A DNA stretch of 64,000 nt from Spirosoma sp. GTDB lineage: Bacteria; Bacteroidota; Bacteroidia; Cytophagales; Spirosomataceae. The notes below the pieces were generated by a model. The model had not been told where the DNA came from. It worked only from the letters and a program-made list of their open reading frames with translations, and ran no database searches. The stretch covers positions 191 to 64,190 of the forward strand of contig JACMPG010000012.1 of assembly GCA_014377625.1 (NCBI GenBank), written 5' to 3'. Shown piece after piece: positions 1-64,000 of the stretch. The translations under genes were made by a program, and so were the position numbers. Within the stretch, counting starts at the first letter, position 1. Every line of letters starts with the position of its first letter.

Positions 1-607
1 TGGCCAGAAAGTCGGGCTGGAACGACGCCAGCGTAATCAGCGGAATCATAAACGCCAGCAACACTGCGTAGAGCATCAGTCCCTTGCGTTTGGGAGTCAT
101 GCCATAAAACGCAAGGGGCCGCGACGGATGGTCAACGAGCCGGTAGAAAACGTACAGCGGTAACACAATGGTCAGTATGGATTGCAGGTTACGCAGACAG
201 TAGTAGAGAAACACAAACACCTCGCCCCCAAATAGCGTCCGGCTCAGTTCAACATGACCATAAAACCCAGAATAAACGGAATAACTGACCAGCGCAACAC
301 CCGATCTCAGCCAGAACGGGCCACTACGCCAAAGGCCTTGGCGGTGATGAAAATAGGTCCAGAGCCAGACGCTAACGTAGTAAATGGTGGCATACAACCC
401 AAAATACAACACCGGCCAGATGGGTTGGCCCTGATGCACATCAATCCACGCATCTTCGGCGTTGAACCAATAGTTTACAGTAAGCAGCAGCGCGAGCCAA
501 CCAGCGGTTGCCGCGTAGAGACCAGGCCGGAAATCAAGTCGAATGTAGGTGCGCAGGTCGTGCCAGAGTACAAGCATGAAGCGAAAGTACAACCGTCCGG
601 CATACAT
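1..607 (-). CDS. Partial polytopic membrane protein, probably CPBP/CAAX-family intramembrane protease (runs off left edge)
   Basis: Not in ORF track. Hand translation from ATG 607 (alt. in-frame ATG 577): MLVLWHDLRTYIRLDFRPGLYAATAGWLALLLTVNYWF...LLAFMIPLITLASFQPDFLA, open to base 1, several TM segments; the catalytic EExxxR motif would lie outside the window. Confidence 0.55.
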   Translation of the reverse strand, partial: MYAGRLYFRFMLVLWHDLRTYIRLDFRPGLYAATAGWLALLLTVNYWFNAEDAWIDVHQGQPIWPVLYFGLYATIYYVSVWLWTYFHHRQGLWRSGPFWLRSGVALVSYSVYSGFYGHVELSRTLFGGEVFVFLYYCLRNLQSILTIVLPLYVFYRLVDHPSRPLAFYGMTPKRKGLMLYAVLLAFMIPLITLASFQPDFLA

Positions 608-733
608 AATTCCGGTTTGTGTAGTTAACTTGGTCAGGATCTAATCTTGACTGATTAGGTTGTAGCCCGGACCGGTACGCCGGTGCATACACATAGCATT
701 CAGAATAACCAGAGCAACACCGGAGCCAAACGC

Positions 734-1879
734 ATGAAAGAAATAACCCGTATTGTCGAAGTCTTTAACCAGATTGATTTTTCGCAGCGCAAAGCCGCCC
801 TGGCCACGGTGGTATGGGTCGAAGGGTCGTCGTACCGCAGGCCGGGTGCGCGGATGCTTATTACTGACGATGGCCGCTGGGAAGGGGCTATCAGTGGCGG
901 CTGTCTGGAAGGCGATGCCCTGCGTAAAGCCAGGGGCGTCATGCGCGACGGTCAGCCGCTGGTTGTTACCTACGATACGATGGACGACGGGGCCAACAGT
1001 TTCGGCGTAGGGCTGGGCTGCAACGGTATCATTGACGTCCTGATTGAACCTATCAACCCCGCCAATCCACAACATCCGGTAGCCGTACTGAGTGAGTTCG
1101 TGCAACAGCGCGACGTTCGGGCCGTGGCCACCGTGCTCAGCAGCGACGATACTACGCTCCGCCCCGGCACCCGCTTCGTGCTGACCGAAGACCAGCAAAA
1201 CGTACCTGACTGGCTCATTGGCGAGATGCACGAGGTGCTGGCGGTTGGCAAGCCGCTGACCAAAACCACCGATACCAGCGCAGGAACCGTGCAGGTATTC
1301 ATCGAACGGATTGACCCCGGCATTGAACTCGTCATTTTCGGCGCGGGCTACGACGTCATTTCCGTAGCGCGGCTGGCCCGCGACCTCGGCTGGCACGTGA
1401 CCGTTACCGACGATTGCGTAGCGCACCTTGCCCCCAGACGCTTTCCAGTAGCCACCTGCGTTGTTTTCGCCGACCGCACCGCCGTACTTGACACCGTCCC
1501 GATTACCAACCGAACAGCCGCCGTGCTGATGTCGCATAATTTCAACTACGACAAAGCCGTGCTGCAAACGCTGCTCACCACCAACGTACCGTACATCGGG
1601 ATGCTCGGCCCGCGCAAACGCTTCGATAAAATGCAGGACGAGTTTATCAAAGACGGATTGCTCATCGGAGAAAACACCCTCAGCCGGGTTCATGCACCCA
1701 TCGGCCTTGACCTCGGTGCCGAAACACCCGACGAAATAGCGTTGTCCATCATTGCCGAAATCAAAGCATTCTTCACGCAGCGAACGGGAGGCTTCCTGAA
1801 AGATAAAGACGGCCCAATTCACGAACGACTGTCGGGAAATGTTGTAGGTCAGAGCGCATCGGTACACCAACCTACCTGA
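734..1879 (+). CDS. xdhC: XdhC/CoxI family molybdoenzyme accessory protein
   Basis: ALATVVWVEGSSYRRPGARM, GAISGGCLE, GLGCNG, VIFGAG, YIGMLGP, APIGLDLGAETPDEIALSIIAEI; start trimmed to ATG 734. Confidence 0.9.
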   Translation: MKEITRIVEVFNQIDFSQRKAALATVVWVEGSSYRRPGARMLITDDGRWEGAISGGCLEGDALRKARGVMRDGQPLVVTYDTMDDGANSFGVGLGCNGIIDVLIEPINPANPQHPVAVLSEFVQQRDVRAVATVLSSDDTTLRPGTRFVLTEDQQNVPDWLIGEMHEVLAVGKPLTKTTDTSAGTVQVFIERIDPGIELVIFGAGYDVISVARLARDLGWHVTVTDDCVAHLAPRRFPVATCVVFADRTAVLDTVPITNRTAAVLMSHNFNYDKAVLQTLLTTNVPYIGMLGPRKRFDKMQDEFIKDGLLIGENTLSRVHAPIGLDLGAETPDEIALSIIAEIKAFFTQRTGGFLKDKDGPIHERLSGNVVGQSASVHQPT

Positions 1880-1884
1880 ATCCA

Positions 1885-2481
1885 ATGCGCTACCAGGCCA
1901 TCGCTACTATCCTCCTCGCGGCTGGCCGTTCATCCCGGTTGGGGCAGCCGAAGCAGTTGCTTCGGCAGGCAGGAGAAACGCTCGTCCGGCTAATGACGCA
2001 AATGGCCCTGTCGCTGAATGCGGGTCCGGTTGTGGTGGTGGTAGGCGCGAACGAGGGACTGATTAGGGCCGAAATCGCGGATTTTTCGGTTCAGATTCTC
2101 CAGAATGAACAGTGGGAAACGGGCATGGCATCGTCATTGCAGGCGGGGTTACGTTCACTCGCTCACGAACCGGTTGATGCCTTTTTAGTCTTACTCACCG
2201 ACCAGCCGCACGTAACATCTGATCTGTTAAAGCAGTTAATTGATACCCGCCAGCAAAGTGGGCGGGGCATTGTAGGGTGTCAGTATGGCGAACCGGATTT
2301 CATCGGCGTTCCAGCTCTGTTCGACATTGGCTACTTACCTGCTTTTATGAACCTGACCGGCGACACGGGTGCCCGCAAACTTATTCGTCAATACGCCGAC
2401 GACTGCGCCATCATCCCATTTCCGCTCGGCAGCGTCGATCTGGACACACCTGATGATCTGGCAAATTGGCAGAACGGATAA
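1885..2481 (+). CDS. Molybdenum cofactor cytidylyltransferase-like nucleotidyltransferase (MocA/MobA family)
   Basis: ILLAAGRSSRLGQPKQLL, GMASSL, LTDQP, GDTGAR, DLDTPDD; follows xdhC. Confidence 0.85.
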   Translation: MRYQAIATILLAAGRSSRLGQPKQLLRQAGETLVRLMTQMALSLNAGPVVVVVGANEGLIRAEIADFSVQILQNEQWETGMASSLQAGLRSLAHEPVDAFLVLLTDQPHVTSDLLKQLIDTRQQSGRGIVGCQYGEPDFIGVPALFDIGYLPAFMNLTGDTGARKLIRQYADDCAIIPFPLGSVDLDTPDDLANWQNG

Positions 2482-2489
2482 CCACACCG

Positions 2490-2497
2490 TACCTTTG
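2490..2497 (+). promoter_or_regulatory. Bacteroidota sigma70 -7 element (TAnnTTTG) for ruvX-def
   Basis: TACCTTTG 4 nt before ATG 2502. Confidence 0.6.
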
Positions 2498-2501
2498 TAT
2501 C

Positions 2502-2915
2502 ATGGCGCGACTGCTGGCTATTGACTACGGAAAAAAACGCACGGGCATGGCCGTAACAGACCCGCTGCAAATCATTGCAACTGCCCTGGAAACGGTACCC
2601 TCGCATGAGATGCTGAAGTTCCTGAAAGCCTACGTAGCCCGCGAGCCGGTTGAGCTGTTTATTGTTGGGCTACCCAAACAACTCGACGGCAGAGACTCAG
2701 AAAACGCGGCCCGCGTCAGGACGTTTGTTGGGCACTTACAGAACGCTTTGCCCAACATTCCCGTTATTTTTCACGACGAACGCTTTACCTCCCAAATGGC
2801 CCTGCAAGCCATGATTGCGGGCGGAAGCACCAAGAAAGACCGACGCGAAAAAGGCAACATCGACAAAGTCAGTGCCGCCATTATTTTGCAGTCATACATG
2901 GAAAGCAGACAATAA
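2502..2915 (+). CDS. ruvX: YqgF/RuvX pre-16S rRNA nuclease / Holliday junction resolvase-like
   Basis: LLAIDYGKKRTGMAVTD, VGLP, DERFTS, IDKVSAAIILQSY. Confidence 0.92.
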   Translation: MARLLAIDYGKKRTGMAVTDPLQIIATALETVPSHEMLKFLKAYVAREPVELFIVGLPKQLDGRDSENAARVRTFVGHLQNALPNIPVIFHDERFTSQMALQAMIAGGSTKKDRREKGNIDKVSAAIILQSYMESRQ

Positions 2916-3002
2916 TTATGAATTTTGAGTTGGGCTGACGCATTTCGATTTTCAATCGCACCGGCGACCCGGTTATGACTCATAATTCATAACTCATAAC
3001 TA
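2915..3002. repeat. Heptamer-repeat-flanked intergenic element
   Basis: ttatgaattttgagt ... GCTGACGCA ... GCACCGGCGACCCGGT ... tcataat tcataac tcataac. Confidence 0.6.
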
Positions 3003-3007
3003 AAAAG

Positions 3008-3580
3008 ATGATCCTCCCTATTATTGCCTACGGCGATCCGGTATTGCGGAAGCGGGCAAAAGAAATTTATCCCGGTACGCTCAACGTGAAAACACTGAGC
3101 GAGAACATGTTCGAGACCATGTACGAGGCTTCGGGCGTAGGGCTGGCGGCTCCCCAAATCGGGCAGAGCATCCGGATGTTTGTCTGCGACGGGCAACCGC
3201 TCAACGAAGACGAAAAAGAAGAAGATATCGACCCGACCGTCATTGGCTTTAAGCGGGTGTTTATCAACCCCGAAATCATTGAAGAAGCGGGCGACGACTG
3301 GGCGTTTGAAGAAGGTTGCCTAAGCATCCCCGGTATCCGTGGCGATGTAATCCGGCCCGAAATCATCGTAATCCGCTACTACGACGTGGACTGGAACGAA
3401 CACGAAGAGGAGTTTGAGGGTATGGCCGCCCGCATTATTCAGCACGAATACGACCACCTCGACGGTAAACTCTTCACGGATTACCTACCCATAATCCGTC
3501 GGCAACTCATCAAGAAGAAACTCGCCGACATTACCAAAGGCCGCACCGATGTTGACTATAAGATGCGGTTTGTAAAGTAA
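3008..3580 (+). CDS. def: Peptide deformylase
   Basis: GVGLAAPQIG, EGCLSIPG, QHEYDHLDG. Confidence 0.97.
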   Translation: MILPIIAYGDPVLRKRAKEIYPGTLNVKTLSENMFETMYEASGVGLAAPQIGQSIRMFVCDGQPLNEDEKEEDIDPTVIGFKRVFINPEIIEEAGDDWAFEEGCLSIPGIRGDVIRPEIIVIRYYDVDWNEHEEEFEGMAARIIQHEYDHLDGKLFTDYLPIIRRQLIKKKLADITKGRTDVDYKMRFVK

Positions 3581-3697
3581 TTATAAATGATGACCGGGCC
3601 GCCAACGGTCGGCCGCTACCGTGCGGTTATGAATGATGAATTAGGCGGACGCAAGTTACTTTGCATCCGCCTAATTCATCATTTATAATTCATAATC
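3581..3697. repeat. Heptamer-repeat-flanked palindrome with GC-rich core
   Basis: GACCGGGCCGCCAACGGTCGGCCGCTACCGTGCGGTT, then hairpin atgatgaattaggcggacgcaa/ttgcatccgcctaattcatcat. Confidence 0.65.
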
Positions 3698-3698
3698 T

Positions 3699-4523
3699 AT
3701 GAACGTCTCCCTTCTCCAGCCTGACCTATATTGGCACGATCCGGTAGCCAACCGTGCCATGCTGGAAGAGAAAATCATGGCCCTGCCCCACCCCACCGAT
3801 CTGATTGTACTGCCCGAAATGTTCACGACGGGCTTCACAATGGACGCCCGCACCGTGGCCGAGGTGCCAAATCTGACTACGATGCGGTGGATACGGCAAA
3901 TGGCCCAACAGACCGATGCCGTTGTAACGGGCAGCTACGTAGTGCGCGAAGGGAGCGGGAGCGGTCCGACGGGTCGGTCGTTTTACAACCGGCTCGTCTG
4001 GATGCAGCCCGACGGGCAGTTCGACACCTACGATAAGCGGCACCTGTTCAGAATGGCGGGCGAAGACACGGTCTATACCGCCGGGAATCAGCGCATTATC
4101 AAGGAATGGCGCGGCTGGCGCGTTTGCCCGCTGATTTGTTATGATCTGCGGTTTCCGGTCTGGAGCCGCAACGTATTGACCGACACGCCCGCTGAGTTTG
4201 CCTACGACCTGCTGCTCTACGTAGCCAACTGGCCCTCTCCGCGCCAAACCGCCTGGGATACGCTGTTGCAGGCCCGCGCCATCGAGAATCTCAGTTACGT
4301 TGTTGGTGTCAATCGCGTGGGTACCGACGGGAACGGACATGGCTACGTGGGTGGCTCGGCTATCGTTGACCCAATGGGCGCAGTACTGTTCCGGCAGGCC
4401 GACACTGAAATTGTTCACCAGCAAACGCTTTCACTGGATACGCTGCGGGAGTTTCGCGAACGCTTCCCGGCCAATCTGGATGCTGATCGATTTACAATTG
4501 CCGATACCATTGATGGGCAGTAA
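3699..4523 (+). CDS. Nitrilase-family omega-amidase (YafV/Nit2-like)
   Basis: Catalytic E-K-C motifs LPEMFTTGF, YDKRHLF, ICYDLRFP; ARAIEN. Confidence 0.9.
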   Translation: MNVSLLQPDLYWHDPVANRAMLEEKIMALPHPTDLIVLPEMFTTGFTMDARTVAEVPNLTTMRWIRQMAQQTDAVVTGSYVVREGSGSGPTGRSFYNRLVWMQPDGQFDTYDKRHLFRMAGEDTVYTAGNQRIIKEWRGWRVCPLICYDLRFPVWSRNVLTDTPAEFAYDLLLYVANWPSPRQTAWDTLLQARAIENLSYVVGVNRVGTDGNGHGYVGGSAIVDPMGAVLFRQADTEIVHQQTLSLDTLREFRERFPANLDADRFTIADTIDGQ

Positions 4524-4603
4524 ATGACGACCAATGACTATGAGTCGCTTGCGAAACGTTACTGAAAACCGCAACTTGCCGGTCAACTAAGTTCCTTTCC
4601 CAG

Positions 4604-6148
4604 ATGACTCAATTCACCACCCAGGATCAGGTACAAATTCAGGCGCAGGGCATATTGCCCGAACAGATAGACCGGCAGATTCAATACTTTATCGACGGGT
4701 TTCCCTTCCTCAACGTCATTAAAGCAGCCACCATTAGCGATGGCGTTATCCGCATTCCCGACGAGCAGCTAACCGCCTACCTCCGTCGCTACGACGAAGC
4801 AGCCCACGAAAAGAGTATTGTTAAATTCGTTCCGGCATCCGGGGCCGCTACCCGGATGTTCAAATCGCTGTTTGCCGGGCTGGATGGCAAATTCGACAAG
4901 GCCACGGAGGAGTTTTTCACGCGCCTGCCCGACTTCGCTTTTTACAATTCGCTGCGTAAAGTTCTGTCCATACATGGCGTTGACCTCGACAAGGCCGTTG
5001 CCGGTGGCCTGACCGACACCGCTACGCGCCAGACAGTACTCCATTTTCTGTTGAGCGAAGACGGGCTGGACTACGGTAGTTTGCCGAAGGGTTTACTCAA
5101 ATTTCACCGCTACGCTGATGGGTCGCGAACGCCCGCCGAAGAACATCTGGTAGAAGGGGCCGCCTACGCCAACTCAGATGGGGTCGTGCAGATTCACTTC
5201 ACCGTATCGCCCGAACACCGTGGCCGCTTCGAGCAGCTTATCAACGACCAGAAAGCCGACTACGAATCCTGGCTTGGCGTAACGTTCGACGTTAGTTTTT
5301 CGGAGCAGAAGAAAGCCACCGATACCATTTCGGTCAACCCCGACAACAGCCCATTCCGCAACTTCGATAAAAGTCTGCTGTTTCGCCCGGCAGGACATGG
5401 TGCGCTGATTGAAAACCTCAACGACATCGACGCCGACATTGTCTTTATCAAAAACATCGACAACGTAGTGCCGGACGATATTAAGGAGACGACCGTTACG
5501 TACAAAAAGGCACTGGCGGCTGTTTTGCTTGATGCTCAGCAACAGATTGCCCGGATGCAGGGGCTGTTGGAAACCGGCAGTAACTCGCCCGACGACGTAA
5601 GTGACGGATACCTCGCCGAAGCCGATGAACTCCTCCGCCGAACGCTGTTTACGCTGCCGCCCGATGACTACGGGCGCATGACGAAGGCCGAAAAAGCCCA
5701 ATACATCAAACAGAAATTAGACCGGCCAACGCGCGTTTGTGGTATGGTGAAAAACGTGGGCGAGCCGGGGGGCGGGCCATTCTGGGTGCGTAATGCCGAC
5801 GGTTCCGTGTCGTTACAGGTGGTAGAGTCGGCGCAGATTGATTTGAACAACCCGACGCAGAAGGAGATTTTCGACACCGCCACCCATTTCAATCCCGTCG
5901 ATCTGGTGTGTGGCCTGAAAGATCGGCGCGGCAAAAAATACGACCTGCCCAACTACCGCGACCCGCTGACGGGCTTTGTCACGGCAAAATCGAAAGATGG
6001 TAAAGATCTCAAAGCCCAGGAGTTACCCGGCCTTTGGAACGGCGCAATGGCCAACTGGAACACGATTTTTGTGGAGGTACCACTCATTACGTTCAACCCC
6101 GTCAAGACCGTAAACGATTTACTGCGGGCCGAGCATCAACCTCAGTAA
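4604..6148 (+). CDS. DUF4301 family protein (nucleotidyltransferase-like)
   Basis: KFVPASGAATRMFK, FRPAGHGAL, FIKNIDNV, GEPGGGPFW, ELPGLWNGAMA, FNPVKTVNDLL. Confidence 0.88.
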   Translation: MTQFTTQDQVQIQAQGILPEQIDRQIQYFIDGFPFLNVIKAATISDGVIRIPDEQLTAYLRRYDEAAHEKSIVKFVPASGAATRMFKSLFAGLDGKFDKATEEFFTRLPDFAFYNSLRKVLSIHGVDLDKAVAGGLTDTATRQTVLHFLLSEDGLDYGSLPKGLLKFHRYADGSRTPAEEHLVEGAAYANSDGVVQIHFTVSPEHRGRFEQLINDQKADYESWLGVTFDVSFSEQKKATDTISVNPDNSPFRNFDKSLLFRPAGHGALIENLNDIDADIVFIKNIDNVVPDDIKETTVTYKKALAAVLLDAQQQIARMQGLLETGSNSPDDVSDGYLAEADELLRRTLFTLPPDDYGRMTKAEKAQYIKQKLDRPTRVCGMVKNVGEPGGGPFWVRNADGSVSLQVVESAQIDLNNPTQKEIFDTATHFNPVDLVCGLKDRRGKKYDLPNYRDPLTGFVTAKSKDGKDLKAQELPGLWNGAMANWNTIFVEVPLITFNPVKTVNDLLRAEHQPQ

Positions 6149-6159
6149 GAAGTTAAAAA

Positions 6160-6244
6160 ATTGTAGGATTGTAAAGTTGGCTGACGCACGAATACTCTGG
6201 CGTCAGCCAACTTTACAACTCTATAACTTTACAACTTTGTAACT
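6160..6244. repeat. GCTGACGC palindromic element with octamer repeats (likely also bidirectional terminator)
   Basis: 19-bp perfect IR 6169-6187/6200-6218 plus ttacaact-type repeats; an inverted copy lies at 15467-15532. Confidence 0.8.
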
Positions 6245-6248
6245 CCCT

Positions 6249-6743
6249 TTATGCGGTCATACGGCTGATGGGCAGTTCGTCTAAGTCTTCGGCGTTGATA
6301 CCGATAGGAATCTCTTTGGTTATCAGCGATTCTGGGTTCTGGAATGTTAGCAGCGTGGTGTTTTCGTACACGCCCAGATTTGCATCCCGAACACGCTCCA
6401 TAATAGGTTTGAGCATGCAGGTCACTTCGTCCTCGCAGTCGTCGCACTTGACGTAAAAATTAAAGGACACACAGGGTGTGGGCGCAATAGGCCCGTCAAT
6501 GACCCGCATAACCTGCGCCAGATTGACCCGGCCCGGCTCTACCCGTAACAAATAGCCACCGCCCTTGCCTTTCTGACTTTGCAGAATACCATGATTACGG
6601 AGTTCGAGCAGAATAGCTTCGAGAAATTTCTTGGGAATATTCTCCTTAGCCGAAATATAGGAAATCAGGATAGGACCTTTTCCGTACTCTTCGGTCAGGA
6701 CTTTGAGGGCTTTAATGGCGTACTTAGCTTTTTTCGAGATCAT
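6249..6743 (-). CDS. Rrf2 family transcriptional regulator
   Basis: IPKKFLEAILLEL, SQKGKGGGY, IDGPIAPTPC, Cys cluster C..CDDC...C. Confidence 0.92.
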   Translation of the reverse strand: MISKKAKYAIKALKVLTEEYGKGPILISYISAKENIPKKFLEAILLELRNHGILQSQKGKGGGYLLRVEPGRVNLAQVMRVIDGPIAPTPCVSFNFYVKCDDCEDEVTCMLKPIMERVRDANLGVYENTTLLTFQNPESLITKEIPIGINAEDLDELPISRMTA

Positions 6744-7007
6744 TGTTACGGTGCCCGGGTAGGCTTAGGGATTACGGTAGGTAAATAGTTTAGTCGATAT
6801 AAGTCGCGACGGTTGCGGGTCGAAATTAGTAAGTCCTTCACAATCAGCCAAAAATATGCTTGCTTTTTGGTCATATATCAGTCTTTGTCCAGAATGATCA
6901 GGCCACAGCGGTACTGGTGCCAAATTCCCGCAATCTTTCGGACTTAATTGAGTGTCAGGCAACAGGCTTTTGCATAGTAACAAAAAATCCCGGAATATCC
7001 CTGTCTC

Positions 7008-8081
7008 CTACATCACGGCGCCATCCTTGAGCCGCTCGGCATTTTCGGCAATGCGGAGTTGCTCAATAAAATCACCGATATCGCCGTCCATTACAGCAGA
7101 GAGGTTGTGGGTGGTCATGCCTATGCGGTGATCCGTTACGCGGCTCTGTGGGTAATTGTAAGTACGAATCTTGTCGGAGCGGTCGCCACTACCCACCATC
7201 GTTTTGCGCTGACTGGCAATGGCGTCGTTGTGTTTCTGCAATTCCATTTCGTATATCCGCGAACGTAGTACAGTCAGGGCTTTGTCGAAGTTTTTAAGTT
7301 GCGAACGTTCGTCCTGGCACTGCACCACCATCCCCGTGGGAATGTGCGTAAGCCTCACCGCCGAATAGGTCGTGTTTACCGACTGACCACCCGCCCCCGA
7401 CGAACAGAACGTGTCTTTGCGGATGTCGTTCATACTGATATCTACGTCCACCTCTTCGGCTTCGGGCAACACGGCTACGCTGGCGGCTGACGTGTGGATA
7501 CGGCCCTGCGTTTCGGTAGCCGGTACGCGCTGTACCCGGTGTACGCCCGACTCGAACTTGAGTTTACCGTACACGTCTTCGCCCTCAATCTCGGTTATAA
7601 TTTCTTTGTAGCCGCCCGACGAACCTTCGGTAAAGTCCACGAGCGACATTTTCCAGCCCATTTTCTCGCAGAACCGCTGGTACATTCGGAAGATGTCACC
7701 CGCAAAAATGGCGGCCTCGTCGCCCCCGGTACCGCCCCGAACTTCAAGAATCACGTTCTTGCTGTCGTTGGGGTCTTTCGGAATCAGCATTTCTTTCAGC
7801 GTCTCCTCCATCGTGTCGCGCCGGGGCGTCAGCTCGTCCAGTTCGCCTTTGGCCATTTCACGAAATTCGGCGTCTTTCTCGGTCGCAATAATCTCTTTGG
7901 CATTGTCTATTTCCTGAAGCACCTGAGTGTAAGCCCGGTACTCGGTCACGATTTTTTCGAGGTCTTTATATTCTTTACTCAGCTTCATGAAGCGTTTCTG
8001 GTCTGAAACCGCTTCGGGCTGCACAATCTGCTGGGCTACTTCGTCGAAACGTTCGGCGATGGCTTCTAACTGGTCGAGCAT
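7008..8081 (-). CDS. prfA: Peptide chain release factor 1
   Basis: GGDEA, ESGVHRVQRVPATE (PxT), GAGGQ, RTYNYPQ; start MLDQLEAI. Confidence 0.97.
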   Translation of the reverse strand: MLDQLEAIAERFDEVAQQIVQPEAVSDQKRFMKLSKEYKDLEKIVTEYRAYTQVLQEIDNAKEIIATEKDAEFREMAKGELDELTPRRDTMEETLKEMLIPKDPNDSKNVILEVRGGTGGDEAAIFAGDIFRMYQRFCEKMGWKMSLVDFTEGSSGGYKEIITEIEGEDVYGKLKFESGVHRVQRVPATETQGRIHTSAASVAVLPEAEEVDVDISMNDIRKDTFCSSGAGGQSVNTTYSAVRLTHIPTGMVVQCQDERSQLKNFDKALTVLRSRIYEMELQKHNDAIASQRKTMVGSGDRSDKIRTYNYPQSRVTDHRIGMTTHNLSAVMDGDIGDFIEQLRIAENAERLKDGAVM

Positions 8082-8317
8082 TGTTTTTGGGGTAATTGGA
8101 CTGCAAAAATACCATATTTTGGTACGCAGGCCGCATAACGTAACTTTACAGAGAACCAGCCCAATCAATGGCTAACGACGCACTACCACAGCCTCGCCGA
8201 TGTTACAGGGATGGGGGCTTCGTATTGCCGTTAGCCAACGTAGATCGGACAGTTAATTTTTGGGTACAGGCCATCTTCAGGAATATTCTTTATCGAGGTT
8301 ATTTATTTCGAAAATAC

Positions 8318-8563
8318 GTGCGTTACGCATACCCACGTTTCCCCAGAATCACTGTTGATGCCGAAACATGCGCAGGTAGTCCTTGTATCAGGGGTATGAG
8401 ATTTCCTGTGTCTTCGCTACTCGATTACCTAAGCAGCGGTATGACATACGATGAACTATTGGCAGAGTTTACTTTTCTCGAAAAAGACGATATCCTTCAG
8501 GCATTATCGTTTTCTTCGGAGCAGGTTCAGTTTCAGATTTTCCCGTTACAGCAAACTGCCTGA
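8318..8563 (+). CDS. DUF433 family putative antitoxin
   Basis: ITVDAETCAGSPCIRGMRFPV..LL..L..GMT.DELL.EF..LE.DDI; probable GTG start. Confidence 0.85.
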   Translation: MRYAYPRFPRITVDAETCAGSPCIRGMRFPVSSLLDYLSSGMTYDELLAEFTFLEKDDILQALSFSSEQVQFQIFPLQQTA

Positions 8564-8566
8564 CGA

Positions 8567-8645
8567 ATGAAATTTTTGCTGGATGTAAATATGCCCCGGT
8601 AGCTTTTGAAGAAGACAAGATTCGTATACGTTTATTACCGATAAT
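8567..8645 (+). pseudogene. Internally deleted DUF5615 (PIN-like) toxin remnant
   Basis: MKFLLDVNMPR* followed in another frame by VAFEEDKIRIRLLPI, resembling the two ends of DUF5615 proteins, directly after DUF433. Confidence 0.7.
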
Positions 8646-8665
8646 CCGCTTAAAACAGCCTCAAC

Positions 8666-9247
8666 ATGAACGTAACCAAACTAATCTTCCCCCTCCTGCT
8701 GATCTATCTTGCATCGTGCGGGCCGGAACGGGTGAAGTACACGCCCGAACTGAAGCAGCAGATGTCGGACATGAAAATTAAGCACATCACCAATACCGAC
8801 ATGGTCGAGACCGTGAACACCCTCGGCGAGCGTATTAGTGCAACGGTGCAAAAAGAACTGACCGACACCCTGCGCCACCACGCTGACAATCTCGCCCAGC
8901 AGGCCCGGCTTTGTCAGCTACAGAACCTGCCCCGCACCAAAGCCATCGAGAAAAAGTATGGCGTGGAGATCCAGCTTCTCAGCGGAGCCGATATCCAGAA
9001 CAAAACCCTGGCCCCCAAAGAACGCGAGGTACTGGATGCGTACCTGTACAATGCCGAGCAGAAGTTGCCCCAGATTTCCAACATCCAGAAAATTGCCGAT
9101 ACGCTCTTCATCTACAACGCAGCCGTACCCACCGACAGCCTGGTTTGCCAAACCTGTTTCGGCAGCCAGAAAACCCCGCTTGCCGTTTGGCGCATTGCCT
9201 TCCCCAAGCGCGAGGTCATCCGCCAGTCGGTAGGCGATAAGAAGTAA
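8666..9247 (+). CDS. Lipoprotein, possibly DUF3365/Tll0287-like
   Basis: Lipobox LASC; EREVLDAY; CQTCF near C-terminus. Confidence 0.6.
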   Translation: MNVTKLIFPLLLIYLASCGPERVKYTPELKQQMSDMKIKHITNTDMVETVNTLGERISATVQKELTDTLRHHADNLAQQARLCQLQNLPRTKAIEKKYGVEIQLLSGADIQNKTLAPKEREVLDAYLYNAEQKLPQISNIQKIADTLFIYNAAVPTDSLVCQTCFGSQKTPLAVWRIAFPKREVIRQSVGDKK

Positions 9248-9260
9248 GGTTATTTTTAGT

Positions 9261-9914
9261 ATGACTAACCTGTTGAACACTATGGAAGCGAATACACTCA
9301 CTATTCCGATGACGCTCCAGGAGCGCGACGAAGCCCCAGACGAACTGCGTGTACCGGCAACCTGGGCTGAGTACCTCGAACTGGCCGAAGTAGTCCCCTA
9401 CAATATTGACTACCACAACGGAGAAATTATCTCAATGAGCCAGGCCACCGACCTACACGAGCAACTTGTAGCGCAAATAATTATCATCTTAGGCAATCTT
9501 TTGAACGACGAGGCTGACTACCGGGTGTTGGGGAGCAGTGTTAAAATCTGTGTTCCGGAAAACGGGTCGGAGTTCAATGCCGATTTGTCGGTTATCAGAG
9601 GCCCATCAGAATACGTGACACTACCCGGTGGGAAAGTCTCCAAAGTGCGGATAAAAAACCCGGAAATTGTGGTCGAGATATTGTCAAAAAGTACCAGAGA
9701 GTATGACTAGTCAGATAAACTCGACCAGTATCGGCTCATCCCTTCGCTGAAACACATTCTATTCGTTAGTCAGGAATCGGTGTTTGCCCGCGTCTACTCC
9801 CGGCTCGACCAATGGCTTGACGCCGATTACCGCTCGATTGATGACGTTGTCCGGCTCGGCTCGCTCGACCTGCCCTTGCGTTCGGTTTATCGTAAGACTT
9901 CGTTTGCCGCGTAA
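9261..9914 (+). pseudogene. Uma2 family endonuclease with in-frame TAG at 9708-9710
   Basis: HEQLV, ADLSVI, NPEIVVEILSKSTREYD*; same frame continues SDKLDQYRLIPSLKHILFVSQE...VYRKTSFAA* to 9914. Confidence 0.85.
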
Positions 9915-10936
9915 GCATTGGCCCAGTTAATCAACTGTTCAGCCGTTTGAGCGGGATTATCTTCCAAAATTTCCAGCGGAAATACGTTGGCCTGATTGCG
10001 CTGACTCAGGCCGTACAGATACGCTTTGTCGTAATAGTCCAGCGTCAGGTCGGCAACGATAGCGTAGTTCTGCTGCGCGAGGGCGTCGAGGGCCTGCTGC
10101 GTAATTTGACCGCCAAGCCGTTTACGTATGCGTTCGGTGGCTTCGATGAGCAGTTCGTGGTCGATACCCGTGTATTCGCGGACTAATCGCTCAACCCGAA
10201 CGACTTTCGGCACATCGACAACGGCAACCGGCGCGGCCCGCATCTGATGCCAGAGCGGCATCGGTACAAAACATGAGCCAACGTTGCGGCTTTCATCTTC
10301 GAGCCAGATTGTCCTATTTCTGTCCAGCCGCTGCCACTCCTGAAAAATCAAATTCTCAAACTGTTCGGACGATGGTTGCGGCAATTGCCCGATGGCTCCG
10401 TAGCTGGAGCCTTTATGATTGGCCAGCCCTTCGAGGTCGATGATTTGTTCGCCCTGAGCGGCCAGTTGGTGCAGAATGTCAGTTTTGCCGCTGCCGGTTT
10501 TGCCTCCCAAAATGAGCAGATTGCGAGGCTCGGTAAAAGCTGCCAGCACTACGTTGCGATACGCTTTGTAGCCGCCGGTTAGTATGGCCGGACTGAGACC
10601 CGCCGTTTGCAGCAGCCACGCAAACGAGCCGCTGCGCATGCCCCCCCGCCAGCAATGCACCAGCACCTGCCCCCCGCTGCCGTGGCTCAGCCTACGCGCC
10701 TGACGCACAAAATCGGCCAGTTTCGGCCCGACAAACTCCAGCCCCATCAAAACGGCATGGTCTTTTCCGGCCTGCTTATAGCGCGTCCCAACTTTGGCCC
10801 GCTCGTCGTTGTCGAACAACGGGATGTTGACCGCACCGGGCACGTGCGCCCGCGCAAACTCGCCCGGCGACCGCACGTCGATGACGGGTAGCGTTTCGGC
10901 CTGTTTCAAAAATTCATCGACGGGGAACTGGGTCAT
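9887..10936 (-). CDS. mnmH: tRNA 2-selenouridine/geranyl-2-thiouridine synthase
   Basis: Rhodanese DVRSPGEF, CWRGGMRS; P-loop GKTGSGKT; DLEGLANHKGS; EDESR. Confidence 0.93.
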   Translation of the reverse strand: MTQFPVDEFLKQAETLPVIDVRSPGEFARAHVPGAVNIPLFDNDERAKVGTRYKQAGKDHAVLMGLEFVGPKLADFVRQARRLSHGSGGQVLVHCWRGGMRSGSFAWLLQTAGLSPAILTGGYKAYRNVVLAAFTEPRNLLILGGKTGSGKTDILHQLAAQGEQIIDLEGLANHKGSSYGAIGQLPQPSSEQFENLIFQEWQRLDRNRTIWLEDESRNVGSCFVPMPLWHQMRAAPVAVVDVPKVVRVERLVREYTGIDHELLIEATERIRKRLGGQITQQALDALAQQNYAIVADLTLDYYDKAYLYGLSQRNQANVFPLEILEDNPAQTAEQLINWANAYAANEVLR

Positions 10937-10942
10937 ATTTTT

Positions 10943-11036
10943 AACACAGAGGAATGGAGGTTTCACAGATAGAACAGAGCTATTTACCGTTAGAACTCTC
11001 TCTATTCTCTCTGTGAAACCTCCATTCCTCTGTGTT
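10943..11036. repeat. AACACAGAG-type long palindrome (REP-like)
   Basis: 27-bp perfect IR 10943-10969/11010-11036. Confidence 0.85.
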
Positions 11037-11752
11037 TAGTTTGAAAGTTCGCGCCGGTATAACTGAATCGTATTTTCCAGACCCAAATACAGCGCGTCGC
11101 TGATGAGGGCGTGTCCGATGGATACTTCGAGCAGCCCCGGCACCTGTTCGGCAAAATAGCGCAGGTTGTCCAGACTCAAATCATGGCCCGCGTTCAGGCC
11201 CAAGCCGAGTTGCTGAGCACGTTGGGCGGCTTTAACAAATGGCGCGACGGCAGCAGCGCGGTCATCGAAATACTGAGTTGCGTAGGGTTCGGTATAGAGT
11301 TCAATGCGGTCGGTACCAACGGCTTTAGCACCCTCAACCATACGTTCATCGGCGTCCACGAAAATGGATACCCGAATACCGTCGGCTTTGAACGTATCGA
11401 CCAGATGCCTGAGGTGGTCAGCGTGGCGGATGGTGTCCCAACCGGCGTTTGACGTAATGGCGTCGGGCGCATCAGGAACGAGCGTGACCTGAGCGGGCTT
11501 TACACGCTTGACCAACTCAATGAAGCGGTCATCGGGGTTACCTTCTATGTTGAATTCGGTAGTAACGACTTCGGCCAAATCCAGTACGTCCTGGTAACGA
11601 ATATGGCGTTCGTCGGGGCGCGGATGCACCGTGATGCCCTGCGCCCCGAAACGTTCGCAGTCGAGGGCTACCTTCACAAGATTCGGATTATCGCTACCCC
11701 GCGCATTGCGCAATGTGGCAATTTTGTTGATATTGACAGAAAGACGGGTCAT
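11036..11752 (-). CDS. pdxJ: Pyridoxine 5'-phosphate synthase
   Basis: [42 protein letters not shown]. Confidence 0.96.
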
Positions 11753-11821
11753 GGGGAAAATTATGATCGGATCGCCGACGGTCGGTCGCTGCCGTGCGAT
11801 TATGAATAATACCTGAATTCG

Positions 11822-11829
11822 TAACTTTG
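11822..11829 (+). promoter_or_regulatory. Sigma70 -7 element for yqeY-cvpA-rlmN
   Basis: TAACTTTG upstream of ATG 11897. Confidence 0.55.
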
Positions 11830-11896
11830 CCCAATGATGCTTGGTTCAGGCTGAACGCATTCATCATTCTTCATTCATAATTCATCATTAAAGGAT

Positions 11897-12346
11897 ATGT
11901 CGCTCAAACAACAAATCGACGCTGATATTAAGGACGCCATGCGGGCTAAAGACCAGGATAAACTACGCGCCTTACGCGCCGTGAAATCGCTGATTTTGCT
12001 CGAAGAAACCAAAGAAGGACAAATCGGCGAACTCAAGCCCGAAGACGAAACGAAGATTCTGACCAAAGCGGTGAAGCAACGCAAAGACTCGGCAGACATC
12101 TATCGTACTCAGAACCGCGCTGACCTGCTTGCCACCGAAGAAGCTGAAATTGCCGTTATCGAAAAGTACCTACCCCAGCAACTCACCGACGATGAACTGA
12201 CCGAAAAGCTCGAAGATATCATTATTCGGGTGGGTGCGTCGGCTCCGTCAGACATGGGTAAGGTTATGGGGGTAGCCAGTAAAGAACTGGCCGGACAAGC
12301 CGAGGGCAAAGCCATTTCGGCAAAAGTAAAGTCGCTGCTGAGTTGA
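11897..12346 (+). CDS. GatB/YqeY domain protein
   Basis: DIKDAMRAKD, KQRKDS, YLPQQL, DMGKVMG. Confidence 0.92.
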   Translation: MSLKQQIDADIKDAMRAKDQDKLRALRAVKSLILLEETKEGQIGELKPEDETKILTKAVKQRKDSADIYRTQNRADLLATEEAEIAVIEKYLPQQLTDDELTEKLEDIIIRVGASAPSDMGKVMGVASKELAGQAEGKAISAKVKSLLS

Positions 12347-12867
12347 ACTCGCTCGATTTATTCATGGTCATTCCGCTGGCGTGGGGTGCGGTGAACGGCT
12401 ACCGAAAAGGGTTGCTGGTTGAAGTCGTGGGCGTCATTGCGTTTGTGGTGGCCATGATTGTCGGGTTCAAGTTTCTGGGGTTCGGCATTGATTTACTCAG
12501 CCCGTACATCAGTCGCGAACTGGCCCGTAAACTGTTGCCCTGGCTTGGCTTTTCACTTATTTTTTTTCCAACCATCTACCTCGTCAACCAGATGGGGTTT
12601 GCCCTCCGGCGGTCTCTGAAATACTCCATCCTCGGCACGTTCGATAGCCTGGCGGGGGCCGTGGTGGGTTTGTTTACGTGGGTGTTTGGAATTAGTGTAA
12701 TCCTCTGGCTGTTAAGTTTCATGAACGTCAGGCTACCCGCCAAACATACCGAAGGTGCGTTTCTTTACCCGCATATCCGGCCCATTGCGCCACAGGTCAT
12801 GGATAAAGCCGCTGTGTGGGTACCCAAAACGCTGGAGCAGGGAAGAAACTGGCAGTCGGGCAACTGA
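12343..12867 (+). CDS. CvpA family membrane protein
   Basis: GYRKGL, D.LAGAVVG, 4 TM segments. Confidence 0.85.
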   Translation: MNSLDLFMVIPLAWGAVNGYRKGLLVEVVGVIAFVVAMIVGFKFLGFGIDLLSPYISRELARKLLPWLGFSLIFFPTIYLVNQMGFALRRSLKYSILGTFDSLAGAVVGLFTWVFGISVILWLLSFMNVRLPAKHTEGAFLYPHIRPIAPQVMDKAAVWVPKTLEQGRNWQSGN

Positions 12868-12872
12868 ACACT

Positions 12873-13940
12873 ATGAACATAACAGCAACGACCATAAAAC
12901 AGGACATTCGCAAGGTAAGCCCGGCGCAGTTGACCGACTGGCTTACCGGGCAGGGGCAACCGGGATTCCGGGCGAAGCAGATTCAGGAATGGCTCTGGAA
13001 AAAATCGGCGACATCGTTTTCGCAGATGACCAACCTGCCCCTGCCCATCCGCGAACTGCTCGACACGCATTACGAAATCCGCCCGCTTACAGTTGACCAG
13101 CAACAGCGGAGCAACGACGGGACCATAAAGTCGTCGTTTCGGCTGTTCGATGGCAATCTGGTAGAGGGCGTTCTGATTCCGGCCTTACGTCACGACGATA
13201 CGGATAGGATGACGGCCTGTGTTTCTTCGCAGGTGGGCTGCTCACTGACATGCAAATTCTGCGCGACGGGCTATATGGACCGGAAACGCAATCTGGATGC
13301 CGCCGAAATTTACGATCAGGTGGTGGCCATCGACCGGCAATCGCGCGAGACCTACGACGTACCACTGTCCAACATCGTGTATATGGGCATGGGCGAACCG
13401 CTGCTGAACTACAAAAACGTGCTGGAATCCATTGACCGCATCACATCACCCAACGGCCTGGGTATGTCGCCGAAGCGGATTACGGTCAGTACGGCAGGTA
13501 TCGCCAAAATGATTCGGCAGCTCGGCGACGATGGGGTAAAGTTCAACCTCGCCCTCTCGCTGCACGCGGCCAATGATGCCAAACGCGACACCATCATGCC
13601 CATCAACGAAAGCAACACGCTGGCCGCGCTGGGCGACGCGCTAAGTTATTTCTACCAGAAAACCGGCACTCGCGTTACGTTTGAGTACATCCTGTTCTAC
13701 AACTTCAACGACACGTTGCAGGATGCTGAGGAGCTTTGGAAATTCACGAAGCGCGTACCGGCCAAGGTCAACATCATCGAGTATAACCCCATTGCCGAAG
13801 CCAGTTTCAAAAATACCGACCCCCAAACACTGGATCGATTTGCGGCCTATCTCGAGCAAAAGGGTGTAATGGTAAACGTACGACGAAGCCGCGGCAAAGA
13901 CATCGACGCGGCCTGCGGGCAGCTGGCGGGCAAGAAGTAA
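12873..13940 (+). CDS. rlmN: Dual-specificity RNA methyltransferase RlmN
   Basis: CVSSQVGCSLTCKFCATG, MGMGEP, DIDAACGQL. Confidence 0.96.
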   Translation: MNITATTIKQDIRKVSPAQLTDWLTGQGQPGFRAKQIQEWLWKKSATSFSQMTNLPLPIRELLDTHYEIRPLTVDQQQRSNDGTIKSSFRLFDGNLVEGVLIPALRHDDTDRMTACVSSQVGCSLTCKFCATGYMDRKRNLDAAEIYDQVVAIDRQSRETYDVPLSNIVYMGMGEPLLNYKNVLESIDRITSPNGLGMSPKRITVSTAGIAKMIRQLGDDGVKFNLALSLHAANDAKRDTIMPINESNTLAALGDALSYFYQKTGTRVTFEYILFYNFNDTLQDAEELWKFTKRVPAKVNIIEYNPIAEASFKNTDPQTLDRFAAYLEQKGVMVNVRRSRGKDIDAACGQLAGKK

Positions 13941-13941
13941 C

Positions 13942-13989
13942 TACGTAACAATTACGTAACATGGGTTGCGGGGCTTTACGTTACTTTTG
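13942..13989 (+). promoter_or_regulatory. Pho-box-like direct repeat plus -7 element upstream of phosphate transporter
   Basis: TACGTAACA twice with 11-bp period (13942, 13953); TACTTTTG at 13982-13989. Confidence 0.55.
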
Positions 13990-14045
13990 TGGTAGTCATT
14001 GGCTTACGGTCCTGCCGCTGGCCTCTCCACCGAAGCGATCACCTT

Positions 14046-15461
14046 ATGTTTGGTTTAGAGACGGATATTTTTATCCTCCTGTTTGTCAGTCTGTTGGCTG
14101 CGTGTGCCTTTGAATTTGTCAATGGTTTTCACGATACCGCCAACGCCGTGGCCACCGTTATTTACACCAATGCCCTCAAGCCAACCATTGCGGTTGTTTT
14201 GTCGGGCATTTTCAATTTTATAGGGGTTTTGCTGGGCGGTATCGGCGTGGCAATGGGTATTGTCAACCTACTGCCTATTGAGTTACTGGTTGACCAGAAC
14301 GTGTATCACAGCCTGGCGATGGTGTTCGCGCTGTTGCTGAGTGCCATTATCTGGAACGTAGGTACGTGGTATTTTGGCCTGCCAAGTTCGAGTTCGCACA
14401 CGCTGATTGGTTCCATTCTGGGCGTTGGGCTGGCTTTTTCTACGCTGGGCGTGAGTGACGGGGGTGTAAACTGGGAAAAAGCCATCGAAACGGGTTACGC
14501 CCTACTATTGTCGCCATTACTCGGCTTTAGTCTCGTCATCGTCCTGATGTTTCTGATTCGGCGGGTTGTGCCGGAAGAGAACAAAGTGCAACTTTTTAAG
14601 GAGCCAAAGAAAAATACCCCACCACCCACCTGGATTCGCACTATTCTGATCGCTACTTGCTCCATGGTCAGTTTTGTACACGGCAGTAACGACGGGCAAA
14701 AGGGAGTAGGTCTGGTCATGCTGATTCTGATTGGCGTTGTACCGTTTCAATTTGCTATTAAACCCGGCCTCGACCCGGTTCTCATGCAGGGTAACATTGT
14801 CGGTATTGAGCAGACCATCAATGCCCTGAACCCCAGCCAGCTATCAGGCACCAACCGTGACCGGCTGACCCGCGTCCGTACGGAACTGACCGAATTAAAA
14901 AAACTGGTTGCTACGCCAACGGCAGATAAAGAAATCCCGAAAGAAAAGCGGTTAGACGTACGGCGTGATTTACTATTGATTAACAGCAACATGAACAAAA
15001 TTGCCGAGGACGAAGGAGCCAATCTCAGTTCGAAGCAGATGGATGTACTGAAAGCCAGTCTTAGCGAAAAAGATGGTCTGCGACGCTTTACCGATTACGC
15101 TCCGCTGTGGGTTATTTTGATGATTGCTGTCTCACTGGGTCTGGGTACCATGATTGGCTGGCGCAGAATTGTGGTGACGGTAGGCGAAAAGATTGGGAAG
15201 CAACACCTAACCTACGCGCAGGGAGCCTCGGCAGAACTCACAGCCGCAGTCATGATTGGCCTGGCATCCTGGATGAAACTACCCGTCAGCACTACGCACG
15301 TACTGTCGTCGGGTATTGCGGGTAGTATGGTGGCAAGCAAAGGCATCAAAAACCTTCAGGCCAGCACAGTACGCAATATTGCCCTCGCCTGGGTGCTGAC
15401 GCTGCCCGTTTCGGTCCTGCTCTCGTTCACCCTGTTCCTGTTCTTCCGCTGGCTTTTCTAA
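14046..15461 (+). CDS. PiT family inorganic phosphate transporter
   Basis: NGFHDTANAVAT, PSSSSH, HGSNDGQK, PVSTTH. Confidence 0.93.
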   Translation: MFGLETDIFILLFVSLLAACAFEFVNGFHDTANAVATVIYTNALKPTIAVVLSGIFNFIGVLLGGIGVAMGIVNLLPIELLVDQNVYHSLAMVFALLLSAIIWNVGTWYFGLPSSSSHTLIGSILGVGLAFSTLGVSDGGVNWEKAIETGYALLLSPLLGFSLVIVLMFLIRRVVPEENKVQLFKEPKKNTPPPTWIRTILIATCSMVSFVHGSNDGQKGVGLVMLILIGVVPFQFAIKPGLDPVLMQGNIVGIEQTINALNPSQLSGTNRDRLTRVRTELTELKKLVATPTADKEIPKEKRLDVRRDLLLINSNMNKIAEDEGANLSSKQMDVLKASLSEKDGLRRFTDYAPLWVILMIAVSLGLGTMIGWRRIVVTVGEKIGKQHLTYAQGASAELTAAVMIGLASWMKLPVSTTHVLSSGIAGSMVASKGIKNLQASTVRNIALAWVLTLPVSVLLSFTLFLFFRWLF

Positions 15462-15466
15462 GAGAA

Positions 15467-15532
15467 TTATAAAGTTGTAGGGTTGGCTGACGCCAGATTA
15501 TTCATGCGTCAGCCAACCCTACAACTTTATAA
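15467..15532. repeat. GCTGACGC palindromic element (second copy)
   Basis: 27-bp perfect IR 15467-15493/15506-15532; loop is the near reverse complement of the 6188-6199 loop. Confidence 0.8.
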
Positions 15533-15537
15533 CTTTT

Positions 15538-16341
15538 TCATTTCACCCATTCCGGAGCGTCCTGCTCAATGGCGTGACGGACGCGGGCTACAATGTCTTC
15601 GACGGTATCCTCGGGGCCGTAGGGCATAGGTTCTTTGAAGCGGACCGAAAGCAGCGTATTCCGTTTTTTAAAGCGTAGTCCTTTCTTATCGAATGCCCGT
15701 CGGAACCCATTGATTACAATGGGGATGACAATGGGCTGATTGTCGAGGATGAGGTGGCCGGTTCCTTTGCGGATGGGTGCGTAGGGGCTGGTGGTACCCT
15801 GCGGAAAACTGACGACCCAGCCGTGGGCCAGTGCCTGGGTGATCTTATCCGTAGCCGACGTATCGACCGACCGCTGCACCTCACGCCCCTCGGCCCGCCA
15901 TGACCGCTCGATGGTAATGGCTCCGCCAGCCGCAAACAAACGCGGTAAAATCCCTTTCTGCATTGTTTCTGAGGCCGCTACGTAATACTGCCGGGCGCGG
16001 GGGCCAAGCAGGTACATGGGAGGCAACAACGTGTTTTGAAAGCCCCACTTTACAGCGCAGAAAATTTGAAAGAAGGCAATCACATCGGCGAAATACGTCT
16101 GGTGATTCGACAGAAACAGGACGTTGTTGATAGGCAGATTTTCTAAGTTCTCCGTGCCTTCAATCTGAATGCGGTTCACAACTGTGTAGCGGGCATACGT
16201 AGCCCAGCCGATAATACCAATCAGTATCCGCCTGACCAGTAGCGAACTCCCGAACGGATCGCTTTCAAACAGACCCAGCACATCGAGCGGCATCAGGAAT
16301 TTGGGCAGGTAGCTGAATTTAGTGGGTTTAACGTATTTCAT
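15538..16341 (-). CDS. Lysophospholipid/1-acylglycerol-3-phosphate acyltransferase
   Basis: SNHQTYFAD (HxxxxD), FPQGT. Confidence 0.85.
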   Translation of the reverse strand: MKYVKPTKFSYLPKFLMPLDVLGLFESDPFGSSLLVRRILIGIIGWATYARYTVVNRIQIEGTENLENLPINNVLFLSNHQTYFADVIAFFQIFCAVKWGFQNTLLPPMYLLGPRARQYYVAASETMQKGILPRLFAAGGAITIERSWRAEGREVQRSVDTSATDKITQALAHGWVVSFPQGTTSPYAPIRKGTGHLILDNQPIVIPIVINGFRRAFDKKGLRFKKRNTLLSVRFKEPMPYGPEDTVEDIVARVRHAIEQDAPEWVK

Positions 16342-16562
16342 ACTGGTGGGGTGTCGGTATCGAGTAAAGATACAACGATAGCTATACTACCGGGCCAGGC
16401 TGGTGTACCACACAAAAATAGTTTTATCCCCGATTAATCTTTCGATTCGGCTTTGCATCCAACCATCGAACAGCGCAGGATACCACCATTCACTCTTTGT
16501 ATTCTTCTATCCTGATTACCCGCCGTTCGCTTTAATCGTCAACCATTTTTTCTTTTACGACT

Positions 16563-17252
16563 ATGAAACGCATTGCACTCGCCGGCCTCTTTGCCCTTAG
16601 CTCACTTATTACCCAGACCAGTTTTGCACAGGTGCAGATCGGCGTTCGGGGCGGGGCTAACTGGGGGTTTGCCGCCAAACCTGATTTTCTGGGTAGCATC
16701 ACTCCAGACTTTCACCCGGCGGCTGGCCCAACAGGAGCTATTTTTCTTGACATTCCACTCAGCAACCGCGTATCGTTCCGGCCCGAAGTGGCATATGTCC
16801 AAAAGGGCTTTGCCATAAAAGAAGGTTTCAACCTCAACCTCGGCGCGTTTGAGTTACCCCTCGGCGCGCGGATTGCCTACCAGTCCAACACCATTGAGGT
16901 ACCGCTGCTGGCGAAAGTAAACCTATCGACCGGTTCTATACAACCCTACATCATTGCCGGTCCTGCCGTTAGCTACGCCGTTGATGGCCGCGTCAGAACC
17001 CGCGCTACAGCCCTGATTACCACTCGCCCGTTCGACGTGGACGTGAATTACGGCGGTGCGCTGAACCGCTGGGACGTGGGAGCCGTGGGTGGTCTGGGCT
17101 TTGCCATGGATGCCGGCACGGGTAAGTTTTTCATCGAAGGTCGCTACACGCACGGCTTCTCGCGGCAGGTGCAGGTACCTGTAGTAAACGTGAACGTCCG
17201 CAACCGGGGCGTAGCCGTAACGATGGGATACTCTATTCCAATTGGCTTTTGA
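16563..17252 (+). CDS. Outer-membrane beta-barrel (porin family/PorT-like)
   Basis: Signal peptide, alternating beta strands, PEVAYVQKG, IEVPLLAK, terminal F. Confidence 0.8.
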   Translation: MKRIALAGLFALSSLITQTSFAQVQIGVRGGANWGFAAKPDFLGSITPDFHPAAGPTGAIFLDIPLSNRVSFRPEVAYVQKGFAIKEGFNLNLGAFELPLGARIAYQSNTIEVPLLAKVNLSTGSIQPYIIAGPAVSYAVDGRVRTRATALITTRPFDVDVNYGGALNRWDVGAVGGLGFAMDAGTGKFFIEGRYTHGFSRQVQVPVVNVNVRNRGVAVTMGYSIPIGF

Positions 17253-17287
17253 GTTAATCTATTTTGTTGAATCAACCTGAACAGGTA

Positions 17288-17315
17288 AAGGCGGAGCTGC
17301 TTGGCTCTGCCTTTC
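17288..17315. terminator. Bidirectional intrinsic terminator
   Basis: aaaggcggagc...gctctgccttt followed by T-run between convergent genes. Confidence 0.55.
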
Positions 17316-17339
17316 TTTTTGATACAGCATGTAAGCATA

Positions 17340-17555
17340 TCAGTTTGGACTCGGCTTCATCGACTCGTAATCGGACTTGATACGACCCATTTCTTTGGCC
17401 AGAAACGCCTGAAGTTGCTGGTTAAAATCCGTTTTATCGGCGTCGGGCAGGGCCTCGTACAGGTCTTTAAGTTCCTGATTGATAGCAGTCCGGTCGGCGT
17501 CGGAAGCCGCGTTGATGGACCGGATATGATACCGGCGAAAATCGTATTGGGGCAT
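17340..17555 (-). CDS. Small conserved hypothetical protein
   Basis: 71 aa, helical, ATG start, fills the gap between genes. Confidence 0.6.
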   Translation of the reverse strand: MPQYDFRRYHIRSINAASDADRTAINQELKDLYEALPDADKTDFNQQLQAFLAKEMGRIKSDYESMKPSPN

Positions 17556-17569
17556 TGGTGCTAGGCTTC

Positions 17570-18190
17570 TTAAGTTGGCAGATTCTCGAAAACGGTTTTG
17601 AGCAACAGTTCATTCTCATCAACCAGTACCATGTCGCCGGGTTGCGAATGCGTCGTTTCCAGCCATGCATTAGGCTGTTCCGTACGCCTGCAAACCAGTA
17701 CCTGTTGCTCGAACGGGTCAACGAAAACAATCTCCTGCACGGTTTCCATCTGCTCATAGACCCGGCGTTTTACCCCCAAATCGTAGTTCAGTATCGATTC
17801 GGAACGCACTTCTACAATTAGGTACGGATTCGTAATTATGGAGTCAGAACCGGGCTGATAAGCGGGCTAGCCCTTCACGACGACAACATCACCATTATAA
17901 TGCCGTCGCTTACCATCCCGCCGAAGGTCCACGTTGCTCACGGCTACATAGAAAGGGTTGCTGAGATAAAACCCTTTGAGGAGATAAATGATGTTCCTTA
18001 CTAAAACTTCGTGAATGAATCTTGCTAAGCCCATGATAATGATGTGGTCGTTATGGTACTCCGCGCGGTAGTTTGTTTCAGCAAGAAAAGATTCGAACTC
18101 CTCCCACAAAGCTGGAATAGATACCATCTCTCCCGCATCGAGTGCGCTCATCTGCCCCTCGCTTAGTTGTATTTTTTCGACTGTCTGCAT
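17570..18190 (-). pseudogene. Uma2 family endonuclease with in-frame TAG at 17867-17869
   Basis: ...GDVVVVKG* then same frame PAYQPGSDSIITNPYLIVEVRSESILNYDLGVKRR...FENLPT*. Confidence 0.85.
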
Positions 18191-18230
18191 CGGGTGGTGT
18201 ATTCGGTTATTGAACTAAAGTCAAGATACG

Positions 18231-18263
18231 AAAAAAGGCCGCTTTTCAGGCGACCTTTTTTCA
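18231..18263 (-). terminator. Intrinsic terminator after tatC
   Basis: aaaaaaggccgc...gcgacctttttt hairpin. Confidence 0.5.
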
Positions 18264-18277
18264 GCATATTTTCCAAA

Positions 18278-19135
18278 TTAAGACTTCATCAGGGCCTGCT
18301 CATCTTTGAGTTTGGCCCTCATTACGCGGCCCGATACCCAGATGCTCACCTCATACAGTAGAGTTAACGGCAGGGCCACCAGAATCTGGCTGTATAGGTC
18401 GGGCGAGGGTGTGATGACACCTGCTACAATCAGAATAACGACCCAGGCGTGTTTGCGGTATTCACGTAGAAAGGACGGTGTTACAATCCCTACTTTTGAG
18501 AGGACGAATGAGATAATCGGCATCTGAAAAATAAGTCCGCATCCTAATGCCAGCGTTACAACGACCGAGATGTAGGATGTAATATCAATGTTATTTTTGA
18601 TCTGGGGCGATAGCTGGAAATTTACTAAAAAATTGATAGCCAGTGGCGTAACAATGTAATATCCAAACAACATCCCCAGCCCAAACAGCAGCGACACGAA
18701 GAAAACCCCGCCCCGCGCGGCCTGTCTCTCGGCAGGGCGAAGCCCTGGTTTGATAAACCGCCAGACTTCCCAGAATGCGTAAGGAAAAGCAAAACTCAGG
18801 CCCACAAAAAACGATGACGTCAGCGACATCGTGAACTGATCCGATAAGCCCAGGGCCTGTAAAGTAAAGGTGAATTCTTTGACGCACAGATCGGCATAGC
18901 CCGAATAATCGGCCAGTTTGCACATCTGCAGATAGGTCCAGAAATCGGTTTTGGCAGGACCGAGCAGCACCTTGTCAAAAATTTCTTCGATGAAAATAAA
19001 AGCAACAATGGTGAACACCAGAATGGCACCGGCAGCCCGGATAATGTGCCAGCGGAGTTCTTCCAGATGGTCGAGAAAGGTCATCTCCTTCTCGCCCGCT
19101 TCCAATACGTCATCAGTTACCTGGTCGAGTGGCAT
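18278..19135 (-). CDS. tatC: Twin-arginine translocase TatC
   Basis: FLDHLEELR, WRFIKPGL, FQMP, ITPSPD, LLYEVSI. Confidence 0.96.
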   Translation of the reverse strand: MPLDQVTDDVLEAGEKEMTFLDHLEELRWHIIRAAGAILVFTIVAFIFIEEIFDKVLLGPAKTDFWTYLQMCKLADYSGYADLCVKEFTFTLQALGLSDQFTMSLTSSFFVGLSFAFPYAFWEVWRFIKPGLRPAERQAARGGVFFVSLLFGLGMLFGYYIVTPLAINFLVNFQLSPQIKNNIDITSYISVVVTLALGCGLIFQMPIISFVLSKVGIVTPSFLREYRKHAWVVILIVAGVITPSPDLYSQILVALPLTLLYEVSIWVSGRVMRAKLKDEQALMKS

Positions 19136-19232
19136 AATTCAATTGCGAATATTTGAATGAGTGAATCGGTACGCCGACACGGAGTGAATAAAGCGGGTAG
19201 TTCCAGACTATTTGCTCATTCATTCCTCACAA

Positions 19233-20525
19233 TTAACTTTTAAAGAGCGGAAATGCTTTCATCCACTCGTTGATTTCTTCTTTAACGGTGGCTAACGTAC
19301 CCGCATCGTCGTGGTTCATCAGCACCCGGTCAATATATACGACAATCTGCTCCATGTCCGATTCAATCAGGCCGCGCGTAGTCATAGCCGCCGTACCAAC
19401 CCGCATCCCCGACGTCACCATCGGCGATTTATCATCGAACGGCACCATGTTTTTGTTGATCGTGATATCGGCTTTGATGAGCGTGTTCTCGGCAATTTTT
19501 CCGGTTAAGCCCTTGCTACGCAAATCAATCAGCATCAGGTGGTTATCCGTACCGCCCGAAATAATCTGGTAGCCACGCTCCGTAAACGCATTGGCCATAG
19601 CCTGCGCGTTAGCTTTTACCCGAACGGCGTACTCGTAAAAATCGTCGGTGAGGGCTTCGCCAAACGCCACGGCTTTAGCCGCAATGATGTGTTCGAGCGG
19701 GCCACCCTGCGTACCCGGAAATACACCCGAGTCGAGCAGCGACGACATAAGCCGGGGCTCCCCTTTCAGTGTTTTCAGGCCGTAGGGATTCTCAAAATCT
19801 TCGCGCATCATAATCAGCCCACCCCGCGTACCGCGCAGGGTTTTGTGGGTTGTGGTTGTAACGATATGCGCATGGGCCAGCGGGTCGTTCAGCAGACCTT
19901 TGGCAATTAGTCCGGCGGGGTGCGATACGTCGGCCAGGAGCAATGCACCTATCTCGTCGGCAATGGCGCGGAGCCGGGCATAGTCCCAGTCGCGGCTGTA
20001 GGCCGACGCTCCGCAGATGAGCAGCTTTGGCCGCTCACGCTTGGCGGTTTCTTCGACGGTATCGTAGTTGATAAGGCCCGTTTCGCGCTCGACGCCGTAG
20101 AACGTAGGCCGGAAATACTTACCAGAAATGTTGACCGGCGAGCCGTGCGTGAGGTGGCCACCGTGGCTTAGGTCAAAGCCCAGAATGGTATCACCGGGTT
20201 TGAGACAGGCCAGGAAGACGGCCATGTTCGCGTTGGCCCCGGAGTGCGGCTGCACATTGGCCCAGGTAGCTCCGAAGAGTTCTTTGGCCCGGTCAATGGC
20301 AATCTGCTCTACCTCATCAACCACTTCGCAACCGCCATAGTAGCGTTTGCCGGGCAGACCTTCGGCGTATTTGTTGGTCAGTACGCTGCCAGCTGCTTCC
20401 ATGACAGCGGGCGATACGAAGTTCTCGGAAGCAATCAGTTCAATACCGGATTCCTGCCGGTGCTGTTCGCGGGCGATGAGGTCAAAAACGGCAGTGTCGC
20501 GGGCGATAGTGGTCTCGGTTGTCAT
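19233..20525 (-). CDS. glyA: Serine hydroxymethyltransferase
   Basis: [37 protein letters not shown]. Confidence 0.98.
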
Positions 20526-20536
20526 GCGCAAACGGT

Positions 20537-20640
20537 GTTTGTCTGTTTGGTTGGTTAACTGTTTGGTTGCCGCTCATCTGACGTCACCTGATCGTCATCG
20601 ACAGCCAAATAGTTAGCCCGACAAACAACCAAACAATCTA
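20537..20640. repeat. Degenerate octamer-repeat palindrome in glyA leader
   Basis: gtttgtctgtttggttggtt ... acaaacaaccaaacaatc; -7 element TACCTTTG (minus) at about 20646-20653. Confidence 0.45.
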
Positions 20641-20681
20641 TATAACAAAGGTACGGCGGAAAACGAAAAATGCCCGGTTTT

Positions 20682-21551
20682 TCACTTCGTATGCACCGTT
20701 GTCTGGTAGCGTAATGGGGTCATGCCGGTATTGAGTTTGAACTGCCGGTGAAAATGGGAGATATTATTGAACCCGCACTCCAGTCCCACCTGTCCTATGC
20801 TCAGGTCGGCGTTGGTCAGCAATTTACGGGCGTGACCAATGCGCAGTTCGTTCAGGTACTCGACGTAGGTTTTTCGGGTGCGTTTTTTGAAGTAACGGCA
20901 GAAAGCTGCTGGTGCCATACCCGTCACCGACGCAATCTGCTCAATCCTGATTTCGTCGCGAAAATGCGCCAGTGTGAACTCGAGTACCCGTTTCATGCGC
21001 TCGGTTTCGGCGGCTCCCGGTGCCAGTTGATAGCCATCGCTGGCCAGCAAACAGGCGTCGCGGTCGGTGGCCAGCTGATTCAGAATATGCAGGGTGCTCA
21101 ACACCTGCTCCAGGCCGTTCTGCGTAGCAAGCTGCTTAATGTCATCGCTCATCTGACTGGACACTTCCATACTGAACCGCAGACCATAGCGGGCACGGGT
21201 AAGAAGACTCGTGATGGCACAGGCTTCGGGCAGATTTTGTAATACCTGTTGGGTAAACGCCAGCGGAAACTGCAGCACAATCCACTCGGCCATAAGCGTG
21301 GATTCGGATTGATAATATTCGTCATCGCTACGCCAGAAGTGCGGCATGTCGGGACCTATCAGCACCAGATCGCCCGCTACGAACGATTCTACGTGATCGC
21401 CCACGAACCGCCGACCGCACCCCTTGGCAATGTAGGTTAGTTCATATTCGGGGTGATAATGCCAGGGTACATCGAACTGGGGCATCTTAAACCGCCGGAC
21501 TAAAAGCGATCGCTGGTCATGAATAGTAATTTTCTCGAAGAGTGCTTTCAT
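20682..21551 (-). CDS. AraC family transcriptional regulator (cupin + HTH)
   Basis: WHYHPEYEL; C-terminal ECGFNNISHFHRQFK..GMTP. Confidence 0.92.
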   Translation of the reverse strand: MKALFEKITIHDQRSLLVRRFKMPQFDVPWHYHPEYELTYIAKGCGRRFVGDHVESFVAGDLVLIGPDMPHFWRSDDEYYQSESTLMAEWIVLQFPLAFTQQVLQNLPEACAITSLLTRARYGLRFSMEVSSQMSDDIKQLATQNGLEQVLSTLHILNQLATDRDACLLASDGYQLAPGAAETERMKRVLEFTLAHFRDEIRIEQIASVTGMAPAAFCRYFKKRTRKTYVEYLNELRIGHARKLLTNADLSIGQVGLECGFNNISHFHRQFKLNTGMTPLRYQTTVHTK

Positions 21552-21704
21552 AATATGCGGTATTATGGCCCACAAAAGGGAAGAGGGTTTTTATACAATC
21601 AATATGCTACATAAACGGGTAAACTCATCTGTATTTACTCATTTTAATATCTGGTATTTTTGCCCGATAGAATAAACACACTTCATTTCGCATAATCAGC
21701 CATT

Positions 21705-22538
21705 ATGGAAGCAGCCATCAACAAAGCGTCGCTGTTACGGGAGTTAAACACATCATACAATGTTAGCCCTGACGCCATCGCATTCTACCGGAAAAACGGC
21801 TATGTAAAATTGAAGCAGGTACTGAGTGCCGACGTGCTGACCTACTACGGCGAAGTAATTACGGATCTGGTGTTCCGACTCAACACGCTCGACAAACCCA
21901 TGAGCGAGCGCACAACCTATGAGCGGGCGTTTCTGCAAATAATGAACCTCTGGCGCGAAGATGAACAGGCCCAGGAATTTGTGTTCTCGAAACGGCTGGC
22001 CCGGATTGCTACCGATCTGATGGGTGTGGAAGGCGTCCGCATTTACCACGATCAGGCACTTTACAAAGAACCGTCCGGCGGCATTACACCCTGGCACGCC
22101 GATCAGTTCTATTGGCCACTGTCTTCCAGCAAGACGACTACCGTCTGGATACCGTTACAGGATACGCCGATGGAACTCGGTCCGCTGGCCTTTGCCGAAG
22201 GCTCACAGAGCGTAGAAATTGGCCGCGATCTGGAAATCAGCGACGAAAGCGAGCAAATCCTGGCAAACGCCCTGCAAAAAGAAAACTTCCCGCTCAATAA
22301 CACCCCATTCGACCTCGGCGAAGTGAGCTACCACGCTGGCTGGACGTTCCACCGCGCCGGGCCAAATACCTCCAACCGTCCGCGTGGGGTAATGACCATG
22401 ATTTATATGGACAAAGACCAGACTGTTGTGCAGCCCCGCAACAACTATCAGATGGCTGACCATGCAAAGTGGCTGGCCAGCGTACCCATTGGCAGCAAAC
22501 CGCAGGATGAGTTAAACCCGGTGCTGTTCAGTTACTAA
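21705..22538 (+). CDS. Phytanoyl-CoA dioxygenase (PhyH) family Fe(II)/2OG oxygenase
   Basis: TPWHADQ (HxD), HRAGPN.S..PR. Confidence 0.88.
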   Translation: MEAAINKASLLRELNTSYNVSPDAIAFYRKNGYVKLKQVLSADVLTYYGEVITDLVFRLNTLDKPMSERTTYERAFLQIMNLWREDEQAQEFVFSKRLARIATDLMGVEGVRIYHDQALYKEPSGGITPWHADQFYWPLSSSKTTTVWIPLQDTPMELGPLAFAEGSQSVEIGRDLEISDESEQILANALQKENFPLNNTPFDLGEVSYHAGWTFHRAGPNTSNRPRGVMTMIYMDKDQTVVQPRNNYQMADHAKWLASVPIGSKPQDELNPVLFSY

Positions 22539-22565
22539 TTCGGTTTTAACAGGTAGATCTTACAA

Positions 22566-22596
22566 CAACGCCCTGGCCATTGGTCGGGGCGTTGTA
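22566..22596 (+). terminator. Hairpin after PhyH gene
   Basis: caacgccctggcca/tggtcggggcgttg. Confidence 0.45.
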
Positions 22597-22669
22597 TGTA
22601 CGGGGCCGAACAATTGGACGTATTTTTGCAGAAACCGTGTTACAGTATCGAATCATTACCCACTGTCCA

Positions 22670-24778
22670 ATGAAGTCATTCCTCGCGCTCGTGGCCGGGC
22701 TGTTGCTCTCGCTATCCACGTTCGCTCAACTCATCAAAGATCCTGCCACCTGGTCGGTATCGGTACCGAAGCAGCCCGCCCGCGTTGGCGACGTAGTGGA
22801 GGTGCGCATTCAGGCCGCGCTGACCAGCAACTGGCATATCTATTCCAATGACCTTAATCCAGATATTGGCCCGCTTCCTACCACGCTTACATTTACCCCG
22901 AATGACGGGTATCAACTCGTGGGCAAAGTAGTACCGGTGGGCGTGGAGGAAGTCTACGAGAAAGTCTGGGATGCTAAAATCAGGCAGTTTTCGGGCCGGG
23001 CGCAGTTTTTGCAAAAAGTAAAACTCCTGAAGCCTGCTGCCACATTCAGCGGAACGGTTGAGTATATGGCCTGTTCGTCAATTGACGGTACCTGTCTGCC
23101 CCCCAAAGAAGCCCCATTCTCAACGCAACTTACCGCGTCTGCTCCCGCTACGGCGGCTGGTCAGCCAGAAATAGTGACGCCAGCCACCGCTGCCACTGCG
23201 CCACAGATAACACCGGCGGCTACAATGCCAACAACCGAAAGTGCAACAACCCCGGCAACGCTTACAACTACCGATGGACTCACAACACCAACTGTTAAGC
23301 AGGCTATCGAGGGACCCGAAGCCCCACTCGACGCAGCCGCCGAAACGCCCGCTACGGAGTCACTTGCGGGTTTTGTCGTAGCGGCTTTTCTGGCTGGTTT
23401 GCTGGCCCTGCTAACGCCCTGCGTGTTTCCAATTATTCCGATGACGGTCAGTTTTTTCACGAATCAGAAAGGTGGCACCTGGAAGGCATTACTCTACGGC
23501 CTGTCTATCGTAGCTATTTACGTCTTGATTGGCACGGTTGTGTCGCGCATCAATGGCCCGGCATTTGCCAACTTTGTGAGTACGCACTGGCTGCCAAACG
23601 TCTTGTTCTTTGCGGTTTTCTTCATCTTCGGATTATCATTTCTGGGGTTGTTCGAGATCGTGTTACCGAGTTCGCTGGTCAACAAAGCCGACGCGCAAAG
23701 TGAGAAGGGCGGGGTGCTGGGCATCCTATTTATGGCTTTTACGCTGGTGCTGGTTTCATTTTCCTGCACCGGTCCTATTGTGGGTAGTCTGCTGGTAGCA
23801 TCGGCAGGGGGCGAAGTGATTAAGCCGATTGTAGGTATGGCCGCTTTTTCGTCGGCGTTTGCCATACCGTTTACGCTGTTCGCGCTGTTTCCGCAGTGGC
23901 TTAAGAGTTTGCCGAAATCGGGCGGGTGGCTCAACTCGGTGAAGGTTGTACTGGGCTTCCTTGAACTGGCCCTCGCGCTAAAATTCCTGAGCATCGCCGA
24001 TCAGGTCTATCACTGGGGCTTGCTCGACCGCGAAGTCTATCTGGCGTTCTGGATTGTCATTTTTGCCCTGATTGGTTTCTACCTGCTTGGCAAAATCCGT
24101 CTACCGCACGACAGCGAAACCAGGTTCACCAGCGTACCACGCATGGTGCTGGCCATCGGTACGTTCGCGTTTGTGGTGTATATGATACCGGGTCTGTGGG
24201 GTGCACCGTTAAAAGCGTTGTCAGGCTATTTACCGCCGAAGACATCACAGGATTTCGACCTGTACGAACGGCCCTCCAGCAGTGGTGCGGCAGTTGGCAC
24301 CCCTCTCGGCGAGACACCCAAATACGCTGACCTGTTCGAGTTACCCCACAACCTGAACGGGTTCTTCGACTACAAACAGGCCCTGGCTTACGCCAAAAAA
24401 GTGAACAAACCGGTCTTCATCGACTTCACCGGACATGGCTGCGTAAACTGCCGCGAAATGGAAGCCAACGTCTGGGCAGACCCGGCAGTACTGGAACGCC
24501 TTCAAAACGATTACGTAATTGTAGCCCTGTACGTGGACGATAAAACTGAACTACCCGAAGCACAGTGGTACACCTCGCCCTACGACCAGAAGGTGAAGAA
24601 AACCATCGGTGCGCAAAACGCCGACCTGCAAATCACGAAATACAACAACAACGCCCAGCCACACTACTGCTTGGTCGACAGTAGCGGCAAGCTGTTGGTA
24701 TCCCCGAAAAACTATGACCGCAGTGTAGCCAATTTCATCGCTTTTCTGGACGCCGGCAAAGGTCGGTTTGCTATGTAG
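22670..24778 (+). CDS. DsbD/CcdA-like thiol:disulfide interchange protein
   Basis: N-domain WHIYS, C...CLPP; TM LLTPCVFP, FSCTGP; thioredoxin CVNC. Confidence 0.92.
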   Translation: MKSFLALVAGLLLSLSTFAQLIKDPATWSVSVPKQPARVGDVVEVRIQAALTSNWHIYSNDLNPDIGPLPTTLTFTPNDGYQLVGKVVPVGVEEVYEKVWDAKIRQFSGRAQFLQKVKLLKPAATFSGTVEYMACSSIDGTCLPPKEAPFSTQLTASAPATAAGQPEIVTPATAATAPQITPAATMPTTESATTPATLTTTDGLTTPTVKQAIEGPEAPLDAAAETPATESLAGFVVAAFLAGLLALLTPCVFPIIPMTVSFFTNQKGGTWKALLYGLSIVAIYVLIGTVVSRINGPAFANFVSTHWLPNVLFFAVFFIFGLSFLGLFEIVLPSSLVNKADAQSEKGGVLGILFMAFTLVLVSFSCTGPIVGSLLVASAGGEVIKPIVGMAAFSSAFAIPFTLFALFPQWLKSLPKSGGWLNSVKVVLGFLELALALKFLSIADQVYHWGLLDREVYLAFWIVIFALIGFYLLGKIRLPHDSETRFTSVPRMVLAIGTFAFVVYMIPGLWGAPLKALSGYLPPKTSQDFDLYERPSSSGAAVGTPLGETPKYADLFELPHNLNGFFDYKQALAYAKKVNKPVFIDFTGHGCVNCREMEANVWADPAVLERLQNDYVIVALYVDDKTELPEAQWYTSPYDQKVKKTIGAQNADLQITKYNNNAQPHYCLVDSSGKLLVSPKNYDRSVANFIAFLDAGKGRFAM

Positions 24779-24912
24779 GTCGGACACTCCTGTCCGACCA
24801 GCCCGGTACGGGCTAACGATGTAGTTGAAGCTAAGCTAAAAACGCGATAACTTAGCTTCAACTACCGGATTAGTCGCTCCGCGACTGGTCGGACAGGAGT
24901 GTCCGACCTACA
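24774..24912. repeat. GTAG-type REP doublet with a nested second GTAG palindrome
   Basis: 28-bp perfect IR 24774-24801/24885-24912; inner 15-bp IR 24821-24835/24851-24865. Confidence 0.88.
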
Positions 24913-24949
24913 GAAAAAGCCCCGCCAGATATCTGGCGGGGCTTTTTCT
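24912..24949. terminator. Bidirectional intrinsic terminator
   Basis: agaaaaagccccgccaga-ta-tctggcggggctttttct. Confidence 0.85.
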
Positions 24950-24965
24950 ATACGATGAAAACTAA

Positions 24966-25991
24966 TTACGCTTCAACCGGCACGGCCTGCTTACGCGCCA
25001 TTTCAAGATCAGGCTTCGACTCGTCGGCGAGGGTGACGCGGCCCCGTTCGCTGCGGACAATGCGTGAGTAAAGCGAAATCTCCTGGTCGAAGAGAAACCG
25101 GAAAAACAGCCGGACGTACGATGTATGGAACTTCAGCGTATCGTAAAACTCCGGTGCGCTGCGCTTGATCTCGGGCAGTCTGTTCCAGGGAATCGACGGA
25201 AAATCATGGTGCTCGTTGTGGAAACCTACGTTCAGGTTTGGGCCGTTCAGTTGGCCGTAGTAGCTGTACGTTTCCTGCTCCGGGTCCAGCGTGAGGTAAT
25301 GCTCCTGAATCCAGCGGGCACCGAGTGGATGCAGACCGACCGAGAAAAACAGGCACAGCAACAAAAACGCCAGGGCTTTCCAACCGAAGAGCGTCACAAT
25401 CAAGACGTCGAAGGCCAGTTGTACCACAATATTGGTACCGACCCACTTATCAATTACAGCCAGTTCGCGCATACGAATGGTACGGATCGCCTGAAATACC
25501 GGAAACAGCAGCAGCCAGATGGCTTTACCAATGGCATAGTTCTTAATCAGTTTGGCTTCGTACCAGTCGGGCAAATCAGCGTCGAGTTCGTGGACGCCCT
25601 GAAACGCGTGGTGCTTGATGTGAAAGTTCTTGAACGACAACGCCGTAGGCAGTACCGTAGGTAGGTTCGCGAAGACGGCCGCCCAGGCGTTGGCCGTTGG
25701 TTTGCGAAAAATCAGGTTGTGGGCCGCTTCGTGAATGCAGACGAACAGCGTATGCGCTGGAAACGCGCCGATAAACCACGCAGCAGCCACCACAACCCAC
25801 CACGACTGATCTCGCACGAGCCAGGCCATAGCGACCATGAGCGAGACACAGCCCAGAATGACCCAGAACGTAGTCGGGTTTTTCTGACCGATGAGTTTTT
25901 TGATTTCGGGGTGCGCTTTCAGAATTTGCCGGGTGCGGATGCGGTGCGGCTCGGAGGTGGTTGAGCGAACAAAATCAGTTGCAGTTGCCAT
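24966..25991 (-). CDS. Membrane desaturase, sphingolipid delta-4 desaturase (DES1/DEGS)-like
   Basis: His boxes HEAAH, HIKHH, HNEHH; N-term EPHRIRTRQILKAHPEIKKL; GLHPLGARWIQEH; ETYSYYG. Confidence 0.82.
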   Translation of the reverse strand: MATATDFVRSTTSEPHRIRTRQILKAHPEIKKLIGQKNPTTFWVILGCVSLMVAMAWLVRDQSWWVVVAAAWFIGAFPAHTLFVCIHEAAHNLIFRKPTANAWAAVFANLPTVLPTALSFKNFHIKHHAFQGVHELDADLPDWYEAKLIKNYAIGKAIWLLLFPVFQAIRTIRMRELAVIDKWVGTNIVVQLAFDVLIVTLFGWKALAFLLLCLFFSVGLHPLGARWIQEHYLTLDPEQETYSYYGQLNGPNLNVGFHNEHHDFPSIPWNRLPEIKRSAPEFYDTLKFHTSYVRLFFRFLFDQEISLYSRIVRSERGRVTLADESKPDLEMARKQAVPVEA

Positions 25992-26103
25992 AATTGGTAT
26001 CGGCAGTACGGGATAAGTTGATAATGAACAGTAAAAATAACGGATTATGTGCGGACTTACTCATAATTTCCCGGCGCAACCTGACTATCTAATCTTAGCC
26101 AGC

Positions 26104-26670
26104 ATGGAATTTTACGACAAGATTTTCGACCCAAATAGTGAGTTACCGGTACAGTGGGTGCAACACGATTTTGAGCAGTGTACGTTCAAAAATCTGAATC
26201 TATCGGCGGTTACTTTTACCAAATCGAGTTTTATAAATTGCCGGTTTGAAAACTGCGACCTGACGCAGGCTGCGCTCCCAAACACCAAACTTGACGATGT
26301 TACCTTTGTAAACTGCCAACTCATGCACATTGATTTCGGTCTCTGCAACCCATTTGGCCTGCGGGTTGATTTCTACCAGTGCCGACTCGATTACGCCGTT
26401 TTCCTCGATAAGAAACTAAAAAAAACGCAGTTCATCGAGTGTTCGGTAAAAGAGGTTCATTTCCTGAAGTGCGACCTGACAAACGCCCTGTTCGACTCCT
26501 GTGATCTGGAACTGGCCAAATTCGCCGAAAATAACCTGACTGGTGTCGACTTTTCCAGTTCGTACAACCTGACGATGGACCCAGACGATAATATCATCAA
26601 GAAGGCCCGGTTCTCCCGCCATAACCTACCCGGTCTACTGACGAAGTACAGCATTAAAATTATGGATTAG
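26104..26670 (+). CDS. Pentapeptide repeat protein
   Basis: F..C.F / CDL..A.F repeats throughout. Confidence 0.88.
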   Translation: MEFYDKIFDPNSELPVQWVQHDFEQCTFKNLNLSAVTFTKSSFINCRFENCDLTQAALPNTKLDDVTFVNCQLMHIDFGLCNPFGLRVDFYQCRLDYAVFLDKKLKKTQFIECSVKEVHFLKCDLTNALFDSCDLELAKFAENNLTGVDFSSSYNLTMDPDDNIIKKARFSRHNLPGLLTKYSIKIMD

Positions 26671-26673
26671 AAA

Positions 26674-26714
26674 AGGAGGAGGCCCGTTGCTTACCTACGC
26701 GCGGGCCTCCTCCT
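26674..26714. terminator. Bidirectional terminator between convergent genes
   Basis: aggaggaggcccg...cgggcctcctcct. Confidence 0.7.
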
Positions 26715-26732
26715 TAATCACCATAGTGTTCC

Positions 26733-27491
26733 TCACCCCTGCATATTTTCTGAAGTGAGTTTGGCACCGAGGTATTCGCGATTCATGCGGGCAATGTGGT
26801 CGAGGGAAATCGACTTGGGGCATTCTACAGAACAGGCACCCGTGAACGAACAGGCACCGAAACCCTCGGCGTCCATCTGCGCTACCATGCGTTCGGCCCG
26901 GAGTGTACTCTCCGCTTTACCCTGCGGCAATACCGCCATGTGCGAAACTTTAGCCGCTACGAACAGCATGGCCGATGCATTTTTACAGGCCGCTACACAG
27001 GCACCGCAACCAATACACTGCGCTGCATCCATAGCTTCGTCGGACACGCTGCGCGGAATCGCGATTTCGTTGGCATCGGGTGCCGAGCCGGTATTGACCG
27101 ATACGTAGCCCCCCGACTGAATGACCCGGTCGAACGCCGAGCGGTCTACCATCAGGTCTTTTAGTACCGGGAATGCCCGCGCCCGCCAGGGTTCAACCAC
27201 AATGGTATCGCCATCACTGAACGAACGCATGTGCAACTGGCAGGTTGTAGCACCGGTTTGTGGTCCGTGTGCCCGCCCGTTGATGTACATTGAACACATG
27301 CCGCAAATACCCTCGCGGCAGTCATGGTCAAACGCAACAGGTTCCTCACCCTTTCTGGTCAGTTCACCGTTCAGGACGTCGAACATTTCCAGAAAAGACA
27401 TATCCGGCGAGATATTATCGAGACCGTATTCAACCAGTTTACCCGCCGTATTATTATTTTTCTGTCTCCAGACTTTCAGATTGACTTTCAT
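26733..27491 (-). CDS. sdhB: Succinate dehydrogenase/fumarate reductase Fe-S subunit
   Basis: [32 protein letters not shown]; start [10 protein letters not shown]. Confidence 0.95.
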
Positions 27492-27499
27492 CTTGTAGA

Positions 27500-27616
27500 G
27501 AAATTGTAAGTGGTCCGCCACTGCGGTCGTAAAGTCATAGTCGGTCCGCCGAAGCGGTTGCATAGTTGCTGGCCGAAGCACTTCACAACTTTACAACTAT
27601 ATAACCTTGCAACTTC
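27500..27616. repeat. Octamer-repeat element with two GC-rich GGTCCGCC...GCGGT cores
   Basis: ggtccgccactgcggt and ggtccgccgaagcggtt among ttgtaag/acaact repeats. Confidence 0.55.
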
Positions 27617-29554
27617 TTATTTATACGAACGCTGAGTGAGTTTTACGTTCTCGAACTCCAGCGTCTCTTTGTTCAGTTTTTCGGGCTGATTGTCGCCCTG
27701 ATATTCCCAGGCCGCTACGTAGGCAAAATCGGCGTCGTCGCGCAGGGCTTCGCCGTCGGGTGTCTGGTATTCCTCGCGGAAGTGACCACCGCACGATTCG
27801 TCGCGGTTCAGGGCGTCTTCAATCATCAGCGCACCAAGTTCAATGAAATCGGCGACGCGGCTGGCAGCTTCGAGCGACTGGTTCAGTTCTTCGCTTTCGC
27901 CCGTAATGCGAACGTTGCTCCAGAACTCGGCTTTCAGGTCTTTGATAAGACCCCGTGCTTTGGTCAGCCCTTCGGCCGTGCGCGACATACCGCAGTAGTC
28001 CCACATAATCAGGCCCAATTCGCGGTGGAAATCATCGACCGGTTTGGTGCCTTTAATAGCCAGCATTTTCTCAATCACAGTCGTTACCCGCTGCTCGGCC
28101 TCGCGGAAGGCGGGGGCCGTAACGGGCAGTTTGTCAGCGGGACCGATAGTCGCCAGGTAGTCGCCAACGGTGTAAGGAATCACAAAATAACCATCGGCCA
28201 GACCCTGCATCAGGGCCGACGCACCAAGCCGGTTAGCCCCGTGATCGGAGAAATTAGCTTCGCCCAGTGCGTACAGGCCCGGAACGGTCGTCATCAGGTT
28301 ATAGTCGACCCACAAACCGCCCATTGTGTAGTGTACGGCGGGGTAAATCATCATTGGGGTCTCGTACGGATTGTTATCGACGATTTTCTCATACATCTCG
28401 AACAGGTTACCGTACTTGGCCTCGATGGTTTTGCGACCGTCACGGTTGATGGCATCGGCAAAATCCAGATAGACGGCCAGGCCGGTTTTGCTCACGCCCC
28501 GTCCTTCATCACAAACGGCCTTCGCGTTGCGCGAGGCCACGTCGCGCGGTACAAGGTTACCGAACGAAGGATAGCGACGCTCCAGATAATAGTCACGTTC
28601 ATCTTCCTTGAGGTCGGTTGGTTTCCGTTCGCCCTTGCGAATCTGGTTAGCCAGTTCTTTGGTTTTCGGCACCCATACGCGGCCATCGTTTCTGAGCGAT
28701 TCCGACATCAGCGTCAGTTTCGACTGGTAATCGCCCTTTACGGGAATGCAGGTTGGGTGAATCTGCGTAAAACAGGGGTTGGCCATCAGCGCACCGTGTT
28801 TGTGCGCCCGCCAGGCTGCCGTTACGTTCGATCCCATCGCGTTGGTCGAAAGATAAAATACGTTGCCGTAGCCACCTGTACAGAGCAACACTGCATGCGC
28901 CGAGTGCGACTCAATCTTACCGGTAATCAGGTTGCGCGTAACGATACCCCGCGTCTTTCCATCCTCCACCACGAGATCAAGCATTTCGGTGCGGGTCAGG
29001 AGTTTCACCTTACCGTTGGCCACCTGACGGCTCAGGGCCGAGTAAGCACCGAGCAGCAGTTGCTGGCCGGTCTGGCCCCGTGCGTAGAACGTGCGCGACA
29101 CCTGCGCGCCACCGAACGAGCGGTTAGCCAGCAAACCGCCGTACTCGCGGGCAAACGGAACGCCCTGCGCCACGCATTGGTCAATGATGTTCACGCTGAC
29201 TTCGGCCAGCCGGTGTACGTTACCCTCGCGCGAGCGGTAGTCGCCCCCTTTGATAGTATCATAAAACAGCCGGAACACCGAGTCGCCGTCATTCTGGTAG
29301 TTTTTGGCGGCATTGATACCACCCTGCGCGGCAATGGAGTGCGCCCGGCGAGGGCTATCCTGAAAGCACAATGCTGTTACGTTGTAGCCCAGTTCGGCCA
29401 GCGATGCCGCTGCCGAAGCACCGGCCAGGCCCGTACCGACCACGATAATATCGTACTTCCGTTTATTGGATGGGTTGACCAGCTTCAAACCAAACTTATG
29501 CCGTGTCCATTTCTCGGCCAGCGGCCCTTCGGGAATTTTTGATTTCAGTTCCAT
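27617..29554 (-). CDS. sdhA: Succinate dehydrogenase/fumarate reductase flavoprotein
   Basis: [42 protein letters not shown]. Confidence 0.97.
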
Positions 29555-29559
29555 GATTC

Positions 29560-29675
29560 AATTGTGAATTAGAGAATTAGAGAATGAGTGACTAGTTACT
29601 GACTCAGGCAGGTACTGCCGGAGGTCATTCACTAATTCATTCATTCGCTCATCACCGCACCGGCGGCCCGGTCAT
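29560..29675. repeat. Octamer-repeat palindrome with ACCGCACCGGCGGCCCGGTC core
   Basis: gaattaga/gaatgagt repeats, mirrored tcattcac/tcattc repeats, core at 29654-29673. Confidence 0.6.
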
Positions 29676-30370
29676 TAGATAATCCCGTGAACTTGTAAAA
29701 AGACATATACTGGCATGGCCGCAAAGGCCACCGGAATGATGATAGCGAAGAAATAGGTACCAATCGTTTCAATGATGGGTGTATACTTGGGATGGCGAAT
29801 GCCCATGGTTTGGAAACCACTCTGAAAACCGTGCGCCAGGTGAAATCCGATAGCTACCATAGAAATCACGTACAGTAACACGTACCACCATTCAGCAAAA
29901 GCCACTTTTACCACTGCGTACAAATCCTTGTACTGTTTCCCGTCATACTCAGCCATCGGTACAGATCCAAAGTGCATCTCGTACCAGAACGTCCGCATAT
30001 GGATGATGATGAAGAGCAGCAGTACCGTACCCAGAATACCCATATTTCGCGACGACCACAGGCTGTTGGCTTCGGGATGCGAGTAGGCGTACCTTACCGG
30101 ACGCGATGCCTGATTGTGACGGGTCAGAATCAGAGCCATCAGCGCGTGAACCAGAATAGACGTGTACAAAAGATACGACACCGTGATAATGAGCGGATTA
30201 TGCGTCATGAAGTATGTGTATTCATTAAACGCCCGCCCACCGTCGTCCTTAAACAGCTGGAGATTACCAGCCATATGAACAATTAGGAAAGTACTCAGAA
30301 ACAGCCCCGTCAATGACATGACGACCTTGCGGCCGAGGGAGCTGGATAGTGTTTGTGTTACCCAGGCCAT
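29675..30370 (-). CDS. sdhC: Succinate dehydrogenase cytochrome b558 subunit
   Basis: GRKVVMSLTGLFL..FL.VH..GNL; HLAHGFQS; 5 TM segments. Confidence 0.93.
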   Translation of the reverse strand: MAWVTQTLSSSLGRKVVMSLTGLFLSTFLIVHMAGNLQLFKDDGGRAFNEYTYFMTHNPLIITVSYLLYTSILVHALMALILTRHNQASRPVRYAYSHPEANSLWSSRNMGILGTVLLLFIIIHMRTFWYEMHFGSVPMAEYDGKQYKDLYAVVKVAFAEWWYVLLYVISMVAIGFHLAHGFQSGFQTMGIRHPKYTPIIETIGTYFFAIIIPVAFAAMPVYVFLQVHGII

Positions 30371-30485
30371 AGAGTGAATTACTCGGAAAAATTACAGTTA
30401 ACTAAGTGAATTGGAGCCGGTTTTAATGGCGCGTCAAAACTAAATCAGAAACGCCACGCAAACAAGATTTGTCCCCTTAGCACCT

Positions 30486-30526
30486 TGTTTTGTCTAATTT
30501 ATAGCAGATAAAAATTAGACAAAACA
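30486..30526. promoter_or_regulatory. 15-bp perfect inverted repeat between divergent sdhC and fabD
   Basis: TGTTTTGTCTAATTT-N11-AAATTAGACAAAACA. Confidence 0.5.
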
Positions 30527-30622
30527 GACTCCTTTCCAACAGTGTGTATAAAGTTTTTGTTTGCTCTTATCCTACCCATTTACTTTGCCTGTTCAAGTTG
30601 ACCAATGTTAGTTTCAGGAGTT

Positions 30623-31504
30623 ATGAAGGCATACGTATTTCCCGGTCAGGGGTCGCAGTTTCGGGGTATGGGCCACGATCTCTATCAGCAGTCCGAATCG
30701 GCCCGTCAGTTATTCGACCAGGCCAATGAGGTACTGGGTTATGATCTGACTAAGATTATGTTTGAGGGAGCCGACGATGACCTTAAACAAACAATTTATA
30801 CCCAACCCGCTGTATTTCTGCACGGCGTAGTCGTAGCCATGACGCTCAACGGCTTCGCGCCTGATATGGTAGCCGGGCATTCGCTGGGCGAATTATCGGC
30901 CCTGACGGCGGCTGGGGTGCTATCCTTTGCCGATGGTTTACGACTGGCTTCTATCCGGGCCACGGCCATGCAGCGCGCCTGCAACCTGGCTCCGTCTACC
31001 ATGGCTGCCGTACTGGGCTTGTCCGATGCCATTATCGAACAGGTTTGCGAAGGCATCACCGACGAGATTGTGGTGCCGGCCAACTACAACTGCCCCGGTC
31101 AGGTTGTGATTTCGGGGAGTGTAGCCGGTATTCAAATGGCCGAAGAAAGGCTCAAAGCAGCGGGAGCCAAACGCGTAGTGCAGCTGGCCGTGAGTGGTGC
31201 GTTCCACTCGCCGTTTATGGAACCCGCCCGCACCGAGTTTGCCGAAGCTGTGGCGCAAATGCCGTTCAGCGAGCCGCGCTGTCTGGTGTACCAAAACGTA
31301 GATGCCCGCCCCACTACTGACCCAACCCGGCTGAAAGCCAACCTGATTGCCCAGCTCACCTCGCCCGTGCGCTGGACTCAGTCGGTTGAGCGGATGGTGG
31401 CCGACGGTGCAACGAGTTTCACAGAATGTGGACCGGGTAAGGTCTTGCAGGGTCTCATCAAAAAAATAAGCCCGGCGATACCGGTCTCCAATGCGCTGGA
31501 CTAA
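30623..31504 (+). CDS. fabD: Malonyl-CoA:ACP transacylase
   Basis: FPGQGSQ, TQPA, GHSLGE, VSGAFHS, GPGKVL. Confidence 0.96.
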   Translation: MKAYVFPGQGSQFRGMGHDLYQQSESARQLFDQANEVLGYDLTKIMFEGADDDLKQTIYTQPAVFLHGVVVAMTLNGFAPDMVAGHSLGELSALTAAGVLSFADGLRLASIRATAMQRACNLAPSTMAAVLGLSDAIIEQVCEGITDEIVVPANYNCPGQVVISGSVAGIQMAEERLKAAGAKRVVQLAVSGAFHSPFMEPARTEFAEAVAQMPFSEPRCLVYQNVDARPTTDPTRLKANLIAQLTSPVRWTQSVERMVADGATSFTECGPGKVLQGLIKKISPAIPVSNALD

Positions 31505-31513
31505 CCCAATACC

Positions 31514-32293
31514 ATGCAACTGCCGCTAAAAACCCTGCTGATTGACGACGAGCCACTGGCTATCGCCCGGTTGCGCCGGTTATTAGTGCCGTACAGCGAT
31601 ACGTTCGATATCATTGGCGAGGCTGGCAACGGAGCCGAAGGCCTGGCGTTTATCGAAGCCGAACAACCTGACGTTGTTTTTTTGGATATCGAAATGCCGT
31701 TGCTCAACGGATTCGAGATGCTGGCTAAACTGACCACCATGCCAATGGTCATTTTTGCCACCGCCTACGATCAGTACGCAATTCGCGCCTTTGAAGAAAA
31801 CTCGGTCGATTATTTGCTCAAGCCCATCGAAGCCGAACGACTTAGCCGCACAGCCCAGAAAATCCGCAACTTGGTGGAGCACGACGGGGCAAACAGCCGC
31901 AACAACCCAATGAGCGATAGTCTGATGCAGTTGCTGGCACAGATGCAGCCGAAAAAAGAAATTCATTCAATATCGGTCAAAACCGGCGACAAAATCGTGC
32001 TGGTGCCACTCACAGACATTACCCATTTCGAAGCCGAAGACAAATACGTATTCCTTTGTACGACCAGCGGGCAGAAGCACCTGACGAATTATACCCTAAC
32101 GACCCTGAGCGAGAAACTGCCCAATACCTTTCTGCGCGTGAGCCGGTCGGCTATTGTTAACCGCTTCAAAATCGCCGAGATGCACCGCCATTTCGACGGG
32201 AAATATCTGGTGGTGCTGGCCGACAAAAAAGCCACTAAACTCACCACCGGCAGCACCTACGCCGACACCATCCGGCAACTGCTGGATTTGTAG
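31514..32293 (+). CDS. LytTR family response regulator
   Basis: DDEPLA, FLDIEMP, TAYDQYA, DYLLKP; C-terminal FLRVSRSAIVN. Confidence 0.93.
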   Translation: MQLPLKTLLIDDEPLAIARLRRLLVPYSDTFDIIGEAGNGAEGLAFIEAEQPDVVFLDIEMPLLNGFEMLAKLTTMPMVIFATAYDQYAIRAFEENSVDYLLKPIEAERLSRTAQKIRNLVEHDGANSRNNPMSDSLMQLLAQMQPKKEIHSISVKTGDKIVLVPLTDITHFEAEDKYVFLCTTSGQKHLTNYTLTTLSEKLPNTFLRVSRSAIVNRFKIAEMHRHFDGKYLVVLADKKATKLTTGSTYADTIRQLLDL

Positions 32294-32299
32294 GCTGGT

Positions 32300-33211
32300 C
32301 TACCTCATTTTGGTGCGCTTCACTAAATAGGCGGTAAGAATTTGCTCGAAACCCTGGGCGATGTCGGCTTCGATAAAGTCAATTTTGTACTGGCCGCAGC
32401 GCATTTTCAATTCCTGAAAATAGCTTTTCACAGCTTGTTGGTACGTATCACGCACCTGCCCCGGCTGGAGTTTCACTTTCTCGCCCGTTTCGAGGTCAAT
32501 AAACTCGTAGGGCCGCTCATCGAACGCAAACTCTTCTTCGGTTTTCTTGTCTGTGACGTGAAACAGCAGCACTTCGTGCAAATTATGGCGCAGGTGTTGC
32601 AGGGCCGAAAACAGGGCATCGCTATTTTCGGAATTATCGAACATATCGCTGAAAATCACAACGAGCGAGCGTTTATTGATGCGTTCGGCCAGTTCATGAA
32701 TGACCTCGGCGGCTGAGGTTCGGCGCAGGGGTTTGGGCTGCTGCATGAGCAAATCCAACTGCGTAAACAGCTTATGCACATGCGAGGGCGTCGACTTGAT
32801 GGGCGTTTGCAGGTCAATCTGATCCGCAAATGCTGTTAGGCTCACGGCGTCTTTCTGGCGTTGCAACATATAGGCCAGACAGGCCGCGGCCATCACGCTG
32901 AACGTAATCTTGCCGTAATCGGGCTCCGGGTAAAACATGGACGACGACGTATCGACCAGTAAGTGGCAGCGCAGATTGGTTTCTTCCTCGTAACGCTTCA
33001 CGAATAACTTCTCGGTCTTGCCAAATACTTTCCAGTCGATGTGGCGCGTACTTTCGCCCGTATTGTACAGCCGATGCTCGGCAAACTCGACCGAGAAGCC
33101 ATGAAAGGGCGATTTATGCAGACCCGTAATAAAGCCCTCGACCAACTGACGGGCCAGAAATTCGACATTACCAAACGAGCGTACCTGACTTAAGTTGAGC
33201 GGTTGTTTCAT
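32300..33211 (-). CDS. DUF58 (MoxR-associated vWA) protein
   Basis: GLHKSPFHGFSVEFAEHRLY, IDWK, DTSSSM. Confidence 0.9.
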   Translation of the reverse strand: MKQPLNLSQVRSFGNVEFLARQLVEGFITGLHKSPFHGFSVEFAEHRLYNTGESTRHIDWKVFGKTEKLFVKRYEEETNLRCHLLVDTSSSMFYPEPDYGKITFSVMAAACLAYMLQRQKDAVSLTAFADQIDLQTPIKSTPSHVHKLFTQLDLLMQQPKPLRRTSAAEVIHELAERINKRSLVVIFSDMFDNSENSDALFSALQHLRHNLHEVLLFHVTDKKTEEEFAFDERPYEFIDLETGEKVKLQPGQVRDTYQQAVKSYFQELKMRCGQYKIDFIEADIAQGFEQILTAYLVKRTKMR

Positions 33212-33267
33212 TGGAATCAGTGAGCGAATTTGTAGATGTATCCGGTCCAGAGTAAGGTACACAAAAA

Positions 33268-33417
33268 ACGCACCCGGCTCGTCTATCTCCCAAAATTTTG
33301 GGAACTGACGAGCCGGGCGATGTAACCCCGACCTCCCGGTCCGGTAGCCGAATGGCTAAAAAAACACGCTCTGCATGGTTAGCCTTACGGCTACCGGACA
33401 CTCTTGTCCGGGCCACG
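33268..33417. repeat. Hairpin plus degenerate GTAG-class REP doublet
   Basis: cccggctcgtc..gacgagccggg; gtccggtagccg/cggctaccggac; core GGACACTCTTGTCC resembles the 24774 REP. Confidence 0.55.
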
Positions 33418-33422
33418 GTGGT

Positions 33423-33824
33423 TTACCTGATGGCCAGCGAATCGGCAACGAACATAATGGGCTGGCCTTTACCAACAACGCGCAGCGATACATTGGCAAC
33501 GCCCTGCGAAATCATGCCGAGGGCCTTGGCAGCTGCATATGTCAAATCGACAACACGGCCTTTGGCAAACGGGCCCCGGTCGTTGATACGGATGACAACG
33601 GTGTGCTGATTGGATAGATTCGTAACTTCAACTAAGGTGTTCAGAGGTAGTGTACGATGGGCACCTTCAAGGGCTTCGGCCCGAACTCGTTCGCCGTATG
33701 CGGTCCGGCGGCCGCTGAATTTTTTAGCGTAGAAAGACGCTTTTCCCTTCTGCACGAGGAGCGGAAGCGTCTCTGCTGGTTTGATGTTACTGAAGAACAT
33801 CACAACAGACAGAATGAAGTGCAT
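33423..33824 (-). CDS. rlpA: RlpA-family DPBB lytic transglycosylase
   Basis: GKASFY...GRRTAYGE, AHRTLP, VIRINDRGPF, VVDLTYAAA. Confidence 0.88.
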   Translation of the reverse strand: MHFILSVVMFFSNIKPAETLPLLVQKGKASFYAKKFSGRRTAYGERVRAEALEGAHRTLPLNTLVEVTNLSNQHTVVIRINDRGPFAKGRVVDLTYAAAKALGMISQGVANVSLRVVGKGQPIMFVADSLAIR

Positions 33825-34101
33825 ATAGCCATTGGTTACGGTGAAAAAATAAACGGAGAGGGGTGCCTTCACACACTGCACAACCGCTCCGTCTCCACAA
33901 ATGCCAATATCAACAAATACAAAGGTAAAGGATACGGGGCTATCTGACAAGACATTACGCCAAATTACGTAGAATACGCTCTACAATTCACCTACTTTTT
34001 GGGGTGATTTTACCACAAATGCCTGTTAATTAATATGTTTCCCCGGTGCTCTAATTACGCCCACTTTAGCGGCCATAACGGCACTAAACGGTACTGAAAT
34101 C

Positions 34102-34431
34102 GTGGACGAAAGAGAACAGGAAAAAATCTACTCAGACCAGATTAAAGCGGGTAAACGAACGTATTTTTTCGACGTAAAAGCCACCCGCGCCAACGACTAT
34201 TTTCTGACCATTACCGAGAGTCGGTGGCACCCGCAGGGCGGTGGCTTCACCTGCGAAAAGCATAAGCTGTTTCTCTACAAAGAAGACTTCGACACGTTCA
34301 CGGAAGCGCTGCGGCAAACCGTTGATCCCGCAAAAACTGAACTCCTGCCCGACGTTGACTTTACCCAGTTCACCAAACGAAACCGCGAAGAAACCGACGA
34401 CTACGCCAGCAGAACACCGAAGAGGGAATAG
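34102..34431 (+). CDS. DUF3276 / PUR-like nucleic-acid-binding protein
   Basis: IKAGKRTYFFDVK, DYFLTITES, KHKLFLYKEDF. Confidence 0.85.
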   Translation: MDEREQEKIYSDQIKAGKRTYFFDVKATRANDYFLTITESRWHPQGGGFTCEKHKLFLYKEDFDTFTEALRQTVDPAKTELLPDVDFTQFTKRNREETDDYASRTPKRE

Positions 34432-34513
34432 CGTAGCCGGGACGCGTAGTTCGGGGGGGTAGCCCGTGAAGCGTTTGTCCGTATCTTTAAGCGGCCAAAC
34501 TAAGCCTGCATAT

Positions 34514-37500
34514 ATGTTTCGTCTGCCCCAAAAACTTCCCTTTACCAGTCTGTTGCCTCATTTCGAGGGTGATTTGTACTTCGATGAGTCGCCACAACAC
34601 ACGGCGCAGCGGCTGCTGTATGCAACGGATGCATCGGTGTATCAGGAAACACCCGTGGCCGTTGCATTGCCCAAAAACACAGCCGATATCAAACGGCTAA
34701 TCCGGTTTGCGCAGCAGCATAGTCAGGGCGGTCTGCCAACGGGCCTGATTCCCCGCGCGGCTGGTACGTCGCTGGCCGGGCAGGTAGTAGGCAGCGGCAT
34801 TGTGGTCGACATTTCGAAGCATTTTGGTCAGATCCTGGAAATCAACGCCGATGAACGCTGGGTGCGTGTTGAGCCGGGCGTTATCCGCGATGACCTGAAC
34901 GTACGGCTCAAACCACACGGACTGATGTTTGGCCCTGAAACCAGTACCGCCAGCCGCGCCATGATTGGCGGCATGATCGGCAACAACTCGTGCGGGCTGC
35001 ATTCCATCATTTGGGGCACCACCCGCGATCACCTGCTCGAAGTTCGGGCCGTACTCAGCGATGGGGCCGAGGTCACGTTCGGCCCGCTCAGTCAGGCGCA
35101 GTTCAACGCCAAATGCCGGGGCGAGAACGTAGTCAGCCCACTCGAGCAGCGGCTATACATACAGTTTCGCGACTGGCTCAGCAATCCCGCTGTTCGCCAG
35201 CAAATTCAGGACGGCTACCCCAAACCCACCGTTACCCGCCGGAATACGGGCTACGCGCTGGATGCGATGGTAAACCCCACCGGAACGCCGGACCGCCCCG
35301 GCCCCTCCCCGGGAGAGGGCTTCAACTTTGCCCCGCTCATTGCGGGTTCGGAAGGGACGCTTTGCTTCATTACCGAAGCCAAACTGAATCTGTTGCCGCT
35401 GCCACCCAAAGAAACAGCTTTGGTCTGTGCGCATTTTTCAACCATTCGGCAATCGCTCGAAGCTAACTTAGTAGCACTTGAACACGGTTGCGCGGCTTCG
35501 GAACTGGTTGATGATTACATCCTGCAACTGACTAAAACCAACATCGAGCAGGCCAAAAACCGCACCTTCGTGGAAGGCGACCCGAAGGCGATTTTGATGG
35601 TCGAGTTTTTCGATGATACGCACGAGGGCGTGGAGCGCAGGGCTCGAGGGTTTGTGGATGCGCTGAAAGCGAGGGAGTTGGGCTATACTTATCCTGTTCT
35701 GTTCGATGCCGATACGAAAAAGCCGTGGGCGTTACGCAAAGCCGGGCTGAGTATTATGTACAATATTCCCGGCGACGATAAGCCCGCCAACGTGATTGAG
35801 GACACGGCGGTGGATGTGCATGACTTACCGAATTACATCGACGAACTGGACCGGATGGCCTGGGAAAATCACGGCTTGAAACTCGAATATTCAGCCCATG
35901 CGGGAGCGGGCGAAATTCACGTGCTGCCACTTATCAATCTAAAGTCAAGCGAGGGCCGCCAGAAATTCCGGGCGTTGCTGATGGATACGGCCCAACTCGT
36001 GAAAAAGTACGGCGGCTCACTCTCCGGCGAACACGGCGACGGGCGGCTGCGGGGCGAGTTTATTGCCTACATGCTCGGCCCGGAAAATTACCAGTTATGC
36101 AAAGACGTAAAAACGCTCTGGGACCCAAATAATCTGTTTAACCCCGGCAAGGTCATTGACCCGCCCCCCATGAACGAACACCTGCGCTCCGAAGCCGACG
36201 TAGTAGTGCCACAACCAAAAACCATCTTCGACTTCTCGCGCGATGGCGGGCTACTCGAACTGGCCGAAAAATGCTCCGGTTCCGGCGACTGCCGCAAAAC
36301 GCACCTGTCGGGCGGCACGATGTGTCCGAGTTACATGGCCACCCGGCGCGAACACGACACCACGCGGGCGCGGGCCAACATCCTGCGGCATTTTTACACG
36401 AGTCAGGGCCAACCCACCGAACACGACTATGACGCTGTAAAAGACGTACTGGACCTGTGTCTATCGTGCAAAGCCTGCAAATCTGAATGCCCCAGTAGCG
36501 TGGACATGACCCGCATGAAGGCCGAGTTTACGCAGCAATACTATGCGGAACATGGCATACCGTTGCGAGCGCGGCTGGTGGGTAACTTCACAAACTTAAT
36601 GTCGCTGGCCAGTCTCGCGCCCTGGGCGTATAATGGTATTTACGGCTCTACGGCCCTACGTCAGCTCGCCAACAAAATGGTTGGTTTTCATCCCGACCGT
36701 ACCATGCCAGTTCTGGCAAAAATAACCCTCAGAGACTGGTTTACGAGAACAGATAGGCTGGCTTACTCGGCTGTTACGAAGACGGAAAGAACCGAAGGAA
36801 AACGGCGGAGCGGAGCTACTTGGACAGAGCAAATTTGGGTCAGCACAGGCGAAAAACCGAAACCATTCATCAATCTTTTCTGCGACGAGTTCACCAACTA
36901 CAACGATGTTGAGGTAGGCCAAAAAGCTACGCAGTTGATGGAACGTTTGGGGTACATGGTCGCCATTCCTTATCATGTTGAAAGTGGCCGGACGTACCTC
37001 TCGAAAGGGCTGGTGGAAGAAGCCCAAAAAATCGCCATCCGCAACGTGATGCTGCTTAAAGACCTCGTTACGGACGAGACGCCCCTCATTGGCCTGGAGC
37101 CATCAGCCATTCTGACCTTCCGCGACGAGTATCCCGATTTGGTACCGGCAGAGTTGAAAGCCGACGCGCAGCACATCGCCAAAAACACCTTTCTGTTCGA
37201 GGAATGGCTCGCTCGCGAAGCCGACGCCGGGCGCGTTACGGCCAGTCAGTTCACTACCGAAGTGCGTCAGGTGAAGGTACACGGCCATTGTCACCAAAAA
37301 GCCCTTTCTACGATGGAGCCGGTGATGCGCGTACTATCACTGCCCGAGAACTACGTCATTGAGCAGATACCGTCGGGTTGCTGCGGCATGGCCGGGTCGT
37401 TCGGCTACGAAAAAGAGCATTACGACCTTTCCATGCAGATTGGCGAACTGGTTTTGTTCCCCGCCGTGCGCCAGGCCACCAGCGACGTTATCATATCAGC

Positions 37501-37591
37501 CGCCGGCACTTCCTGCCGCCACCAAATCAAAGATGGCACCAGTCGACACGCCCAACACCCCGCCGAAATTTTGTTCGATGCGCTGGCATAG
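34514..37591 (+). CDS. FAD-linked oxidase fused to Fe-S/CCG domains (GlcD/GlcF-like; YdiJ type)
   Basis: YATDAS, PRAAGTSLAGQ, GEHGDG, CSGSGDC, CLSCKACKSECP, HGHCHQK, CCGMAGSFG. Confidence 0.9.
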   Translation: MFRLPQKLPFTSLLPHFEGDLYFDESPQHTAQRLLYATDASVYQETPVAVALPKNTADIKRLIRFAQQHSQGGLPTGLIPRAAGTSLAGQVVGSGIVVDISKHFGQILEINADERWVRVEPGVIRDDLNVRLKPHGLMFGPETSTASRAMIGGMIGNNSCGLHSIIWGTTRDHLLEVRAVLSDGAEVTFGPLSQAQFNAKCRGENVVSPLEQRLYIQFRDWLSNPAVRQQIQDGYPKPTVTRRNTGYALDAMVNPTGTPDRPGPSPGEGFNFAPLIAGSEGTLCFITEAKLNLLPLPPKETALVCAHFSTIRQSLEANLVALEHGCAASELVDDYILQLTKTNIEQAKNRTFVEGDPKAILMVEFFDDTHEGVERRARGFVDALKARELGYTYPVLFDADTKKPWALRKAGLSIMYNIPGDDKPANVIEDTAVDVHDLPNYIDELDRMAWENHGLKLEYSAHAGAGEIHVLPLINLKSSEGRQKFRALLMDTAQLVKKYGGSLSGEHGDGRLRGEFIAYMLGPENYQLCKDVKTLWDPNNLFNPGKVIDPPPMNEHLRSEADVVVPQPKTIFDFSRDGGLLELAEKCSGSGDCRKTHLSGGTMCPSYMATRREHDTTRARANILRHFYTSQGQPTEHDYDAVKDVLDLCLSCKACKSECPSSVDMTRMKAEFTQQYYAEHGIPLRARLVGNFTNLMSLASLAPWAYNGIYGSTALRQLANKMVGFHPDRTMPVLAKITLRDWFTRTDRLAYSAVTKTERTEGKRRSGATWTEQIWVSTGEKPKPFINLFCDEFTNYNDVEVGQKATQLMERLGYMVAIPYHVESGRTYLSKGLVEEAQKIAIRNVMLLKDLVTDETPLIGLEPSAILTFRDEYPDLVPAELKADAQHIAKNTFLFEEWLAREADAGRVTASQFTTEVRQVKVHGHCHQKALSTMEPVMRVLSLPENYVIEQIPSGCCGMAGSFGYEKEHYDLSMQIGELVLFPAVRQATSDVIISAAGTSCRHQIKDGTSRHAQHPAEILFDALA

Positions 37592-37654
37592 GTCAACTCC
37601 CAAACCTTTTACGGCCCTGTCGGTTTTGCATAGACTTAAACATTCACGACGATT

Positions 37655-38629
37655 ATGGAAAACGAGAACCTTAGCGATGGCGCACGACAGGCCGATCTGG
37701 TATCAAGTGAACACGCCGAAACCATGTTTGGCGTTGATCAGGCCGAAACCAATATGGTAAAACTCGTCGATGGTAAGTTAGTGCCGATGGGTAACCCGGA
37801 AGCTGACGTATCCGACGATATGCCCCGAATTAGAACCGGTTCTGACGAAGAGCGGGCGTTGATGGGCGACGATAAAAAGAAATACGAGAATTCCGAAGCC
37901 GCCCTGCGCGCTGGGTCGATGTTCAAGCCCGAAGCCATGCCCGACGACCCCATTGCTGTGGCGGGCATTACGGGAAATCCTGACGCCGGTTCGACGGTAA
38001 ACACGGGACTGCCTTCAGAAAACGCGCCGAATGACCATACCGACGCGGGTGATGACGCCACAAAGACGCACGGCTTTCGGAGCGACATGATTCCACCTAC
38101 GCCCGGCACGCCCGACCCTATGCAACCCACGCCCGGCATTCCCGAAACGCCCCCTTACAACCCGATTCCGGGGCCGGAAATACCCGAGCTGCCCGGCAGC
38201 CCCTCGCCAGACAAGCCCGAAATAGAAGACCCAACGCAACCTGAGCGTCAGCACGAGGTCAACTCGGCCAACTTCGCCACGTTTACGGCAGGGGCATCTG
38301 CTTCAACTTACGATTATAAAGATGAAGGCAAGTCCACGCTAGGCAATGCCGTTCCGGGAAATCAGTATGAAGGCATGACGGCGGGGCCGGACAACGAAGG
38401 TATGAGCGACAGCGGCCCCAATGAGTTGCCCGATACCGGCGACTCGGCCCATCCCTATGGGGTTAACGCCAAAGCTCCTGACGAGTATCAGCCCGGCGAA
38501 CGGCCCGAAGAAGCCAAAGAAACCCGCAATACACCCCGCGAACGCATGGACGAAAGCAGCACCATGGCCGAAGGCATGATGTCCGGCCCCGACCGCTCCG
38601 ATCAGAAATCGACCGACGGGTTAGAATAG
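37655..38629 (+). CDS. Acidic, Pro/Gly-rich, probably disordered hypothetical protein
   Basis: 324 aa, D/E/P/G/T-rich, almost no hydrophobic segments. Confidence 0.65.
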   Translation: MENENLSDGARQADLVSSEHAETMFGVDQAETNMVKLVDGKLVPMGNPEADVSDDMPRIRTGSDEERALMGDDKKKYENSEAALRAGSMFKPEAMPDDPIAVAGITGNPDAGSTVNTGLPSENAPNDHTDAGDDATKTHGFRSDMIPPTPGTPDPMQPTPGIPETPPYNPIPGPEIPELPGSPSPDKPEIEDPTQPERQHEVNSANFATFTAGASASTYDYKDEGKSTLGNAVPGNQYEGMTAGPDNEGMSDSGPNELPDTGDSAHPYGVNAKAPDEYQPGERPEEAKETRNTPRERMDESSTMAEGMMSGPDRSDQKSTDGLE

Positions 38630-38638
38630 GAAAAGCGT

Positions 38639-38723
38639 TAAACACAGAGCGAACGGAGGGTTCACAGAGTTAACAGAGTTTTTTCTCCGTTACTCTGTGA
38701 ACCCTCCGTTCGCTCTGTGTTTA
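38639..38723. repeat. AACACAGAG-type long palindrome
   Basis: 32-bp perfect IR 38639-38670/38692-38723. Confidence 0.85.
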
Positions 38724-38759
38724 GAAAAATCTATCTTTAACCCAAAAAACTGAAACCAT

Positions 38760-39431
38760 ATGAAAACCTTATTGATTTCCCTGCTGCTCGTGGCAGTAAC
38801 CGCACCCGGTAAATGGGTGAGCCTGTTCGACGGAAAGACCATTAAAGGCTGGCATAGCTATCACAAAGATGGCGTAGTTGGCTGGTACGTAGAAGACGGA
38901 GCCATGACACCCGACGGAACTGGGGGTGACCTTGTGACGGATAAAGAGTACGAGAATTTTGACCTCGAGTTCGAGTTCAAAATCCCAAAAGGCTCCAACA
39001 GTGGTGTGGTTTACAAAATCACTGACAGCCCGGACATCAAATCGACGTATATGTCAGGACCGGAGTTCCAGGTTATCGACGACAAAGGCTACATGGGTGG
39101 CGATGGAAAGCTGTATACCCTGAAAGACACGCAGATGACCGGTGCCAACTACGACGTAATACCGCCATCTGATTTCAATCTGGTGAAAACGCCCGGCGAG
39201 TGGAACAAAGGCCGTATTGTGGTCAATAACAACCACGTTGAACACTACCTGAATGGCAAAAAAGTGGTTGATTACATGTACGGCTCCGACGAGTGGAAAA
39301 CCGCCGTGGCTAAGAGTAAGTTTGCCAACTGGCCCTACGCTACGCCCCATGCTAAAGGCAAAATTGCCCTCCAAAACCATAGCCCCAAAGAGCGCGTCTG
39401 GTACCGCAACGTTCGGGTTCGGGAGTTGTAA
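38760..39431 (+). CDS. DUF1080 (3-keto-disaccharide hydrolase-like) secreted protein
   Basis: Signal peptide, LFDGK..GW, NSGV, EFQVID, GEWN, IALQNH, YRNVRVREL. Confidence 0.88.
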   Translation: MKTLLISLLLVAVTAPGKWVSLFDGKTIKGWHSYHKDGVVGWYVEDGAMTPDGTGGDLVTDKEYENFDLEFEFKIPKGSNSGVVYKITDSPDIKSTYMSGPEFQVIDDKGYMGGDGKLYTLKDTQMTGANYDVIPPSDFNLVKTPGEWNKGRIVVNNNHVEHYLNGKKVVDYMYGSDEWKTAVAKSKFANWPYATPHAKGKIALQNHSPKERVWYRNVRVREL

Positions 39432-39442
39432 CGAGTTATTTT

Positions 39443-39506
39443 AAACGCAAAGGGCGCAAAAAAAGGCGCGAAGTTCGCAAAGGTTTCCTTTGCGAACTTC
39501 GCGTTT
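39443..39506. repeat. CGCAAAG-type palindrome between convergent genes
   Basis: 17-bp IR 39467-39483/39487-39503 with upstream acgcaaag/gcgcaaa repeats. Confidence 0.7.
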
Positions 39507-39515
39507 GAGATATGT

Positions 39516-39914
39516 CTATAGCACTTTCTTACGCCCCTCCTTCACCTCGCTCTTCCGCTTTTTACTGGCCAGCCGTTTGGCTACGACTGCCTTCGAGGGT
39601 CGCGTTTTTTTGCGGGCTTTTACCGGCATAAATGCCTGTTCGATGAGCCGGTAAAACTTCTTCGTCACCTTCTCTTTATTGGCCAGTTGCGTCCGTTCGG
39701 TTTGGTGGGTTAGCACCAGTTCGCCGTCGGTAGTGAGTTTATTGGCCCATTTTTCTTCCAGAATAGCCCGTTCGTTGTCGGTAAGTAGCGTTGAGTGACG
39801 GACGTCGAAGCGCAATTCTGCTTTGGTGGCTACTTTATTCACATTCTGCCCGCCTGCGCCCCCACTACGCGAAAATCGGTACTGTATGTCAGGCTGAAGT
39901 TGGGTGGCATCCAT
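39516..39914 (-). CDS. arfB: Alternative ribosome rescue factor ArfB
   Basis: SRSGGAGGQNVNKV, RTQLANKE, basic C-terminal tail. Confidence 0.93.
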   Translation of the reverse strand: MDATQLQPDIQYRFSRSGGAGGQNVNKVATKAELRFDVRHSTLLTDNERAILEEKWANKLTTDGELVLTHQTERTQLANKEKVTKKFYRLIEQAFMPVKARKKTRPSKAVVAKRLASKKRKSEVKEGRKKVL

Positions 39915-40018
39915 GAGTAGTCGAGTCAGGTAATAGGATTTAGCGGGAAAGGATCCCGCCCGACGAACAATAGGCCGGGCAGCGGGTTCTTCTGTTCAAA
40001 ACTAAACCATTCAACGTT

Positions 40019-40351
40019 ATGGCCCATGCACACCCGTCAACAATGATTGACGAAACTATACAGACTCTCAACATGCCTGCGCAACCCACCAGCGCCAATG
40101 ACTTAATCAAAGACTGGATTTCGGTCCTCAACCATACCGACGGGGCCGATGCACCCGCTAATACGCTGACGGCTCTCTACGACGAACTGCACAACCCAGA
40201 ACCCGGTGCTGAACGTGTTCATAACCTCCTAAATCAGATGGCCCAGCAGATTGAATCGCTCGCACCCACAACTGGCAACGTTTACATGGGGCATCTACAG
40301 CAACTGGCTGCGTCGTTGCGTTCGTTTAGCACTGGCCTGAATGACCTTTAA
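40019..40351 (+). CDS. Small helical hypothetical protein (paralog 1)
   Basis: IDETIQTL..LIKDWISVL..LTALYDEL..LQQLAASL. Confidence 0.7.
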   Translation: MAHAHPSTMIDETIQTLNMPAQPTSANDLIKDWISVLNHTDGADAPANTLTALYDELHNPEPGAERVHNLLNQMAQQIESLAPTTGNVYMGHLQQLAASLRSFSTGLNDL

Positions 40352-40372
40352 TTCAGTAAACCAAAAATTCTT

Positions 40373-40643
40373 GTGGCCGATCAAAATCAAACAATCGACA
40401 TGACGCTTCACCAGACCCTAAACACGCTGAGTGAAGGCATTTCGAGTACAACACCCGATCAGGGTGCGAATCTTATTGACGACTGGATCAGCATCGTTGG
40501 CACGCACAGCAGAAGTTACCATGCGTGATTTGGCTGGTATCACCATCGACCTCACTAATAACGCGGCAGATCAGACCTATCAGCAGGATTTACAGAATCT
40601 ATCGACCGCGCTCAACGACTTTGCAAGCGGACTTTTTCAATAA
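40373..40643 (+). pseudogene. Frameshifted, internally deleted paralog 2
   Basis: GTG 40373 ...LHQTLNTL..GANLIDDWISIV stops at 40528; C-terminus MRDLA..LQNLSTALNDFASGL is in another frame ending 40643. Confidence 0.65.
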
Positions 40644-40659
40644 CCATACGAACAAAACC

Positions 40660-41025
40660 ATGATAGCCAAGAACGAAGAACAGATTTCGTTAATAGACGA
40701 AACTGTTAATGCATTTGATAGCGACATCAACAATGTTGAGCCGAAAGACGGCATCGACATTATCGATAAGTGGCTTGACCGGCTCGACGAAGCGGGCGAT
40801 GACGCTACGGATGAGATTGCCGACACGCTCGAAGAGCTCCGCGCCGAACTCGATCCTGAGGAGAATGAAGGCCAACCCGACGCGCAGACTATAGCCGAGA
40901 TTCTTGAGGATCTAATTTCACAGACTCAGAGCGTGATGAAATCGCCCGAAGCCACCGCCGAGCAAACCGAACTCTCGCAACTGGTGGCTACGCTTGAGAA
41001 TATACACCGTCAGCTAACAGCCTGA
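40660..41025 (+). CDS. Small acidic helical hypothetical protein (paralog 3)
   Basis: LIDETVNAF..GIDIIDKWLDRL..LEELRAEL..LSQLVATL. Confidence 0.7.
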   Translation: MIAKNEEQISLIDETVNAFDSDINNVEPKDGIDIIDKWLDRLDEAGDDATDEIADTLEELRAELDPEENEGQPDAQTIAEILEDLISQTQSVMKSPEATAEQTELSQLVATLENIHRQLTA

Positions 41026-41034
41026 TTCATCGTA

Positions 41035-41064
41035 CAACCCGCTTCGTGCTAAACAGGCGGGTTG
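41035..41064. terminator. Bidirectional terminator
   Basis: caacccgc...gcgggttg between convergent genes. Confidence 0.55.
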
Positions 41065-41076
41065 TTACTTACAATT

Positions 41077-41553
41077 CTAACGCAACAACGCCACGATCCT
41101 CGCCAGCCCCTCGGCGTCAACATCGCTGAAGTCGTTGAGTTGGTTGCTGTCTATGTCCAACACCATTGTTACGTCTCCGGCCTGGTTGAATACCGGCACT
41201 ACAATCTCGGATTTTGACGCCGACGAGCAGACAATGTGGCCTGGAAATGCATCAACGTCGGGTACAATTATCGTCTCACCCTTCGCCCAGGCGGTGCCGC
41301 AAACGCCCCTGCCGTAGTTGATTCTCGTGCAGGCAATTGGCCCCTGAAACGGCCCGAGCACCAGTTGATTATCCTTCACGAGGTAAAACCCAATCCAGAA
41401 AAAACCAAATGCTTCTTTGAGCGCGGCTACGCTATTGGCTAAGTTGGCTATCAAATCCGGCTCACCGTTAACGAGCGAGGCAATTTGCGGTACCAGACCA
41501 TCGTAGATGACCCGGCGGTCCTGCGTTTGGGGAAGAATAAGCGTTTCGGCCAT
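41077..41553 (-). CDS. GAF-domain free methionine-R-sulfoxide reductase (MsrC-like)
   Basis: WIGFYL, LGPFQGPIAC, GVCG, FPGHIVC, SEIVVP, LDIDS. Confidence 0.88.
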   Translation of the reverse strand: MAETLILPQTQDRRVIYDGLVPQIASLVNGEPDLIANLANSVAALKEAFGFFWIGFYLVKDNQLVLGPFQGPIACTRINYGRGVCGTAWAKGETIIVPDVDAFPGHIVCSSASKSEIVVPVFNQAGDVTMVLDIDSNQLNDFSDVDAEGLARIVALLR

Positions 41554-41567
41554 ATATCGGTGTACTG

Positions 41568-42074
41568 TCAATTACGGGTAAAGAACTGAATCAGCACAAT
41601 ACTGATGGTCGTAAGCAATGCACTGGCGGCAATTTTGATGAGCGTAGGAACAAGCAGTGTCAGACTGCTGGCTTCGATGAAAAACAGGGCTGAATGGTGA
41701 ATTAGGGCCATAATAAAGACGTACCGAAAAAACACGCCCGTTCCTAATTCCTGCAACGAAAACTCAACGCGAGACTCCCCACCCGGCAGGTCAATCTGCG
41801 ACCGCACCACCAGCGGACGAACGTAGGCTATCAACACAGTGGCGGCAGCGTGCATACCCAACGTATTATAAAACGTATCGACTACCACGCCGGTTATAAA
41901 CGCTATCAGCAACAGCCAGGTCAGACTAGTCTCGTTAGGCAACAACAGAATACAGGCAATGTACAGGAAGCAGAATCCGTAATCGAACAGGATAACATTC
42001 CGCGCCAGTAGAATCTGGAGCGTAAGATATAGCAGGAAAAGAAACGCGGTAGATACGATTTCGCGAAGGGTCAT
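41568..42074 (-). CDS. mreD: Rod shape-determining protein MreD
   Basis: Hydrophobic, G..VD.F..T.G.HA; follows mreC. Confidence 0.82.
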   Translation of the reverse strand: MTLREIVSTAFLFLLYLTLQILLARNVILFDYGFCFLYIACILLLPNETSLTWLLLIAFITGVVVDTFYNTLGMHAAATVLIAYVRPLVVRSQIDLPGGESRVEFSLQELGTGVFFRYVFIMALIHHSALFFIEASSLTLLVPTLIKIAASALLTTISIVLIQFFTRN

Positions 42075-42907
42075 TTGTCGGTTTCAACTTGGTCTTCCAA
42101 CTGTTTCTGTGCGCTTTGCAACCTATTTTCAACCACATAGACGAACGACAGGTTGCTGAAGTTAGTGGCCAGGTTGAGCGTAATGTCGTGAAAGGTTTGG
42201 TTCGGCTGTACACCTATCTTCAGCACGCGCCCCACCAGTATGCCGGGAGGAAACGTCGAGTTAAATTCAGACGTTACGACCGAGTCGCCCTTCGCCACGG
42301 GTTTATAGCGCGAGATAGCATCTAACTTAATCAGTTTAGGGTCGATACCATCCCATTTAGCGGTACCAATTTCGTCGGCTTTCTCCAGTTTTGAAGAGAC
42401 CAGAAAATCGGAATGCAGAATAGAGGTGATAACCGAGAAATGCGCATTGCAGAGTTTAATCTTCCCCACAACTCCCGTTGGCGAAATAACGCCCATGCCG
42501 GGCCGGATACCGTCAAGGGTGCCTTTGTCGATAGTGATGTAGTTGTTGGCAAACTGCGTCGTGTTATTCACCACCTTGGCTACCGTAAACTTGAACCGGT
42601 CGGCAAAGGCCGAGTCAGCAGCATATTCGGCGGGGGCAGGCGGGCGGCTTTGCAGCAGTAGTGTTACCTGCTTGTTGAGCCGCTCGTTTTCCTGAGCCAG
42701 ATCAGTATTTACCTGTCTCAGATTAGCGTACGCGTTGGCCGCGTTGGACCAGTCCAGCACCTTAGCCGCGTAATAATTCGAGGTGTTGAAGTACGTTACT
42801 CCCCAGTAATTGCTGGAACTGATAATGAAGTAAAAGCACAGCACTTCCAGCAACACAAAGAGAATGAAGTTGCGGCTCCGAACAAAAAAATCGACTAACT
42901 CACTCAT
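42071..42907 (-). CDS. mreC: Rod shape-determining protein MreC
   Basis: N-terminal TM, coiled coil, ITIDKG..DGI..GMGV, FPPGILVG. Confidence 0.92.
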   Translation of the reverse strand: MSELVDFFVRSRNFILFVLLEVLCFYFIISSSNYWGVTYFNTSNYYAAKVLDWSNAANAYANLRQVNTDLAQENERLNKQVTLLLQSRPPAPAEYAADSAFADRFKFTVAKVVNNTTQFANNYITIDKGTLDGIRPGMGVISPTGVVGKIKLCNAHFSVITSILHSDFLVSSKLEKADEIGTAKWDGIDPKLIKLDAISRYKPVAKGDSVVTSEFNSTFPPGILVGRVLKIGVQPNQTFHDITLNLATNFSNLSFVYVVENRLQSAQKQLEDQVETDK

Positions 42908-42915
42908 TGTATACA

Positions 42916-43011
42916 GTAGGTCGTACGCTCTTGTGCGACCGGCTGCGAAGCAGCAAACACAGTAGTTACGTGTTGCTGACGCGGCTGGTCGCACAAGAGT
43001 GTACGACCTAC
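42916..43011. repeat. GTAG-type REP doublet
   Basis: 25-bp IR (1 mismatch) 42916-42940/42987-43011 filling the mreB-mreC spacer. Confidence 0.85.
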
Positions 43012-43014
43012 ACT

Positions 43015-44040
43015 TTAACTAATCAACACTGACCGGTACAAATCCAGGTTTTTGATAACCTCGCCAGTACCCTTTACTACAGCCTTGAGCGGGTCGTCGG
43101 CCACGTGAATCGGCAGTTTGGTTTTGGCACCGAGCCGCTTATCGAGACCGTGCAGCAGCGCCCCGCCACCCGTCAGGTGAATACCATTGGTGTAAATGTC
43201 TGCCGAAAGTTCCGGGGGCGAAATTTCGAGGGCTTTCATGGTAGCCTCTTCAATCTTCGAGATAGACTTGTCGAGCGCGTAGGCAATCTCGCTATACGTT
43301 ACTTTGATTTCTTTCGGAATACCCGTCATCAAATCGCGGCCCCGTATTTCGTAGTCGGCGGGTGGGTTGTCGAGTTCGGGCAGGGCCGAGCCAACTTCCA
43401 TCTTGATCTGTTCTGCCGAGCGTTCGCCAATGAGCAGGTTGTGTTCCCGACGCATATAATCCACGATGTCGCGGGTAAACACATCCCCCGCAATCCGAAT
43501 CGACTGTTCACAAACGATACCCGACAGCGCAATTACGGCAATTTCTGTCGTGCCGCCCCCAATATCCACGATCATAGTGCCGTTGGGCTGGGTAATGTCG
43601 ATGCCAATACCAATAGCAGCAGCAATCGGCTCGTGCACCATATAGACTTCCTTGGCACCGGCATGCTCGGCAGAGTCTTTTACAGCGCGTTTTTCTACCT
43701 CGGTAATGCCCGATGGAATGCAAATCACCATGCGGTGCGAGGGCGAAAACAGCTTGCTTCCCGTATCAATCATCTTGATCATACCCCGAATCATTAGCTC
43801 AGCTGCCGTAAAATCAGCAATGACGCCATCTTTGAGTGGGCGAATGGTCTTGATGTTTTCGTTGGTTTTTTCGTGCATCTGCATGGCTTTGTGGCCAATA
43901 GCAAGCACTTTCCCAGTCACTTTGTCCATCGCAATGATTGACGGTTCGTCCACCACGATGCGGTCTTTATGAATAATCAGGGTGTTGGCCGTACCCAGGT
44001 CAATGGCAATGTCGCTTGTTAGAAAATTGAAAAGTCCCAT
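43015..44040 (-). CDS. mreB: Actin-like MreB
   Basis: DLGTANT, RPLKDGVIADF, VDIGGGTTE, LTGGGALL. Confidence 0.98.
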   Translation of the reverse strand: MGLFNFLTSDIAIDLGTANTLIIHKDRIVVDEPSIIAMDKVTGKVLAIGHKAMQMHEKTNENIKTIRPLKDGVIADFTAAELMIRGMIKMIDTGSKLFSPSHRMVICIPSGITEVEKRAVKDSAEHAGAKEVYMVHEPIAAAIGIGIDITQPNGTMIVDIGGGTTEIAVIALSGIVCEQSIRIAGDVFTRDIVDYMRREHNLLIGERSAEQIKMEVGSALPELDNPPADYEIRGRDLMTGIPKEIKVTYSEIAYALDKSISKIEEATMKALEISPPELSADIYTNGIHLTGGGALLHGLDKRLGAKTKLPIHVADDPLKAVVKGTGEVIKNLDLYRSVLIS

Positions 44041-44222
44041 TATAGGTTGACGCCGTGCGCCACGTTACGAAAGCTATTTTTGTAAGTTCCGCAAAATTAA
44101 ACGATTAATCACAGAATGATAAATGATGATTTTGGGAAAGCACTCCTTTCGCGAACGATCCGTACAGACCAACTACCTGCAAAAGAGGTACGGCCAACTG
44201 ATTTCACTACTTTTGCAGGACT

Positions 44223-45725
44223 ATGGGAATCCGTTCGGCATTGAGTAAACCGCTGGCAAAATGGGTCGTGCAACAACAGCAGGACTGGATGCACCGACCC
44301 GCCGATGCACAAAACCGCTGGCTGAAAACCTTAATTAAGCGAGGTCAGAATACCGTCTTTGGCCGGGATCATTATCTTGCCGACGTGCAGACCGTTCAGG
44401 ATTTCCGGCAGGCCGTGCCAATTCGGGACTATGAAGATTTGAAGCCCTACGTTGCGCAGGTTCTGAATGGCGACGCCAACGTATTGTGGCCCGGAAAGCC
44501 GCTTTATCTGGCAAAAACATCAGGCACAACGTCCGGTACCAAGTATATTCCCATCACCCGCGAGTCGATTCCGAACCATATCAACTCCGCCCGAGACGCC
44601 CTGCTGAATTACATCAACCAAACTGGCAATAGCGCGTTTCTGGACCATAAGCTGATCTTTCTGTCCGGCAGTCCCGAACTCGACCAAAAGGCGGGTATCA
44701 ACATCGGGCGACTATCGGGCATTGCCAATCACCACGTACCGGCCTATCTGCGTACCAATCAGCTACCGAGTTACGAGACCAATATAATTGAGGACTGGGA
44801 AACCAAACTCGATCGCATCATCGACGAAACCATCGATCAGCCGATGTCGCTGATTTCGGGGATTCCGCCCTGGGTGCAGATGTATTTCGACCGGATTCAG
44901 CAGCGGACGGGTAAGAAAATCAAGGACGTTTTTCCTGATTTTTCGGTCTTCGTCTATGGTGGTGTCAACTTTGAGCCGTACCGCGCCAAACTCTTCGACA
45001 GCATCGGCAAACGCATCGACAGCATCGAAACATATCCCGCATCCGAAGGCTTCATCGCGTTTCAGGATAGCCAAACCGAAGAAGGACTGTTACTCCTGGT
45101 CGACAGTGGTATCTTTTTTGAGTTTATTGCCGCCGACGAGTTCTTTTCCGAAAATCCGGGTCGATTGACCATCGAAGAAGTTGAACTGGGAAGAAACTAC
45201 GCCGTCGTCATCAATAACAACGCCGGTTTATGGGGTTATTCGTTGGGCGATACGGTCAAGTTCGTCAGCCGAGACCCATACCGGCTACTCGTGACGGGAC
45301 GCATCAAGCATTTTATTTCGGCCTTTGGCGAACACGTTATTGGCGAGGAAGTGGAGCGGGCGTTGCAGGATGCTATGGCAAAGCACCCCGAAACCGAGGT
45401 AGTCGAGTTCACCGTTGCGCCAATGGTAAGCCCTGCCGAGGGGTTGCCGTACCACGAATGGCTGATCGAGTTTGCCACGCCCCCAAACGACTCCACTGTC
45501 TTTGCCCGTGACCTGGATACGCGCCTGACCGAACTGAACGTTTATTATGACGACCTCATTACAGGAGCTATTTTGCAACCCCTGCGCCTGACGAGTCTGC
45601 CACGCGAAGCTTTCCAGCAGTACATGAAAAGTCAGGGCAAACTCGGTGGTCAGAACAAAGTACCCCGCCTAAGCAACGACCGCACCCTGGCCGACGGGCT
45701 GTTGGCAACCCTGAAAACGATTTAG
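44223..45725 (+). CDS. GH3 family acyl-adenylate/amido synthetase
   Basis: KTSGTTSGTKYIP, YPASEGF, Y.LGD, GQNKVPRL. Confidence 0.9.
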   Translation: MGIRSALSKPLAKWVVQQQQDWMHRPADAQNRWLKTLIKRGQNTVFGRDHYLADVQTVQDFRQAVPIRDYEDLKPYVAQVLNGDANVLWPGKPLYLAKTSGTTSGTKYIPITRESIPNHINSARDALLNYINQTGNSAFLDHKLIFLSGSPELDQKAGINIGRLSGIANHHVPAYLRTNQLPSYETNIIEDWETKLDRIIDETIDQPMSLISGIPPWVQMYFDRIQQRTGKKIKDVFPDFSVFVYGGVNFEPYRAKLFDSIGKRIDSIETYPASEGFIAFQDSQTEEGLLLLVDSGIFFEFIAADEFFSENPGRLTIEEVELGRNYAVVINNNAGLWGYSLGDTVKFVSRDPYRLLVTGRIKHFISAFGEHVIGEEVERALQDAMAKHPETEVVEFTVAPMVSPAEGLPYHEWLIEFATPPNDSTVFARDLDTRLTELNVYYDDLITGAILQPLRLTSLPREAFQQYMKSQGKLGGQNKVPRLSNDRTLADGLLATLKTI

Positions 45726-45730
45726 AATCT

Positions 45731-45955
45731 ATGGAAGCAATCAATTACCTGACGGATGCCAATGGCCACAGAAAGGCCATTGTTATTGATTACGACGCAT
45801 TCAAACGAAGTGGAAAAACAGGGCGTGACATAGTGAACGAGTTGCTCGAAGACATAGAGGACCTACTTGACGTAGAGGCCGTGAGAAATGAGGAAATTAT
45901 TGCCTGGGAAGAAGTCAAAGCACAGCTAAAAAACGAAGGGCTATTAGACGAATGA
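45731..45955 (+). CDS. Putative antitoxin
   Basis: 74 aa acidic (LEDIEDLLD..WEEVK), overlaps the RelE start. Confidence 0.75.
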   Translation: MEAINYLTDANGHRKAIVIDYDAFKRSGKTGRDIVNELLEDIEDLLDVEAVRNEEIIAWEEVKAQLKNEGLLDE

Positions 45956-46209
45956 GTTATACAATTACCTTTAAAAAATCTGCGTCAAAGCAACTCAGAA
46001 AGCTGCCGAAAGCTGTACTTGCTAACGTAGCTTCGGCAGTTGACGATCTCGCAAACGAACCACGACCAGACAGTTGCAAAAAACTCAAAGGTACTGACGA
46101 TGTCTATCGCATCCGAGTTGGCGACTACCGGGTTCTTTACACGGTTGATGACAGCATCATTACGGTAGAAGTAATTAAAGTAGGCAACCGGAAAGATGTT
46201 TATGACTGA
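45952..46209 (+). CDS. RelE/ParE family toxin
   Basis: ASKQLRKL, KKLKG, YRIRVGDYRVLY, VGNRKDVY. Confidence 0.92.
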   Translation: MSYTITFKKSASKQLRKLPKAVLANVASAVDDLANEPRPDSCKKLKGTDDVYRIRVGDYRVLYTVDDSIITVEVIKVGNRKDVYD

Positions 46210-47374
46210 CCAGAAAAAACGACATATCGCCATCCTCGGCTCAACGGGGTCTATCGGCACACAGGCAGTGGAGGTGATCAAAGCCCACCCTGACCGGTTT
46301 CAGGTGGAGGTGCTGACCACCAATAACAACGCCGAACTACTCATTGAACAGGCCGTTGCGCTAAACCCAAACGTAGTGGTGATCTGCAACGAAGCCCGCT
46401 ATGACCAGGTCTTTGCTGCACTCGACCCGCTGGGGATCAAGGTCTATGCCGGGGCCGCGTCCATAGCCTCGGTAATGCAGATGGATAGCATCGACATTGT
46501 TTTGACAGCGATGGTAGGCTATGCCGGGCTGCTGCCGACCATGCGGGCTATTGAAGCGGGCAAGACTATTGCGCTGGCTAATAAGGAAACGCTGGTTGTA
46601 GCGGGTGAACTCATTACGCGCATGGCCGCGCAGAAAGGCGTCAACATCCTGCCCGTTGATTCAGAACACTCGGCTATTTTTCAGTGTCTGGTCGGCGAGT
46701 TTCATAATCCCATCGAGAAGATTATCCTAACGGCGTCGGGCGGGCCGTTTCGGGGGCGGGACCGGGCGTTTCTGGCTGGCGTGACCAAAGCGCAGGCTCT
46801 GAAACACCCCAACTGGACAATGGGCGCGAAAATCACCATCGACTCAGCCACGCTGATGAACAAGGGACTGGAGGTGATTGAAGCAAAGTGGCTGTTTGGT
46901 TTGACGCCCGCGCAAATCGACGTAGTGGTGCATCCGCAGAGCATTATCCACTCGCTGGTGCAGTTTGAAGACGGGAGCCTGAAAGCGCAGATGGGCCTAC
47001 CCGACATGCGCCTGCCAATTCAGTTTGCGCTGGGGTATCCCAACCGGCTCCGCTCTGACTTTCCGCGCTTCAACTTCATGGATTACCCATCGCTGACGTT
47101 CGAGCAGCCAGATATGGAAACGTTTCGTAACCTGCAACTGGCCTTCGACGCCCTTGACCGGGGAGGAAATGCCCCCTGTATCATCAACGCAGCCAACGAA
47201 ATAGCAGTCGATGCCTTTTTGAATGATCAGATTGGCTTTCTTGAAATTTCAGATGTAATCGAGTCGTGTCTTGGTGCGGCAACGTTCGTTAAAAATCCGG
47301 CGTATGAAGATTACGTAGCGTCGGACGAGGAAACCCGGCGACTAGCCGGTGAACGAATCAAAAGTTTAGTTTAG
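46202..47374 (+). CDS. dxr: 1-deoxy-D-xylulose-5-phosphate reductoisomerase
   Basis: LGSTGSIG, LANKE, PVDSEH, KITIDSATLMNKGLE, NAANE. Confidence 0.97.
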   Translation: MTDQKKRHIAILGSTGSIGTQAVEVIKAHPDRFQVEVLTTNNNAELLIEQAVALNPNVVVICNEARYDQVFAALDPLGIKVYAGAASIASVMQMDSIDIVLTAMVGYAGLLPTMRAIEAGKTIALANKETLVVAGELITRMAAQKGVNILPVDSEHSAIFQCLVGEFHNPIEKIILTASGGPFRGRDRAFLAGVTKAQALKHPNWTMGAKITIDSATLMNKGLEVIEAKWLFGLTPAQIDVVVHPQSIIHSLVQFEDGSLKAQMGLPDMRLPIQFALGYPNRLRSDFPRFNFMDYPSLTFEQPDMETFRNLQLAFDALDRGGNAPCIINAANEIAVDAFLNDQIGFLEISDVIESCLGAATFVKNPAYEDYVASDEETRRLAGERIKSLV

Positions 47375-47450
47375 TGGTTTTGTTCAGAGAACCTTAACAG
47401 CTCTTGAAAGAACTACAACAGACATTTTTTCTGAGCGAAAGCCTGTTACA

Positions 47451-47528
47451 ATGACATACTGGGTTTGGTTTATCGTCGGCCTGGCGGTCGGCATCTTTAT
47501 TCTACGGACATTGCGCCGTAAATCGTGA
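47451..47528 (+). CDS. Putative 25-aa single-pass membrane peptide
   Basis: MTYWVWFIVGLAVGIFILRTLRRKS*; below the ORF-track cutoff. Confidence 0.5.
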   Translation: MTYWVWFIVGLAVGIFILRTLRRKS

Positions 47529-47574
47529 ACATTATAACTGACCGGCAACGGCCTAAATTCGTAAATAAGCTTAC

Positions 47575-48891
47575 ATGGAAATTGCAATCATGGCCGGGCA
47601 GCTCATTCTGGGCTTGTCCATTTTAGTTGGTCTCCACGAACTGGGGCATTTAGTTGCCGCCAAAGCTTTCGGAATGCGCGTGGAGCAGTATTTTATCGGC
47701 TTTCCGCCTAAGGTATGGAGCATCCGCCGGGGCGAAACCGAGTACGGTATCGGTGCCATCCCACTCGGTGGCTTTGTCAAAATATCGGGTATGATCGATG
47801 AATCGCTCGATACGAAACATACCTCAACCGAGCCGCAGCCCTACGAGTTTCGGGCCAAACCCGCCTGGCAGCGGCTCATTGTCATGCTTGGCGGTATCAT
47901 TGTCAACGTCATTGTCGGCATCCTGATTTTTGTGGTGCTGGCGTATAAAAACGGCAACACGTATCTGGCCGTCAAAGACGCGAAGTACGGTATTGTTGCC
48001 TATGAACTGGCGCAGCAAATTGGCCTGAAAACGGGCGATAAGATCGTGAAGGTAAACGGCAAAACGATTACCGATTTTAGCGATACGCGTAGTTCAGAGG
48101 TATTTCTGGGCACCAACAGTTCGTACACGGTAGATCGTAACGGCCAACTAATCGACATCGACATTCCGAATAACTTCATCGATAAGATTGCTGATAAGAA
48201 AAGCGCGGCCCTGTTTATCGAGCCCGTTATGCCGTTTGAAGTTGGTTCGCTGGCTCCCGGTACGCCCGCCGAGAAGGCAGGACTGGAACCCGGCGATAAG
48301 ATTGTGAGTGCCAACGGCAAACCCATCCAGTTTTATCATGAGTACATTGAAACGGTGAAACCCCTGCACAGCAAGCCACTCACGCTGGGGATTATGCGTA
48401 ATAACAAACCCCTGACTATCAAGCTAACTACGCTGGATGACGGCACGATCGGCTTCTTCTCGAAATCGCTGCTGAATACCACGACCGAAGAATACACGTT
48501 TGGTCAGGCACTGGTAGTTGGTACGCAAAAAGCATTTGGCGTAGTGTATGACAACATCAAAGGCTTCGGTAAGATTTTCCGGGGTGATGTTTCGGCATCT
48601 AAAGCACTGAGCGGGCCGATTGGCATTGCCCAGAATCTGTTTGGTGGCGTCTGGGTCTGGGATCGATTCTGGACTGTTACGGGTCTGCTGTCAATGGCCC
48701 TCGCCTTTATGAACGCCCTACCCATTCCGGCTCTCGATGGTGGTCATGCCACCATTTTGAGCTACGAAATCATTTCGGGCCGTAAGCCTTCTGACCGGTT
48801 CCTTGAAGGTGCGCAAAAAGTAGGCATGGTGCTGTTGCTTGGCCTGATGGCATTCGCGATTTTCAATGATGTATTCAAAGCATTTTTCTGA
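47575..48891 (+). CDS. rseP: RIP metalloprotease RseP
   Basis: HELGH, IPLGGFVKI, two PDZ domains, NALPIPALDGGH. Confidence 0.96.
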   Translation: MEIAIMAGQLILGLSILVGLHELGHLVAAKAFGMRVEQYFIGFPPKVWSIRRGETEYGIGAIPLGGFVKISGMIDESLDTKHTSTEPQPYEFRAKPAWQRLIVMLGGIIVNVIVGILIFVVLAYKNGNTYLAVKDAKYGIVAYELAQQIGLKTGDKIVKVNGKTITDFSDTRSSEVFLGTNSSYTVDRNGQLIDIDIPNNFIDKIADKKSAALFIEPVMPFEVGSLAPGTPAEKAGLEPGDKIVSANGKPIQFYHEYIETVKPLHSKPLTLGIMRNNKPLTIKLTTLDDGTIGFFSKSLLNTTTEEYTFGQALVVGTQKAFGVVYDNIKGFGKIFRGDVSASKALSGPIGIAQNLFGGVWVWDRFWTVTGLLSMALAFMNALPIPALDGGHATILSYEIISGRKPSDRFLEGAQKVGMVLLLGLMAFAIFNDVFKAFF

Positions 48892-48903
48892 TAAGTCATT
48901 GAA

Positions 48904-48989
48904 AAACACAGAAATAGATATACCACAGAGAAAATTGTTTTGGAGAGTAATCTCCGTTTTCTCTCTGGTACCTCTGTTCCTCTGTGTTT
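48904..48989. repeat. Degenerate AACACAGAG-type palindrome overlapping the next CDS
   Basis: aaacacagaaatagatataccacagagaaaa / ttttctctctggtacctctgttcctctgtgttt. Confidence 0.7.
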
Positions 48990-49435
48990 CAATGACTTCT
49001 CGCCATGAGTTTCACGCCAGTGTAACGCAGATGCAGTACAATCCGGCAGAGCGGGCGTTTGAGATCAGTATTCGCGTTTTTACAGACGATCTGGAACGCG
49101 GCCTGTCGGCTGCGTCGGGTACGAAGATCAGTCTGGAGAAGGGGAAACAGGACGCACTGATGGAGAAATATGTTCGGTCACATTTTGGGTATATAAACGC
49201 GCAGAAGCAGCCAAAACCAGTCAAGTATGTCGGGTACGAGACTGAAGCAGATGCCCAATGGATTTACCTTGAGATGCCTTATTCAGAGCCATTTTCTGGC
49301 GGTACTATGCGGCAAACTATCTTAACAGAACTGTTTGACGATCAGGTGAATATGGTTAACATAAAGTACCAAAATCAAAAGAAGACCTTCGTTTTTCGGA
49401 AGAACCAGACCGTTCAGGAAATTTCGCTTCAATAA
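48935..49435 (+). CDS. DUF6702-like secreted protein
   Basis: HEFHAS, RVFTDDLE, LTELFDDQVNMV; start uncertain (TTG 48935 gives a signal peptide). Confidence 0.7.
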   Translation: MFWRVISVFSLVPLFLCVSMTSRHEFHASVTQMQYNPAERAFEISIRVFTDDLERGLSAASGTKISLEKGKQDALMEKYVRSHFGYINAQKQPKPVKYVGYETEADAQWIYLEMPYSEPFSGGTMRQTILTELFDDQVNMVNIKYQNQKKTFVFRKNQTVQEISLQ

Positions 49436-49615
49436 TTGGCGTGCATTAGCTGAGCCGTCCTTTAGATAGTTATTTTGCGGTATGTACCATTTTGGGTGCC
49501 GAATCGTCAGAAGGTGAAGGTATTGGCATAGCTATTGCCGCTGTTTACAATCTTACTTTCCCGCTGGGTACCCACCCAATTCTATTTTGATTGCTGTCAG
49601 ATTGGCAGTGTAGAT

Positions 49616-52120
49616 ATGATTTCAAACCAGGAATTAGCAACTCGTTTATTATTGGCCGATTTTGATTCGGATAATCTTGAAATAGTACCCCTCGGCTCGC
49701 CCGAAGGGATAGAAGAAGACTATGATTTACCGGCAAATCTGCCCGTTTTACCAGTACGCAATACGGTTTTGTTTCCCGGCATGGTCATTCCCGTGACGGT
49801 AGGACGCGCCAAGTCAATTCGTCTGGTCAAAAAAGCGTACAAAGGCAATCGCATCATTGGCGTTACGGCGCAGTTGAATCAACAAAAAGACGAACCTACC
49901 CCCGACGATTTGTACCGTATCGGAACTATAGCGTACATCATCAAAATGATTACGCTGCCCGACGGCAATATCACCATCATTATTCAGGGTAAAAAAAGGT
50001 TCGAGATTGAGAAATTCACGCAGGAAGACCCGTACCTGACAGCTCAGGTGAAGCAGATTGACGACAACTTTCCGAATGTAAAGCGGAAGGAAGGCAAAGC
50101 ATTACTTCAGTCGCTGAAAGACGCGGCCTATAAGATTTTACGGCTCAACCCCGAAATCCCGCAGGAAGCCCGCATCGCTCTCGACAACATCGAAAGTCCG
50201 ACTTTCTTGCTGCACTTCCTGTCATCTAACCTGAATGCCGATGTAGCCGACAAGCAGCGACTGCTTGAGACCATTGACGGTAGTCAGCAGGCCAACGTCC
50301 TGCTCGAATACATGCTGCGAGAAGTGCAGCTGCTGGAGTTGAAGCGTGAAATCCAGTCCAAAGCGTCGTCAGATCTTGATCAGCAGCAACGCGATTACTA
50401 TCTGCGACAGCAGATGAAGGTCTTGCAGGACGAACTTGGTATTGACAATCCTGACCATGAGATTGACGAGTTGCGGATGAAGGCCGATAAGAAAAAATGG
50501 CCTGCCGACGTACGCACCCATCTCGACAAGGAACTTAATAAGTTACAGCGTACCAACCCAATGGCCCCGGAATATCCCATCACGATGAACTACATCGAGC
50601 TGATGGTTGAGCTACCCTGGGGTGAGTACACAAAAGACAACTTTGACCTGAAACGCGCCGAAAAAATTCTTGATGCCGACCATTTTGGGCTGGAAAAAGT
50701 AAAGGAACGTATCATTGAGTATCTGGCCGTTCTGAAACTGAAGAACGACATGAAGGCTCCCATCCTGTGTTTGTACGGCCCACCGGGCGTCGGTAAAACA
50801 TCGCTGGGGAAGTCCGTTGCCAAAGCACTGGGGCGCAAATACAGCCGAATGGCCTTAGGTGGCGTTCACGATGAAGCCGAAATTCGGGGCCACCGCAAGA
50901 CGTACATCGGGGCCATGCCGGGCAAGATTATACAAAACATCCGTAAGGTTGGAACGGCTAATCCGGTATTTATCCTCGACGAAATAGACAAAGTAAGCAG
51001 CGACTTCCGGGGCGACCCGTCGTCGGCGTTGCTGGAGGTGCTGGATCCGGAGCAGAACAGTACGTTCATGGACAATTACCTCGACACGGAATTTGATTTG
51101 TCGCGGGTACTGTTCATTGCTACCGCCAATTCGCTCGATACCATCCACCCCGCCCTGCGCGACCGGATGGAAATTATCGACATTGCGGGCTACACGGTAG
51201 AGGAGAAGCTACAGATTGCCAAAAAGTACCTGATTCCGAAGCAACGTAAAGATCACGGCCTGAAAACCAAAGACCTGAGTATTGACGATAAAGCGCTTCT
51301 GCGCATTATCGAGGGTTATACCCGCGAATCGGGCGTGAGGAATCTGGAACAGAAGATTGGTGCGCTGGTCAGGAAAGTGGCGAAATCCATCGCGATGGAG
51401 GAACCGTACAACCATACGGTCAGGGTAGCGGACATTCCCAGAATGCTCGGCGCCGAAATCTTCGACAAGGAACTCTACGCCGACGACGATATTGCCGGGA
51501 TTGTGACGGGACTGGCCTGGACACAGGTAGGGGGAGAAATTTTGCTGATTGAAAGCAGCCTGAGCCGGGGTAAAGGCGTATTAACGCTGTCGGGACAACT
51601 GGGCGATGTGATGAAAGAGTCGGCCATTACGGCCCTCTCCTATCTCAAAGCCCACGCCGAGGATCTTGATATCGACTATCGGGTGTTCAGTAATTACGAT
51701 CTGCACATCCACATTCCGGCGGGTGCGGTACCGAAAGACGGGCCATCGGCGGGTATTACGATGCTGACGTCGATGACCTCGATTTACACCCAGCGTAAAG
51801 TGAAACCGTATATGGCCATGACCGGCGAGATTACGCTTCGGGGCAAGGTACTGCCGGTTGGGGGCATCAAAGAAAAGATTCTGGCGGCAAACCGGGCGGG
51901 CGTTAAAGAGATCATCCTCTGCTCGAAAAACCGAAAAGACATCGAAGAAATCAATCAGACATACATCAAAGAACTTACGTTTCACTACGTCGATACGGTA
52001 AGTCAGGTGCTGGAGGTTGCGTTGCTGCCCAGTCAGGTGGGTAAGCCAATGAAGTTTATCCTGCCCGATGATGATTCGGCAAGTCGCAAAGAAGCCCGCG
52101 AACTTGAAAAAGCCTACTAA
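49616..52120 (+). CDS. lon: Lon protease
   Basis: [42 protein letters not shown]. Confidence 0.98.
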
Positions 52121-52143
52121 CAGAGATCTATTGATTTTGACAG

Positions 52144-52173
52144 GAACCGCACCGACCCAGTCCGTGCGGTTCT
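52144..52173 (+). terminator. Hairpin after lon
   Basis: gaaccgcac...gtgcggttc. Confidence 0.45.
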
Positions 52174-52185
52174 TATCTTTACCGG

Positions 52186-53430
52186 GTGTCTGATTTCCTC
52201 AAACTTGCCACCGATTATCAGAATGCTCTGATAAGGCAGATTATCCCATTTTGGTTAAAAAACAGCCGTGATGAACGTTGTGGCGGCTATTTCGATTACC
52301 TGTCGGCATTGGGCGAGGTGATTGAGGGCGACAAGACTATTGCTACGCAGGCGCAACAGACCGCGGTTTTTGCCTGGCTTTACAAACACACCGACAATCA
52401 ATCTGCTTACCTCGAACACGCCCGGCACGGCGGTGCCTTTCTGCGGCAGTTTGCGCAGGAACCATCGTTCAACGGCTACGCTGAAGTTGACCGGAGGGGT
52501 CGTCCCGTAACTCCATCCGTGAATAGGATGGGTGATTGCTACATGGTTATAGCCTACGCCAACCTGCACCGTGCTACGGACGAATCCGATTTGGCGACAC
52601 TGGCCATGCAAACGTTCGACGCGCTTTGCCAACGCCGGAACGAAAGTAGGGATGAGCAACAGCGGATCAGTGGGTTTCGGCAGGTACGTCATCTTGGCGA
52701 AGCAGTCGCCTTTTTACAGGTAGTCCTGGCCATACACCCGCTATTGGAGGCCGAACGGGCACGAGAGTTGGCAGAAGAGGCCAGGCACGAACTCCTTCAC
52801 GAATTTCTGGATCGCCGTACCGATACGCTCCGCGAGTTTGTTCTGCCCGGCGGTGCCTTTCTGAACACGCCGGAAGGTCGTAGGCAACATGTAGGACTAA
52901 CGTTCCGGACCGTGAGCGCGTTACTCGACGTATGCGCCGAACCTGATCTGACAAAATCCGGTACGGGCCGGGCTGCCAATCGGAAACTAATAACCCAGGT
53001 AACGACCTGGGCTTTGCAGGTTTGCGAACGGGCCTGGGACAAGTCGGCGGGTGGCCTGATTCAGTATATCGACCTGAAAGATCAGCCGTCTGTGTTCCCG
53101 GATGCTACGCAAAAATGGGCCTGGGTACAGCTAGAAGCGATTCTGGCTCTGGCAAAAAGCTACCGGCAAACGCAGCAACCCGCCTGCCTAACGTGGCTTG
53201 AACGTATTCATAAATCTGTTTTTCAGCACTTTCCCGATTTGAAACACGCAGCCTGGCACGTAGCACTCGACCAAAAGAACCAGCCGCTGGTATCGGCTAA
53301 AGCGATGCCAGAGGCTGAATCCTTCGCCTGTATGCGGGCAATGGCTGAAACAGCAGAAATTTTACGCAACCTTTCTGCTAATGCCGACAGAACAAAGCCG
53401 GGCCGTACTACCGCTGATACTGCTCGATAG
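52186..53430 (+). CDS. AGE (N-acylglucosamine 2-epimerase) fold protein with degenerate active site
   Basis: IIPFWLKNS.D..GGYF, HG..FL, EGR, D..GG, QKW.W; usual catalytic His/Arg positions appear replaced. Confidence 0.75.
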   Translation: MSDFLKLATDYQNALIRQIIPFWLKNSRDERCGGYFDYLSALGEVIEGDKTIATQAQQTAVFAWLYKHTDNQSAYLEHARHGGAFLRQFAQEPSFNGYAEVDRRGRPVTPSVNRMGDCYMVIAYANLHRATDESDLATLAMQTFDALCQRRNESRDEQQRISGFRQVRHLGEAVAFLQVVLAIHPLLEAERARELAEEARHELLHEFLDRRTDTLREFVLPGGAFLNTPEGRRQHVGLTFRTVSALLDVCAEPDLTKSGTGRAANRKLITQVTTWALQVCERAWDKSAGGLIQYIDLKDQPSVFPDATQKWAWVQLEAILALAKSYRQTQQPACLTWLERIHKSVFQHFPDLKHAAWHVALDQKNQPLVSAKAMPEAESFACMRAMAETAEILRNLSANADRTKPGRTTADTAR

Positions 53431-54208
53431 CGGCCCGAATACCGCCATGTTTGGCTAACAATTCTTCAGCAGCAGCATAATCCACGCCCGTTTCGGCCAT
53501 GACCATTTTGGCGGCCCGATCTTTCAGCTTTACGTTGGAAAGCTGCATATCAACCATTTTATTGCCTTTGACGTGACCAAGCTGAATCATGGCTGAAGTA
53601 GAAATCATGTTCAGCACAAGTTTCTGGGCCGTGCCGGACTTCATGCGTGTACTGCCCGTAACAAACTCCGGTCCAACAACTACCTCAACCGGAAACTCAG
53701 CCGCTGCCGCCACCGCCGAGCCTTCGTTACAGACAATACAACCCGTCAATAAACCAGCTTTGTGAGCCTGTTGTAACCCACCAATCACATAGGGCGTCCG
53801 GCCCGATGCCGCAATACCAATAACGGTGTCGAATGGGCCGGGCTGGTGCGGTCTCATGTCCTCCCATGCCTGTTCAGGATCATCTTCCGCATGTTCGACC
53901 GATTTTCGGATGGCTCCGTCGCCCCCGGCAATTAGGCCCACGACCAGATCGGGCGAAACACCGTACGTAGGTGGACATTCCGACGCATCGACCACGCCCA
54001 GCCGACCGCTGGTTCCGGCTCCGATGTAAAACAGCCTGCCTCCTTCCTTCATACGTTCTACAAGCTGGGTAACCAACCTTTCTATTTGTGGAATGACGCG
54101 TTCAACGGCCAGCGGTACAGTCTGGTCTTCGCGGTTAATATTCGTGAGCAGTTCGTTTATCGACATCTGCTCCAGATGATCGTAGTTCGAGGGTGTTTCA
54201 GTTGTCAT
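53408..54208 (-). CDS. murQ: N-acetylmuramic acid 6-phosphate etherase
   Basis: GAGTSGRLG..DASECPPT, AEDD, ASGRTPY, GPEFVTGSTRMK.GTAQK. Confidence 0.96.
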   Translation of the reverse strand: MTTETPSNYDHLEQMSINELLTNINREDQTVPLAVERVIPQIERLVTQLVERMKEGGRLFYIGAGTSGRLGVVDASECPPTYGVSPDLVVGLIAGGDGAIRKSVEHAEDDPEQAWEDMRPHQPGPFDTVIGIAASGRTPYVIGGLQQAHKAGLLTGCIVCNEGSAVAAAAEFPVEVVVGPEFVTGSTRMKSGTAQKLVLNMISTSAMIQLGHVKGNKMVDMQLSNVKLKDRAAKMVMAETGVDYAAAEELLAKHGGIRAAIEQYQR

Positions 54209-54222
54209 GGTCGCAAAAGTAA

Positions 54223-54251
54223 GAAGCTGCCCGAAATACTTCGGGCAGCTT
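54223..54251 (-). terminator. Hairpin between 54282 gene and murQ
   Basis: aagctgcccgaa-atac-ttcgggcagctt. Confidence 0.6.
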
Positions 54252-54281
54252 CGGCAATAAAGTATGGAACGGTATTACAGA

Positions 54282-55262
54282 CTATTTCTTCACCTGTTTC
54301 AGTTCGTTTACCTGCTTTTGCAGATCGATCACGTATAGGGTCAGCTCTTCCACTTTTTCGAGCAGTTTAGCGTTCATCTGCACCAGATCGACGCCGTTTT
54401 TAACCACCTCTTCGGCAGACGGCACACCGGGCAAATGCTTGTTGGCATTCACGAACTGCGCTACTTCACTGAGAGGGCGCAGTTTATACGAAGGGGCAAA
54501 TACACGGTCAGCCCAGTCATTGGGCTGATTGATACGAATCCGGTACGTGGCCAGCACCACTTCGCCTTTATCATTTACGCTCAGGAAGCGGTCGGTGCTG
54601 GCCGTAGCGGGGCTTTGATCGTTCAATTTACCGAAGCGCATACCGCTCTGATCGGGCTGATCGGCCACTATGTCAAGCTTGGCCACTGGCGATGAGGTAC
54701 CGATACCTACGTTGGCGTTGTTGCCCAGCACAATGGCGTTGTTGGTCAGCACACGGGCATTGGCTCCGATGGCCGTTGCGTTCTGGAGTCCTACGCCAAT
54801 TGCCGAAGCATTGGCACCGAGCAGCGTATTATCATTTCCGTCAGTGGTATTGAATCCAGCACCCGTTCCCAGAATCGTGTTGCGCTGGCCGTTCTGGTTA
54901 CCACGCCCGGCGTTATACCCAATAAACACGTTATCGCTGCCATCGATATTCAGCTTACCGGCCTCGTAGCCTACCAGCGTGTTATTACTACCGCTGGTGT
55001 TCGGAAAACCGGCTTTGTAGCCGTAGTACGTATTATAGGAACCGATGGTGTTACCCTGCCCCGATTGGCTACCCATGAACGTATTGAACGTACCGCCAAT
55101 AACTGCACTCGTGCTTTGACCGATAAACAGGTTGTTAGTGCCGTTGGTAGATTGTATGCTGACAACCTGATTATCTGGCGTCACGATTTGACTCTGCGCA
55201 AATAGAGAGCCAACAGCACTGCTCAGGCACAGTGTGAAGAAAGAAGTATGCAGGTGTTTCAT
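54282..55262 (-). CDS. Secreted trimeric fibre/adhesin-like protein with Asn-Gly repeats and C-terminal coiled coil
   Basis: Signal peptide; ~14-aa N.F.G..AG repeats; VGIGT; WADRVF..Y.L..L.EV..F...HLPGVPSA; [11 protein letters not shown]. Confidence 0.7.
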
Positions 55263-55466
55263 GGTATGATTTTGCAAAGGCTTCTGATTGAGAATGAAAT
55301 ATACGGGTATACAGCTTACTGCCAACAAAATAAGAGGTTCACTTTAGCGAACGTAGACCAGATTGGCAAACCCCCGGCTGTCAAATTACTGATCACTACT
55401 TTGATTTTGAAAAATACATTACGTTCTTTACAGCGTTATTACGCAATCAGCGAAATTTCGCTAAAT

Positions 55467-57167
55467 ATGATTTCTGAGCAAAAGACCACCGCCCTGAACC
55501 GATTCAGCCAGACGCTTACCCAGCAGATGGACAACCCAGCCGCCAAAGCCATGCTCTATGGCGTAGGCCTGACCGAAGCCGACATGCAAAAGCCACAAAT
55601 TGGCATCGCCAGTACCGGCTACGAAGGCAATACCTGTAACATGCACCTCAACGGCCTGTCGGTTTATGTGAAGCAGGGCATTCAGGCCAGTGGCCTGATT
55701 GGGCTGATCTTCAACACCATTGGTGTGTCAGACGGAATGACCAATGGTAATGACGGAATGCGTTATTCGTTGCCCAGCCGCGATTTGATTGCCGACAGCA
55801 TCGAATCGGTCGTGATGGCGCAGTGGTACGATGGCGTAGTAACGGTAGTTGGTTGCGACAAGAATATGCCCGGCGCAATCATGGCCATGGCCCGGCTCAA
55901 CCGACCCAGTATCATGGTTTATGGCGGTACCATTCGCTCCGGCCATTATAAAGGCCAGAAACTCGACATCGTATCAGCTTTTGAAGCCCTCGGCAAAAAA
56001 TACGCCAATACCATCTCCGACGAAGATTACGAAGGCGTCATCCGCAACTCCATTCCCGGCGCTGGGGCCTGTGGCGGCATGTACACAGCCAATACAATGG
56101 CCAGCAGTATTGAAGCGATGGGGCTGAGTTTGCCCTTTAGCAGCAGTTACCCCGCCACGCACGAAGGCAAGCAGGAAGAATGCAAAAAAATTGGCGCGGC
56201 CATGCACCTACTGCTCGAACGTAACATTACCCCCGCCGACATCATCAGCCGCAAGTCCATAGAAAACGCGCTTACAATCGTCATGGCCCTCGGCGGCTCG
56301 ACCAATGCGGTGCTCCATTATCTGGCCATTGCGCGGGCTGCCGGTATCGAGTTAACGCTCGATGAGATTCAGGAAATCAGTGACCGGGTTCCGCTTTTGG
56401 CCGATTTGAAGCCGAGCGGCAAGTATTACATGGAAGACATGCTGGCCATTGGGGGTGTTCCGGCGGTGACGAAATACCTCTGGCAGCACGGTATGATTCA
56501 TGGTGACTGCATGACCGTAACGGGCCGTACCGTAGCCGAAAACCTCGCCGATGCACCCGACCTGGATTTCGACGCCCAAAAAATTGTGTTTCCGCTGGAT
56601 CAGGCCATCAAGAAAACAGGACACATTCAGATTCTGCGCGGCAACCTCGCCCCAACGGGTTCGGTAGCGAAGATTACCGGCAAAGAAGGCGAACGTTTTG
56701 AAGGTATCGCCAAAGTCTGCGAACACGAAAGCGAAGTGGTTGAAGCCCTCTCCAAAGGTGAAATTCTGCCCGGTCAGGTTCTGGTTATTCGGAACAGCGG
56801 ACCAAAAGGTGGGCCGGGCATGAGCGAAATGTTGAAACCAACCTCGGCCATTATGGGTGCGGGACTCGGCGATAAAGTAGCCCTGATTACTGACGGACGT
56901 TTTTCGGGCGGTACGCACGGCTTCGTGGTAGGCCACGTAACGCCCGAAGCCTTCGACGGCGGACCGATTGCACTCGTCCAGAACGGCGACCGCATCACCC
57001 TCGACGCCATAGGCCGCGAACTGACATTACATATCTCTGACGAAGAAATGGCCGACCGCCGAAGCCGCTGGGTACAGCCTGAACCGCTCTTCACCAAAGG
57101 TGTATTGGGCAAATACATCCGCAACGTCAAAAGCGCGAGCGAAGGCTGCGTAACGGATGAAGGATGA
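55467..57167 (+). CDS. ilvD: Dihydroxy-acid dehydratase
   Basis: [45 protein letters not shown]. Confidence 0.97.
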
Positions 57168-57179
57168 ATAAACAATAGT

Positions 57180-57401
57180 ATGGCAACGACAGAACTGAAC
57201 GAACTCAAATCACTAATCCCGTATATGCTGAAACACAAAAACTTGTGGTCGAGCTACAACGAGGAAGTTGATGTACTATACCTACACTTTAAAAAGCCAA
57301 ATCATGCAGACGATTCTGAACTGACTGATGACGATACAATTATTCGGTATGAAAATGGCGAGGTGGTAGGAATAACGATTCTGAACGCGAGTCAAAAGTA
57401 A
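57180..57401 (+). CDS. DUF2283 family protein (putative antitoxin, apparently orphan)
   Basis: YNEEVDVLYL.F, GEVVGITILNAS. Confidence 0.82.
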   Translation: MATTELNELKSLIPYMLKHKNLWSSYNEEVDVLYLHFKKPNHADDSELTDDDTIIRYENGEVVGITILNASQK

Positions 57402-57432
57402 AATGCCCAGATAAGTTCTGAAAACCTGACTT

Positions 57433-58011
57433 ATGTTCAGCGACGACGTTAAAAACCTGCCAGCAGGCTTTACTGAAATTCAGACGCTTAGTCAGGATAT
57501 CGGCTTTTCGATGCCATCCGATTTACAAACCGGCGCGTTGTTACAAACATTAATTGCGACAAAGCATAAAGCAACCGTTTTGGAAATCGGTACGGGAACC
57601 GGTCTGGCAACCGCCTGGATTCTGGCCGGAATGGACGCCGACTCAACGCTGATTTCGATTGACAATGAACCAACCTATCAGGCCGTAGCGAAACGAGTTT
57701 TGGGCCATGATTCACGTTTGCAACTGGTATGTACAGATGCTGGCGACTGGCTCGAAAACCAGACTGAGGTGTTTGACTTGATATTCGCCGATGCGTGGCC
57801 CGGCAAATATGCCAATCTCGACGCGGCCCTGAACGCATTGGCACTGGGTGGTATGTACGTTATTGACGATATGCTCCCCCAACCAAATTGGCCCGACGGA
57901 CACGGCGACAACGTCGATACGCTGGTTACAGACCTGGAGAACCGCTCCGATTTACAGTTGGTTAAGCTGGCCTGGTCAACGGGAATACTAATCGCAACGA
58001 AGCGGGGCTAA
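57433..58011 (+). CDS. SAM-dependent O-methyltransferase
   Basis: LEIGTGTG, FDLIFADAWPGK, GGMYVIDD. Confidence 0.88.
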   Translation: MFSDDVKNLPAGFTEIQTLSQDIGFSMPSDLQTGALLQTLIATKHKATVLEIGTGTGLATAWILAGMDADSTLISIDNEPTYQAVAKRVLGHDSRLQLVCTDAGDWLENQTEVFDLIFADAWPGKYANLDAALNALALGGMYVIDDMLPQPNWPDGHGDNVDTLVTDLENRSDLQLVKLAWSTGILIATKRG

Positions 58012-58024
58012 AAGCAACAAACAA

Positions 58025-58276
58025 ATGAACGTCATCGAACAAACTATCGAGCCAAAAAACGGAGCCATTGATCTGCACGTCGATGTACCCGCCGAATGGG
58101 AAGGATATGTACTAAAAGTGACCGTTGAGCGAACGGAAGCAAAAGTAGAAACTCCAAAAAAGACGAATATGAGCCGGTTTCGGGGCATGTTTAACGATAT
58201 GTCTGCTGAAGAAAAAGCGGATATGGACCAGCAATTAACCCAACTACGCAGCGAATGGGACCGGGATACCTTTTAG
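58025..58276 (+). CDS. Putative VapB-like antitoxin
   Basis: 83 aa, ends LRSEWDR, overlaps the PIN gene. Confidence 0.72.
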   Translation: MNVIEQTIEPKNGAIDLHVDVPAEWEGYVLKVTVERTEAKVETPKKTNMSRFRGMFNDMSAEEKADMDQQLTQLRSEWDRDTF

Positions 58277-58644
58277 ATACAAATGTGGTATCGAAGTATC
58301 TCAACGAAGAACTTCCTGCCTGGGCATTGCGCCTGTTAGATGAAGCGTTGCAGACAAACCCGGCTCGAATGTCGGTTATCAGTCGTATTGAGTTGTTGGT
58401 TTATAAACCTCTGCTGTACAGCAGAGAACAAGGCATTCAACAGTTTGTCAGCGAATCAGACGTTTTCGATTTGACCGAGCCAATCATACAGCAAACTGTT
58501 CGGTTGCGTCGGCACTACAAAAATGTCAAACTGCCCGATGCGGTAATTGCTGCTACGGCTATCATAAACGGATTTACGTTGCTTTCGACCAATGACCGGG
58601 ATTTTGAGAGAGTACAGGAATTGGCCTACCAAAGCCTGAATTGA
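58255..58644 (+). CDS. VapC/PIN-domain toxin
   Basis: YLLDTN, S.IEL, LPDAVIAATA, TND.DF. Confidence 0.92.
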   Translation: MGPGYLLDTNVVSKYLNEELPAWALRLLDEALQTNPARMSVISRIELLVYKPLLYSREQGIQQFVSESDVFDLTEPIIQQTVRLRRHYKNVKLPDAVIAATAIINGFTLLSTNDRDFERVQELAYQSLN

Positions 58645-58674
58645 TTCAACGAGAACCACAAATACATCAACAAC

Positions 58675-60414
58675 ATGGAAACGACCACACTACCTGAGTT
58701 AGAAATTGCGCCTGTCGATATGAAATTTATGTCTGGCGCGCAGGCTCTGATGAACGCGCTGGTAGCCGAAGGCGTCGATACCATTTTCGGCTATCCGGGT
58801 GGGGCCATTATGCCAGTATACGACGCACTCTACGATTTTCAGGATCGTATCAACCACATTCTGGTGCGGCACGAGCAGGGAGCCGGTCATGCCGCGCAGG
58901 GTTACGCCCGCATGCAGCACCGCGCGGGCGTGTGTCTCGTTACGTCGGGTCCCGGTGCTACCAACCTCGTCACGCCCATTGCCGACGCACTTATCGACTC
59001 CACGCCGTTAGTCTGCATTGTGGGTCAGGTGGGTAAAAAACTACTCGGTACCGATGCCTTTCAGGAGGCCGACGTTATGGGTGTGACCATGCCTATAACT
59101 AAATGGAATTACCAGATTACCGATGCCGACGAAGTGCCGGAAATTATGGCCAAAGCCTTTTATATCGCACAGTCGGGGCGTCCGGGTCCGGTGCTGATCG
59201 ATATTACTAAATCGGCGCAACTGGAGCTGATGACCAAACCGTACCGCTACGAGAAGTGCCGGACAATGGTCAGTTATCGCCCGCGTATTATGCCCAAGCA
59301 GGAACAGGTCGAAGCAGCCGCCAAACTCATCAACAAGGCCAAACGACCCTATATTCTGGCCGGACACGGCATAAAAATAGCCCGTGCCGAAGCTGAACTG
59401 ATTGCCCTCGCCGAAAAAGCGGGTATTCCCGTTGCCACAACACTACTCGGCCAGTCAACCATCTCCACCGAACACCCGCTGTATGTCGGCTGGCTCGGTA
59501 TGCACGGCAACTACGGCACCAACGTCCTAACCGACGAAGCCGACGTAATTATTGCCATCGGAATGCGCTTCGACGACCGCGTTACGGGCGATGTCAGCAA
59601 ATACATCAAACAGGCGAAGGTTATTCATATTGAAATCGACCCCGCCGAAATCGACAAGATCATTAAAGCCGACGCGCCCGTGGTGGGCGATGCCAAAGCG
59701 GCCCTGACCGCGCTGCTGCCGCTCATTCACCAGAATGACCACACGGTCTGGCGCAACGAGTTCAGGAAATACGACATCATTGAGCATCAGGAAATTACGG
59801 TACCGAGCCTGTCGGGCGAGAGCGAGAAGATGCAGATGGGCGAAGTTATCGACATGCTTTCCCGCAAAACCAATGGCGAAGCCGTACTCGTCACCGACGT
59901 GGGGCAGCATCAGATGATGGCGTCGCGGTACTACCAGTTCCGCAGGCCCAATAGTCTCGTTACGTCGGGCGGTATGGGTACGATGGGCTTTGCCTTGCCA
60001 GCCGCTTTCGGCGCGCAGGTGGGTGCCCCCGACCGCCAGGTGGTAGCCATCATTGGCGATGGTTGTTTCCAGATGACCTTACAGGAACTGGGTACCATCG
60101 TGCAGAACAAGCAGCCCGTGAAAGCCATCATCCTGAACAATAACTTCCTGGGTATGGTCCGGCAATGGCAGCAGCTTTTCCACGCACGACGCTACTCATT
60201 CGTAGAACTTCAAAATCCCGATTTCGTAACCATTGCACGTGGCTTTGGCATGGACGGACACACCTGCGCTGGCCGCGAAACACTCTCGGATTCGCTCGAC
60301 AAAATGCTGGCGCACAACGGGCCGTATCTGCTGGAAGTAATTGTGGAGAAAGAAGAAAACGTATTCCCAATGGTACCGTCGGGGGCCAGCGTATCACAAA
60401 TTCGATTAAAGTAA
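58675..60414 (+). CDS. ilvB: Acetolactate synthase large subunit
   Basis: FGYPGGA, RHEQGA, TSGPGATN, GMHG, GDG.FQM, GMVRQWQ. Confidence 0.97.
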   Translation: METTTLPELEIAPVDMKFMSGAQALMNALVAEGVDTIFGYPGGAIMPVYDALYDFQDRINHILVRHEQGAGHAAQGYARMQHRAGVCLVTSGPGATNLVTPIADALIDSTPLVCIVGQVGKKLLGTDAFQEADVMGVTMPITKWNYQITDADEVPEIMAKAFYIAQSGRPGPVLIDITKSAQLELMTKPYRYEKCRTMVSYRPRIMPKQEQVEAAAKLINKAKRPYILAGHGIKIARAEAELIALAEKAGIPVATTLLGQSTISTEHPLYVGWLGMHGNYGTNVLTDEADVIIAIGMRFDDRVTGDVSKYIKQAKVIHIEIDPAEIDKIIKADAPVVGDAKAALTALLPLIHQNDHTVWRNEFRKYDIIEHQEITVPSLSGESEKMQMGEVIDMLSRKTNGEAVLVTDVGQHQMMASRYYQFRRPNSLVTSGGMGTMGFALPAAFGAQVGAPDRQVVAIIGDGCFQMTLQELGTIVQNKQPVKAIILNNNFLGMVRQWQQLFHARRYSFVELQNPDFVTIARGFGMDGHTCAGRETLSDSLDKMLAHNGPYLLEVIVEKEENVFPMVPSGASVSQIRLK

Positions 60415-60431
60415 ATTGTTTGTCCGTTGTT

Positions 60432-60499
60432 TGTCATCCGACGAAGGAGGGAACTTACGGATTGCCAGTATACGAGATTCCTCCTTCGTCGGAATGACA
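60432..60499. repeat. Solo TGTC-type palindrome
   Basis: TGTCATCCGACGAAGGAGG...CTCCTTCGTCGGAATGACA. Confidence 0.85.
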
Positions 60500-60504
60500 A
60501 AAAA

Positions 60505-61041
60505 ATGACCAACTACACCATCTGCGTTTTTACGTCGAACTCGATTGGGCTGCTCAACCGCATCACCATCATTTTCACGCGCCGACGCATCAATATCGAA
60601 AGCCTGACCGTATCGGAAACCGAACGTAAAGGCGTATCGCGGTTCACGATTGTCATCAAACACGATTCGCGCGAAGAGGTCGAGAAGCTTGTCCGGCAGA
60701 TTCGCAAGATTGTGGAGGTACTGGCTGTGTTTGGGTATCTGAACGACGAGATTGTTTACAACGAAATCGCATTGTATAAACTTTCAACGCCCCTCGGCAG
60801 CAAAACGCTCGATGTAGAGACCATCAACAAAAAACACAAAGCCTGGGTCGTGTATTGGGGTTTAGATTACGTTGTGGTCGAGAAAACGGGTAACGAAACC
60901 GAGATTTTTGACTTTCTGGCGTACCTGCGCCAACAGCACGAAATTCTGGAATTTGTCCGGTCGGGCCGTATAGCCGTCGGTAAAACCGAGCAGGGTTTGG
61001 TCGAGTACCTTCCCGAAGCAGACTGGGAATACACGTTGTAA
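60505..61041 (+). CDS. ilvN: Acetolactate synthase small subunit
   Basis: ACT domain GLLNRI..IF.RRRINIESL; EFVRSGRIA. Confidence 0.93.
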   Translation: MTNYTICVFTSNSIGLLNRITIIFTRRRINIESLTVSETERKGVSRFTIVIKHDSREEVEKLVRQIRKIVEVLAVFGYLNDEIVYNEIALYKLSTPLGSKTLDVETINKKHKAWVVYWGLDYVVVEKTGNETEIFDFLAYLRQQHEILEFVRSGRIAVGKTEQGLVEYLPEADWEYTL

Positions 61042-61052
61042 TCTTTTTTGTC

Positions 61053-61176
61053 TGTTATCCCGCTTTTTGTCATCCCAACGAAGGAAGGATCGTGCGTCTT
61101 GATAACCAGATGATTGGCTGAACTCGTGATCCCTCCTTCGTCGGGATAACAAAAGACGGAATGGCAAAAAAAGCAG
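61053..61176. repeat. Left TGTC-type palindrome flanking GIY-YIG gene
   Basis: TGTCATCCCAACGAAGGAAGGATC-loop-GATCCCTCCTTCGTCGGGATAACA; direct repeat of 61525-61663. Confidence 0.9.
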
Positions 61177-61212
61177 GATGATGAACCGGTCGGATTACAA
61201 ATAGAAAGAAAC

Positions 61213-61515
61213 ATGCACCAATACTCCTTCTACGTGTACATAACCACCAATCCTGAAAAAACAGTATTGTACACAGGCATGACCAACGATCTGGTTCGGC
61301 GGATGGATGAGCATTATGAATCTCGGGGAAATATCGAAAAATTTGCCGGACGTTATTTTTGCCATACCCTAATTTATTGGGAGTTTCACCAATATGTCCG
61401 CAACGCTATTGACCGCGAAAAAGAAATAAAAGGCTGGCGACGCGAGAAGAAGGTTGCGCTGATTGAATCATTTAATCCAGAATGGAAGCCGCTAAATGGC
61501 GAAATTCAACCATAA
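61213..61515 (+). CDS. Small GIY-YIG nuclease (YhbQ/UPF0213-like)
   Basis: YVYI...LYTGMTNDL.RR..EH, AI.REKEIKGWRR.KK..LI...NPEW. Confidence 0.92.
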   Translation: MHQYSFYVYITTNPEKTVLYTGMTNDLVRRMDEHYESRGNIEKFAGRYFCHTLIYWEFHQYVRNAIDREKEIKGWRREKKVALIESFNPEWKPLNGEIQP

Positions 61516-61524
61516 TGCTGCTTT

Positions 61525-61663
61525 TGTCATCCCGCTTTTTGTCATCCCGACGAAGGAGGGATCATGCGTCTTGATAACCTGATCACTGGCTGAACTCGTG
61601 ATCCCTCCTTCGTCGGGATGACAAAAAAAGGGATGATAAAAGACGGAATGGCAAGAAAAGCAG
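61525..61663. repeat. Right TGTC-type palindrome flanking GIY-YIG gene
   Basis: 24-bp perfect IR 61540-61563/61600-61623 with nested outer IRs out to 61513/61670. Confidence 0.9.
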
Positions 61664-61705
61664 AGCATTAAATTACCCGAATTTTTATCACCAAATACAA
61701 ACCAA

Positions 61706-62749
61706 ATGGCACAAATTGACTTCGGCGGAACCGTCGAGAACGTAGTAACCCGCGACGAGTTTCCGCTCGAAAAAGCCCTTGAAACCCTCTCAACCGAGAC
61801 CATCGCCGTTATTGGCTATGGTGTACAAGGCCCCGGCCAGTCGCTCAATATGCGCGACAATGGCTTCAACGTCATTGTTGGGCAGCGCAAAGGCAAAACC
61901 TACGACAAAGCCGTTGCCGACGGCTGGGTGCCGGGCGAAACCCTTTTTGAAATTGAGGAAGCCCTCGAACGCGGTACCATCATCTGCTTCCTGCTGTCTG
62001 ATGCCGCCCAGATTGAACTCTGGCCAACGGTAAAAGCCGCCCTGAAACCCGGCAAATCATTGTATTTCTCACACGGCTTCGGCGTAACGTACAAAGAGAA
62101 AACCGGCATCATACCCCCCGCCGACGTTGACGTATTTCTGGTGGCTCCCAAAGGGTCGGGTACGTCGCTGCGCCGGATGTTTGTAGAAGGCAAAGGGCTG
62201 AATTCTAGCTTCGCCATCTATCAGGATGCCAGCGGTCACGCCCGCGAGAAGTGCATCGCCATGGGCATTGGCGTAGGGTCGGGCTATTTGTTCGAAACTA
62301 ATTTCTACAAAGAAGTTACCTCCGACCTGACCGGCGAACGTGGTACGCTGATGGGGGCCATTCAGGGCATTTTTGCCGCTCAGTACGACGTGTTACGCGC
62401 CAATGGCCACAGCCCGTCGGAAGCGTTTAACGAGACCGTCGAAGAACTGACGCAGTCGCTGATGCCGCTCGTGGCCGAAAACGGTATGGACTGGATGTAC
62501 GCCAACTGTTCCACCACCGCCCAGCGTGGTGCCCTCGACTGGTGGAAACCCTTCCGCGACGCGACAAAGCCCGTTTTTGAGCAGCTCTACAACTCCGTAA
62601 AAAGCCAGGAACAGGCCGAAATCAGCATCACCCGCAACTCGCAGCCCGACTACCGCGAAAAACTCGAAGTAGAACTCGCCGAGCTCCGCGATTCTGAGAT
62701 GTGGCAGGCCGGTGCCGCCGTGCGTAACCTCCGCCCGGAGCGTAGCTGA
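61706..62749 (+). CDS. ilvC: Ketol-acid reductoisomerase
   Basis: IGYGVQG, FSHGF, VAPKG, SDLTGERG.LMG, CSTTAQRG. Confidence 0.96.
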   Translation: MAQIDFGGTVENVVTRDEFPLEKALETLSTETIAVIGYGVQGPGQSLNMRDNGFNVIVGQRKGKTYDKAVADGWVPGETLFEIEEALERGTIICFLLSDAAQIELWPTVKAALKPGKSLYFSHGFGVTYKEKTGIIPPADVDVFLVAPKGSGTSLRRMFVEGKGLNSSFAIYQDASGHAREKCIAMGIGVGSGYLFETNFYKEVTSDLTGERGTLMGAIQGIFAAQYDVLRANGHSPSEAFNETVEELTQSLMPLVAENGMDWMYANCSTTAQRGALDWWKPFRDATKPVFEQLYNSVKSQEQAEISITRNSQPDYREKLEVELAELRDSEMWQAGAAVRNLRPERS

Positions 62750-62773
62750 GCTAAACCCGCTCAATAGCCTTAC

Positions 62774-62818
62774 CTATCGGGTAGCAAGCAACCGTCAGGC
62801 CAGCTCGTTACCCGATAG
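62774..62818. repeat. Imperfect palindrome after ilvC
   Basis: ctatcgggtagcaagc/gctcgttacccgatag (2 mismatches). Confidence 0.55.
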
Positions 62819-63055
62819 CTTCTTTATACGCATCTGACCACCAAGTAGTTCGGTCAGGTAAAAAGTCTGCTGGACAGATTGGTTATTTAGCCGAAAGTAG
62901 TTTTATTGCATTAGCTAATCAGGCCGACACTACTCCCGTTTGAGGGTAACGCAACTACCGACACAGTGGGAATTGACGAAACTTTGCCAAAAAAAACGAG
63001 GAGTTTCGTAAGCACAGATGTTACCAGCCAGCATAAACAACCAAATTTGAATAAA

Positions 63056-64000
63056 ATGACTTTACCCAATGAAATTCAAGAAGCAATAAGAAACAATAGT
63101 CTTGTGATTTTTGCTGGTTCTGGTTTATCCACAAAGTTTAAATTACCAACTTGGAAGAAATTAGTGGAAGATATAATATCAAAAACTGATGATAAAAAAT
63201 TTAATGACCTACTCCCACTTTTAAGAAGTGGATTATTGACTCCAATTGGCGCTTTAGACTTTATGGAAAGTGATGAACATAAAAAAATTAAGCACTACAT
63301 ACAGGATAATTTTAAAATAGAAGCGAACCAAGATATTTCATTACATAAAAAAATCTTAGAATTAACAGGTGCAATAATTACAACTAACTACGATAATGCT
63401 TTTGAAGAGGCTTGTTCAAGCTCAATTATTCCTACAATATATACTTCAAATTTTAATATTGGTGAAATTAACAAACCCGGAAAACCATATATTTTTAAGC
63501 TACACGGTAGTTATACAGAACCTGATAATTGTATAATTTTCAGCAGTAACTACAAAAAATTGTATGACGGTGAAACTGCATCCATACTTAAGCTGAAATC
63601 AATCTTTATTGATAAAACAATTCTTTTCATAGGTTTTAGTTTCAACGACCCTGATATAAATTTAATTTTTTCTAGTCTTGATTCACTTTTTGAAAATCAC
63701 AATCGTCACTATATTTTAACAAAACAAGCAAAAGATTTTGAAAAATATAAATTTCTCAAGCCCTTGCCTATACAAGAATATGACACTGACTTAGATTTGT
63801 TTTTTGAAAATTGTATCGATTTTAAAAATTCTTTGAGTAAATCTATCGAAAAAAATGACATAAACCCAAAGAATGATATTTATACACCTCGAATAGCCTT
63901 TTTGAAACCGGAACCTTTAAATCTAAAAATGGATTCAGATATATATTCAATAGAGAGCTGTTTTAATGATTTGGACATAAATCTTTTTACTGGTTATTTA
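63056..64000 (+). CDS. SIR2-like domain protein (partial, runs off right edge), probable anti-phage NADase
   Basis: Not in ORF track. Hand translation open for 315 codons: LVIFAGSGLS..LPTW, IITTNYD, FKLHGS, ILFIGFSFNDPD; strongly AT-rich. Confidence 0.88.
   Translation, partial: MTLPNEIQEAIRNNSLVIFAGSGLSTKFKLPTWKKLVEDIISKTDDKKFNDLLPLLRSGLLTPIGALDFMESDEHKKIKHYIQDNFKIEANQDISLHKKILELTGAIITTNYDNAFEEACSSSIIPTIYTSNFNIGEINKPGKPYIFKLHGSYTEPDNCIIFSSNYKKLYDGETASILKLKSIFIDKTILFIGFSFNDPDINLIFSSLDSLFENHNRHYILTKQAKDFEKYKFLKPLPIQEYDTDLDLFFENCIDFKNSLSKSIEKNDINPKNDIYTPRIAFLKPEPLNLKMDSDIYSIESCFNDLDINLFTGYL

What the first reader, a model, noticed from the sequence alone, without database searches (positions are those of the whole stretch)
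61053..61670. GIY-YIG nuclease gene bracketed by directly repeated long palindromes: candidate REP-cassette mobile system
Seen: a lone 100-aa GIY-YIG gene fills the ilvN-ilvC gap with a ~125-140 bp element on each side. Both elements have the stem TGTCATCCC(G/A)ACGAAGGA(G/A)GGATC, nearly the same ~36-nt loop (gtgcgtcttgataaccagatgattggctgaactcgt vs atgcgtcttgataacctgatcactggctgaactcgt) and the same tail (AAAAGACGGAATGGCAA..AAAGCAG), in the same orientation. A solo copy with the same stem but a different loop sits at 60432-60499. No transposase or integrase is present. Known: GTAG REPs are processed by HUH RAYT transposases encoded between REPs, and GIY-YIG domains act in homing endonucleases and structure-specific (Slx1-like) nucleases. 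Inference: this is a RAYT-like unit in which a GIY-YIG enzyme recognises its own hairpin/cruciform, spreads the palindrome and moves by nick-induced recombination into solo palindromes; recombination between the flanks would leave a solo 'empty site'.
Basis: partly seen in the sequence, partly recalled or inferred. Interest (0 to 1): 0.8.

Follow-up and report, generated by a model that had tools for sequence, protein, structure and literature searches.

The report
Ssn-type nuclease gene with hairpin repeats
A small, intact DNA-cutting enzyme gene sits between two copies of a hairpin repeat scattered about 70 times through this Spirosoma genome; the pairing matches the Ssn nuclease and hairpin-repeat system published in 2025, so it is a new example of a known kind, with useful extra evidence that it comes and goes.

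Summary
A 100-aa GIY-YIG ORF (61213-61515) lies between ilvN and ilvC. Two direct copies of a ~117-nt palindromic element flank it, and a solo copy lies between ilvB and ilvN.

It is not a new kind of system. The protein is the reciprocal best match of the N. gonorrhoeae 94-aa SsnA counterpart (40% identity, E 6e-20). That gene is itself surrounded by 16 NTS hairpins. Chenal et al. 2025 (PMC11893778) showed that Ssn nucleases cut single-stranded DNA beside such hairpins. They found most ssn genes flanked by them, and they raised the RAYT/REP/IS analogy themselves.

Each arm of the long palindromes is one small hairpin: GTC-AT-NNN-GA-S-GNA-S'-GA-N'N'N'-AT-CT. Both of its stems covary. The published SRM search pattern does not match it.

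Findings from 54 Spirosoma genomes:
- Intact ssn is patchy (21 genomes) and lies in at least 6 genomic contexts.
- The ilvN-ilvC gap is empty in 34 genomes, holds a solo doublet in 6, a cassette in 5 and a remnant in 1.
- Hairpin counts have a median of 70 with ssn and 6 without.

This supports mobility, but the mechanism remains untested. The scan has reached the same Ssn reading on other genomes before.

The parts
60432..60499 (.). Solo hairpin doublet between ilvB and ilvN: an inverted pair of SRM-like arms (the left arm carries a 1-nt deletion) around a 20-nt spacer unrelated to those of the other two elements
   Evidence: (I7); DNA fold -24.1 kcal/mol, z -7.7
60506..61041 (+). ilvN (acetolactate synthase small subunit), the left neighbour of the cassette
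61053..61169 (.). Left flanking element: a partial arm, then an inverted SRM doublet (arms 61069-61090 on + and 61129-61150 on -), then a tail
   Evidence: (D1, D3)
61213..61515 (+). ssn-like gene: a 100-aa single-domain GIY-YIG nuclease, intact; the invariant or near-invariant residues Y9, Y20, R30, H34, E69 and N88 are all present
   Evidence: PF01541 E 3.9e-14; 40% identity, E 6e-20 to the N. gonorrhoeae SsnA counterpart, reciprocal hit E 3.9e-14; conserved columns
61525..61641 (.). Right flanking element: a direct repeat of the left element at 89% identity with the same spacer; perfect arms at 61541-61562 (+) and 61601-61622 (-)
   Evidence: DNA fold -35.5 kcal/mol, z -11.6
61630..61663 (.). 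Tail shared with 61143-61176 (91% identical); part of the duplicated block
   Evidence: D3
61706..62749 (+). ilvC (ketol-acid reductoisomerase), the right neighbour of the cassette

Best explanation
The ORF encodes a member of the Ssn family of small single-domain GIY-YIG endonucleases. The characterised Ssn enzymes bind a short hairpin in single-stranded DNA and cut a few bases upstream of it. The long palindromes around the gene are inverted doublets of this lineage's version of that hairpin: GTC, a 5-bp outer stem AT-NNN, a tandem GA/GA internal loop, a 1-2 bp inner stem closing a GNA loop, then AT-CT. At least 33 such doublets plus about 30 unpaired arms are spread over this draft genome. 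By analogy with the mapped Neisseria cleavage site, the enzyme would cut in the T-run just 5' of GTCAT, which is the outer edge of a doublet on each strand (inference). The gene with its flanking doublets behaves as a cassette that is gained and lost. The gene-less doublets behave like its non-autonomous relatives, as REPINs relate to RAYTs or MITEs to insertion sequences. Shown here: family membership by sequence, the hairpin and its covariation, the association with the gene, and the insertion polymorphism. Inferred: that this enzyme cuts these hairpins, that it drives their spread, and how.
For: Family: BLASTP to the 94-aa N. gonorrhoeae ORF that sits among 16 NTS repeats gives 40% identity and E 6e-20. 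That ORF's only hit in this genome is our gene, E 3.9e-14. The best solved structure is a UPF0213 protein at only E 0.0095. Published biochemistry and the gene-repeat association are in PMC11893778. Hairpin: a pattern that does not demand pairing finds 74 sites in this genome; the outer NNN are fully complementary in 63 and the inner pair is Watson-Crick in 71 (C-G 40, G-C 28), with three outer stem types. A backwards-read control of a closely similar pattern found 0 sites in this genome. Association: 19 of 21 full-length Spirosoma homolog loci have such hairpins on both sides of the gene and the other two on one side. Across Bacteroidota, 42 of 80 genome loci and 51 of 80 metagenome loci have at least one perfect hairpin within 300 bp. 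Density is 2.0-2.6 per kb near the gene against 0.27-0.38 per kb further out. Dynamics: hairpin counts have a median of 70 in 21 ssn-positive and 6 in 33 ssn-negative Spirosoma genomes. The sister pair G000/G042 has 70 against 4. The gene lies in at least 6 genomic contexts and its tree clusters by context. One copy is on a Spirosoma oryzicola plasmid. The ilvN-ilvC gap is empty in 34 genomes, holds a solo doublet in 6, a cassette in 5 and a remnant in 1. A doublet at a second site is absent from three relatives.
Against: No biochemistry exists for this protein or for any Bacteroidota homolog. The published degenerate SRM pattern does not match these arms: 0 hits in the window and 16 in the genome. 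CDD assignment to cd10448 could not be run. Several genomes are rich in hairpins but have no ssn (G020 107, G050 72, G041 67, G046 62, G053 56), so spread or persistence does not strictly need a resident gene. After allowing for relatedness, only about 5 of 8 independent pairs differ in the expected direction, with none opposite (median p about 0.06). About 40% of wider homolog loci show no perfect hairpin nearby. GIY-YIG nucleases are not known to join DNA ends.
Confidence: 0.85

Rival explanations
1. Domesticated host function without mobility by Ssn. As proposed for Neisseria, the nuclease restricts incoming or exposed single-stranded DNA that carries the hairpin (transformation, conjugation, ssDNA phages). 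The hairpins would then be host-maintained marks that spread by ordinary recombination.
For: This is the only function shown experimentally for any family member (PMC11893778). The gene is single-copy and intact, with all conserved residues. Within each genomic context it looks inherited by descent.
Against: ssn is present in only 21 of 54 species of one genus, in at least 6 contexts and once on a plasmid. That is unlike a housekeeping function. Hairpin numbers swing from 0 to 507 between congeners. Spirosoma is not known to be naturally competent (my own knowledge).
Confidence: 0.25
2. Homing-type selfish gene that targets pre-existing palindromes. The hairpin doublets would be spread by something else (a RAYT-like Y1 transposase or replication slippage), and ssn merely inserts into or beside them after cutting them.
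For: Several hairpin-rich genomes lack ssn. Y1 transposase genes exist in this genome. The left and right elements here share their spacer at 89% identity, as if one target element had been duplicated. Solo doublets occupy the same ilvN-ilvC site in six other species.
Against: None of the four Y1 transposase loci has an SRM-like arm within about 1.5 kb; the two searched for inverted repeats carry other hairpins. Hairpin number follows ssn presence. Across the phylum the commonest layout puts the gene inside one inverted pair, as in an autonomous element.
Confidence: 0.12
3. The palindromes are ordinary transcription terminators or mRNA-stabilising hairpins of the ilv operon, and the nuclease gene lies there by chance.
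For: They are strong intergenic hairpins inside an operon.
Against: On both strands the hairpin is preceded by a T-run and followed by an A-run, the reverse of an intrinsic terminator. The same arms flank homologous genes throughout the phylum. Rfam gives only far-sub-threshold miRNA-precursor matches.
Confidence: 0.03

Closest known systems
Ssn nucleases with NTS/SRM hairpin repeats (SsnA of Neisseria meningitidis, CDD cd10448; Chenal et al. 2025, Nat Commun 16:2388, PMC11893778)
   Same: A single-domain GIY-YIG protein of 94-100 aa, 40% identical and a reciprocal best hit. The gene is flanked on both sides by a GTCAT-headed hairpin that ends in AT-C. The hairpin is repeated tens to hundreds of times in the genome. 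Inverted pairs about 60-80 nt apart also occur around the N. gonorrhoeae gene.
   Different: The hairpin is built differently: a 5-bp outer stem, tandem GA/GA, and a GNA loop closed by 1-2 bp, against an 8-bp stem with a 4-nt loop in NTS. The published SRM search pattern misses it. Nearly all copies here are inverted doublets with a variable, itself palindromic spacer. No biochemistry exists for this lineage.
RAYT transposases with REP/REPIN/BIME repeats (Nunvar 2010; Ton-Hoang 2012; Bertels and Rainey 2011, last from my own knowledge)
   Same: One gene per genome flanked by its own palindromic repeats. The repeats form inverted doublets dispersed in intergenic DNA, and repeat number is tied to gene presence.
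   Different: The enzyme is a GIY-YIG nuclease, not a HUH/Y1 transposase. The Y1 genes of this genome carry no SRM-like arms.
IS200/IS605 single-strand 'peel and paste' elements and MITE/IS pairs
   Same: Subterminal hairpins recognised as single-stranded DNA. Across the phylum the commonest layout is hairpin(+)-gene-hairpin(-), with gene-less short versions elsewhere.
   Different: No transposition has been demonstrated, no target duplication was seen at the G000/G042 junctions, and no strand-joining activity is known for GIY-YIG enzymes.
UPF0213/YhbQ small GIY-YIG proteins (PDB 1zg2)
   Same: Similar size and the same fold family.
   Different: Only a marginal sequence match (E 0.0095). No repeat association is known to me (my own knowledge).

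Membership tests
Ssn nuclease family (cd10448) | Single-domain GIY-YIG protein of about 90-100 aa with no extra DNA-binding domain | tested here: met
   100 aa; PF01541 covers residues 6-79 and no other family matches
Ssn nuclease family (cd10448) | Sequence homology to SsnA at the paper's criterion (tblastn E < 1e-10) | tested here: met
   Against the N. gonorrhoeae 94-aa ORF embedded in 16 NTS: tblastn E 6e-11 in a 7.3-Gb database, BLASTP E 6e-20, reciprocal E 3.9e-14. I take this ORF to be the SsnA counterpart from its length and NTS context, not from an annotation.
Ssn nuclease family (cd10448) | Assignment to CDD model cd10448 or placement inside the Ssn clade of the GIY-YIG tree | not testable with these tools
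   No CDD search is available and NCBIfam has no model that matches. Indirect support: far closer to SsnA than to UPF0213.
Ssn nuclease family (cd10448) | Conserved GIY-YIG catalytic residues (two Tyr, Arg, His, metal-binding Glu, Asn) | tested here: met
   Y9, Y20, R30, H34, E69 and N88 are invariant or nearly invariant among homologs. All six align with identical residues in the Neisseria protein.
Ssn nuclease family (cd10448) | Gene flanked by GTCAT-headed hairpin repeats (SRM) that are also dispersed in the genome | tested here: met
   Doublets lie on both sides. The genome holds 74 sites, against 0 for a closely similar pattern read backwards. The same holds in 19 of 21 Spirosoma homolog loci.
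Ssn nuclease family (cd10448) | Repeats match the published degenerate SRM pattern | tested here: not met
   0 matches in the window and 16 in the genome. That pattern is a search tool derived from 29 genomes, not a definition of the family. The head, the hairpin and the AT-C tail are shared.
Ssn nuclease family (cd10448) | Cuts single-stranded DNA, and not dsDNA or RNA, next to its hairpin | not testable with these tools
   Needs purified protein and oligonucleotide substrates
RAYT/REP system | HUH/Y1 transposase encoded between the repeats | tested here: not met
   The flanked gene is GIY-YIG. The genome's four Y1_Tnp loci have no SRM-like arms.

The most novel reading that the evidence does not exclude
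The Ssn gene plus its hairpin doublets is a true mobile element family. The autonomous form would be hairpin(+)-ssn-hairpin(-), and the gene-less doublets would be its MITE/REPIN-like derivatives, mobilised through single-strand cuts by a GIY-YIG nuclease and completed by host replication or repair. To my knowledge that would be a class of prokaryotic transposable element without a conventional transposase. The 2025 paper only raised this as a hypothesis. The Spirosoma genus, with filled, solo and empty sites and 0-507 copies per genome, would be a natural system in which to test it.
Probability: 0.4. Interest if true: 0.75.

Novelty: new member of a known kind. Interest (0 to 1): 0.4.

Why it matters
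On its own this is one more Ssn nuclease with its hairpins, a pairing already published. Three things may be useful to people working on that family. First, the Bacteroidota hairpin has a distinct architecture, with tandem GA mismatches and a GNA loop, and the published search pattern misses it. Published counts of gene-repeat association may therefore understate this phylum. Second, one genus supplies a clean comparative series of empty, solo-doublet, cassette and decayed states at one conserved site. It also shows sister species with 70 against 4 copies. This is the kind of evidence needed to decide whether Ssn elements are mobile. Third, if the enzyme's specificity follows its hairpin, it is a further candidate for the ssDNA-cutting toolbox that the paper proposes.

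Tried and rejected
- The published SRM degenerate pattern gave no match to these arms, so I defined the local motif from the data instead.
- NCBIfam has no model for the protein.
- Rfam at a permissive threshold gave only sub-threshold miRNA-precursor hits on the long hairpins, which I take as chance.
- RAYT as mobiliser: Y1 transposase genes exist in the genome but have no SRM-like arms nearby.
- A second small GIY-YIG family (contig C60 and its orthologues) is conserved in hairpin-rich genomes that lack ssn. It is 20% identical to ours and, in six of seven loci, has no SRM arms nearby, so it is not an alternative partner.
- Terminator reading: rejected because the T/A-run polarity is wrong.
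- Stem-protein covariation: not seen, since three stem types coexist with one gene.
- Target-site duplication: none recognisable at the G000/G042 junctions. The relatives are only 70-80% identical in DNA, so the intergenic comparison at another site was coarse.
- The metagenome scan returned nothing closer than 74% identity.
- The paper's supplementary tables are not held, so I could not check whether Bacteroidota were among its 29 curated genomes.
- No structure prediction was run, because the Pfam and SsnA matches made it unnecessary.

Full report
**Observation**

ORF 61213-61515 on the + strand encodes 100 aa and matches Pfam GIY-YIG at E 3.9e-14. It fills the gap between ilvN (60506-61041) and ilvC (61706-62749).
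- Elements 61053-61169 and 61525-61641 are direct repeats of 117 nt, 89% identical with the spacer included. Their tails are 91% identical.
- Each element is an inverted pair of the arm TGTCATCCC(G/A)ACGAAGGA(G/A)GGA. The window has five arm matches, and none in 100 shuffles.
- A solo pair with another spacer lies at 60432-60499, between ilvB and ilvN.
- As single-stranded DNA all three fold far better than shuffled controls.

**Genome**

The assembly is a Spirosoma draft of 5.33 Mb in 378 contigs, 85% complete. It has one copy of this gene. Its other GIY-YIG matches are an unrelated small protein on contig C60 and a 609-aa open frame on C216 that I take to be UvrC from its length.

**What the palindromes are made of**

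Genome-wide, the arms form a family with the structure GTC-AT-NNN-GA-S-GNA-S'-GA-N'N'N'-AT-CT. A pattern that does not require any pairing finds 74 sites in this genome. A closely similar pattern finds 70, and none when read backwards.
- The outer NNN are fully complementary in 63 of the 74 sites. There are three main stems: GCT 34, TCC 20 and CCC 7.
- The inner pair is Watson-Crick in 71 of 74 sites, switching between C-G (40) and G-C (28).
- The loop is GAA in 65 sites. The 5' flank is a T-run and the 3' flank is CT.

This intra-arm covariation is independent of the long palindrome, so the conserved unit is a 22-nt hairpin within each arm. Arms occur mostly as inverted doublets: 33 pairs plus 30 unpaired arms, several of them at contig ends. 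The spacers are 23-51 nt long, differ in sequence between copies, and in many copies are themselves partly palindromic.

**Literature**

A full-text search led to Chenal et al. 2025 (PMC11893778).
- That paper defines the Ssn family of 94-aa single-domain GIY-YIG proteins (CDD cd10448).
- It shows for four homologs that they cut single-stranded DNA, and not dsDNA or RNA, a few bases upstream of a hairpin repeat (NTS, more generally SRM). The repeat starts with CGTCAT.
- It reports that 71% of ssn homologs have an SRM in their flanks and 42% have one on both sides.
- It notes that the NTS-ssnA-NTS layout resembles insertion sequences and the RAYT/REP/BIME relationship.

**Membership**
- PLSDB holds an N. 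gonorrhoeae chromosome filed as a plasmid. Our protein hits one place in it.
- The ORF there is 94 aa and is surrounded by 16 NTS within 1.5 kb on either side, many as inverted pairs about 76 nt apart.
- BLASTP gives 40% identity and E 6e-20. The reverse search finds only our gene in this genome, E 3.9e-14.
- The best solved structure is a UPF0213 protein at E 0.0095.
- The conserved Tyr, Tyr, Arg, His, Glu and Asn positions are present.
- The published degenerate SRM pattern does not match the arms. That is a difference in hairpin architecture, not in plan.
- CDD itself could not be run.

**Association beyond this genome**
- 19 of 21 full-length Spirosoma homolog loci have the hairpins on both sides of the gene and the other two on one side.
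- In 80 named Bacteroidota genome loci, 42 have at least one perfect hairpin within 300 bp of the gene. In 80 metagenome loci, 51 do.
- Hairpin density is 2.0-2.6 per kb next to the gene and 0.27-0.38 per kb further out.
- Inner-loop variants such as C-GCA-G, GC-GAA-GC and AC-GCA-GT keep their pairing across the phylum.
- The commonest layout is one + arm upstream and one - arm downstream, so the gene sits inside a single inverted pair. The divergent Spirosoma clade (G031, G044, G039) has this layout as well.

**Dynamics within the genus**
- Intact ssn is present in 21 of 54 genomes. It lies in at least six genomic contexts, and the gene tree clusters by context.
- One copy is on a Spirosoma oryzicola plasmid. 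One copy carries an in-frame TGA and one is a 3' remnant.
- Hairpin counts per genome range from 0 to 507. The median is 70 with ssn and 6 without (Mann-Whitney p 5e-6, not corrected for relatedness).
- On a rough tree built from 1 kb of ilvB and ilvC, the sister species G042 has 4 hairpins and no ssn, against 70 here. Of eight independent pairs, about five go the expected way and none the opposite (median p about 0.06).
- There are exceptions: five genomes have 56-107 hairpins and no ssn.
- The ilvN-ilvC gap is empty (37-106 bp) in 34 genomes. It holds a solo doublet, often decayed, in 6 genomes, the ssn cassette in 5, and a remnant in 1.
- Six further genomes hold something else in that gap. 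Five carry unrelated cargo (reading frames that look like HicA/HicB or an NTF2-like protein). One, G033, holds 169 bp of unrelated sequence.
- A doublet at another site in this genome is absent from three relatives.

**Rivals**
- Y1 transposase genes exist in this genome but carry no SRM-like arms.
- The T-run-before, A-run-after polarity argues against terminators.
- Rfam finds nothing meaningful.
- A host ssDNA-restriction role, as shown in Neisseria, is not excluded and could coexist with mobility.

**Verdict**

This is a genuine feature and a new member of a published kind. Two things are added here: a lineage-specific hairpin architecture, and comparative evidence for gain, loss and spread. 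Mechanism and enzyme specificity remain untested.

Earlier notes of this scan, which I read only after my own analysis, reached the same Ssn reading on other genomes, including another Bacteroidota genome.

Noticed in passing
ilvN-ilvC gap in loci L047 (G018), L066 (G050), L052 (G014), L046 (G020), L037 (G047): The same intergenic gap holds other small cargo in other Spirosoma species. G018, G050 and G014 have two short reading frames that look like a HicA/HicB toxin-antitoxin pair. G020, G047 and G014 have an NTF2/SnoaL-like ORF. These names come from reading the translations, not from a family search. The gap appears to be an insertion hotspot.
   Followed up: partly
window 60506-61041 (ilvN): IlvN is only 40-56% identical to its orthologues in 50 congeners and 74% to the closest (G042). 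The adjacent IlvB and IlvC are 83-95% and 87-98% identical. I did not test whether ilvN evolves fast throughout the genus or has been replaced between the two hairpin elements.
   Followed up: no
G018 and G009 (whole genomes); L020:1501-1797: Hairpin counts reach 507 in G018 and 324 in G009. The G009 ssn copy carries an in-frame TGA, so a large expansion coexists with a possibly broken gene.
   Followed up: no
L003:239-451 (G000 contig C60) and L080, L082, L084, L086, L090: A second small GIY-YIG protein family (starting MHTVYIIYSPS...) is conserved in Spirosoma. It is 20% identical to ssn and, in six of seven loci, has no hairpin arms nearby.
   Followed up: partly
L029 (NZ_CP119140.1, 2.17 Mb): PLSDB lists two complete N. 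gonorrhoeae chromosomes as plasmids (NZ_CP119140.1 and NZ_CP119142.1). This mislabelling gave access to the Neisseria ssnA locus.
   Followed up: yes
L260:1366-1404 and L261:1366-1478, 1939-2017 (G000 contigs C176, C367): Y1 (IS200/IS605 or RAYT-like) transposase genes with their own, unrelated hairpins nearby. This may be a separate repeat system in the same genome.
   Followed up: partly
G000 doublet spacers, e.g. contigs C5:18427-18503, C252:34461-34536: In about a third of the spacers, GTAG appears shortly after the arm and CTAC shortly before the opposite arm. GTAG is the tetranucleotide typical of RAYT-type REPs (Nunvar 2010).
   Followed up: no
window 62770-62830: A different imperfect palindrome, unrelated to the GTCAT arms, follows ilvC and precedes the AT-rich SIR2-like ORF that starts at 62966.
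   Followed up: no
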